Shown: positions 1 through 32,000 of the stretch, piece after piece
Layout of the letters: every line of letters begins with the position of its first letter
How positions within the stretch are numbered: the stretch's first letter is position 1
DNA from: Opitutales bacterium
GTDB lineage: Bacteria; Verrucomicrobiota; Verrucomicrobiia; Opitutales; Coraliomargaritaceae
DNA: 32,000 nt
NCBI GenBank assembly: GCA_049606355.1
Contig: JBMYVL010000005.1
Span: 1 to 32,000, forward strand
Direction: 5' to 3'
Program-made: the position numbers and the translations under genes
The notes under the pieces: model-generated
Database searches by the model: none
The model's input: only the letters and a program-made list of their open reading frames with translations
What the model was told of the DNA's origin: nothing

Positions 1-234
1 TGCGGTAGCTGATTCGGTGAACCTACAGAGAGCACCTCTCAGAAGCAGGATAAGCTAAAAGTTGCCCCCTTCATTTATTACCGAGCGGTAATAATGACTT
101 GTTTTTGAACGCTGTTCGATCCAGGCGCAGGCTTCGGATACAAAATGAATCCGTAGAAAGTGACCCGCGCAGGCGAAGATGCTGTTCAGGAGACGGGGGA
201 CCAAAGACCTGCCGCTGCCAGCGCGGGCTGGAAA

Positions 235-265
235 TAAAAAAGCCTCCACGGCTGTGGAGGCTTTT

Positions 266-266
<1 letters not shown>
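235..266. terminator. Bidirectional rho-independent terminator hairpin
   Basis: AAAAAAGCCTCCAC-GGCT-GTGGAGGCTTTTT. The 9-bp stem spans 241-249 and 254-262, with an A-run on the left and a T-run on the right. On the minus strand it directly follows the tRNA-Pro 3' end and is followed by TTTTTTATTT. Confidence 0.7.
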
Positions 267-342
<76 letters not shown>

Positions 343-454
343 TTCCAAAAGAAAGTCGGAGTGCATCATAAATGACTCCCCTGTCAATGCCGATTCTACC
401 GAAATTTAGCTGGCCCGCAGCCCGTAGCTTCCCGGGAATCCGGCGACGGCGCCT

Positions 455-1225
455 TTAGCCCAAATGCGCCTGCATCTCCTGCACCGCCTGCTCGATGCCG
501 ACGAAGAGTGCCCGACTGATCATGGAGTGCCCGATATTCAATTCGTGTAAATGTGGGATCTGCACAATCTCGCTAATGTTCTCGTAGTTGATCCCATGGC
601 CGGCATTCACCACCAGGCCGAGACTGTGCGCATACTCCGCGGCATTGACCAAGGCCTCAAACTCGCGCTGCCGCCCCGCGTGAAAATAGGCGTTGGCATA
701 GGCGCCGGTGTGCAGCTCGATCCAGGGGCTTTGTAAGGCCGCAGCGGTCTCAATTTGCGCGGTATCGGGATCGATGAACAAGCTGGTTTGAATCCCGGCC
801 GCAGTCATCGCAGCGACGACCTCCGCGACACGCGATTGCTGGCCGGCGACATCCAGGCCTCCCTCGGTGGTCACCTCCTCTCGGCTCTCCGGCACCAAAC
901 AGACGGAGTAAGGCTGCAGTTCGAGTGCATACTCAATCATCTCCGTGGTACAGGCCATCTCCAGGTTGAGGCGCGTGCCAATTTGCCGGCGCGCCCGGCG
1001 CACGTCCGAATCCTGAACATGGCGACGGTCCTCCCGCAAATGCATGGTAATCCCGTCCACTCCGGCGCGCTCTGCCAAGAGCGCGAGCGCGACGCAATCC
1101 GGCTCCACTTCTGCGCCGTGATCCAAGGGGTGCTGACGGTAGCGCGCCTGTCGGACGGTGGCGCAATGGTCGACATTTAAGCCAAGCCGTATCTTTTGAG
1201 CCGGAGTTTTCATAATCGTTGCCAT
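455..1225 (-). CDS. pdxJ: Pyridoxine 5'-phosphate synthase
   Basis: The 256-aa ORF contains LGLNVDHCATVRQAR and GVDGITMHLREDRRHVQDSDV, which are hallmark PdxJ motifs. It starts with ATG; an alternative ATG lies at 1213. Confidence 0.9.
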   Translation of the reverse strand: MATIMKTPAQKIRLGLNVDHCATVRQARYRQHPLDHGAEVEPDCVALALLAERAGVDGITMHLREDRRHVQDSDVRRARRQIGTRLNLEMACTTEMIEYALELQPYSVCLVPESREEVTTEGGLDVAGQQSRVAEVVAAMTAAGIQTSLFIDPDTAQIETAAALQSPWIELHTGAYANAYFHAGRQREFEALVNAAEYAHSLGLVVNAGHGINYENISEIVQIPHLHELNIGHSMISRALFVGIEQAVQEMQAHLG

Positions 1226-1252
1226 CGCTACTACCTGAGAACGAAATCGGAT

Positions 1253-2986
1253 TTAATCAACCGCAGACCCGTCTTCACTGGGGCGCCAATCGACCACGGT
1301 TATTTGCGGGCTGCGCTGGTTGCGCCAAAAGTTCCAGGAGAGGCGCACCGCCAGATCGATCGGTTGTCCGGCCGTGGGGGCTTCCCCCAAACGCCAGGCC
1401 ACGCCTGACAGACCACGCCCATCGCCTGCGGGCGCCGGCAGGCGCAAGCGGAAATTATTCTCCCCAAATGCCTGCGGGCTATCCTGCAGGACCACCCCGC
1501 GCAGACCAAAAACGGGCTCGGAGTTCCCCTGCCCAAAGGGCCGCAGGCGGTCCAACTGCTCCAGCAGAGTTTCGGAAACCTGCTCGAGCTCCAGCCAGGC
1601 GGACAGCCGCAGCGATGGCTCCGGTAAGCCATTGGGGTGCAGGGCCGCCAGGCTTTCGACAAAGCGTTGCGTGAAGGCTTCGACCTCCTCTGCCTGTAAG
1701 GAAACCCCCACGGCCATCGGGTGCCCGCCCCAATGCCCGAGCAGATCGGCACAGCGCTGCAAGATCTCGACTAAATTAACGTTGTGCACGCTGCGTCCCG
1801 AGCCTTTGGCGAGTTCGCCCTCGGCTCCTAAAATGACACAGGGCTTATTGAAGCGGCGACTCACGCGCGAGGCGACAATACCGACCACACCGGGGTGCCA
1901 ATCGGCGCCGTATAAAACCACACCCGGCGCATCGGCGAAATCACGCTCCGCGCGCGCCTCGGCTTCCTGCACGATCGCGCGCTCAATCAACTGGCGCTCG
2001 CGGTTCATCGTGTCCAGCTGCTTGGCCCGCTCGCGGCAGGCCTGATAATCGTCGTCCAGCAATAACTCGATCGGGAGCGAGGCATCCGCCAGCCGCCCAC
2101 TGGCATTGATGCGCGGCGCCATCTTAAAGGAGATATCGGCACTGACGATTTCCTGCGCCGCATCGATGCCACTCACTTCGGCTAAGGCACGCACGCCGGT
2201 GCGCCCGTTGGCCCGTAAGTGGTGCAGGCCAAACCAAGAAAGAATCCGGTTTTCGCCGTGCAGGGGCACCAGGTCGGCAATCGTACCCATCGCCACCAGG
2301 TCTAAATAATCCTTCAGCTGAATCGACGCTACGCGCGGATCGTGCGCCTCCCGCCGGCTTTTTAAAATTCCATGCAGGAGCTTGAAGACCAGCCCGGCGG
2401 TACACAAGTGGCGCCAAGCAGCGGTCGCCGCATCGTTCACGTGTGGGTTGATAAAAATACAATCCGCCGGTGCCTCGGTCTTGGTCTGGTGGTGATCGAC
2501 GATGATCACATCCACCCCTTGCTTGCGGATGTAAGCGATCGCATCGTGCGCATTGGTCCCACAATCGAGTGCGATAAACAGATCGGGCGCATCGCCGTCA
2601 AACACGCGGTCGATCGCTTCTTCACTGAGGCCATAGCCCTCCTCCAAGCGACGCGGCACACAGTAACGCGGATCGAGCTCCAGCTGCCGCAACAGGCTCA
2701 CCAGTTGCACGGTACTGGTCACCCCGTCCACATCGTAATCACCGAAGACGACGACCGACTCTTTGGCAGCGACCGCCTGCTCGATGCGCGTGACGGCGGC
2801 GCGCAGATTGGTCAGCGCAAATGGGTCCTCGAGCTGGGCAAGGCGCGGCCGCAAGAACGCCTCGGCAGTCTCGACATCCGCCAAGCCGGCATGCACCAGC
2901 AACTGCCCCAATACTTCGGATACCTCGAGCGACTTACTCAATTCGGCCGCCAGTGATGCATCGGTATCGGTGGTTTTCCAGAGCAT
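1253..2986 (-). CDS. recJ: Single-stranded-DNA-specific exonuclease RecJ
   Basis: DHH-family motifs are present: VVVFGDYDVDGVTS, IALDCGT and VIIVDHHQ, followed by a DHHA1-like region (GGHPMAVG). The longest ORF starts with TTG at 3022. I prefer the ATG at 2986 (MLWKTTD...). Confidence 0.88.
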   Translation of the reverse strand: MLWKTTDTDASLAAELSKSLEVSEVLGQLLVHAGLADVETAEAFLRPRLAQLEDPFALTNLRAAVTRIEQAVAAKESVVVFGDYDVDGVTSTVQLVSLLRQLELDPRYCVPRRLEEGYGLSEEAIDRVFDGDAPDLFIALDCGTNAHDAIAYIRKQGVDVIIVDHHQTKTEAPADCIFINPHVNDAATAAWRHLCTAGLVFKLLHGILKSRREAHDPRVASIQLKDYLDLVAMGTIADLVPLHGENRILSWFGLHHLRANGRTGVRALAEVSGIDAAQEIVSADISFKMAPRINASGRLADASLPIELLLDDDYQACRERAKQLDTMNRERQLIERAIVQEAEARAERDFADAPGVVLYGADWHPGVVGIVASRVSRRFNKPCVILGAEGELAKGSGRSVHNVNLVEILQRCADLLGHWGGHPMAVGVSLQAEEVEAFTQRFVESLAALHPNGLPEPSLRLSAWLELEQVSETLLEQLDRLRPFGQGNSEPVFGLRGVVLQDSPQAFGENNFRLRLPAPAGDGRGLSGVAWRLGEAPTAGQPIDLAVRLSWNFWRNQRSPQITVVDWRPSEDGSAVD

Positions 2987-3084
2987 TAAGACTTGGTGGG
3001 GACGGCCGCAGCAAGGCGGCAACAGTGGCAGGTCATTCGACGCACCGCTAAATCGAGGAAATCACTGATGTATGGGTGTCCCAT

Positions 3085-5631
3085 TTAGGCGTCTGCTGGC
3101 GCAGCCTCCCACTCGTACTTCTTAGGCGTGAGCTCGCGCTCATCCACGTGCTTGCGATCCCCCTTGTGCCACCAGAAGAAGACCGGGCTGGCGATAAAGA
3201 TGGAGGAGAAGGTACCGGTTAAAATACCGATGATAAAGACGAAGGAGAAATCGGTGATCACACCGGAGCCGAAGATGTACAGCGAGCAGGCCGCCAGCAA
3301 AGTGGTGATACTCGTCAATAAGGAGCGCGAGAAGACGCGATTGATCGCCAAATTAATGATCGAGCGCAGACCTGCGCCCGGGTTGAGCTCCAACTCTTCG
3401 CGAATGCGGTCGAACACAACGATGGTATCATTAATCGAGTAACCGACGATCATCAGAATCGCGGCCAACATCGGCGCGGTGAATTGACCACTGACAAAGA
3501 TGTCGAGCGCGCCGCAAATCACAAAGACGCCGACGGTCATGAAGACGTCGTGGATCGTAGCGATCACCGCACCGACCCCGTAGCCGACTTCAAAGCGCAG
3601 CGCCACGTACAGGAGGATACCACCGAGCGCAGCGATCACGGACCACATCGCATTCCATTGGATGCTGCTGGAAACCGCCGCACCGATCTGGGTGACGGCA
3701 ATTTCTTCAAGCCCTGCCTGTGGGTAGGCTTGCTGAAGGCCTGCCAGCACCGCGCGACTTTGATCAAAGCGTGTTTGTAGCTTCAGTACCTCACGGTCCT
3801 CACCGATCAGGGTTTGGTAAACCGGGTTGACTTCGCCCAGACCCAACTGCGCGGCCGCAGCACTCAAGGCACCCCCTTCAATCTTTTCCTCAAAGGCGAC
3901 TGTCATTTCATCCCCACCGGTGAAATCGATCCCCATGATGTTCTCGTGATGCAGGGCAATGCTGACGACGCCGGCAGCGACCAGCGACCACGAGGCAATG
4001 AAGGCGGGTTTGCGGAATTTGAAGAAATCGATCTTCATTTCACCCAGCAAGCTGAGCCCCAAGACCTTTTTGACCCCGGCACGGTGTACCAGGAAATCCA
4101 CCATAAAGCGGGTGACGACCAGCGCACAAAAGATGGAGGCGCAGATACCAATCGCGAGGGTGTAACCGAAGCCCTTTACCGGCCCGGTGCCCAACCAGAT
4201 CAAAATACACGCAGTGATCAGCGTGGTGACGTTGGCATCCACAATTGTGGAGGTTACTTTCTGGAAGGCATTCACCGTCGCAGTGGACAGGCTTTTGCCC
4301 AGTTTGAGCTCCTCGCGGAGGCGCTCAAAGATGAGGATATTGGCATCCACCCCCATGCCGAGGGTGAGCACCAGCGCGGCGACGCCGGGCAGCGTAAGGG
4401 TGGCGCCCAAGCTGGCGAGGACACCCAATACGATAATGACATTGATGATCGCAGACGCCACGGCAACCGCACCACCGATGAAGTAGTACAGGACCATAAA
4501 CGCGACCACGAAGATCGCGCCCCACTTCACTGCGTTGAGTGAACTATCGCGGGCGCCGGCAGCCATGGATGGGCCGACTTCGTACATCTCGTCGACGCGT
4601 AATTCCACGGCGAGAGGATTGTTGAGTACATTCGCCAGATCAAAGGCTTCCCGCTGTGAGTAATTACCGGTGATTTGTGCATTTTTGGAAAGCACCCCCT
4701 GTACCGTCGGTGCGGAGTACAGCTTGCCGTCGAGCACGATCGCCAGCGGCTGGCCGAGCAATTTCTCCGTCACGGTGCGGAAAACTTTCGCCCCGTCTGC
4801 GGTCATGACCAAATTCACCTGAAAGCCACCGGTCGGTGTCTGCGAGGCAAAGGCATCTTCGACGATCTCGCCGGTGGCCTCGGGAATGCGCTTCACAAAC
4901 ATGCGGCGCTCGTACACCTCGCCATTCGAGCGGTCTTCGATCTCTTCAGCGAGTACTTCGTACCCAACCGGGTATTGATTGGTGGGCGTGCGATCCGGCT
5001 CCAGCGAGGGGTGCACGGTACGGAATTCCAAGCGCGCCGGTTTCTTGATAATGTCGATGATTTCCGGGTTCTCTTTGGTCGATGCGCCCGGCATCTGAAT
5101 CTCGATGGCATTCTCGCCGCGCGGACGAATGATCGGCTCGGCCACGCCGGAACCATCCAAACGTTCGCCCATAATGGTAATCGCGTCTTCCAGTTGTTCG
5201 GCTTGCTCGTAGGCGCTCATCCCGACCTGCGCAGACGCATCCATCTTCATGGTGACCCCGACGCCGCCCTTGAGGTCCAGCCCCAGACGCAGCTGGCTCT
5301 GTGCACGGCTCAAGAGGTATTTGAGCAGGATGTTGTTCCGCTTGTTGCGGTTGGCGATATCCTTGACCTGTATCTCCGGGAAGAAGGTCGCGTAATCGAT
5401 CTCCTCTTCGACGCCCAGCTCGCGCAGCGCAGTGAACAAGGTCTTCGACTCCTTGTTGGCAACACGCGCTTGAGCGCGATCGAGAATCGCATTGAAGGTG
5501 TCGACCTCGGCGGTCGCCTGCTCCGCGATGTATTGCTCAAAGGGACGATCCTGCAAGGGGGTGATGCTGATGATACACCACCAAATAATCAGGGCAGTGA
5601 GGATGAATTTCCAAAGGATGTTACCGGACAT
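3085..5631 (-). CDS. secDF: Protein translocase subunit SecDF (fused SecD-SecF)
   Basis: The 848-aa ORF has an N-terminal TM helix, a large periplasmic domain and two blocks of 6 TM helices. SecD/SecF signatures are present (LGLDLKGG, GMGVDANILIFERLREE, GYSINDTIVVFDRIREE). It lies immediately downstream of yajC. Confidence 0.92.
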   Translation of the reverse strand: MSGNILWKFILTALIIWWCIISITPLQDRPFEQYIAEQATAEVDTFNAILDRAQARVANKESKTLFTALRELGVEEEIDYATFFPEIQVKDIANRNKRNNILLKYLLSRAQSQLRLGLDLKGGVGVTMKMDASAQVGMSAYEQAEQLEDAITIMGERLDGSGVAEPIIRPRGENAIEIQMPGASTKENPEIIDIIKKPARLEFRTVHPSLEPDRTPTNQYPVGYEVLAEEIEDRSNGEVYERRMFVKRIPEATGEIVEDAFASQTPTGGFQVNLVMTADGAKVFRTVTEKLLGQPLAIVLDGKLYSAPTVQGVLSKNAQITGNYSQREAFDLANVLNNPLAVELRVDEMYEVGPSMAAGARDSSLNAVKWGAIFVVAFMVLYYFIGGAVAVASAIINVIIVLGVLASLGATLTLPGVAALVLTLGMGVDANILIFERLREELKLGKSLSTATVNAFQKVTSTIVDANVTTLITACILIWLGTGPVKGFGYTLAIGICASIFCALVVTRFMVDFLVHRAGVKKVLGLSLLGEMKIDFFKFRKPAFIASWSLVAAGVVSIALHHENIMGIDFTGGDEMTVAFEEKIEGGALSAAAAQLGLGEVNPVYQTLIGEDREVLKLQTRFDQSRAVLAGLQQAYPQAGLEEIAVTQIGAAVSSSIQWNAMWSVIAALGGILLYVALRFEVGYGVGAVIATIHDVFMTVGVFVICGALDIFVSGQFTAPMLAAILMIVGYSINDTIVVFDRIREELELNPGAGLRSIINLAINRVFSRSLLTSITTLLAACSLYIFGSGVITDFSFVFIIGILTGTFSSIFIASPVFFWWHKGDRKHVDERELTPKKYEWEAAPADA

Positions 5632-5676
5632 AAGGGGGGCCTATCTAAGTGGGTTGAGGCAGACGCAGCGGATCGA

Positions 5677-5994
5677 CTAAGCGTCGACTTTGTGACCAAT
5701 GGACTGCTTGGTGAGCTCAATTTTGACGTTATCCGCGATGCGTACCACGAAGCGGTCGTCTTTTACATTTGTGATTGTGCCGTAAATGCCGCCGCTGGTG
5801 ATCACGGCATCGCCGGTCTTCAGCTCCGACAGCATTTTATCATGTGCCTTTTGGCGCTTGCGCTGTGGCGCAATGATCAAGAACCACATACCCACGAAGA
5901 GCAGGATAATTGGCAAAAATTGGCCGAGCCCACCGCCGGCAGGTGCTGCGGCTTGGGCCAGTGGAAGCGAAAGGATGGAATCGAGATTCGGCAT
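5677..5994 (-). CDS. yajC: Preprotein translocase subunit YajC
   Basis: A small single-TM protein with the motifs IILLFVGMWFLIIAPQRKRQK and GDAVITSGGIYGTI. I prefer the ATG at 5994 over the TTG at 6027. It forms a yajC-secDF operon arrangement. Confidence 0.85.
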   Translation of the reverse strand: MPNLDSILSLPLAQAAAPAGGGLGQFLPIILLFVGMWFLIIAPQRKRQKAHDKMLSELKTGDAVITSGGIYGTITNVKDDRFVVRIADNVKIELTKQSIGHKVDA

Positions 5995-6059
5995 AATGCT
6001 GTTTGAGTTGAAAAACCGCAGAAACAAAGGCAGTCGCAGCGAAATGGCAAGTTCCTATT

Positions 6060-6938
6060 CTAGCCTAGAACCAGCCCCAGGGAAAACAACAGCCCATAGC
6101 TGGCGACGATCGCTCCCGCGGCCCGCAGCGCCATGGTAAACTCCTCGGCCGTGCGGGCCAGCGCCAATCGCTGCGCCTGCCACAGCGCCGCCGCCGCAGG
6201 CAGCAATGCCAAGCACACCGCGAGCCCGTAACCACACAGGTAAAAGACCACCGGTGCCAGCGCCGCCGTGCCGGCCGCCAGCCGGTAGAACTGCAGCGCA
6301 AAGCCGCGCCCGAAGCGCACCACCAGCGTCCGCTTGTGCGTGCGGCGGTCCTCCTCATAATCTCGGTAATTATTCACCACCAATAAGTTATTAATAAGCA
6401 ATCCGCTCGACAGGCCCAACAGCAGCACTTCCGCACGCAGCCCGCCGGTCTGCACAAAGTAAGTGCAGCCGACCGCGACAAAGCCGAAGAACAGCACCAC
6501 AAACACATCGCCCAAGCCATTGTAGGCAAGGGGGTACGGCCCTCCCGTGTAAAGCCAGGCGCAGAGCACGCTGGCCAAGCCGACAAGCAGCAGCCACCAG
6601 CCACCATAGGGGATCAGACCCAGGCCACAGAGAAACGCCAGCGACAGGATGCCAATCGCCGCCCGACGCATCTGCGGCGGCGCCACCAAACCCGCCGCCA
6701 CCGCACGGCGCGGACCGATGCGTTGCGCAGTATCGCCGCCCTTAACTGCATCCAGGTAATCGTTGGCAAAATTTGTGCCGATTTGGACCAGCAGCGCGAA
6801 GAGCAGGCAGATCGCCGCCGGTTGCCAAAGAAACTGCCCGACCGCAGCGGCCGCACTGGAGCCAAGCAACACCGGAGTGACGGCTGCAGGTAGGGTCTTC
6901 GGCCGGGTGGCCTCGAGCCAAATAGAGCATTTTGACAT
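6060..6938 (-). CDS. menA: 1,4-dihydroxy-2-naphthoate polyprenyltransferase (UbiA superfamily, MenA-like)
   Basis: The 292-aa polytopic membrane protein has the N-terminal W..ATRPKTL motif, the Asp-rich motif NFANDYLDAVKGGD and a second motif NNYRDYEEDRRTHKRT. Confidence 0.78.
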   Translation of the reverse strand: MSKCSIWLEATRPKTLPAAVTPVLLGSSAAAAVGQFLWQPAAICLLFALLVQIGTNFANDYLDAVKGGDTAQRIGPRRAVAAGLVAPPQMRRAAIGILSLAFLCGLGLIPYGGWWLLLVGLASVLCAWLYTGGPYPLAYNGLGDVFVVLFFGFVAVGCTYFVQTGGLRAEVLLLGLSSGLLINNLLVVNNYRDYEEDRRTHKRTLVVRFGRGFALQFYRLAAGTAALAPVVFYLCGYGLAVCLALLPAAAALWQAQRLALARTAEEFTMALRAAGAIVASYGLLFSLGLVLG

Positions 6939-6961
6939 CTAATAAGAGATCGGACAGCACG

Positions 6962-6990
6962 TTGACCCGGTCAAGCTTCATACCTAAACT
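6962..6990 (+). promoter_or_regulatory. Candidate sigma70-type promoter for pcm (possibly giving a leaderless mRNA)
   Basis: TTGACC (6962-6967), a 17-nt spacer, then TAAACT (6985-6990). The pcm ATG starts 7 nt after the -10 element and no Shine-Dalgarno is visible. The -35 lies inside the palindrome TTGAC-CCG-GTCAA (6962-6974). Confidence 0.35.
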
Positions 6991-6996
6991 ACGGGT

Positions 6997-7608
6997 ATGA
7001 CGCGCTACCCCGAAGCGGTGCAGTTGGCCAGCGAGGTCCGCGATGCACGTGTGCGCGAGGCCTTCGCACGGGTCGACCGCCGCCGCTTCGTGCCGCAAGG
7101 CTACCAATCCAGCGCTTGGGCGGACCACCCCTTGCCGCTGTCGGCAACGGCGACGCTATCGCAGCCCAGCCTGGTCGCCCAGATGACCGAATGGCTGGAG
7201 CTCGACCCCACCCACCGCGTGCTGGAGATCGGCACCGGTTCGGGCTACCACTCGGCGATCCTCGCCGAACTTGCCGACGCCGTCTATACGATTGAATACG
7301 ATGCCGCACTCGCCCGCGCGGCGCAGCAGCGCTTAAGGGCTCTGGGCTATCGCAACATCCAGTTTCAAACCGGCGATGGTGCCGAGGGCTGGCCGCAAGC
7401 GGCTCCGTTCGACCGCATCATCGCCAGCGTTGCCTTCCCGGAACGCCCGACCCGACTGCTCGAACAACTCTGCCTTGAGGGCCTGGCGCTGATCCCGGTC
7501 GGTCCCGCCGATCGACTGCAACGCTTACTGCGCTACCAGCGCCTCCAGCAAGGGGTCGAGAGCCGCGAATTGACCGGCGTGGTTTTTGTCAGCTTGCAGT
7601 CCCCCTAA
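6997..7608 (+). CDS. pcm: Protein-L-isoaspartate O-methyltransferase
   Basis: The 203-aa ORF contains VDRRRFVP, TLSQPSLVAQM and the SAM-binding motif VLEIGTGSGYHSAILAEL. Confidence 0.9.
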   Translation: MTRYPEAVQLASEVRDARVREAFARVDRRRFVPQGYQSSAWADHPLPLSATATLSQPSLVAQMTEWLELDPTHRVLEIGTGSGYHSAILAELADAVYTIEYDAALARAAQQRLRALGYRNIQFQTGDGAEGWPQAAPFDRIIASVAFPERPTRLLEQLCLEGLALIPVGPADRLQRLLRYQRLQQGVESRELTGVVFVSLQSP

Positions 7609-7666
7609 GGGGCGCAGGCGTTGATTCCCGATTGCCTTCCTGCGAGGACCCACCTAAGCCAACACC

Positions 7667-8584
7667 ATGCAACCGACTCTTCTCGTACTCGCAGCCGGCA
7701 TGGGCAGTCGCTATGGCGGCCTCAAACAACTCGACCCCATGGGGCCCAAGGGCGAAACCGTACTCGACTACTCGGTTTACGATGCGATTCAGGCAGGATT
7801 CGGAAAAGTCGTTTTTGTGATCCGTCGGGAATTTGCCGCGGACTTTCAAGCCGCCGTCGGCGACAAGTTCGAAGCTCACATCGAGGTGGCCTATGCCTAC
7901 CAAGAACTGGATGATCTGCCCGCAGGCTTTCAACTGCCCGCAGGCCGCGAGAAGCCTTGGGGCACCGCACATGCCGTGCGCGCGGCCCGCAAACAAATCG
8001 ATACGCCGTTTGCCGTGATTAATGCCGATGATTTCTACGGTCGCGATGCGTTTGTGCAATTGGCTCGTTTTTTCAGTCAGTCGGATTCGGATCCGGAATT
8101 ACGCACCTGTATGATCGGCTACCCCTTGGCCAACACCCTATCCCAACACGGCAGTGTAAATCGCGGGCTTTGTACCGTGCGCAAGGGCCGCCTGCAGGGC
8201 GTTGAAGAGCATACCGAAATCAACCGCGACTCGGCGGGCGGGCTGCAGGGCCTCAACCTGAAGCAGGAGCGCGTTGCGATCGATGCGGGTGCGATTGTCT
8301 CGATGAATTTCTGGGGCTTCACTCCGGCTATTTTCGCCAGCATTGAAGCGCTCTTCTCTGAATTTTTGACCCAGCGAATCAAGGAGCCCAAATCGGAGTG
8401 CTACATCCCCAGTATTGTCGATACGCTGATCCAGAGTGAGCAGACCGAGTGCGCCGTTATTGAAACCAGTGGTGCCTGGTTTGGCGTCACCTACCCGGCC
8501 GACAAGCCGTACGTGCAAGACAGCATTCAGCAGCTCATCGCCGAGGGTGCCTACCCCTCGCCCCTCACTGAATTCAGCCCTTAA
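7667..8584 (+). CDS. Sugar-phosphate nucleotidyltransferase family protein (substrate unknown)
   Basis: The N-terminal LVLAAGMGSRYGG.K is the GxGxR nucleotidyltransferase signature. WGTAHAV and VINADDFYG motifs are also present. Length is 305 aa. Confidence 0.6.
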   Translation: MQPTLLVLAAGMGSRYGGLKQLDPMGPKGETVLDYSVYDAIQAGFGKVVFVIRREFAADFQAAVGDKFEAHIEVAYAYQELDDLPAGFQLPAGREKPWGTAHAVRAARKQIDTPFAVINADDFYGRDAFVQLARFFSQSDSDPELRTCMIGYPLANTLSQHGSVNRGLCTVRKGRLQGVEEHTEINRDSAGGLQGLNLKQERVAIDAGAIVSMNFWGFTPAIFASIEALFSEFLTQRIKEPKSECYIPSIVDTLIQSEQTECAVIETSGAWFGVTYPADKPYVQDSIQQLIAEGAYPSPLTEFSP

Positions 8585-8634
8585 CTTAGGCGACAAGCGC
8601 GTCGACAGCAATGCTGCGGCAGCTCGAGCTCCGA

Positions 8635-11583
8635 CTACTGAATCGCCTCAACGATCTTGGTATAGATCGCTGCGACCGGCATTTGAGCCAGTTCTGCAGT
8701 CGGTATCCGTGGTGCATTCAGCGTGGGCAAGTGATCCATCGGCTCAGATAGGCAGACATCGCGGTTGGCTTCCACCTCTTCGACGCGATCGATCGGAGTG
8801 AAATGCGGCGCGCTCAGCAATGCCTGCGGATGCTCGAGGATCAATTGACTGATCGCCTGGACCGCCTCTGCAAAACGATCGAGCTCGGCTTTGGTATAGC
8901 TCTCGGTAGGCTCAATCATCAGACCCAAAGGCTCCGGCCACGCGACCGTCGGGGCGTGGAAGCCAAAATCCAGAAAGAGCTTGCCGATGCGTTGCGCCGA
9001 ATCGGCCTTGCGCAAGCCCACCGCTTCGAGCTGTGCATAGTGCTCTGGCTTCGGTGTCAGAATAAACTCGTGCATGCGTGGCTCCGCATCGGCACCCGTC
9101 GGCAGCAGCGCATAATCCTTGGTTAGCTGCGCCTGCACATAACGCGCAGACAGCACCGCCATGGCTGACATGCGGCGCACGCCCGCCTTACCCAAGCGCA
9201 ACAGATAGCTGTAGCAGCGTACCTTGTGGGCAAAGTTACCCCAGTGGCGGTGGAACGAGCCGATCGACTTCGGCGCACGGATCGGCTGGTAGCGATCGCC
9301 CTCGCGAATAATTTGATAGCCGGGCAAATACGGCTGCAAACGTTCACTCACAGCAACAATCGCATCTCCGGGGCCACCGCCGCCATGTGGGATCGTCCAA
9401 GTCTTGTGTAAGTTGTTATGGACGGCATCCACCCCTAAGGCGCCCAGGTCCACCCAGCCGGCGATCGCATTCATATTCGCACCGTCCATGTACACCAGGC
9501 CTCCAATCGCATGAATCTTGGCCGCAATCTCGCGGAAATCGGTCTCAAAAATGCCGGACGTATTCGGATTGGTAATCATCACGCCGGCGATTCTCGACCC
9601 ATATTCCTCAATGCGCCGATCCAGGTCCTCATTTAAGACACGGCCGGCGACATCTGCCTCGAGGTAGACGATCTTACCCTTTTTACCCCCGAAACCCGCC
9701 ATGGTTGCGGTCGCGAAATTGGTGCCGTGCGCGGAGCTCGGGATCAGCATAATATCCCGCGACTCTCCACGATCGCGGTGGTAGGCCTGAAATAACTTGA
9801 GTCCGACCAGTTCGCCCTGCGCACCCGCCAACGGTTGCGTGGTCACCGCCGCCAGCCCGGTGATGCTTTTAAACCACTCCTGGATCTCATACAGCAGCGA
9901 CAGGCAGCCCTGCGCGTCCTCGACCGGTGCTTGTGGGTGGATGTCGGTAAAGCCGGGCAAACTCGCCGCCCAGTCGTTCACTCGCGGGTTGTACTTCATG
10001 GTGCACGAACCGAGCGGATAACAGCCGTCATCCGGGCTCACGTTCAAACTGCCCAGTTGCTGGTAGTAGCGAATGACTTCCTCTGCAGAATGCTGGGGCA
10101 AGCCGGGGGCCTGCCTGCGTTGGTAGGCGGATGCATCCAAAAGCGCGGCGCTGTGCTCACTGCCGGGCGCACCGAAGCAGGCGGCGAAGACCGCGACCAA
10201 GCCATCCAAATCCTGCGCTCGGTTACTAAAGGACAGCTTTAACAAATGGCGCCCGCCCGCGATGCGCGCCGAGACATCCGCCCCAGCTAAAATACCCTGC
10301 GCTCGCGCCGCATTGCAGAGCTCGGCGACCGGCTTGGGCAGCACCAAGGTTAGCTCGTGAAAAGATACGCTCTGCGGGAAGGCCAGCTCCACCCCGGGGA
10401 ATGCGGTCAATCGCTCGGCGGCGTCCGCCAACCGACTGCGCAGGGTCCTTAGGATCGATGCCATGCCGGCATCGCCTCGCTCCAACAGGGCCGCACCCAC
10501 GAGGGTGGCAATAAAGGCTTGGTTGGAGCAAATGTTCGAGGTCGCTTTGTCCTTACGAATATGTTGCTCCCGCGTCGAAAGGACGCCAACGCGACACTCA
10601 CGGCCTGCACTGTCTTTGGCCTTGCCGATAAAACGCCCGGGCGCCGCGCGAACACCGCCACGGTCCTTGGCTGAAAAACGAACCCCAAATAATCCGAGGC
10701 CCGGGCCGCCGAAATTAGGGGCCAAGGCTAAATGTTGCGCCTCGCCGACAATGATATCGGCGCCCTGAGCGCCCCAATCGCTGGGTGCTTGCAGGCCCTC
10801 TTTTGCCAAAAGCAGCGGGTCGATCACCGCGACGCTTTTTGCCCCCAGCTCTGCGCTTAGATCAGTCAGTCCGGCAAAATCTTCAATCAAGCCAAACGTA
10901 TTTACTTGAGGGAAGACAATGGCTGCGAGCTTATCCGCTACCGTGCCGGCAAGCTCACGGAGCGCGCCCAAATCAATACAACCGGTTTGTGTATCGGCGG
11001 GCACTCGGATCAGTTCCACCTCCGTGTCCACCACCAACGTCTCCAGTACTTCCAAATCACCCGGGTACAGTGTTTCCGGGATCAGTGCCACACTCTTGCC
11101 GCGCAGCATGCGAATCGCGGCGCAAATGCCCTCAAAGATCGACGTGGAGCGATCGTAGAGCGATGCGTTGACCGCTTCAAAACCAGTCAGGCGCGCCATC
11201 GAACATTGGTAAATCCAATGCGCCAACAAAGTGCCCTGACTCAACTCGGGTTGGTAGGGGGTGTAGGCCGTGGTTAAGTTGCGAATATCACACACCGGGC
11301 CGATCACTGCCGATGGCTGTAAGTCCGGCACGCCGTCACCCAAAAAGCTCGAGCCGATTCGGTTCTGCTGCGCGATCGCCTCCATGCGTGCCTTCAGCGC
11401 ATCGTAGTCCAATTCATCCGGCAGATCGATGCCATCGCGAAACTGAACGTCCGCCGGGATATGATCAAACAGCGCCTCCAGAGAGTCTTTCCCGACTGCT
11501 TCCAGCATCGAGTCAATCTCAGCATCACTGGCTGCTATATAATGGCGGGCGTATTCGCGGAGCTCGGCAGAAGAATTTTGCAT
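8635..11583 (-). CDS. gcvP: Glycine dehydrogenase (decarboxylating), single polypeptide resembling a GcvPA-GcvPB fusion
   Basis: The 982-aa ORF has an N-terminal half resembling subunit 1 (TAYTPYQPELSQGTL). The C-terminal half carries subunit-2-type signatures (YPLGSCTMKYNPRVN, SAHGTN) and the PLP-lysine motif NLHKTWTIPHGGGGPG. Confidence 0.92.
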   Translation of the reverse strand: MQNSSAELREYARHYIAASDAEIDSMLEAVGKDSLEALFDHIPADVQFRDGIDLPDELDYDALKARMEAIAQQNRIGSSFLGDGVPDLQPSAVIGPVCDIRNLTTAYTPYQPELSQGTLLAHWIYQCSMARLTGFEAVNASLYDRSTSIFEGICAAIRMLRGKSVALIPETLYPGDLEVLETLVVDTEVELIRVPADTQTGCIDLGALRELAGTVADKLAAIVFPQVNTFGLIEDFAGLTDLSAELGAKSVAVIDPLLLAKEGLQAPSDWGAQGADIIVGEAQHLALAPNFGGPGLGLFGVRFSAKDRGGVRAAPGRFIGKAKDSAGRECRVGVLSTREQHIRKDKATSNICSNQAFIATLVGAALLERGDAGMASILRTLRSRLADAAERLTAFPGVELAFPQSVSFHELTLVLPKPVAELCNAARAQGILAGADVSARIAGGRHLLKLSFSNRAQDLDGLVAVFAACFGAPGSEHSAALLDASAYQRRQAPGLPQHSAEEVIRYYQQLGSLNVSPDDGCYPLGSCTMKYNPRVNDWAASLPGFTDIHPQAPVEDAQGCLSLLYEIQEWFKSITGLAAVTTQPLAGAQGELVGLKLFQAYHRDRGESRDIMLIPSSAHGTNFATATMAGFGGKKGKIVYLEADVAGRVLNEDLDRRIEEYGSRIAGVMITNPNTSGIFETDFREIAAKIHAIGGLVYMDGANMNAIAGWVDLGALGVDAVHNNLHKTWTIPHGGGGPGDAIVAVSERLQPYLPGYQIIREGDRYQPIRAPKSIGSFHRHWGNFAHKVRCYSYLLRLGKAGVRRMSAMAVLSARYVQAQLTKDYALLPTGADAEPRMHEFILTPKPEHYAQLEAVGLRKADSAQRIGKLFLDFGFHAPTVAWPEPLGLMIEPTESYTKAELDRFAEAVQAISQLILEHPQALLSAPHFTPIDRVEEVEANRDVCLSEPMDHLPTLNAPRIPTAELAQMPVAAIYTKIVEAIQ

Positions 11584-11727
11584 TTTAACGGAAAGGCTGG
11601 CTTAAACCCTGCGATAGTATCGGCTGCAGCGTTTTAAAAGTTTACAGCAGCTCACACAAAGCGACTCTTACTGCTTCGCAAGCACGATTGCATTAAATCA
11701 CCTGACTTCCTTCCGACTCCCGGTTCC

Positions 11728-12822
11728 ATGGCAGACGCACACCCACTTCCACTTCATGATTTCCACGCCAGCCACGGAGCTCGCTTCGTACCATTCGGCG
11801 GATGGGCAATGCCGGTACAGTACACGAGTATCCTCGAGGAGCATGCTGCCGTGCGTAAGGCCGCGGGCCTCTTCGATGTCAGCCACATGGGCGAATTTCA
11901 CGTTACCGGCCATCAAGCAGCTGCCTTCCTCGATAAACTGCTGGTGAATTCGATTGCTGCGGCACCAGTCGGCAAGGCCATCTATTCTCCTATGTGTCAA
12001 CGCGATGGCGGCGTGGTCGACGACTTGATCGTCTATCGCACCGACCCGGAAGCCTTTCTGATCTGCGTCAATGCCAGCAATGTGGAAAAAGATTACGGCT
12101 GGTTGCATCAACAGGCCGAGCGCTGGGGCATGGAGGTCGAAATTCAGGACCATTCCGAGAATTATGCGCTGCTCGCCGTGCAAGGCCCGAAAGCGGCAAC
12201 TGTCCTGGAAGCTGCGGGCTTCGAATCGGCTGGGCAGCTCAAACGATTTACTCATGAAGCGGTTGCTTTCATGGGCGAAAAATGCCGAATCGCACGCACG
12301 GGCTATACCGGCGAGGATGGGTTTGAACTGTATGTCCCGGTAAGTGCGGCCCTCGAACTGGCCGAGCGGCTCGTCGAAGCGGGCCAGGCACACGGCTTGC
12401 AACTCTGCGGGCTGGGCGCGCGCGACAGCTTGCGCCTTGAGGCGGGCCTGCCCCTTTACGGGCATGAGCTCAGCGATACGATCAGCCCGCTGGAAGCGGG
12501 TCTTGGATGGACCGTAAAGTTTGGCAAGGAGGACTTTATCGGCAAAAATGCATTGAGTGAGCAGCAACATGAAGGGCTGCCCCGGCAACTGATCCACTTT
12601 AAGCTGGAGGGACGCCGCATCGCCCGCGAAGGCACGGCAGTGGTCAACGCAGATGGCGCAAGTGTCGGTCAGGTTCTCTCGGGAACCAAATCACCGCTGC
12701 TGGACTGTCCGATTGGGAGCGCCCTGATCGATAGTGAGGCCCTCCAGGGCACACTGGCCGTCGATCTCCGTGGTCATGTGCTGCCGCTTCAGCGGCTCAC
12801 GCCACCGCTCCACCAAAGTTAA
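11728..12822 (+). CDS. gcvT: Aminomethyltransferase (glycine cleavage T protein)
   Basis: The 364-aa ORF begins [26 protein letters not shown] and contains [16 protein letters not shown] and [11 protein letters not shown], which are canonical GcvT motifs. Confidence 0.92.
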
Positions 12823-12858
12823 GCTGCGCCGCTTGCGTCGGTGCCCGCCCGTGCCGAG

Positions 12859-13911
12859 CTACTCGGCTGCATCGGAGGCGCTGTCGCGTGCTGCGGTCGT
12901 TTCTGCGACCTCAATCGTTGGCGCCTGCGCCGGACGGGGGCGCGTCTTTACGGAAAACTCCAGCTCCGCATCAGCCCGCTTGATCTTGATGCTGGTAAAC
13001 TGATTCGCGCGGGTAAAAAAGACCGCGGTTGGGACATCTGCGACCGTATGAATCGGGCGATCACCGATGGAGACCAAATGATCGCCTTCGCGCAAGCCGG
13101 CCTGCTTGGCGGGCGCCGAATCGACTAATTTTGTCAGGTAAACCGAATTCGTGTTATCCGCATTCAACTTAGCTGCGACTTCGAAGCCCATCCAACTGTG
13201 AATAATCCGACCCGAGAACAGCAAATCATCGCGCACCCGCGCCAATGCATCGGGTGGCAGGCAGTAGGACCCGCCCAAATCAGGAATCGAAGCCACCGTC
13301 ATTCCAATGAAGCGACCATTCACATCCAAGACCGGGCAACCACCACGACCTGCATCCACATCGAGTGAAGTACGTAGATAAGTCGTCGGAAATACCTTAT
13401 TGCCGAGCTTCTTGTCCCGACCGGTAATGATACCCATCGAAGGCGATGCCTCAAAATCCAGCGGACAGGAAATGGCTACCGCAATCGATCCCAGTTCCGG
13501 GGATGGCACGCTCGTATCAATCGGAATGATGGAAAAGTCTTCCGGCAATTCGATCACCCGCAGCACCGATACATTTGTTAGACGGTCATGACCAACCGCT
13601 TCCGCAGCATACGGACGCCCCTGGTACTCGACCCAGACACGGTCCGCCCCGGCTGCGCGGCTGGCACTGACGAGCACATGGCCCTCTTGGCTGACGAAAA
13701 ATCCCGAACCCACGCGCAACATTACCTGCGGCTTGCCATCGGCATTGTCCGGACCGCGGTAGGCAGCCTTCACGCGTACAATCGCATCCTTATTCTCCTC
13801 AAAAACTTCAACCAGACGCTGCTGTAAGGCCAGTGCATCGGCCGAACTGGCCGCCACAGGCACAGCGACCAGAGCCAAGAGGGAAAAAATCCAACCACTG
13901 CGGATGCTCAT
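12859..13911 (-). CDS. HtrA/DegS-like trypsin-fold protein with C-terminal PDZ domain; catalytic triad apparently absent
   Basis: It has a signal peptide, a GSGFFVS... trypsin-fold core and a PDZ-like segment (AKQAGLREGDHLVSIGDRPI). By hand alignment to DegP/DegS the catalytic positions read S (for His), N (for Asp) and G (for Ser). The first two lie in GHVLVSASRA and TNVSVL. The third is in GRGGCP, which replaces GNSGGP. I prefer the ATG at 13911 over the TTG at 13923. Confidence 0.75.
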   Translation of the reverse strand: MSIRSGWIFSLLALVAVPVAASSADALALQQRLVEVFEENKDAIVRVKAAYRGPDNADGKPQVMLRVGSGFFVSQEGHVLVSASRAAGADRVWVEYQGRPYAAEAVGHDRLTNVSVLRVIELPEDFSIIPIDTSVPSPELGSIAVAISCPLDFEASPSMGIITGRDKKLGNKVFPTTYLRTSLDVDAGRGGCPVLDVNGRFIGMTVASIPDLGGSYCLPPDALARVRDDLLFSGRIIHSWMGFEVAAKLNADNTNSVYLTKLVDSAPAKQAGLREGDHLVSIGDRPIHTVADVPTAVFFTRANQFTSIKIKRADAELEFSVKTRPRPAQAPTIEVAETTAARDSASDAAE

Positions 13912-13926
13912 CGCGCTACGCAAACC

Positions 13927-14484
13927 CTAGAAAACCAGGCTAGCCATACCCGTCTGCCCGAAGGCCGCCCGAGCTAAAGCAGAGTCGGCGGAGTAATCGG
14001 CCGTATCGTTGACGGCTACTTGAATCACATCCATGCCAAAATCACGCTCATAGCCTGCATCTTGCGCCACGCTCAGTGCATCGCTCACAAAAATCGCATC
14101 AATCTGATAATCGGCAGCATCGGTAACCTCCTGAGGTAAATCTGCGAGCGTTAAAGCGTCCTGCTGTGCTGCAGATGCAAGCACCGTGCCTGCCGCGCGG
14201 TCGGAGAACTGGAGTGTGCCCAACAGCGCCGGCCGAACCGCCAACACGGTCGCCACCAGAGCCGCTGTTGCCAGCGCAGTCGCCTGAGGCAGTCGCCCAC
14301 TGCAGCCCCGCCACAGCTGTAAATACCAGGGCTCTTTCTTAACCAGCGTCTGTAGCATGCGCTGATGCAATTCACGATCGAACTGATCCCAAAAAGCGCT
14401 GTCCGGCTTTTCCGAGCGCTTGAGGCGCAGCAGATCTTCCACATTGATTTCGTTCGGGTCCGCTGGATTCGACTTCGGCATCAT
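13927..14484 (-). CDS. Putative membrane-anchored anti-sigma factor
   Basis: It lies 32 nt downstream of the ECF sigma gene. It has a short cytoplasmic N-terminal region, one TM helix (ATALATAALVATVLAV) and an extracytoplasmic C-terminal region. No HxxxCxxC zinc motif is present. The call rests on position and topology. Confidence 0.5.
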   Translation of the reverse strand: MMPKSNPADPNEINVEDLLRLKRSEKPDSAFWDQFDRELHQRMLQTLVKKEPWYLQLWRGCSGRLPQATALATAALVATVLAVRPALLGTLQFSDRAAGTVLASAAQQDALTLADLPQEVTDAADYQIDAIFVSDALSVAQDAGYERDFGMDVIQVAVNDTADYSADSALARAAFGQTGMASLVF

Positions 14485-14516
14485 AGGTTTGGCAGTGGGA
14501 ATGGCAAATTCAGTCG

Positions 14517-15149
14517 CTAGCGGAGATAGTCCTTAAGTTCCGCTTGCAGTTGTTGTTTCGCGTAGTGGAGTCGAGAGCGCACCGTACCCACGGAAGTTTG
14601 GGTAATTTCGGCGATTTCGGCATGCTCAAGCCCTTCGATTTCATGTAAAATAACGACTGTGCGATGTTTAAGAGACAGCTTTTGTAAAGATTCGTTCAAT
14701 TTTTCCTGCAATTCTCGGACCAATACGCCTTTTTCAGTCCGATTTTTTGCCGTCAAACGCTCAATGATCTCAGCAGTCGCCACTTCTTCATTGATGGTCT
14801 CGTAATTAATAAAGCGCCGACGACTGTTCTTTTTCAGAAAGCTCATCGTCGTGTTGATGCCAATGCGATACAACCAGGTATAGAAAGCTGATTTGCCACG
14901 GAAACGCCCGATCGCCTGAAAGGCCTTAATGAAGGTCTCCTGCGTCAGATCGGAGGCATCTTCGCGGTTGCCGGTCATATTATACAGCACCGAAAAAATG
15001 TGCTCGCGGTACTTTTGCACCAGGGCATCAAACGCACCCACTTGACCGGCCTGAACTTTTTGAACAACGATCCAATCCTTGTCGCGTTCGGACAAAGGTG
15101 CGTCCTTCGCCGGCGCGAAGGCTTCGGAAACTGAGCTGGTTGTTGCCAT
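14517..15149 (-). CDS. RNA polymerase ECF-type sigma-70 factor
   Basis: Region 2 (YREHIFSVLYNMTGNREDASDLTQETFIKAF, FYTWLYRIGIN) and region 4 (EGLEHAEIAEITQTSVGTVRSRLHYAK) are present, with no region 3. The ATG at 15149 is preceded by AGGGG; the longest ORF uses a TTG at 15167. Confidence 0.88.
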   Translation of the reverse strand: MATTSSVSEAFAPAKDAPLSERDKDWIVVQKVQAGQVGAFDALVQKYREHIFSVLYNMTGNREDASDLTQETFIKAFQAIGRFRGKSAFYTWLYRIGINTTMSFLKKNSRRRFINYETINEEVATAEIIERLTAKNRTEKGVLVRELQEKLNESLQKLSLKHRTVVILHEIEGLEHAEIAEITQTSVGTVRSRLHYAKQQLQAELKDYLR

Positions 15150-15291
15150 TAAAACACCCCTATACAAGCACTTCTGACCTTAATTGCAAGAGCGCAGAAC
15201 AGGCGATGCGGCGCGGCCGAACGACTGAAAAATGCCGCAAACCCCTCGCAGATGGGCTCAAGCACAGCGGCTCAATCCCTCAGAATCCCAG

Positions 15292-15777
15292 CTAAAGAAT
15301 GGGCGCGGCTAACTTCCACCGCAATTCACAGGGCCCGAACTGCCCCAAATTCGGAATGGGGCGCCAGTCCAAACAAATGAGCCCGCAGGTGCCTAAATGA
15401 ATACGCGTGCGGTAACGCTCACCGCTCAGCAGTAGCGACGCCAACAACTCTAAGTTCGGATTATGCCCGATGAGCACCACATCGCGATCCAAACCTGCCA
15501 AATCTGCCAGCAAGGGCTCCGGGTCGGCCTCGGGCACCAGTGCCGCACACACCTGCGTCGATTCAATGCTGCCGCCCCAAGCCTCCAATAAGCCCTCCAT
15601 CGTCTCTCGGGTACGTTGCAGCGGGCTGCGCCAGATGTGGGCGGGAGTGAATTCCTCCTTATCTCGCAAAAAGTGGCCCAAGCGCCGGACCTGCTGTTGA
15701 CCTGCAGTCGAGAGCGCTCGGTCGGCGTCGGGGAACCCAGGCACCGCTTTGGCATGGCGCAGTAAATAAACTCGCAT
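15292..15777 (-). CDS. sixA: Histidine phosphatase family protein, SixA-like phosphohistidine phosphatase
   Basis: The ATG at 15777 gives MRVYLLRHAKA (RHG-type motif). SPLQRTRET and a downstream GHNP motif are also present. Length is about 161 aa. Confidence 0.7.
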   Translation of the reverse strand: MRVYLLRHAKAVPGFPDADRALSTAGQQQVRRLGHFLRDKEEFTPAHIWRSPLQRTRETMEGLLEAWGGSIESTQVCAALVPEADPEPLLADLAGLDRDVVLIGHNPNLELLASLLLSGERYRTRIHLGTCGLICLDWRPIPNLGQFGPCELRWKLAAPIL

Positions 15778-15825
15778 GCTTGAAGTGAAGCAAGCGGACG
15801 GCCCAAGCTCGACATAAAAACCCAC

Positions 15826-15860
15826 AAAAAACGCCGCTCACACGAGGCGAGCGACGCTTC
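15826..15860 (-). terminator. Intrinsic terminator of candidate sRNA copy A
   Basis: The minus strand reads GAAGCGUCGCUC-GCCUCGUGU-GAGCGGCG followed by UUUUUU. The stem is 8-9 bp including one G-U pair, and the U6 tail corresponds to plus 15826-15831. Confidence 0.65.
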
Positions 15861-15898
15861 TTAACAAACAACAAACTAACGGATACAAACTAGATTGT
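15826..15898 (-). ncRNA. Candidate small RNA, copy A (about 73 nt, 5' end estimated)
   Basis: It is bounded by the ECF-like promoter motif and the terminator. It has no ATG-initiated ORF. It contains AGUUUGUUGUUUGUU just 5' of the terminator hairpin. It is a diverged paralog of copy B, 204 nt upstream. Confidence 0.4.
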
Positions 15899-15904
15899 AA
15901 TAAC

Positions 15905-15931
15905 TTAGACGGAGGAAGCGGACAGACGTTC
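15905..15931 (-). promoter_or_regulatory. ECF-sigma-type promoter-like motif, copy A
   Basis: The minus strand reads TTCGAACGT-ctgtccgcttcctc-CGTCTAAGT. GAAC corresponds to plus 15928-15931, the spacer is 16 nt, and CGTCTA corresponds to plus 15906-15911. An A-rich tract lies upstream. Confidence 0.45.
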
Positions 15932-16029
15932 GAACTATTTTTTCATAAACATTATTTTTACAATTCGGCCGGCCGCCCCTGCCGCCCGACTGCCACACCG
16001 GTCGTACGGGTCGCAGGTAGGCACTTGGC

Positions 16030-16064
16030 AAAAAAAGAAGCGCCACTCCCGAGAGCGACGCTTC
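16030..16064 (-). terminator. Intrinsic terminator of candidate sRNA copy B
   Basis: The minus strand reads GAAGCGUCGCUC-UCGG-GAGUGGCGCUUC followed by UUUUUUU. The 12-bp stem includes G-U pairs, with a tetraloop and a U7 tail. Confidence 0.75.
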
Positions 16065-16103
16065 AAAACAACAAACTTTGCGTATACTAATGAATAATGA
16101 GTA
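16030..16103 (-). ncRNA. Candidate small RNA, copy B (about 74 nt, 5' end estimated)
   Basis: It has the same architecture as copy A. It shares GUAU(C/A)CG, AGUUUGUUGUUU and the GAAGCGUCGCUC 5' terminator arm. No ATG is present. Confidence 0.4.
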
Positions 16104-16108
16104 CAGAC

Positions 16109-16135
16109 ATAGACGGAGAACTGGGCCTAACGTTC
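16109..16135 (-). promoter_or_regulatory. ECF-sigma-type promoter-like motif, copy B
   Basis: The minus strand reads TTTGAACGT-taggcccagttctc-CGTCTATGT. GAAC corresponds to plus 16132-16135, the spacer is 16 nt, and CGTCTA corresponds to plus 16110-16115. An A-rich tract lies upstream. Confidence 0.45.
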
Positions 16136-16196
16136 AAAAATTCTGCACTTTTTTTGACCTTTTTTGAGTGCCACGCCGCCACGCTTCTGCAAGCCC

Positions 16197-16562
16197 TTAT
16201 AAATCAGTATACTTATCACTTCGGCCCTTCGCCTTCGCCACCGGATATTTTTCCGCATTGCGCTGCATTTTCGCCTCAATAATCGAGCTCAGGTCCATCC
16301 CGGACACATTCGCAAATTGGATCGCGAAAATCAGAATGTCGGCCAACTCTTCGGCAACCTCCGCTCGAAGGGCCGGATCTTGGACATCGGCACGCGATTG
16401 CTCGGCGGATTGCCAAAGGAAGTGCTCCATGAGTTCGGCCGCCTCCGCCGCAATCGCCATCGATAAATTCTTCGGGGAGTGAAACTGCTCCCAGTCGCGC
16501 TCACGCGCAAACGCCAGAACCTTTGCTTTGATGGCCTGTAAATCTGTGTGGTGGTCGCCCAT
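16197..16562 (-). CDS. MazG-like nucleotide pyrophosphohydrolase (small, all-alpha)
   Basis: The ATG at 16562 gives MGDHHTDLQAIKAKVLAFARERDWEQFHSPKNL..AAEAAELMEHF..EELADILIF, i.e. the EExxE/ExxD MazG signatures. The upstream part of the longest ORF overlaps mgtE and is discounted. Confidence 0.7.
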   Translation of the reverse strand: MGDHHTDLQAIKAKVLAFARERDWEQFHSPKNLSMAIAAEAAELMEHFLWQSAEQSRADVQDPALRAEVAEELADILIFAIQFANVSGMDLSSIIEAKMQRNAEKYPVAKAKGRSDKYTDL

Positions 16563-16567
16563 CGTCG

Positions 16568-17917
16568 TCACGCCAGCACCGCTACCGCGATACCAAAGTA
16601 AATCATCAAACCCAGTACGTCCATCACGCTGGTAATCAGTGGCGTACTGGCCGCAGCCGGATCCACCCTCACACGGCTGAGCGCAAACGGTAGCAGCGCA
16701 CCGAAGGCATTCGCCACAAAAACAATCGACACCATACTGAGGCCAACAATTAACGCTACCTTCAGATCGCCTCCATAGAGCTGGCCGACGCCGGCAGCAA
16801 TCAACGCCATCGCCACACCCAGTAGCCCGCCCACTAAGATCTCTTTCCCTACGGCACGCAGCCAATCGCTCAATTCCAGGTCGCCGGTGGCAATCGCCCG
16901 CACCATCAAGGTGGCTGATTGCGCTCCGCAGTTACCGCCGCTCGCAATCACCAGAGGCATAAACAGAGCAAGCGCGATCATATTGCGCACCAGCTCCTCG
17001 TAGTGCGCAATCACCCCCGCAGAAATGAGGTTCACAAAGATCAGGACCAGCAGCCAGACGATGCGCTTGCGAAACAGTTCTGCCGGACCGGTCAAGCTGT
17101 ACTTCGCCTCCAGTGGCGCCACCGCGACACCCTTCTGAATGTCTTCCGTAGTTTCCTCTTCGGCGACATCCATGATATCATCCACGGTGACAATCCCCAC
17201 GAGCACCCCGTCCGAATCCACCACCGGCAATGCATTGATGTCGTAACGCTGGATCAGCTCCACTGCGCCTTCGCGGTCTTCAAACGCAGAAATACTGACG
17301 AAATTATAGTTCAGTAGATCGCGGATCACCGTGCCGGGTTCGGCGATAATCAGGCGGCGCAAGCGCACGACATCAATCAATAGGCCGGCCGCATCGGTGA
17401 CATACAGGATATTAAAGATTTCCGAATCGCGCCCGTATTTACGAATGTGCGCCAATGCCACCTCGACCGTCCACTCGGCGCGCAGACGGATGTAGTCCGG
17501 GGTCATTAAGCGCCCGACGCTCTCTTCCGGGTAGCCGAGCAATTGACGCGCCTCAAATAAATCTTCCGGACTGAGCAACTGCATGAGGCGGCGCGTAACC
17601 GTCGCCGGCAACTCTTCGAGCATTTCGGTACGATCGTCCGGGCTAATATCCGCCAACAGAGCACGTGTATCCGCATCCGTCAGTGCTTTGAGCAGACTAT
17701 CCTGCGCATCGCTCTCCAAATAGGCAAACATATCGGCCGCACGCTGGCGCGGCAGCGCGCGGTAGACCAAGATCTGATGCGGTTTATCTAAATCGATGAG
17801 GAGGTCAGCGATTTCCGGCACTGCCCAGGTTTGCAAGGCCTCCGCCACAGCCTTGATTTGATTCGTCGCAATCAGTTGCTGAATCTTCACTTCCTCGACT
17901 GTGTTTTCGCTGCGCAT
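16568..17917 (-). CDS. mgtE: Magnesium transporter MgtE
   Basis: It has an N-domain, tandem CBS domains and a 5-TM C-terminal domain with [16 protein letters not shown] and [18 protein letters not shown] prefer the ATG at 17917 (MRSENTVEE...) because the longer ORF overlaps the divergent NUDIX gene. Confidence 0.9.
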
Positions 17918-18046
17918 GACCACTCCAGAAATAGGGGCCGCCAGTTGGGAGTAAAGCCGGTAAATCACCGGATGCGGTTTATCTGCGACGATTCGCCGCG
18001 CTTGAGACTTGCTCCCGTGCCAATCTATCCTTGCCTTAGGGCTATC

Positions 18047-18508
18047 ATGCGTCCGATCCGAACCGCTGCCAGAGCGCTCATCATTCTCAATCAACAATTG
18101 CTCGCGATTAAAATGCGCGATGCCAGTGGTGTCTTTTATATCTTACCGGGCGGGGGACAGCGCCACGGTGAAACCCTCCAAGAAGGCTTAGTCCGCGAAT
18201 GCCGCGAGGAGATTGGCACCACCGTCGAGGTCGGCGAGTTGCTGTATGTCCGCGAATACATCGGCAAAAATCACGAATTCCGCAATGCTCACAGTGCATT
18301 CCATCAAGTGGAAAGCGTCTTTCGCTGCAGCTTGCCGGATCCGGATGGGATCGGGCCGGGCACCGAGCACGACAAGAAACAAATCGGCGTGGCTTGGTTG
18401 CCCCTCGACGCGCTCAAGGAACATCGCTTTCTACCCGAGGTCATCAAACCTTTCTTCAATCGTTATGATTTCGAACCTACGACCCGCTATCTGGGGGATG
18501 CCAATTAA
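18047..18508 (+). CDS. NUDIX hydrolase
   Basis: The Nudix box [24 protein letters not shown] matches Gx5Ex7REUxEExGU. The ATG at 18047 gives about 153 aa. Confidence 0.85.
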
Positions 18509-18604
18509 ACAGGGATCTAGAGTGAGCGTTCGACGCAAAGGATACATGCCACTGATCCCGTGAGTGCCTACAGCCGAATTTTCAACAAGCACTATCAGGG
18601 GCTG

Positions 18605-19816
<1,212 letters not shown>

Positions 19817-19903
19817 TCACTCACGCTACCTTAGCACGCGCGCCGATTTGCAGACGCAGCCGAAACTTGGGGTCCCCACTCAACCCGGGACAACCCAAGA
19901 CCA

Positions 19904-21646
19904 ATGAACGATTCAAATACTGACCCATCACAAACTGACGAACAATTCACCGATGAGCTAATCGAAGCACCGCAGGAGGCGAAAGCCGAGCGCATCAACC
20001 CGCGAGAGCTCAAAGACGACGCCGCCAAGCGGGCGAAAACGCAACCTCTGGTCACTCGCATCATGCGAGCGATCAAGAAAGAGAAAAAGGCCTACTCGGA
20101 ACTCATCATCAATGCTGAACCGCTGGAGAAGCGGGTCGCTCAGCTCAAGGATGGCGTTCTCGAAAAATTCGAAGTGGAGCGCGCCGGTGATGCCCGCGAA
20201 GTCGGTGCGATCTTCAAAGGCCGCATCCAAAACCTTGAACCGGGCCTCAAGGCAGCCTTCGTCGACATCGGCCAAGCAAAAAACGCCTTCCTGCACTACT
20301 GGGATATTTTACCGGCGGCCAACGACAACACCATTGAAGTGGTGCGAGACAACAAATCCGCCAAACAGCGCAAGCGGGAGAGCGAGAAGGTCACGATTAA
20401 AGATATTCCGAAGCTCTACCCGATCGGCAGCGAAATTGTGGTGCAGATCACAAAAGGACAAATCGGCACGAAAGGCCCACGCACGACCACCAACATTGCC
20501 CTGCCCGGGCGCTTCCTCGTGCTCATGCCTTACTCGGGGACGATGGGCATTTCACGTAAGATTGAGGACAAAAAGGAACGGGCGCGCCTCAAGAAAATCT
20601 TGCGCGACCTCACCCTACCCGAAGGCATGGGGGTAATCATCCGCACCGCCGGGGAAGGGAAGAAGGCCCGCTACTTCATTCGTGACCTGCACATTCTTCT
20701 CAAACGCTGGGAAGTGATCCATCAACGCATGGAAGCAACGAAAAAACCGTCGTGCCTCTACGTCGAGCCGGACATCATTGGCCGTACGGTCCGAGACTTC
20801 CTGACCGAAGACATCGATCGCGTGATGCTCGACCGCCGCGAAGATTACGAAGCGGTCCTCAATGAGGTCATGAAAATTTCGCCGCGCTCGAAGTCGAAAG
20901 TGCAGCTCTTCGGGGAAGAGATCCCGGTCTTTGAACGCTTTAATATTGAGCGTCAAATAGAGCAAACCTACCTGCGCTGCGTGCCGCTCCCCTCGGGCGG
21001 CGAAATCGTCATCGAAGAAACCGAAGCCTTGATTTCCATCGATGTGAATACCGGCTCGCACAAGAATAAGGCCAAAGACGGCAAAGACTTTATCCTCCAA
21101 GTAAACCTTGAAGCCGCCACCGAGATTTGCCGGCAAGTACGCCTGCGCAATATCGGCGGCCTGGTGATCATGGACTTTATCGACATGAAGTCGAAGAAGG
21201 ATCGCAATGCGGTGCTTTCGCGCATGCGTCGCGAGATGGCCGGCGATAAGGCGAAAAGCCACATCCTGCCGATCTCGACACTCGGCATCATGCAGATGAC
21301 GCGCCAGCGCCACTCCGAAAGCCACTCGAGCGGTATTTATACGGACTGTCCCTACTGCAATGGGCGTGGCTCAGTGAAGTCCTCGCGCACCATCAGTGTC
21401 GAAATTCAGCGCCGCTTGATCAGCGTCATTCGCCGGACCCGCGCACGCGATGGGATCGACAAAGAAATTCAACTGCGCGTGCTGCTCCACCCCACCAATC
21501 TGGAGCGCCTGCGCAATGAGGATGAAGATCTGTTGCTCGGCATCGAACAATCCTACGGTGCCAAGCTATCCTTCCGCGCCGATCCGATTTACCACGTCGA
21601 GAATTTCAAGATCATCGATGTCGAAACCGGTCGGGAGCAGCGCTAA
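19904..21646 (+). CDS. rng: Ribonuclease E/G family endoribonuclease (RNase G-like size)
   Basis: It has an S1 domain ([31 protein letters not shown]), a DNase-I-like catalytic region ([19 protein letters not shown]) and a Zn-link (CPYCNGRG). A charged N-terminal extension of about 60 aa precedes the core. Confidence 0.88.
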
Positions 21647-21681
21647 GCGCGCGCTCTATAGCTGACGAATTCGCTGCAGAA

Positions 21682-21713
21682 GCCACCGATACCTTACGAA
21701 AGGTATCGGTGGC
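21682..21713 (+). terminator. Perfect 14-bp stem-loop downstream of the RNase E/G-family gene (no U-tract)
   Basis: GCCACCGATACCTT-ACGA-AAGGTATCGGTGGC lies 36 nt after the stop codon. It is followed by AACTCGC rather than a T-run. It could be a U-tract-less terminator or a 3'-end protecting hairpin. Confidence 0.5.
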
Positions 21714-21895
21714 AACTCGCTGCCTGTGTAAGCGCGCGTGACTCGGCCACGTGCCTCGGTGCCTCCTTAGGTAGCTAGTTCGGTGGTTCAAAGCCACCCT
21801 GAGCCGAACGATGCGGTTGCTTCGCGCGTAAATGATGCCTGAGTTAAACTTCGGAGTTGGCTGCGATGCCTTGGCGATGCATGGTGCCTGTATTC

Positions 21896-23062
21896 ATGCA
21901 GATCCTCGCCGCATTCGATAAATTCAAAGATGCCATGTCCGCGAGTCGCGCCTGTGAGGCGGTGCGCTTGGGTGCCGTGCAAGCACTCGGCGAGTCCGTC
22001 CAGCTTCAAGCGGCTCCTTTGACCGATGGTGGCGAGGGCTTCTGCCCGATTCTAACGGCGGCCGCTGGTGGCCGGCTTGAGCGCCACACCGTCCGCGGAC
22101 CCCGCGGCGAAGCCGTCGACGCACAGCTGGGCTGGGTCGCCCTGCAACAACTGCCCGATCGAGCGCGCCGTTGCTTCGCGAATCAAACGGGCCAACTCGC
22201 GATCCTTGAAATGGCCTCGGTGGCGGGACTGGAGCAAGTCCCTCCCGCACAACGCCACCCCAAAAACTGCAGTACTCATGGAGTCGGCGAGCTGTTGCGT
22301 ATCGCGACGCGCCAAGGGGCAACTGCCATACTGCTCGGTATCGGTGGCAGCGCTACCAGCGATCTCGGTCTGGGGGCGCTCGAGGCACTGGGGCTTGAAT
22401 TGACGCCGGGTGGATGCAGCACGCCCGCACAATGGCCCGAAGTGCACTCCATTCAGGGCTCGATCCAAGGTGACTACCCACCGATTTTCATCGCTTGCGA
22501 TGTCGACAACCCACTGCTCGGCGAGCAGGGTGCTGCTTACGTCTATGGACCGCAGAAAGGATTGCCCCAAGCGGAACGGGCTGCCTTCGATGCCGAAGCG
22601 GGGCGCCTGGCCACACTCCTCTGCGATTTTTTCCAGCAGCCGCACACACTCAAGGATCAAGCCGGTAGTGGCGCGGCGGGAGGGCTCGGGTTTGGGCTCA
22701 AAGTCGCCCTGGGTGCCAACTATGTCGCAGGCTTCGAACTGGTTCGTGCGTGGTTGGATCTGGACACGCTGGTTCAGGGAGCGGATCTCGTGCTGACCGG
22801 TGAGGGGAAGTTTGACCGCAGCTCTCTATCCGGCAAAGGCCCCTACGCTTTGGCCGCGGCAGCGCATGCGGCCGGCAAGCCCTGCATCGTCCTCGCCGGC
22901 AAGGTCGAAGCGGAGGCCGCACAGCAGCTACAAGCCAATTTTCCCAAGTGCCATGCGTACAGCATCACCCCAGAGGGTTGCCCGCTCCCGCAAGCCCTCG
23001 CTGCGGCCACCGCTAATTTGCAATCCACCACCACCCATGCACTACTGACGCATGACCGCTGA
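21896..23062 (+). CDS. glxK: Glycerate kinase
   Basis: The ATG at 21896 gives [16 protein letters not shown], matching the canonical DxFK..lSA start of GlxK/Gar[17 protein letters not shown] and [16 protein letters not shown] motifs are also present. Confidence 0.85.
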
Positions 23063-23705
23063 AGAGCAGCAACTGAGCGACACCAAAAACCGGCGCATCC
23101 GTAGAGTGAAGCGTTGGCTCCGCCCGTTGCCGCGCCGCGCCAATCTCCACCGCTATCCCGTCTTGAGTTGGTTTGCTGCAAGTGCGCGGAAACGCAGTTA
23201 TCTGTGGAGCTTCCGTGTCCCACAAGCCATTCCAGCGCTCTATGCCGGCTGCATTCTATCCTTACTACCGATCTATGGCATTCAGCTGCCACTGGCGTTT
23301 GTTTTTGCCTTAGCCCTCCGCGCCAACCTGCCGATACTTGCCGGCTTACAAATGATTTCCAACCCATTTACGGTGCTTCCCATCTGGTTCTCCCTCTATC
23401 AGATGGGTCGACAGGCACTGGGCCTCATCGGTATCGAAGCCCGCCCCTTGCGCAAAGCGGAGGTTCGCGAACTCCTCGATATTTTCAACACCGGCGACTG
23501 GGGGAGCCAGATGGACCGCATCCTCTCCGTGTTTGGGATCACCAGTCTCGGCGCCGTTATTATCGGCACCTTCTTCGGCGTCCTCAGCGCCCTCCTCTAC
23601 CGGGGCCTTGCCCAACGCACGGCCCGTAGCTATACCCGTCTCCAACAAACCATCGAAACGCACCGGCAGCGCAAGGCCGCCGAACCCCAAAACCCCGATG
23701 CTTAA
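23052..23705 (+). CDS. DUF2062 domain-containing membrane protein
   Basis: The motifs [10 protein letters not shown]...LWSF and [42 protein letters not shown] are typical of DUF2062. Its start overlaps the glxK stop by 11 nt. Confidence 0.7.
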
Positions 23706-24954
23706 GTACGTCTTCTGTCTGTTATTCGCTTCCTGTACACTGCCTGTTTTAGCCAGCGCGCGCGAGCAAGCGATCCACCTCGGTATTGATGTTCTCGAGC
23801 AATCCGGCTTCAAGGCGGTCGCAGGCAAACGCATCGGCTTACTCACGCACCCTGCCGGGGTGAATCGCCGCGGAGTCAGCACCATCGATATTCTTAGCGG
23901 GGCGCCAAACACGCAGCTGGTTGCGCTCTTCGGCCCTGAACACGGCATCTATGGCAACGAAAAAGCCAATGTACCGGTCGATGATAAAATCGACCCACGC
24001 ACGGGCCTGCCGGTCTACTCACTGTACGGGAAATATCGCTGGCCCAGTGATGCAATGTTACGAGGCCTGGATGCACTGGTGATTGACTTACAGGATGTCG
24101 GCGTACGCTCGTACACATACGTCAGTTGTATGCTGCGCGCGATGGAGTCCTGCTTCAAGAACGGTGTCGAAGTGATCGTGCTCGACCGCCCCAATCCGCT
24201 CGGCGGCCTCAAGGTCGACGGTCCCCCGCTCGACTCCGAATGGCGCAGCTATGTCGGTGATATTTTCACACCCTATGTCCACGGGATGACCATCGGGGAA
24301 ATTGCCTACATGGCACGAAACACCCGCGGTTGGCTGCGCCCAGAGCGAGTCAGCCGGCAGCAATTGCAGGCCGCTCAGCTGCGCGTCATTCCGATGCGCG
24401 GCTGGCACCGCTCGATGCTCTGGACCGATACCGGACTGCGCTGGATCCCCACCTCTCCGTACATCCCTGACCTTTCCGCAGTGCTCGGCTATTCGATGAC
24501 CGGTCTCGGCTCGCAGGAAGGCGGCTTCAGTCATGGCATTGGCACGCCCTACCCCTTCCGACTCCTGCGCCACACCGACAAGTCTGCCGCACAAATCAAG
24601 CGCGCACTGGAAGCGCGAAAAATCCCCGGACTGGCCTACACCATCGTGCAAACGAAGACGACGCGCGGCACAGTAGTCGAAGGCGTGTATGTTAAAGTCA
24701 ACAATTGGCAAACCGTGCGCCCGACGGAACTGAGCTTCCACATGATGCAACTCGCCGCGGCATGGGAACGACCGAACCCTTTCGCCCATGCGAAGAATGT
24801 CAACTTGTTCAATAAACATGTCGGCAGCAGCGCTTGGTGGACGGAGATCAGCGAACGCGGGGCACAGGCACGCGTGCGACCCTTCGTGCAGCACTGGGCG
24901 CGGCAGGCGCGAACCTTTCAACAACGCGCGCGCCGCTACTGGCTTTACGAGTAG
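23698..24954 (+). CDS. DUF1343 family protein (NamZ-like exo-beta-N-acetylmuramidase candidate), secreted or lipoprotein
   Basis: The ATG at 23698 gives a signal peptide [24 protein letters not shown]1343 signatures are present ([54 protein letters not shown]). The start overlaps the DUF2062 stop (ATGCTTAA). Confidence 0.75.
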
Positions 24955-24963
24955 CGCCAGCGT

Positions 24964-26097
24964 TTATTGCGAGCGCCCGGTTTTGTCCTGCGGTCCATAG
25001 GCTGCAAGAACCCCGGCAACGACGGCATCCGCATACTCAAGCAGGAGGTCCGCCGCATCCAAATCCTGCCCCTGTGCACGCGCTTGAAGTGCTGCCTGTA
25101 GACGCGGGTAAACTTGTTTCGAATTGGCCACGTAGGGCTCCAGCATAACGATTGGGCACCTTACCGCACGCAGCATCTTTAAGTTACGGTACCAAAGGTA
25201 AGGTTCTGCGCTATCCACGATTGCATTACGTGTCTGATAACTGGCTGCCGGAAGCCCCGTATGCTGTTGCAAGGCCCGCGCCATAGCGCGTCCGAGCGCA
25301 GCTTCGGCGGCAGCACTGCCATTGGCTAACTTGATCGCCAGTGCCTGCTGTTGCTCCGGCACGCTTAACTCCGCGGCGCTCATGCAACCAAACGCCAAGA
25401 CATGCAGATGGTTGGAGTCGACGAGCTGCAACTGCCCCGCCTTCGCTTGAGGCCACGGCGCGGCATTGATATGCAGTGACAACACCGCGTCCGGCTGCAG
25501 CACTTCGTTGATCCGTTGCGCACGTAAGGCGATCTCATCACTGACAATTGCTTGATGCATGGCCCGGCGGCGAATTTCGGCGGCGTAATCCGCAAGCCCC
25601 GCTTGAGATGTATCGGAAGGTCCCCCTAGTTGACTGACTACGCCCGGTAGGTAATCGATCGGCGGGCGCGGGTTGAGCGGTTCCGTAGTCGTGCGTACCA
25701 GGTGGACCGTCGCGCCCAGCTCTTGCAGGCGTGTTTGCGCTCGCTGTGCCACCTCCAAGACCAGCTCTCCCTCACGCACCCAAAAATCATTCGCTGCGAT
25801 GCGAAACTGGCGCCCTTCCTCGGCAGCCCAGGCTCCACCGATATGGCCGGGGTCGAGGACCAAGCGTAAGCCGGCAAGCGGCAGCGCGGTGGCAGAACGC
25901 GCCGCACGGATCGCTGCAGCGGTGCGCCAACTGCGCGGCAACTCAGCCGGCACCGTGACGCTCTGCGCCCAAATAGCGGACTCCACATAAGGAGCGTAGC
26001 GCTCGGCCAGCGCCGCCGATGGAGCAGTCGTCACCTGCCCGGACCAAGCGGGCAAACACAAACTAACGAGCGCGGCTATGGCTCTCCAATCAAGCAT
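24964..26097 (-). CDS. N-acetylmuramoyl-L-alanine amidase (Amidase_3 family)
   Basis: It has a signal peptide. The motifs LVLDPGHIGG, REGELVLEVA and LSLHINA match the Amidase_3 zinc-ligand positions (H, E, H). Confidence 0.7.
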   Translation of the reverse strand: MLDWRAIAALVSLCLPAWSGQVTTAPSAALAERYAPYVESAIWAQSVTVPAELPRSWRTAAAIRAARSATALPLAGLRLVLDPGHIGGAWAAEEGRQFRIAANDFWVREGELVLEVAQRAQTRLQELGATVHLVRTTTEPLNPRPPIDYLPGVVSQLGGPSDTSQAGLADYAAEIRRRAMHQAIVSDEIALRAQRINEVLQPDAVLSLHINAAPWPQAKAGQLQLVDSNHLHVLAFGCMSAAELSVPEQQQALAIKLANGSAAAEAALGRAMARALQQHTGLPAASYQTRNAIVDSAEPYLWYRNLKMLRAVRCPIVMLEPYVANSKQVYPRLQAALQARAQGQDLDAADLLLEYADAVVAGVLAAYGPQDKTGRSQ

Positions 26098-26133
26098 CCG
26101 CCCAAAGTACCGGAGTCCTCGGCTGGGACAATC

Positions 26134-26661
26134 TCAATCCCCTTGCCAGAGGAAGCGCCAGGGTTTTTGCGACCACTCGGAGCCGGCATACTCAACCCCA
26201 ACACGGGGCAAGGCGCGAACCGACTCAGCACGCGGCGCAAAGCCATCATCCTCGACCCACAAGCCGTTGACGCGATTGAGCAGTTGATCGTTCAATGCCC
26301 GGTCGATCTGAAAATGTTTACTGGTGCGCCCGGGGCCGGCGACACCCTCCACCCCACGAATCAATACCGCCGCCGGATAGCCCTTTTCTCGAGTCGTGAT
26401 GTTCAGCAACCAGTGGACCCCGTAACACAGGTACACGTAGCTGCGCCCCGGAGGACCAAACATCACCACATTGCGCGTGGTCGCGCCCTTGTACGCGTGT
26501 GAGGCCCGATCGTCAAAGCCGTCATACGCCTCTGCCTCGGTGATGCGCGCACGAACGATCTTCCCCGAGTTTAAGCGGCGACACAGAGACTTCCCAATCA
26601 GTTCCTCGGCGACTGCCAAGGTCGGCCGATCAAAGAAGCCCTTATTCAACACCCGTGCCAT
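26134..26661 (-). CDS. mpg: DNA-3-methyladenine glycosylase (Mpg/AAG family)
   Basis: FFDRPTLAVAEELIGK, ITEAEAYDG.DDRASHAYKG.TTRN..MFGPPGRSYVYLCYGVHWLLN and GPGR match the family signature. Confidence 0.85.
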   Translation of the reverse strand: MARVLNKGFFDRPTLAVAEELIGKSLCRRLNSGKIVRARITEAEAYDGFDDRASHAYKGATTRNVVMFGPPGRSYVYLCYGVHWLLNITTREKGYPAAVLIRGVEGVAGPGRTSKHFQIDRALNDQLLNRVNGLWVEDDGFAPRAESVRALPRVGVEYAGSEWSQKPWRFLWQGD

Positions 26662-26684
26662 GCGTTCGAATCTTTGTACTGCGC

Positions 26685-27458
26685 CTACCGATGCGGTGTG
26701 CTGTGCGCCCGCGATCCTTCTCCCGTCAATTGATCCACGACACTGAGCAAGTAGGCCGCCGCCGTCTCCGCGCGCAGGACATTGGCCCCCAAGCGGACCG
26801 ATGCAAATCCAGCGGCGCGCAATTGTGCATATTCACCGATCGAAAAATCACCTTCCGGGCCGACCGCCAGCTCAACCCGCGACGGAGCAGCCGCCGAGAG
26901 GAGCTGATCGCGAAGGGGTCGACTGCCCGCCTCCAAGCTGGCAACCAAACGCAGCACCCCCGGCGCTGCCGATCGTTCGAGCCAGTCGCTCATGGCCAAT
27001 GGCGGCGCCAGCTCCGGCACCCAAGCCACGCCGCACTGCTTGCAGGCTTCAATCATGGTTAGGCGCCATTTGTCTTTTTTCGACGCCAAGCGCTCACCTT
27101 TCATCTGCACTTCTCCCTGCTCTGTAAAAATTGGCTGCACACTGGACGCACCGATCTCCGTCGCCATGCGTAAGATCAGATCCATCGCCTTTCCCTTCGG
27201 CACCGCCTGTAACAGGCAGACCGATACCGAGGGCCGCTTGACGGTCTCAATCGATTCCACCGCAATACGGGCAGCCTTGCTATGCGCCTCTGCTAAGCGC
27301 CCCTGAAAGCGTAGCCCCTGACCATCCAAAACTTCGACCGGAGCACCTTCACGCGCTCGAAAGACACGCACCAAATGATGGCTCTCGCGAGGATCCAAAA
27401 CCAGGAACCCTTCTCCCCGCTCGGCTTCAGGAAATAGGAATGAGCGATAACGCGCCAT
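26685..27458 (-). CDS. rsmE: 16S rRNA (uracil1498-N3)-methyltransferase RsmE
   Basis: The ATG at 27458 gives [11 protein letters not shown]...[10 protein letters not shown], a PUA-like N-terminus. The C-terminal SPOUT motifs [11 protein letters not shown] and [12 protein letters not shown] are present. Confidence 0.85.
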
Positions 27459-27603
27459 AGCCAAACGTTGAAAGCTTGGCGCCGAGGCGACAAGCACGGA
27501 TCACCTCAAGGCAAGCGATTGCCGGCAAATTCGCAGGCGGGAGCAATTCGGGCTTGTCATCCGCGCGGCCGGGTTTTTGTTGCTACCCAGTCTCATTCCT
27601 AAC

Positions 27604-27619
27604 AATAATTGGAATTATT
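27604..27619. promoter_or_regulatory. AT-rich perfect palindrome, candidate Fur-family operator
   Basis: AATAATT-GG-AATTATT lies 27 nt upstream of the fur ATG. It overlaps a candidate -35 (TTGGAA 27609-27614, 17-nt spacer, TATTGT 27632-27637). It resembles the ATAAT/ATTAT half-sites of Fur boxes. Confidence 0.45.
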
Positions 27620-27645
27620 CTAAAAACTAGGTATTGTAAGTACAC

Positions 27646-28083
27646 ATGAAACTCGCACCGGAATACAAGACCCGTCTCGACAGCGCCCTTGAGCACAGCG
27701 GTCAACGCTCCACCAAGCAGCGGGAGCATGTCTTTGCCGTCATTTTGGAAAAACGCGATCACCCCACTGCGGACGAAATCTACGCCCGCTCTCGCGTGGA
27801 GATGCCCACGATCTCACTGGCAACGGTTTACAACTGCCTCGAAACCTTAGTGGACAGTGGCCTGGTGCGCCCGGTCAATTTTGAGCGTGAACCGACGCGC
27901 TACTGCCCGAATCTCACCCAGCACGCGCACTTTTACTGCAAAGAAAGCGGCGAAATTGTCGATATCGAGCTGTCCGAACCCTTGATTGCCGAACTCAAGG
28001 CGGCTTTGCCGAAAGGCTTTGTGACCGAACACATCGAAATTGCCTACGACGGCAAATGCGGCGACTGCCACGAGTCCACCTGA
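27646..28083 (+). CDS. fur: Fur family transcriptional regulator
   Basis: The 145-aa ORF has a winged-helix N-terminal region ([26 protein letters not shown]...[14 protein letters not shown]). Metal-site motifs are HAHFYC and a C-terminal CGDCH. Confidence 0.8.
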
Positions 28084-28125
28084 AGCAGCTCAGCTGAATC
28101 CAATCCATTTACACTAACGATCCAT

Positions 28126-28887
28126 ATGAATACGCTCGAAATAAAGCATCTCAATGTCTCCATTGATGGCCAGGCCATCCTTAAAGACTTCAGTCTCACC
28201 ATTCCAAAAGGCGAAGTGCACGCGCTTATGGGGCCCAATGGCACCGGTAAGAGTACGCTCGCCAAAGTTATGGCTGGGCATGAAGACTACACCGTCGAGA
28301 GCGGCGAGATCCTCCTCGACGGTGAGAGCATTCTGGGCAAAGAGCCCGACGAGATCTCCCACGCGGGCTTGTTTCTGGCCTTCCAATACCCCTTGGAAAT
28401 CCCCGGTGTCTCGATCGCCAACTTCATCCGTGCGGCCCGCGCCGCGCGCTTGGATGAAGGTGAAGAAATTAATGCCGTCGAATTCTACAAAGAACTCTAT
28501 GCGAAGATGGATGCGCTCAAGATGGACCGCAAGTTCACCGCGCGTTCGCTCAACGAAGGCTTTTCCGGCGGCGAGAAGAAGCGCTGCGAAATTCTACAAA
28601 TGTCCATGCTCGAGCCGAAGTACTGCGTGATGGATGAGACCGATTCCGGCCTCGATATCGATGCCCTCAAGATTGTCTCCGAAGGGGTCAACCACATGCG
28701 TGCTGCGGAGCGCGGCTTCCTCGTCATCACTCACTATCAGCGCTTACTGGATTACATCGTGCCCGATGTGGTGCATGTCATGTTTGATGGGCGCATCGTC
28801 CACAGTGGCGACGCTGAACTCGCTAAGGAACTGGAAGCTAAAGGCTATGATTGGGTGAAGGAGGAATTCGCCACCGCCACGGCTTAA
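28126..28887 (+). CDS. sufC: Fe-S cluster assembly ATPase SufC
   Basis: It has Walker [10 protein letters not shown], an ABC signature-like FSGGEKKR, Walker [13 protein letters not shown] and the H-loop ITHY. Confidence 0.93.
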
Positions 28888-28917
28888 GCCAGCTATTGAT
28901 TTACGCCACGACTGACC

Positions 28918-30342
28918 ATGAGTGACATTAATTTAAAAGAGCAGGAGGAGGCCCTCAATCTCGATACCGAGAAGGGCAACTTCCACTATCCGGAGGACTA
29001 CGAGTTCGATGCGGGTGTCGGTCTCAACGAAGACACCATTCGATACATCTCCGATGTGAAGGAGGAGGATGACTGGGTGCGCGCGTTTCGCCTCAAGGCC
29101 CTTGAGATTTTCAAGAAGAAGCCGATGCCGACCAACTGGGCCGACGCCGACCTTGAGAATATCGATTTCGACCGAATCCGTTATTACCTTTCGAAGGGGC
29201 AACAACCGTCGCGCAGTTGGGATGATGTCCCGGACGACGTAAAGGAAACCTTCGAGCGCCTCGGTATCCCTGAGCAGGAGCGTAAATTCCTCGCCGGAGT
29301 GGAAGCGCAGTTTGATTCTGAAGCGGCCTACTCGCGCATGAAGGAAGACCTGGAAAAAGAGGGCGTGATCTTTGTCGGCTCCACCGAAGGGCTCGCAAAG
29401 TACCCGGAAATTTTCCGCCCCTATTTCGGCAAGGTCATTCCTACGACCGATAATAAATTTGCTGCGCTCAACAGTGCGACTTTCTCCGGCGGCAGCTTCA
29501 TCTATGTGCCCAAGGGGGTGAAGCTGAAGCAACCGCTGCAGGCCTACTTCCGGATCAATGCGGAAAACTTCGGCCAATTTGAGCGCACCTTAATCATCGC
29601 AGATGAAGGTGCCGAAATCACCTACATGGAAGGCTGCACCGCGCCGAAGTTTGAGACCGCGACGCTCCACAGCGCCGTGGTTGAGCTGGTCGCCCTTAAA
29701 GATGCCAAGATTCAGTATATCACCGTGCAGAACTGGTCGAACAATGTCTTTAACCTGGTCACCAAGCGTGGCATGGCCGACGAAGGTGCCGAGGTGAAAT
29801 GGATCGACTGCAATATCGGTTCGCGCCTGACCATGAAATACCCTGGGGTTGTCCTCAAGGGTAAGGGTGCCCGCGGCGAAGTGCTCTCGATTGCACTGGC
29901 CAACGACGGGCAGCACCAGGACACCGGTGCCAAAATGATTCACCTCGCCGACGACACGTCGAGCAACATCATCTCGAAATCGGTTTCGATTGGCAAGGGG
30001 CGCTCGACTTACCGGGGTCAGGTGCACATGCCCAAGCATCTCAAGAACTGCAAAAACAATACCGAGTGCGATGCGCTGTTAATCAACACCAACAGCCGCA
30101 CCGACACCTATCCTGCCATCACTACCCGCGGAGAAAACAACACCGTGCAGCACGAGGCAAGCGTCTCGAAAGTCAGTGCCGAGCAGATCTTCTACATGAT
30201 GCAGCGCGGCCTGTCCGAAGGCGAAGCGATGAGCCTCGCGGTTAACGGCTTTGTCAACGAGCTGATGAAAGCATTCCCGATGGAATATTCCGTCGAGTTG
30301 AAGCGACTCATCGATATGGAGATGGAAGGATCGGTCGGCTAA
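28918..30342 (+). CDS. sufB: Fe-S cluster assembly scaffold protein SufB
   Basis: The 474-aa ORF contains [38 protein letters not shown] and [16 protein letters not shown], which are typical of SufB. Confidence 0.93.
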
Positions 30343-30391
30343 AGGCCCTGCCCGTTCGAAGATTCGTGGAGACACACATCGTATTCAAAAA

Positions 30392-31690
30392 ATGACGACA
30401 ACAACTTTAGACACACCCACTGCGGCCACGCAGGAACCCGCCTGGCTGAGCAACCGTCGCGCCGATGGCCAAGCACAGTATGCCAACTTGCCCGCACCAA
30501 CCGCTGCCGATGAGCGCTGGCGCTTTGCCCGCGTCACTACGCTGCGTACCGAGGGGTACGCTCCCGCAGCCGCGCCTAGCGCTGCGACGTTGGAAGCCTT
30601 GACTGCGCGGTCGAACTTAATCACCGAACGTGCCGGCCAACTCGTGTATGTCGACGATGCGCCCGCACAATTCGAAGCCATCAGCCCGGCTCTCGCCGAA
30701 CAAGGAGTCATCTATTTGCCCATCGCTGATGCGCTCGCGCAGCAGCCGCAGCTCATGGAGCGTTACTTCCTACAGGAATCGACCGAGCTCGGCTCGGAAA
30801 AGTTCTTCGGCTTACACGCGCAGCACGTCAAGGCAGGCGCAGTACTATACATACCCAAGGGTGTTGTGATCGAGCAACCCTTCGTCAATTACTACTGGAC
30901 CAGTGGTGCCGAAGCCGCCGTATTCCCGCACACCTTAGTGATTGCCGAAGACAATGCCAATGTGGCAGTGGTCGACATCTTCTTTTCAGAGACGGCCGAC
31001 AATGCCGCGCTCAATGTGGCGGTAGCCAATATCCATGCCGGTGCCGGCGCCCACGTCTTTCGCAAGGTCGTACAGGATTGGAATGAACAGACCACTTCCT
31101 TCCAGCTCGACACCACCGTTGCCGAGCGCGATGCGCAGGTCAAAAACGTCGCGGTCAACATAGGCGCCGAACGCGCCCGCTACGAAGCACAGACTCGTAT
31201 TGAGGGCCCTGGTGCCGACGTGAAGATGTACTCGCTGACGGTCGCTGAAGAGTCGCAGGAGTTTGACCAGCGCACGTTCCAAATCCACAACGCACCGAAC
31301 GCGGTGTCGGACCTGTTGTACAAAAATGCCTTGCTCGACAAAAGCCGCAGTATCTTCTCTGGTTTAATTAAAGTCGCTGAAGGCGCACAGCAAACCGACG
31401 CCTACCAGACCAATCGCAATTTATTGCTCGATCCTACCGCAGAAGCCAATGCCCTGCCCGGCTTGGAGATTCTCGCCAACGACGTCAAATGCTCCCACGG
31501 TGCCACCACTGGTAATGTTGATGCCTCGGAGTTGTTTTACATGATGAGTCGCGGGATTCCCAAGCGCGTCGCCATGCAGCTCATGGTCTTTGGTTTCTTC
31601 GAGGAAGTGATCGAAAAAGTGGAGAGCGATGAACTCGCCGAAAACCTCCGCACGCTGATACGTAATAAATTCGAAGCGAAGATCGCGTAG
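30392..31690 (+). CDS. sufD: Fe-S cluster assembly protein SufD
   Basis: The 432-aa ORF has a SufBD beta-helix region ([19 protein letters not shown]) and the C-terminal motifs [14 protein letters not shown] and [11 protein letters not shown]. It follows sufB. Confidence 0.88.
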
Positions 31691-31717
31691 CCGAAGCCGA
31701 TCACACCCTGACTCTTT

Positions 31718-32000
<283 letters not shown>

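Follow-up and report, generated by a model that had tools for sequence, protein, structure and literature searches.

A triad-less HtrA-fold protein encoded with an ECF sigma/anti-sigma pair in Verrucomicrobiota is a candidate periplasmic partner of the anti-sigma factor

The last gene of an ECF sigma/anti-sigma operon in a marine Opitutales bacterium encodes a protein with the fold of the HtrA proteases (family S1C) in which none of the three catalytic-triad residues is present. On balance, we favor a role for this catalytically dead protein as a periplasmic partner of the co-encoded sigma/anti-sigma pair that would bind the C-terminal tail of the anti-sigma factor and act as a shield or a competitive sensor. 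Judged from its sequence, the protein lacks the triad residues, and no alternative nucleophile or base is conserved in the family; it is predicted to be exported and to carry an intact-looking PDZ peptide groove. The window, by which we mean the whole 32,000-nt stretch of contig JBMYVL010000005.1 that was analyzed, contains the genes of the sigma factor, a membrane protein, and the triad-less HtrA consecutively on the minus strand, in a string that converges on gcvT. Features are listed in Table 1.

Table 1. Positions in the window of the operon genes, protein features, and upstream motif.
Feature	Position	Strand	Details
Triad-less HtrA-like protein gene	12859..13911	(-)	350 aa; stop included in coordinates; ATG start
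Sec-type signal peptide of the triad-less HtrA			N-terminus; MSIRSGWIFSLLALVAVPVAASSA
Chymotrypsin-fold (protease-like) domain	13207..13782	(-)	Residues 44-235; from alignments to solved HtrA structures
Ser84 codon	13660-13662	(-)	AGC
Asn113 codon	13573-13575	(-)	AAT
Gly190 codon	13342-13344	(-)	GGT
Cys192 codon	13336-13338	(-)	TGC
PDZ domain	12937..13206	(-)	Residues 236-325; from Pfam PDZ_2, PDZ, and PDZ_6 and predicted secondary structure
PDZ carboxylate-binding loop	13186-13194	(-)	W240-M-G242-F
PDZ groove helix			D292-V-P-T-A296-V-F298-F
Candidate anti-sigma factor	13927..14484	(-)	185 aa; single-pass membrane protein
C-terminal tail of the anti-sigma candidate	13930..13944	(-)	A-S-L-V-F-COOH; proposed PDZ ligand
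ECF (RpoE-like) sigma factor	14517..15149	(-)	ATG at 15149; ORF open from 15167
Motif GAACGT-N14-CGTCTA, two sites	15906-15931 and 16110-16135	(-)	Upstream of the operon, in its orientation

The first-pass annotation, made from the DNA letters, had described the product as a secreted trypsin-fold plus PDZ protein of 350 amino acids. This description holds: the ORF is real, and it is matched above the Pfam cut-offs by Trypsin_2 (52.2 bits against a cut-off of 27.6, residues 68-204) and PDZ_2 (43.3 bits against 27, residues 252-323). With an alternative TTG start, the ORF would occupy 12859..13923 (-). As read from the sequence, a hydrophobic core followed by A-S-S-A gives the N-terminus the look of a cleavable Sec signal. 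Superposition on DegS and DegP had been suggested as a check of the fold. The AlphaFold2 model, whose pLDDT was 81.6 for the protein alone and exceeded 90 for the HtrA part when a deeper alignment was used, matches the folds of DegP, DegS, DegQ, AlgW, and MucD with Foldseek TM-scores of 0.62-0.72. At residue 345 (12877-12879 (-)), near the disordered C-terminus, the window encodes Ala (...ARDSASDAAE), while the public cluster representative P0001 has Ser (...ARDSSSDAAE).

The residues at the triad positions were assigned from phmmer alignments with solved HtrA structures, namely, a DegP-like protease (22kg), MucD (8k2y), and HhoA (5b6l). The His position is occupied by Ser84 ('vlvsaSra' opposite 'ILTNNHVV'), the Asp position by Asn113 ('ltNvsvl' opposite 'RSDVAVL'), and the Ser position by Gly190 ('agrGgCp' opposite 'PGN(S/A)GGP'); Cys192 takes the place of the second Gly after the nucleophile position of the GNSGGP motif. 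The three substitutions that the first-pass annotation had read from a hand alignment (His to Ser, Asp to Asn, and Ser to Gly) were thus reproduced, and the Pfam profiles with which it had proposed to verify them confirmed the Trypsin_2 and PDZ assignments, with the pairwise alignments placing Ser84, Asn113, and Gly190 at the triad positions. Of the features that define HtrA proteases (MEROPS S1C), the chymotrypsin fold and a C-terminal PDZ domain with a carboxylate-binding loop are present and the His-Asp-Ser triad is absent. The protein therefore appears to be an HtrA homologue rather than a functional protease member of the family.

The substitutions are conserved. Among 120 homologues that are 60-100% identical to the protein, Ser84 and Asn113 are present in all, and Gly190 and Cys192 in 118 each, so that a survey of orthologues at 60% identity or above, advised at the outset, bears out the Ser/Asn/Gly state; since the substitutions are fixed in 120 homologues, they are no sequencing accident. 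The loss of the triad is likewise fixed in 79 syntenic orthologues. The best 150 cluster representatives from a search of 1.84 billion proteins (132 clusters below E 1e-30) are also without the triad; their Asp position is mostly Asn or Gly and their Ser position is variable, and only one of them, P0188, keeps both His and Asp, with Gly at its Ser position. Among 91 sigma-linked members from across Verrucomicrobiota, none has His or a nucleophilic Ser at the triad positions. Invariant residues in this set are limited to G70, P157, R180, G191, G203, P219, G234, and G242, and none of the invariant positions in the 91 proteins is a Ser, Cys, His, or Thr. At the PDZ residues W240, G242, D292, A296, F298, and R312, there is little or no variation. 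Conservation is among the highest in the protein for the strands and loops that surround the dead active site, and the counterparts of the HtrA activation loops LD, L1, L2, and L3 are well conserved. Overall, these patterns indicate that the triad-less state is maintained by selection and is not a product of decay. In a phylogenetic tree, 58 triad-less rows were split from 7 active rows by one branch with 100% support, which fits a single old loss of the triad, the active sample being small.

The triad-less HtrA is closely linked to the sigma/anti-sigma pair. The sigma factor is matched by Pfam Sigma70_r2 and Sigma70_r4_2 and scores 157 bits with the RpoE model TIGR02939, under its 236-bit cut-off. 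The order ECF sigma factor, membrane protein, triad-less HtrA was found in 78 of 80 Opitutales loci, with the other two interrupted by contig ends, and a candidate anti-sigma gene lies between the sigma and HtrA genes in 79 of the 80. One verrucomicrobial operon with 68% identity is located on a contig (L025, CAXQRK010000022.1) filed under a 'Polaribacter sp.' MAG; the contig is probably mis-binned.

We also sampled 201 Verrucomicrobiota genomes evenly across the phylum. A match at E <1e-25 was present in 39 of them, and 29 loci were inspected. A sigma gene was located upstream at 23 loci, and each of the 23 proteins is triad-less; at the 6 loci that have no sigma gene, all 6 proteins carry His-Asp-Ser. 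In these 29 loci, triad loss and sigma linkage therefore separate perfectly. The four genomes of genus g2, which belongs to the same family as the source of the window (99-100% complete), have neither an orthologue of the sigma factor nor a triad-less HtrA; the best match to the sigma factor is at 28-29% identity, and that to the HtrA is a DegP-type paralogue. Genome G147, from a congener, keeps the sigma orthologue (69% identity) and has no triad-less HtrA after the middle gene. Its middle protein (L118, G147:C4, 2191-2562) is cut to 123 amino acids and ends in RWLV, without an aromatic tail. The module appears to have been partly lost in nature here; in this single case, the tail and its presumed reader disappeared together. 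Taken together, the distribution indicates that the triad-less HtrA is inherited and lost along with the sigma and anti-sigma genes.

In the middle protein, a conserved cytoplasmic N-terminus (residues 16-53) is joined by one membrane helix (about residues 68-83) to a periplasmic part that is poorly conserved and predicted to be disordered (AlphaFold2 pLDDT of 30-44). Searches of Pfam, NCBIfam, and PDB with the single sequence gave no credible match to an anti-sigma family, and class I anti-sigma domains (RseA_N and zf-HC2) were not detected. When 49 members of the middle-protein family were scanned singly, only scattered sub-threshold Pfam matches appeared (best E 0.011), and a profile of the family had no credible match in PDB. 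Based on its position, topology, and conserved cytoplasmic N-terminus, we infer that the middle protein is the anti-sigma factor.

At 78 of 79 loci, the middle protein terminates in F or Y (LVY in 33, LVF in 7, and LAF, FAF, LTF, and others in the rest). By comparison, an aromatic residue closes only 3% of the remaining ORFs of 200 amino acids or more in those loci. An F/Y end is likewise seen at all 23 sigma-linked loci of the phylum sample, where HtrA identity falls as low as 27%, while none of the 5 upstream ORFs found at active, unlinked HtrAs has one. Despite this constant F/Y end, the periplasmic domain is just 19-52% identical among 49 aligned family members. These observations indicate that the aromatic C-terminus of the membrane protein is under selection. 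Anecdotally, the PDZ loop reads W-x-G-L instead of W-x-G-F in two separate clades whose tails end in A/T-F, while three other tails with a small second-last residue keep G-F. An independent-contrasts test of tail-PDZ co-variation had no power because there were only 4 well-supported F/Y switches.

To model the tail together with the HtrA, AlphaFold2 was run on an in-frame read-through of the anti-sigma periplasmic part, the TAG codon, and the HtrA, using an alignment of 20 naturally in-frame paired orthologues and 56 HtrA-only rows. The tail did not dock in this fusion, and residues 1-98, tail included, had pLDDT values of 30-44. The model therefore lends no support to binding, but since the tail lacks a free carboxylate in the fusion, it is no fair test either. 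The anti-sigma and HtrA ORFs lie in one frame in the window, parted by a single stop (TAG; 13924-13929 (-)), as they do in 20 of 77 related loci; the shared frame is probably not meaningful, the chance expectation being ~1 in 3.

The genome (1.76 Mb, 99.96% complete) encodes several candidate proteases for the anti-sigma factor. Two ordinary HtrAs have intact triads (TNHHVV/TDVAVL/GNSGGA and TNAHVV/CDLAVL/GNSGGP); they are encoded elsewhere and are ~28-30% identical to the triad-less protein. There is also an RseP homologue (250 bits) and one S41 (Prc) protease. No protein in the genome matches RseB (PF03888) above the cut-off of 22.3, the best score being 19.8 bits at a locus elsewhere.

Upstream of the operon, the motif GAACGT-N14-CGTCTA occurs at exactly two exact sites in the whole genome, each with a terminator-like hairpin downstream. 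An autoregulatory promoter directly before the sigma gene was considered and rejected: the motif is absent there and is found only at the two sites further upstream. Therefore, the operon could be autoregulated by read-through from these sites. A gene for a SixA-like histidine phosphatase (15292-15825 (-); Pfam His_Phos_1, E 1.4e-9) follows the motif sites and precedes the sigma gene by 125 nt; it may be on the same transcript as the sigma operon.

How could a protease fold that does not cut serve a sigma/anti-sigma pair? PDZ domains of the HtrA proteins DegS, AlgW, and DegP bind free hydrophobic or aromatic C-termini (PMC8545111). In the role that we favor, the anti-sigma factor would be held at its free aromatic C-terminus (A-S-L-V-F/Y-COOH) by the PDZ domain of the triad-less HtrA, and some of its disordered periplasmic segment may in addition occupy the dead substrate cleft. 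The anti-sigma factor would thereby be shielded from trimming by the active periplasmic proteases, that is, the two HtrAs and the S41/Prc enzyme, and consequently from the RseP-type site-2 protease as well. Prc is known to degrade MucA variants whose C-termini are exposed (bioRxiv 10.1101/2024.05.28.596254). The body of a DegS-derived protein would in this way fill the role of RseB or MucB. RseB and MucB are known to shield the periplasmic domain of the anti-sigma factor. The C-termini of unassembled outer-membrane proteins likewise end in an aromatic residue. In the most speculative step, these C-termini could displace the anti-sigma tail from the PDZ domain by competition, whereupon degradation of the anti-sigma factor would release the sigma factor. 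As a complete scheme, in which a dead DegS holds an OMP-like decoy tail, outer-membrane proteins displace it, the proteases and RseP follow, and the module serves non-proteolytic envelope-stress sensing throughout Verrucomicrobiota from an ancient single origin in an active HtrA, the proposal is tentative, and we consider it possible rather than probable.

The first-pass annotation had proposed a non-proteolytic role (PDZ-based sensor, RseB-like shield, or adaptor for another protease) for a paralogue occupying the same genomic position as DegS. Triad loss, the signature of selection, and linkage to the sigma/anti-sigma pair all speak for such a role. The positional part of the argument has to be given up: since degS lies outside the rpoE operon in E. 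coli, where the third position belongs to rseB, the two genes do not share a position.

The linkage and the tail can also be read in the opposite direction, with the triad-less HtrA as an adaptor or activator that passes the tail-captured anti-sigma factor to an active protease and so promotes sigma activation. Mixed trimers with a DegP/DegQ-type paralogue, or recruitment of Prc, could provide the route. The same linkage and tail evidence would be expected here, the conserved counterparts of the activation loops would have a use, and suitable partners exist in the two active HtrAs and the S41 protease. We nevertheless regard an adaptor as unlikely: nothing supports a hetero-oligomer, and the active paralogues are distant in sequence and encoded elsewhere. 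We know of no HtrA that acts as such an adaptor in sigma signaling.

A lower probability still is given to a general holdase or chaperone function in the periplasm. The protein would then be a mere member of the sigma regulon that does not contact the anti-sigma factor specifically, and another PDZ protease would read the tail. Both degP and mucD are members of the sigma-E and AlgU regulons, respectively, and protease-dead DegP (S210A) retains chaperone activity. The undocked tail of the fusion model would agree with this explanation, as would the fact that Xanthomonas and Stenotrophomonas carry mucD at the equivalent place in their operon (PMC4229105). However, a general chaperone does not account for the perfect association of triad loss, sigma linkage, and F/Y tail in the phylum sample, for the loss of the tail together with the HtrA in G147, or for the high conservation of the PDZ groove, and strict adjacency down to 27% identity is unexpected for a mere regulon member. 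The aromatic tail could nonetheless be read by the PDZ domain of an active HtrA, Prc, or RseP instead.

It is highly improbable that the protein still works as a hydrolase through a non-canonical set of residues, such as Cys192 together with His78 or His108 in a subclade. Cys192, His78, His108, and Asp109 are nearly invariant in the Coraliomargarita/Lentimonas-type subclade, but Cys192 aligns two residues beyond the nucleophile position, as the doubt voiced about this cysteine in the first-pass annotation had anticipated. Deeper orthologues that keep the operon have Ser, Ala, or Gly in its stead, and it is therefore not a conserved alternative nucleophile. Cys149, Cys192, and Cys217 do not strictly co-vary and were rejected as family-wide candidates, and the 91 members share no invariant Ser, Cys, His, or Thr.

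In the textbook view, envelope stress is sensed through the regulated proteolysis of anti-sigma factors, which DegS or AlgW carries out. The present family is large and old, and it has a DegS-like component that appears unable to cut and is yet strictly retained beside the sigma and anti-sigma genes. With the putative ligand built into the anti-sigma factor itself, the arrangement suggests a logic of competition or shielding instead of allosteric activation of a protease, and the PDZ domain and the five-residue tail form a directly testable pair. In public databases, such proteins are named 'S1C family serine protease', 'serine protease Do', or 'DegQ'; as statements of activity, these names are almost certainly wrong for the triad-less family. 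A triad-less HtrA in an ECF operon was not described in the papers covered by our full-text literature searches or in the ECF reclassification paper (PMC7826278).

In the sigma-E system of E. coli, RpoE is controlled by RseA and RseB, with DegS as the site-1 and RseP as the site-2 protease. The Pseudomonas counterpart consists of AlgU, MucA, and MucB with AlgW and MucE (PMC8545111). As in these systems, the operon described here encodes, in this order, an RpoE-like ECF sigma factor, a membrane protein with a single pass, and a periplasmic regulator; the third protein, like DegS and AlgW, consists of a protease fold with one PDZ domain, an RseP homologue is present, and aromatic C-terminal tails are apparently used in signaling (YxF of outer-membrane proteins and WVF of MucE). 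Unlike DegS, the protein has no triad and no N-terminal membrane anchor and is encoded within the sigma operon. Its scores with the DegS equivalog models are 85.5 bits for TIGR02038 (cut-off 422.95) and 71.8 for NF008147 (cut-off 408), and all HtrA-type NCBIfam models match it far under their cut-offs. Also unlike sigma-E and AlgU, the aromatic tail is located on the anti-sigma factor itself, which matches no RseA/MucA family, and an RseB/MucB homologue was not found in the genome. By function, the nearest slot for the triad-less HtrA would be that of rseB/mucB; the resemblance is functional only, since the protein matches the Trypsin_2 and PDZ families and not PF03888.

Among known operons, the layout comes closest to that of rpoE-rseA-mucD in Xanthomonas campestris and Stenotrophomonas maltophilia (PMC4229105), in which the sigma and anti-sigma genes are likewise followed by a gene of the HtrA family. 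MucD (8k2y) is among the best solved-structure matches to the triad-less protein, and the operon position is the same; MucD, however, is a working DegP-type enzyme that has His-Asp-Ser and a pair of PDZ domains, while the protein studied here has no triad and one PDZ domain. A bacterial trypsin/HtrA fold that has lost catalysis and has been put to another use is known from MamO, an HtrA-family pseudoprotease of magnetotactic bacteria that binds transition metals through a di-histidine in biomineralization (PMC4794232). Unlike MamO, the triad-less HtrA has no conserved histidine among 91 members and hence no such di-histidine site, and it is tied to a sigma/anti-sigma pair.

What the first reader, a model, noticed from the sequence alone, without database searches (positions are those of the whole stretch)
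15826..16136. Tandem pair of candidate sRNAs, each with an ECF-sigma-type promoter motif and a strong terminator, next to an ECF sigma/anti-sigma operon
Seen directly: the gap between sixA and the mazG-like gene is about 420 nt and visibly AT-rich, while most other gaps in this window are under 150 nt. It contains two diverged copies, 204 nt apart, of the same unit on the minus strand. Each unit starts with an A-rich tract. Next comes (T/C)GAACGT, then a 16-nt spacer of unrelated sequence measured GAAC to CGTC, then CGTCTA(A/T)GT. A body of about 45 nt follows with no ATG, ending in the shared AGUUUGUUGUUU tract. The unit closes with a hairpin plus U6-U7 tail whose 5' arm GAAGCGUCGCUC is shared. 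The loop and 3' arm differ between the copies while pairing is preserved. Boxes conserved at fixed spacing across a diverged spacer is a promoter signature. Established knowledge: ECF sigma promoters characteristically carry AAC in the -35 and CGT in the -10 about 16-17 nt apart, as in Bacillus SigW TGAAAC-N16-CGTATA. Also established: the E. coli RpoE regulon includes the sRNAs MicA, RybB and MicL. Inference: these are two paralogous sRNAs of about 75 nt transcribed by the ECF sigma encoded about 650 nt downstream on the same strand. That would make them the non-coding arm of an envelope-stress regulon in a lineage where I know of no such sRNAs. The shared G/U-rich tract could be a seed or a chaperone-binding site.
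Basis: partly seen in the sequence, partly recalled or inferred. Interest (0 to 1): 0.78.

Follow-up and report, generated by a model that had tools for sequence, protein, structure and literature searches.

The report
Stress-sigma-driven small RNA pair in Verrucomicrobia
Two neighbouring ~75-nt non-coding RNA genes belong to a previously undescribed small-RNA family of marine Verrucomicrobia (Coraliomargarita/Lentimonas group), and their strictly conserved promoter is the type read by envelope-stress (RpoE-like) sigma factors, suggesting these bacteria have a stress-controlled small-RNA arm like E. coli's.

Summary
Two diverged units lie 204 nt apart on the minus strand. Each has an A/T tract, GAACGT-N13-CCGTCTA, a roughly 37-nt unstructured body ending in AGUUUGUUGUUU, and a strong hairpin with a U-run.

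Homologous units occur in 13 lineages of Opitutales, including cultured Lentimonas, Coraliomargarita sinensis and C. parva. I found about 22 units, mostly as tandem pairs, always just 3' of a mazG-like gene. Across 17 distinct units the promoter boxes TTTTTGAACGY-N14-CGTCTAT are almost invariant at fixed spacing, while the spacer is unconserved. The GU-rich tract is nearly invariant. The terminator stem covaries (9 of 14 pairs, 0/500 shuffles). Rfam has no match.

Adjacency to the ECF sigma is not conserved; it holds only in this clade. An independent link exists, however. The same GAAC-N17-GTCT motif sits inside the sigma gene, where synonymous codons are frozen across 82 orthologues, like E. 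coli rseA P3. The sigma is RpoE/AlgU-like and is followed by a putative anti-sigma gene and an HtrA protease gene.

Best reading: ECF-dependent trans-acting sRNAs, a new member of a known kind. Expression, sigma dependence, chaperone and targets remain untested.

The parts
16138..16166 (-). Unit A upstream A-tract followed by a T5 run (UP-element-like region).
   Evidence: Read directly. An A-tract near -50 and a T-run abutting the -35 box are conserved in 17 units.
16130..16137 (-). Unit A -35 box, TTGAACGT.
   Evidence: Exact motif hit. GAAC is invariant and the following G is present in 16 of 17 aligned units.
16109..16115 (-). Unit A -10 box, CGTCTAT.
   Evidence: The distance to the -35 box is fixed (13 nt between GAACGY and NCGTCTA) in all units.
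16029..16102 (-). Predicted sRNA A, about 73 nt. The 5' end is inferred to lie 6-9 nt after the -10 box and is not mapped.
   Evidence: Covariance-model hits of 90.7 bits (R1) and 71.9 bits (R2). The fold is an unstructured 5' part plus a terminator.
16066..16077 (-). Conserved GU-rich tract AGUUUGUUGUUU of sRNA A, a candidate seed or chaperone site.
   Evidence: GTTTGTTGTTT is present in 16 of 17 distinct units; the L136 unit has GTTTGTAGTTTGTT instead.
16030..16064 (-). Unit A intrinsic terminator: a 12-bp GC-rich hairpin plus U7.
   Evidence: Family-wide covariation is shown.
15935..15962 (-). Unit B upstream A/T-rich tract.
15926..15933 (-). Unit B -35 box, TCGAACGT.
15905..15911 (-). Unit B -10 box, CGTCTAA.
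15817..15899 (-). Predicted sRNA B, about 75-83 nt. The 5' end is inferred. It has a small 5' hairpin (UACAA/UUGUA), a GU tract and a terminator.
   Evidence: Covariance-model hits of 44.3 bits (R1) and 60.1 bits (R2).
15863..15877 (-). GU-rich tract AGUUUGUUGUUUGUU of sRNA B.
15816..15863 (-). Unit B intrinsic terminator: a 17-bp hairpin with an interrupted U-run (UUUUUUGUGGGUUUUU).
16197..16562 (-). mazG-like nucleotide pyrophosphohydrolase gene. This is the conserved upstream neighbour and the synteny anchor of the sRNA locus.
   Evidence: Pfam PF12643. Orthologues are followed by the units in every mazG locus examined.
15292..15777 (-). sixA-like phosphohistidine phosphatase gene. Its start codon lies only about 38 nt after the unit B terminator.
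   Evidence: TIGR00249 at 2.4e-16, below the family cut-off. The same tight spacing is seen in L134, L135, L136, L141 and L142.
14517..15149 (-). RpoE/AlgU-like ECF sigma factor gene.
   Evidence: Pfam. PDB matches: AlgU 6in7 at 2.9e-34 and E. coli sigma-E 1or7 at 9.4e-29. The best NCBIfam model is TIGR02939 RpoE, below its cut-off.
14673..14708 (-). Promoter-like motif inside the sigma coding sequence: CAGGAAAAATTGAACGA-N13-CTGTCT. It has the same GAAC-N17-GTCT spacing as the sRNA promoters and is predicted to drive the anti-sigma and htrA genes.
   Evidence: Synonymous-codon entropy collapses at codons 148-152 and 158-159 in 82 orthologues. The motif also appears.
15159..15189 (-). Sigma-70-like promoter of the sigma gene (TTGCAA-N17-TGTATA).
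   Evidence: TTGCA(A/T) followed by a T-rich -10 is conserved upstream of the sigma gene in most loci.
13927..14484 (-). Candidate anti-sigma factor: 185 aa, one hydrophobic segment, no family match.
   Evidence: A 186-195-aa gene with no Pfam hit follows the sigma gene in relatives.
12859..13923 (-). HtrA/DegP-like serine protease gene (Trypsin_2 + PDZ). It is the third gene of the conserved sigma module.
   Evidence: The gene order is conserved.

Best explanation
The two units are paralogous genes for small non-coding RNAs. They belong to an undescribed sRNA family of the Coraliomargarita/Lentimonas group (Opitutales, Verrucomicrobiota).

Proposed mechanism:
1. Each gene is transcribed from its own ECF-type promoter, A/T tract-TTGAACGY-N14-CGTCTAT. 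The most likely sigma is the RpoE/AlgU-like ECF sigma, which in this genome happens to lie next door.
2. Each transcript ends at a strong intrinsic terminator and is about 61-79 nt long.
3. The RNA has a variable 5' part, often a short hairpin. This is followed by an invariant single-stranded GU-rich tract, GUUUGUUGUUU(GUU), directly in front of the terminator hairpin and U-tail.
4. By analogy with RybB, MicA and MicL, the sigma is released from its membrane anti-sigma on envelope stress and switches on the RNAs. The GU tract then pairs with CA-rich stretches (AAACAACAAAC-like) of target mRNAs and/or docks an RNA chaperone, lowering synthesis of envelope proteins.
5. The same sigma also fires a promoter inside its own gene to make more anti-sigma and HtrA, as a feedback loop.
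6. Read-through of the last terminator probably supplies transcription of sixA.

Shown here: the sequence anatomy, conservation, covariation, promoter type, sigma type, and the internal motif under selection.

Inferred: transcription itself, which sigma is responsible, trans-action, targets, and the stress signal.
For: 1. Homologous units occur in 13 lineages, always immediately 3' of the mazG-like gene and on the same strand. About 22 units were found, mostly tandem pairs.
2. Promoter logo from 17 distinct units: GAAC is invariant and CGTCT nearly so, the spacing is fixed, the spacer is unconserved, and there is an upstream A-tract and T-run.
3. Terminator helix: 95.8% of cells are paired and 9 of 14 pairs carry compensatory changes. 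No shuffle out of 500 reached the observed values, and sliding the 3' partners collapses pairing to 40-65%.
4. All the RNAs fold as an open 5' part plus a terminator. The GU tract is nearly invariant while the rest of the body diverges.
5. The downstream gene varies: sixA on the same strand, or glutaredoxin or HPr on the opposite strand. The units are therefore not a leader of one particular gene.
6. The sigma is RpoE/AlgU-like. SAFYTWLYRI..NT and VGTVRSR are identical to E. coli sigma-E and AlgU. The sigma / anti-sigma candidate / HtrA order is conserved.
7. Published sigma-E boxes are -35 GGAACTT(TT) and -10 GTC(AAA). rybB and micA carry them (PMC1804206, PMC6648896).
8. TTGAACGA-N13-YTGTCT lies inside the sigma gene with frozen synonymous codons in 82 orthologues: TTG 0.93, AAC 0.96, TCT 0.93, against 0.3-0.7 elsewhere in the gene. 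This parallels E. coli rseA P3, a sigma-E-dependent promoter inside rpoE (PMC8595263).
9. In about 0.92 Mb of related loci, the strict motif is found only at the sRNA units.
Against: - There is no expression data of any kind, so the 5' ends are guesses.
- Adjacency to the sigma gene is confined to this clade (window/L089, L002, L003, L087). Elsewhere the two loci are separate.
- GAAC/CGTC-type boxes are shared by many ECF groups, and these genomes may encode several ECF sigmas. The cognate sigma is therefore not proven.
- The internal motif has TGTCT(C/A) rather than CGTCTAT, and AAAAAT rather than TTTTT before the -35 box. Constraint at synonymous sites could have another cause.
- No complementary target site (AACAACAAAC) was found in about 0.98 Mb of held sequence, and no translation-initiation region in the window stands out.
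- Whether these bacteria have Hfq or another sRNA chaperone was not determined.
- sixA starts 40-60 nt after the last terminator in six lineages, so part of the function may be cis (a leader or attenuator).
Confidence: 0.6

Rival explanations
1. The units are mainly cis-acting. Each would be a stress-sigma promoter plus a leader carrying a leaky terminator (attenuator). This would control read-through into sixA and, in this clade, onward toward the sigma operon. The short RNA would be a by-product.
For: sixA begins only about 38-60 nt after the last terminator in the window, L134, L135, L136, L141 and L142. That leaves little room for a promoter of its own. Unit B's U-run is interrupted, which suggests a weaker terminator. 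In L002, L003 and L087 the single unit lies about 240 nt upstream of the sigma gene on the same strand.
Against: In the Lentimonas loci (L138/L139), C. sinensis (L140) and L143, the next gene is on the opposite strand, yet the units are fully conserved. The first unit of each tandem pair is followed by another unit, not by a gene. The most conserved RNA segment is a single-stranded tract, not an alternative (antiterminator) pairing. In L145 the last terminator and sixA are about 215 nt apart. The sigma gene has its own conserved promoter.
Confidence: 0.2
2. The RNAs are real sRNAs, but they are transcribed by a different ECF sigma or another alternative sigma. The neighbouring RpoE-like sigma in this window would then be a coincidence of gene order.
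For: Adjacency is not conserved. The sigma gene's upstream promoter is sigma-70-like and lacks the motif. AAC/CGT-type boxes are common to many ECF groups (general knowledge). No other regulon member carrying the motif could be found in the held sequence.
Against: The same bipartite motif with identical spacing lies inside this sigma's gene and is under nucleotide-level selection in 82 orthologues. The sigma keeps the sigma-E/AlgU DNA-reading segments, and the boxes resemble the sigma-E consensus GGAACTT/GTC (PMC6648896). The sigma orthologue is present in the same taxa that carry the sRNAs.
Confidence: 0.15
3. This is not an RNA gene at all. It would be only a duplicated terminator region of the mgtE-mazG operon, with fortuitous promoter-like boxes or a small peptide gene.
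For: The units always follow mazG on the same strand, and no separate mazG terminator is evident, so unit A's hairpin may also end mazG transcripts. The ORF finder lists short ORFs across the region: 15876..16046 and 15659..15874.
Against: The promoter boxes and their spacing are conserved across 17 units while the spacer drifts. That pattern is not expected for a mere terminator. The second unit of each pair has no upstream gene to terminate. The short ORFs lack ATG starts, run through the hairpins, and are not conserved because the inter-unit spacers and stems differ in length.
Confidence: 0.05

Closest known systems
RybB, MicA and MicL: the sigma-E-dependent sRNAs of E. coli and Salmonella (PMC1804206, PMC1851643, PMC4102768)
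   Same: They are small (about 70-80 nt for RybB and MicA) stand-alone RNAs. Their promoters carry the RpoE-type -35 and -10 boxes, which are conserved among relatives. Each has an open targeting region followed by an intrinsic terminator. They are controlled by an RpoE-type sigma whose regulon includes an HtrA/DegP protease.
   Different: There is no sequence or structural homology: Rfam gives no hit at gathering score. The phylum is different (Verrucomicrobiota). The conserved tract lies next to the terminator rather than at the extreme 5' end, as I recall it does in RybB. The genes occur as tandem paralogues anchored to a mazG-like gene. Hfq dependence and OMP targets are unknown here.
E. 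coli rseA P3, a sigma-E-dependent promoter inside the rpoE coding region (PMC8595263)
   Same: A cognate-type promoter is embedded in the sigma gene's coding sequence, about 190 nt upstream of the anti-sigma start codon. The E. coli P3 start site is 228 nt upstream of rseA. In both cases the promoter would give sigma-dependent synthesis of the negative regulator.
   Different: Here it is inferred only from frozen synonymous codons and motif identity. No start site has been mapped. The position within the protein is similar to E. coli's but has not been shown to be homologous. The predicted transcript would also include htrA.
Other ECF-sigma-dependent sRNAs recalled from the literature (not checked here): VrrA and MicV (Vibrio sigma-E), ErsA (Pseudomonas AlgU), GsrN (Caulobacter sigma-T/EcfG)
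   Same: A stress ECF sigma directly drives one or more trans-acting sRNAs as the repressing arm of its regulon.
   Different: All of these are proteobacterial and are unrelated in sequence to the family found here.
Sibling or tandem sRNA genes, for example OmrA/OmrB and the Qrr genes (recalled, not checked here)
   Same: Adjacent paralogues share a promoter type, a seed and a terminator, while the remainder of the RNA diverges.
   Different: Those families have different regulators and different sequences. Here the duplication status also varies by lineage: 1 or 2 copies, with the Lentimonas copies nearly identical to each other.

Membership tests
RpoE-type (ECF) promoter | A -35 box containing GGAAC/GAAC. 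| tested here: met
   TTGAAC is present in 16 of 17 distinct units and GAAC in all 17. The published consensus is GGAACTT (PMC6648896, PMC1804206).
RpoE-type (ECF) promoter | A -10 box containing GTC. | tested here: met
   GTCT is present in all 17 units; the preceding C is present in 16 of 17, the exception being TGTCTAT in L003. The published -10 consensus is GTC / GTCAAA (PMC6648896, PMC1804206).
RpoE-type (ECF) promoter | Fixed spacing between the boxes, with an unconstrained spacer. | tested here: met
   There are 17 nt between GAAC and GTCT in every unit, and spacer information content is close to zero.
RpoE-type (ECF) promoter | Transcription depends on the ECF sigma in vivo or in vitro. 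| not testable with these tools
   There is only indirect support: the same motif lies inside the sigma gene under synonymous-site constraint.
Rfam families RybB, MicA, MicL and any other curated RNA family | A match to the family covariance model at the gathering score. | tested here: not met
   The only gathering-level hit in the window is a tRNA at 269-342. A permissive scan of 15700-16300 gives only sub-threshold hits; the best is ncS54 at 20.3 bits against a gathering score of 43.
Intrinsic (Rho-independent) terminator | A GC-rich hairpin immediately followed by a U-run. | tested here: met
   The helix is supported by covariation in 9 of 14 pairs.
Trans-acting base-pairing sRNA | A conserved, accessible (single-stranded) segment. 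| tested here: met
   GUUUGUUGUUU is nearly invariant and is unpaired in the centroid or MFE structures of most units.
Trans-acting base-pairing sRNA | Identifiable complementary target sites in mRNAs. | tested here: inconclusive
   No AACAACAAAC sites were found in about 0.98 Mb of held loci apart from the genes' own antisense strand and 2-3 scattered hits. Nothing in the window rises above background. Whole genomes could not be scanned.
Trans-acting base-pairing sRNA | Chaperone (Hfq or ProQ) association. | not tested
   The presence of hfq in these genomes was not determined. A literature search gave nothing specific.
Cis-acting leader / attenuator | A constant downstream gene on the same strand. 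| tested here: not met
   The downstream gene is sixA (+) in the window, L134, L135, L136/L137, L141, L142 and L145/L146, and the sigma gene (+) in L002, L003 and L087. It is glutaredoxin (-), HPr (-) or an NHL-repeat gene (-) in three others. The first unit of a pair is followed by the second unit.
RpoE / anti-sigma / HtrA envelope-stress module | An ECF sigma equivalent to RpoE. | tested here: inconclusive
   The best NCBIfam model is TIGR02939 RpoE, but at 157 bits it is below the 236-bit cut-off. The best solved relatives are AlgU and E. coli sigma-E.
RpoE / anti-sigma / HtrA envelope-stress module | A co-transcribed membrane anti-sigma factor. | tested here: inconclusive
   The 185-aa protein has one hydrophobic segment and no Pfam or NCBIfam match. 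The gene order is conserved.

The most novel reading that the evidence does not exclude
The core wiring of the sigma-E envelope-stress circuit would be shared between Proteobacteria and Verrucomicrobiota. That wiring comprises an RpoE-like sigma, a membrane anti-sigma factor, an HtrA protease, a cognate promoter hidden inside the sigma gene, and a repressing arm of sigma-dependent sRNAs. The verrucomicrobial sRNAs would be an independent invention. Their (UUG)n-type seed would target CA-rich, Shine-Dalgarno-poor translation start regions of envelope or porin mRNAs. The tandem paralogues would be maintained for dosage or for target diversification.
Probability: 0.35. Interest if true: 0.72.

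Novelty: new member of a known kind. Interest (0 to 1): 0.58.

Why it matters
I found no described regulatory sRNA in Verrucomicrobiota. The group carrying this family includes isolates from marine samples.

This family offers a clean entry point for experiments. It has a sharply defined promoter, a defined seed, and cultured hosts (Lentimonas, Coraliomargarita sinensis, C. parva).

If the sigma link holds, ECF-sigma-driven sRNA repression of envelope load would not be confined to Proteobacteria. It would also give a ready promoter model, TTGAACGY-N14-CGTCTAT, for mapping the regulon of the most conserved ECF sigma of the Opitutales.

The frozen synonymous codons inside the sigma gene are an independent, testable prediction of an rseA-P3-like internal promoter.

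Tried and rejected
1. Rfam at gathering and at permissive thresholds found no family.
2. nhmmer and two covariance models were run over more than 80 loci centred on sigma orthologues. There are no units near the sigma gene outside the window's clade. The weak hits (L065, L080, L059) are ordinary terminators.
3. A metagenome scan with the RNA-only pattern TACGCNAAGTTTGTTGTTT gave 47 loci, of which only L087 and L089 are real. The rest are chance matches in coding sequence, and the pattern proved too narrow for the family.
4. I looked for the motif upstream of the sigma gene as a sign of autoregulation. It is absent. A conserved TTGCA(A/T)-N17-T-rich sigma-70-like promoter sits there instead.
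5. GGAACC-N16/17-GTCT occurs at the 3' end of the gene upstream of the sigma gene in some Opitutaceae loci. It lies in coding sequence, and AAT/AAC codon variants exist, so I left it as inconclusive.
6. Strict and PWM scans for further regulon promoters in 0.92-0.98 Mb found none outside the sRNA units and the intragenic sigma motif.
7. A target search by seed complement and by duplex energy on the window's translation-initiation regions found nothing above background.
8. The small-peptide reading was rejected. The bodies have no ATG, the candidate ORFs run through hairpins, and they are not conserved.
9. Literature searches for Verrucomicrobia sRNAs, ECF sigmas and Hfq returned nothing specific.
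Full report
**Observation**

On the minus strand, the 419-nt gap between a mazG-like gene (16197..16562) and a sixA-like gene (15292..15777) holds two diverged copies of one unit. The copies are exactly 204 nt apart.

Each unit has the following parts:
- An A-rich tract and a T-run.
- GAACGT-N13-CCGTCTA. There are only two exact hits in the window and none with 1-2 mismatches.
- A body without ATG that ends in AGTTTGTTGTTT. This 12-mer occurs only at these two places.
- A GC-rich hairpin with a T-run. Folding z-scores are -3.7 and -4.2.

**Organism and neighbours**

The genes downstream on the same strand are:
- An ECF sigma (14517..15149).
- A 185-aa protein with one hydrophobic segment and no family match (13927..14484).
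- An HtrA/DegP-like Trypsin_2-PDZ protease (12859..13923).

The closest sigma relatives (75-84% identity) come from Lentimonas, Coraliomargarita and other Opitutales of the Verrucomicrobiota. The best solved relatives are P. aeruginosa AlgU (6in7, 2.9e-34) and E. coli sigma-E (1or7, 9.4e-29). The segments SAFYTWLYRI..NT (region 2) and VGTVRSR (region 4) are identical to those proteins. The best NCBIfam model is RpoE, but below its cut-off. The sigma / unknown protein / HtrA trio is conserved in relatives.

**Is the unit conserved, and where?**

I first fetched 80 genome loci around sigma orthologues. Only L002 and L003 carried the unit. Each had a single copy between mazG and the sigma gene, with no sixA.

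A metagenome scan with an RNA-only 18-mer added one more lineage (L087) and a strain variant of the window (L089). All other hits were chance matches. Covariance models found nothing near the sigma gene in the other loci.

I then followed the other neighbour, the mazG-like gene, into relatives. Every mazG locus examined carries one or two units immediately 3' of mazG on the same strand:
- L134: two units.
- L135: two units.
- L136/L137: one unit.
- Lentimonas isolates L138/L139: two units.
- Coraliomargarita sinensis (L140): one unit.
- C. parva (L141): two units.
- A complete Coraliomargarita MAG (L142): two units.
- L143: two units.
- L145/L146: two units.

In these genomes the sigma operon is elsewhere. 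In Lentimonas sp. CC19, for example, the sigma gene is on contig CACVBN010000024 and the units are on CACVBN010000001.

The locus is therefore anchored to mazG. Adjacency to the sigma gene is a peculiarity of the window's clade. The gene after the units varies: sixA on the same strand, or glutaredoxin, HPr or an NHL-repeat gene on the opposite strand.

**Anatomy across the family**

I aligned 17 distinct units on GAAC without gaps. The logo is A-tract ... TTTTTGAACG(Y)-N14-CGTCTAT. GAAC is invariant and CGTCT nearly so. The spacing is identical in every unit, and the spacer carries essentially no information. This is the signature of a promoter, seen in both paralogues and orthologues.

The predicted RNAs are 61-79 nt long. 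The 26-34 nt after the -10 box diverge strongly and often form a short hairpin of varying sequence. They are followed by a nearly invariant single-stranded GUUUGUUGUUU(GUU) and then a terminator hairpin whose sequence differs between lineages.

On a model-fitted alignment of 17 units, the 14-pair terminator helix is 95.8% paired. Nine of its pairs show changes on both sides. No shuffle out of 500 reached the observed values, and sliding the 3' partners drops pairing to 40-65%. That alignment is fitted to the structure, which favours it somewhat.

Rfam has no matching family.

**Which sigma?**

Published sigma-E boxes are -35 GGAACTT(TT) and -10 GTC(AAA). The rybB and micA promoters carry them (PMC1804206, PMC6648896). 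The boxes found here, TTGAACGY and CGTCTAT, share the GAAC and GTC cores. The neighbouring sigma retains the sigma-E/AlgU DNA-reading segments.

The sigma gene's own upstream region does not carry the motif. It has a conserved TTGCA(A/T)-N17-T-rich promoter of sigma-70 type. Classical autoregulation therefore could not be used as a link.

PWM scanning then turned up a recurrent hit inside the sigma coding sequence: GAAAAATTGAACGA-N13-YTGTCT. It has exactly the GAAC-N17-GTCT spacing of the sRNA promoters.

A codon-level analysis of 82 distinct sigma orthologues (55-84% protein identity) shows that synonymous variation collapses precisely there:

| Codon | Top codon | Fraction |
|---|---|---|
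| Q148 | CAG | 0.91 |
| E149 | GAA | 0.98 |
| K150 | AAA | 0.96 |
| L151 | TTG (six-fold degenerate) | 0.93 |
| N152 | AAC | 0.96 |
| L158 | only YTG | - |
| S159 | TCT (six-fold degenerate) | 0.93 |

The codons between these two blocks, and nearly all others in the gene, have top-codon fractions of 0.3-0.7.

Two blocks frozen at the nucleotide level, at promoter spacing, on the coding strand and about 190 nt upstream of the anti-sigma start, are best explained as an internal cognate promoter for the anti-sigma and htrA genes. The precedent is E. coli rseA P3, a sigma-E-dependent promoter inside rpoE with its start site 228 nt upstream of rseA (PMC8595263).

This ties the motif to this sigma's operon independently of gene adjacency. 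It raises my confidence that the RpoE-like sigma reads the sRNA promoters, but it is not proof.

**Function**

The architecture is an open 5' part, a conserved single-stranded tract, then a terminator with a U-tail. This is the architecture of trans-acting base-pairing sRNAs. The GU tract would pair with AAACAACAAAC-like, CA-rich stretches.

I found no such site in the window or in about 0.98 Mb of related loci, other than the genes' own antisense strands and a few scattered hits. No translation-initiation region in the window stands out in duplex energy. Whole genomes could not be scanned, so targets remain unknown. Whether a chaperone such as Hfq exists in these bacteria was not established.

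The envelope-stress role is inferred from the sigma's similarity to RpoE/AlgU and from its HtrA partner.

**A cis component?**

In six lineages, including the window, sixA starts only about 38-60 nt after the last terminator. There is no room for an obvious promoter. sixA probably depends on read-through from the sRNA or mazG promoters.

The interrupted U-run of unit B fits a leakier terminator. In L002, L003 and L087, read-through could reach the sigma gene.

Even so, the units are kept intact where the next gene is convergent, and the first unit of each pair is followed only by the second unit. A purely cis role is therefore unlikely.

**Comparison and novelty**

In function and layout the closest known systems are the sigma-E-dependent sRNAs RybB, MicA and MicL, together with other ECF-driven sRNAs that I recall from Proteobacteria. 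There is no homology to any of them, and no Rfam family matches, so this is not a member of those families. I classify it as a new family of a known kind.

I found no paper on sRNAs or ECF-dependent sRNAs in Verrucomicrobia. The library searched is incomplete.

**Verdict**

It needs one correction: the locus is anchored to mazG, not to the sigma gene.
- There is one new supporting line: the intragenic cognate-type promoter.
- Confidence that these are independently transcribed sRNA genes is about 0.8.
- Confidence that the promoter is ECF/RpoE-type is about 0.75.
- Confidence that this particular sigma drives them is about 0.6.
- Confidence that they act in trans through the GU tract is about 0.5.
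- Confidence that the targets are envelope proteins is about 0.3.

Noticed in passing
window 14673-14708 (minus), inside the ECF sigma gene; the same position in L001-L086: The promoter-like motif CAGGAAAAATTGAACGA-N13-YTGTCT is embedded in the sigma coding sequence. Synonymous codons are frozen there across 82 orthologues. This is a likely internal promoter for the anti-sigma and htrA genes, analogous to E. coli rseA P3.
   Followed up: yes
window 15159-15189 (minus); upstream of the sigma gene in L001-L033: A conserved TTGCA(A/T)-N17-T-rich sigma-70-like promoter lies 15-25 nt before the sigma start codon, implying a very short leader with no obvious Shine-Dalgarno sequence. In many loci the spacer contains an inverted repeat (GCAATTT...AAATTGC) that could be an operator.
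   Followed up: partly
L069, L075, L076, L078, L080 (also L059, L068), 100-170 nt upstream of the sigma gene: GGAACC-N16/17-GTCT sits at the 3' end of the conserved gene upstream of the sigma gene in Opitutaceae. It could be an autoregulatory promoter overlapping coding sequence, or merely a coding constraint.
   Followed up: partly
window 15777-15816; L134 ~4695-4736; L135 ~4008-4067; L136 ~4537-4597; L141 ~3695-3740; L142 ~3770-3811: sixA starts only 38-60 nt after the last sRNA terminator and has no evident promoter of its own. It probably relies on terminator read-through.
   Followed up: partly
L138/L139 (Lentimonas) compared with L134, L135, L141, L142 and the window: The two tandem copies are nearly identical in Lentimonas but clearly diverged into two body types in other lineages. 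Three lineages have one copy. This suggests repeated duplication, loss or gene conversion, with the promoter and GU tract always retained.
   Followed up: partly
L004 (JBLHPJ010000218.1, labelled Yoonia sp.) and L025 (CAXQRK010000022.1, labelled Polaribacter sp.): These contigs are assigned to an alphaproteobacterial MAG and a Bacteroidota MAG, yet they carry the Opitutales-type sigma at 75-81% identity and its typical upstream region. They are probably mis-binned.
   Followed up: no
window 269-342 (minus): A tRNA gene, the only Rfam gathering-level hit in the window.
   Followed up: no
window 15235-15251 (minus), between sixA and the sigma gene: A terminator-like hairpin (CTGCGAGGGGTTTGCGG followed by CATTTTT) lies after sixA and ahead of the sigma promoter. 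It suggests that sixA and the sigma gene are separate transcription units.
   Followed up: no
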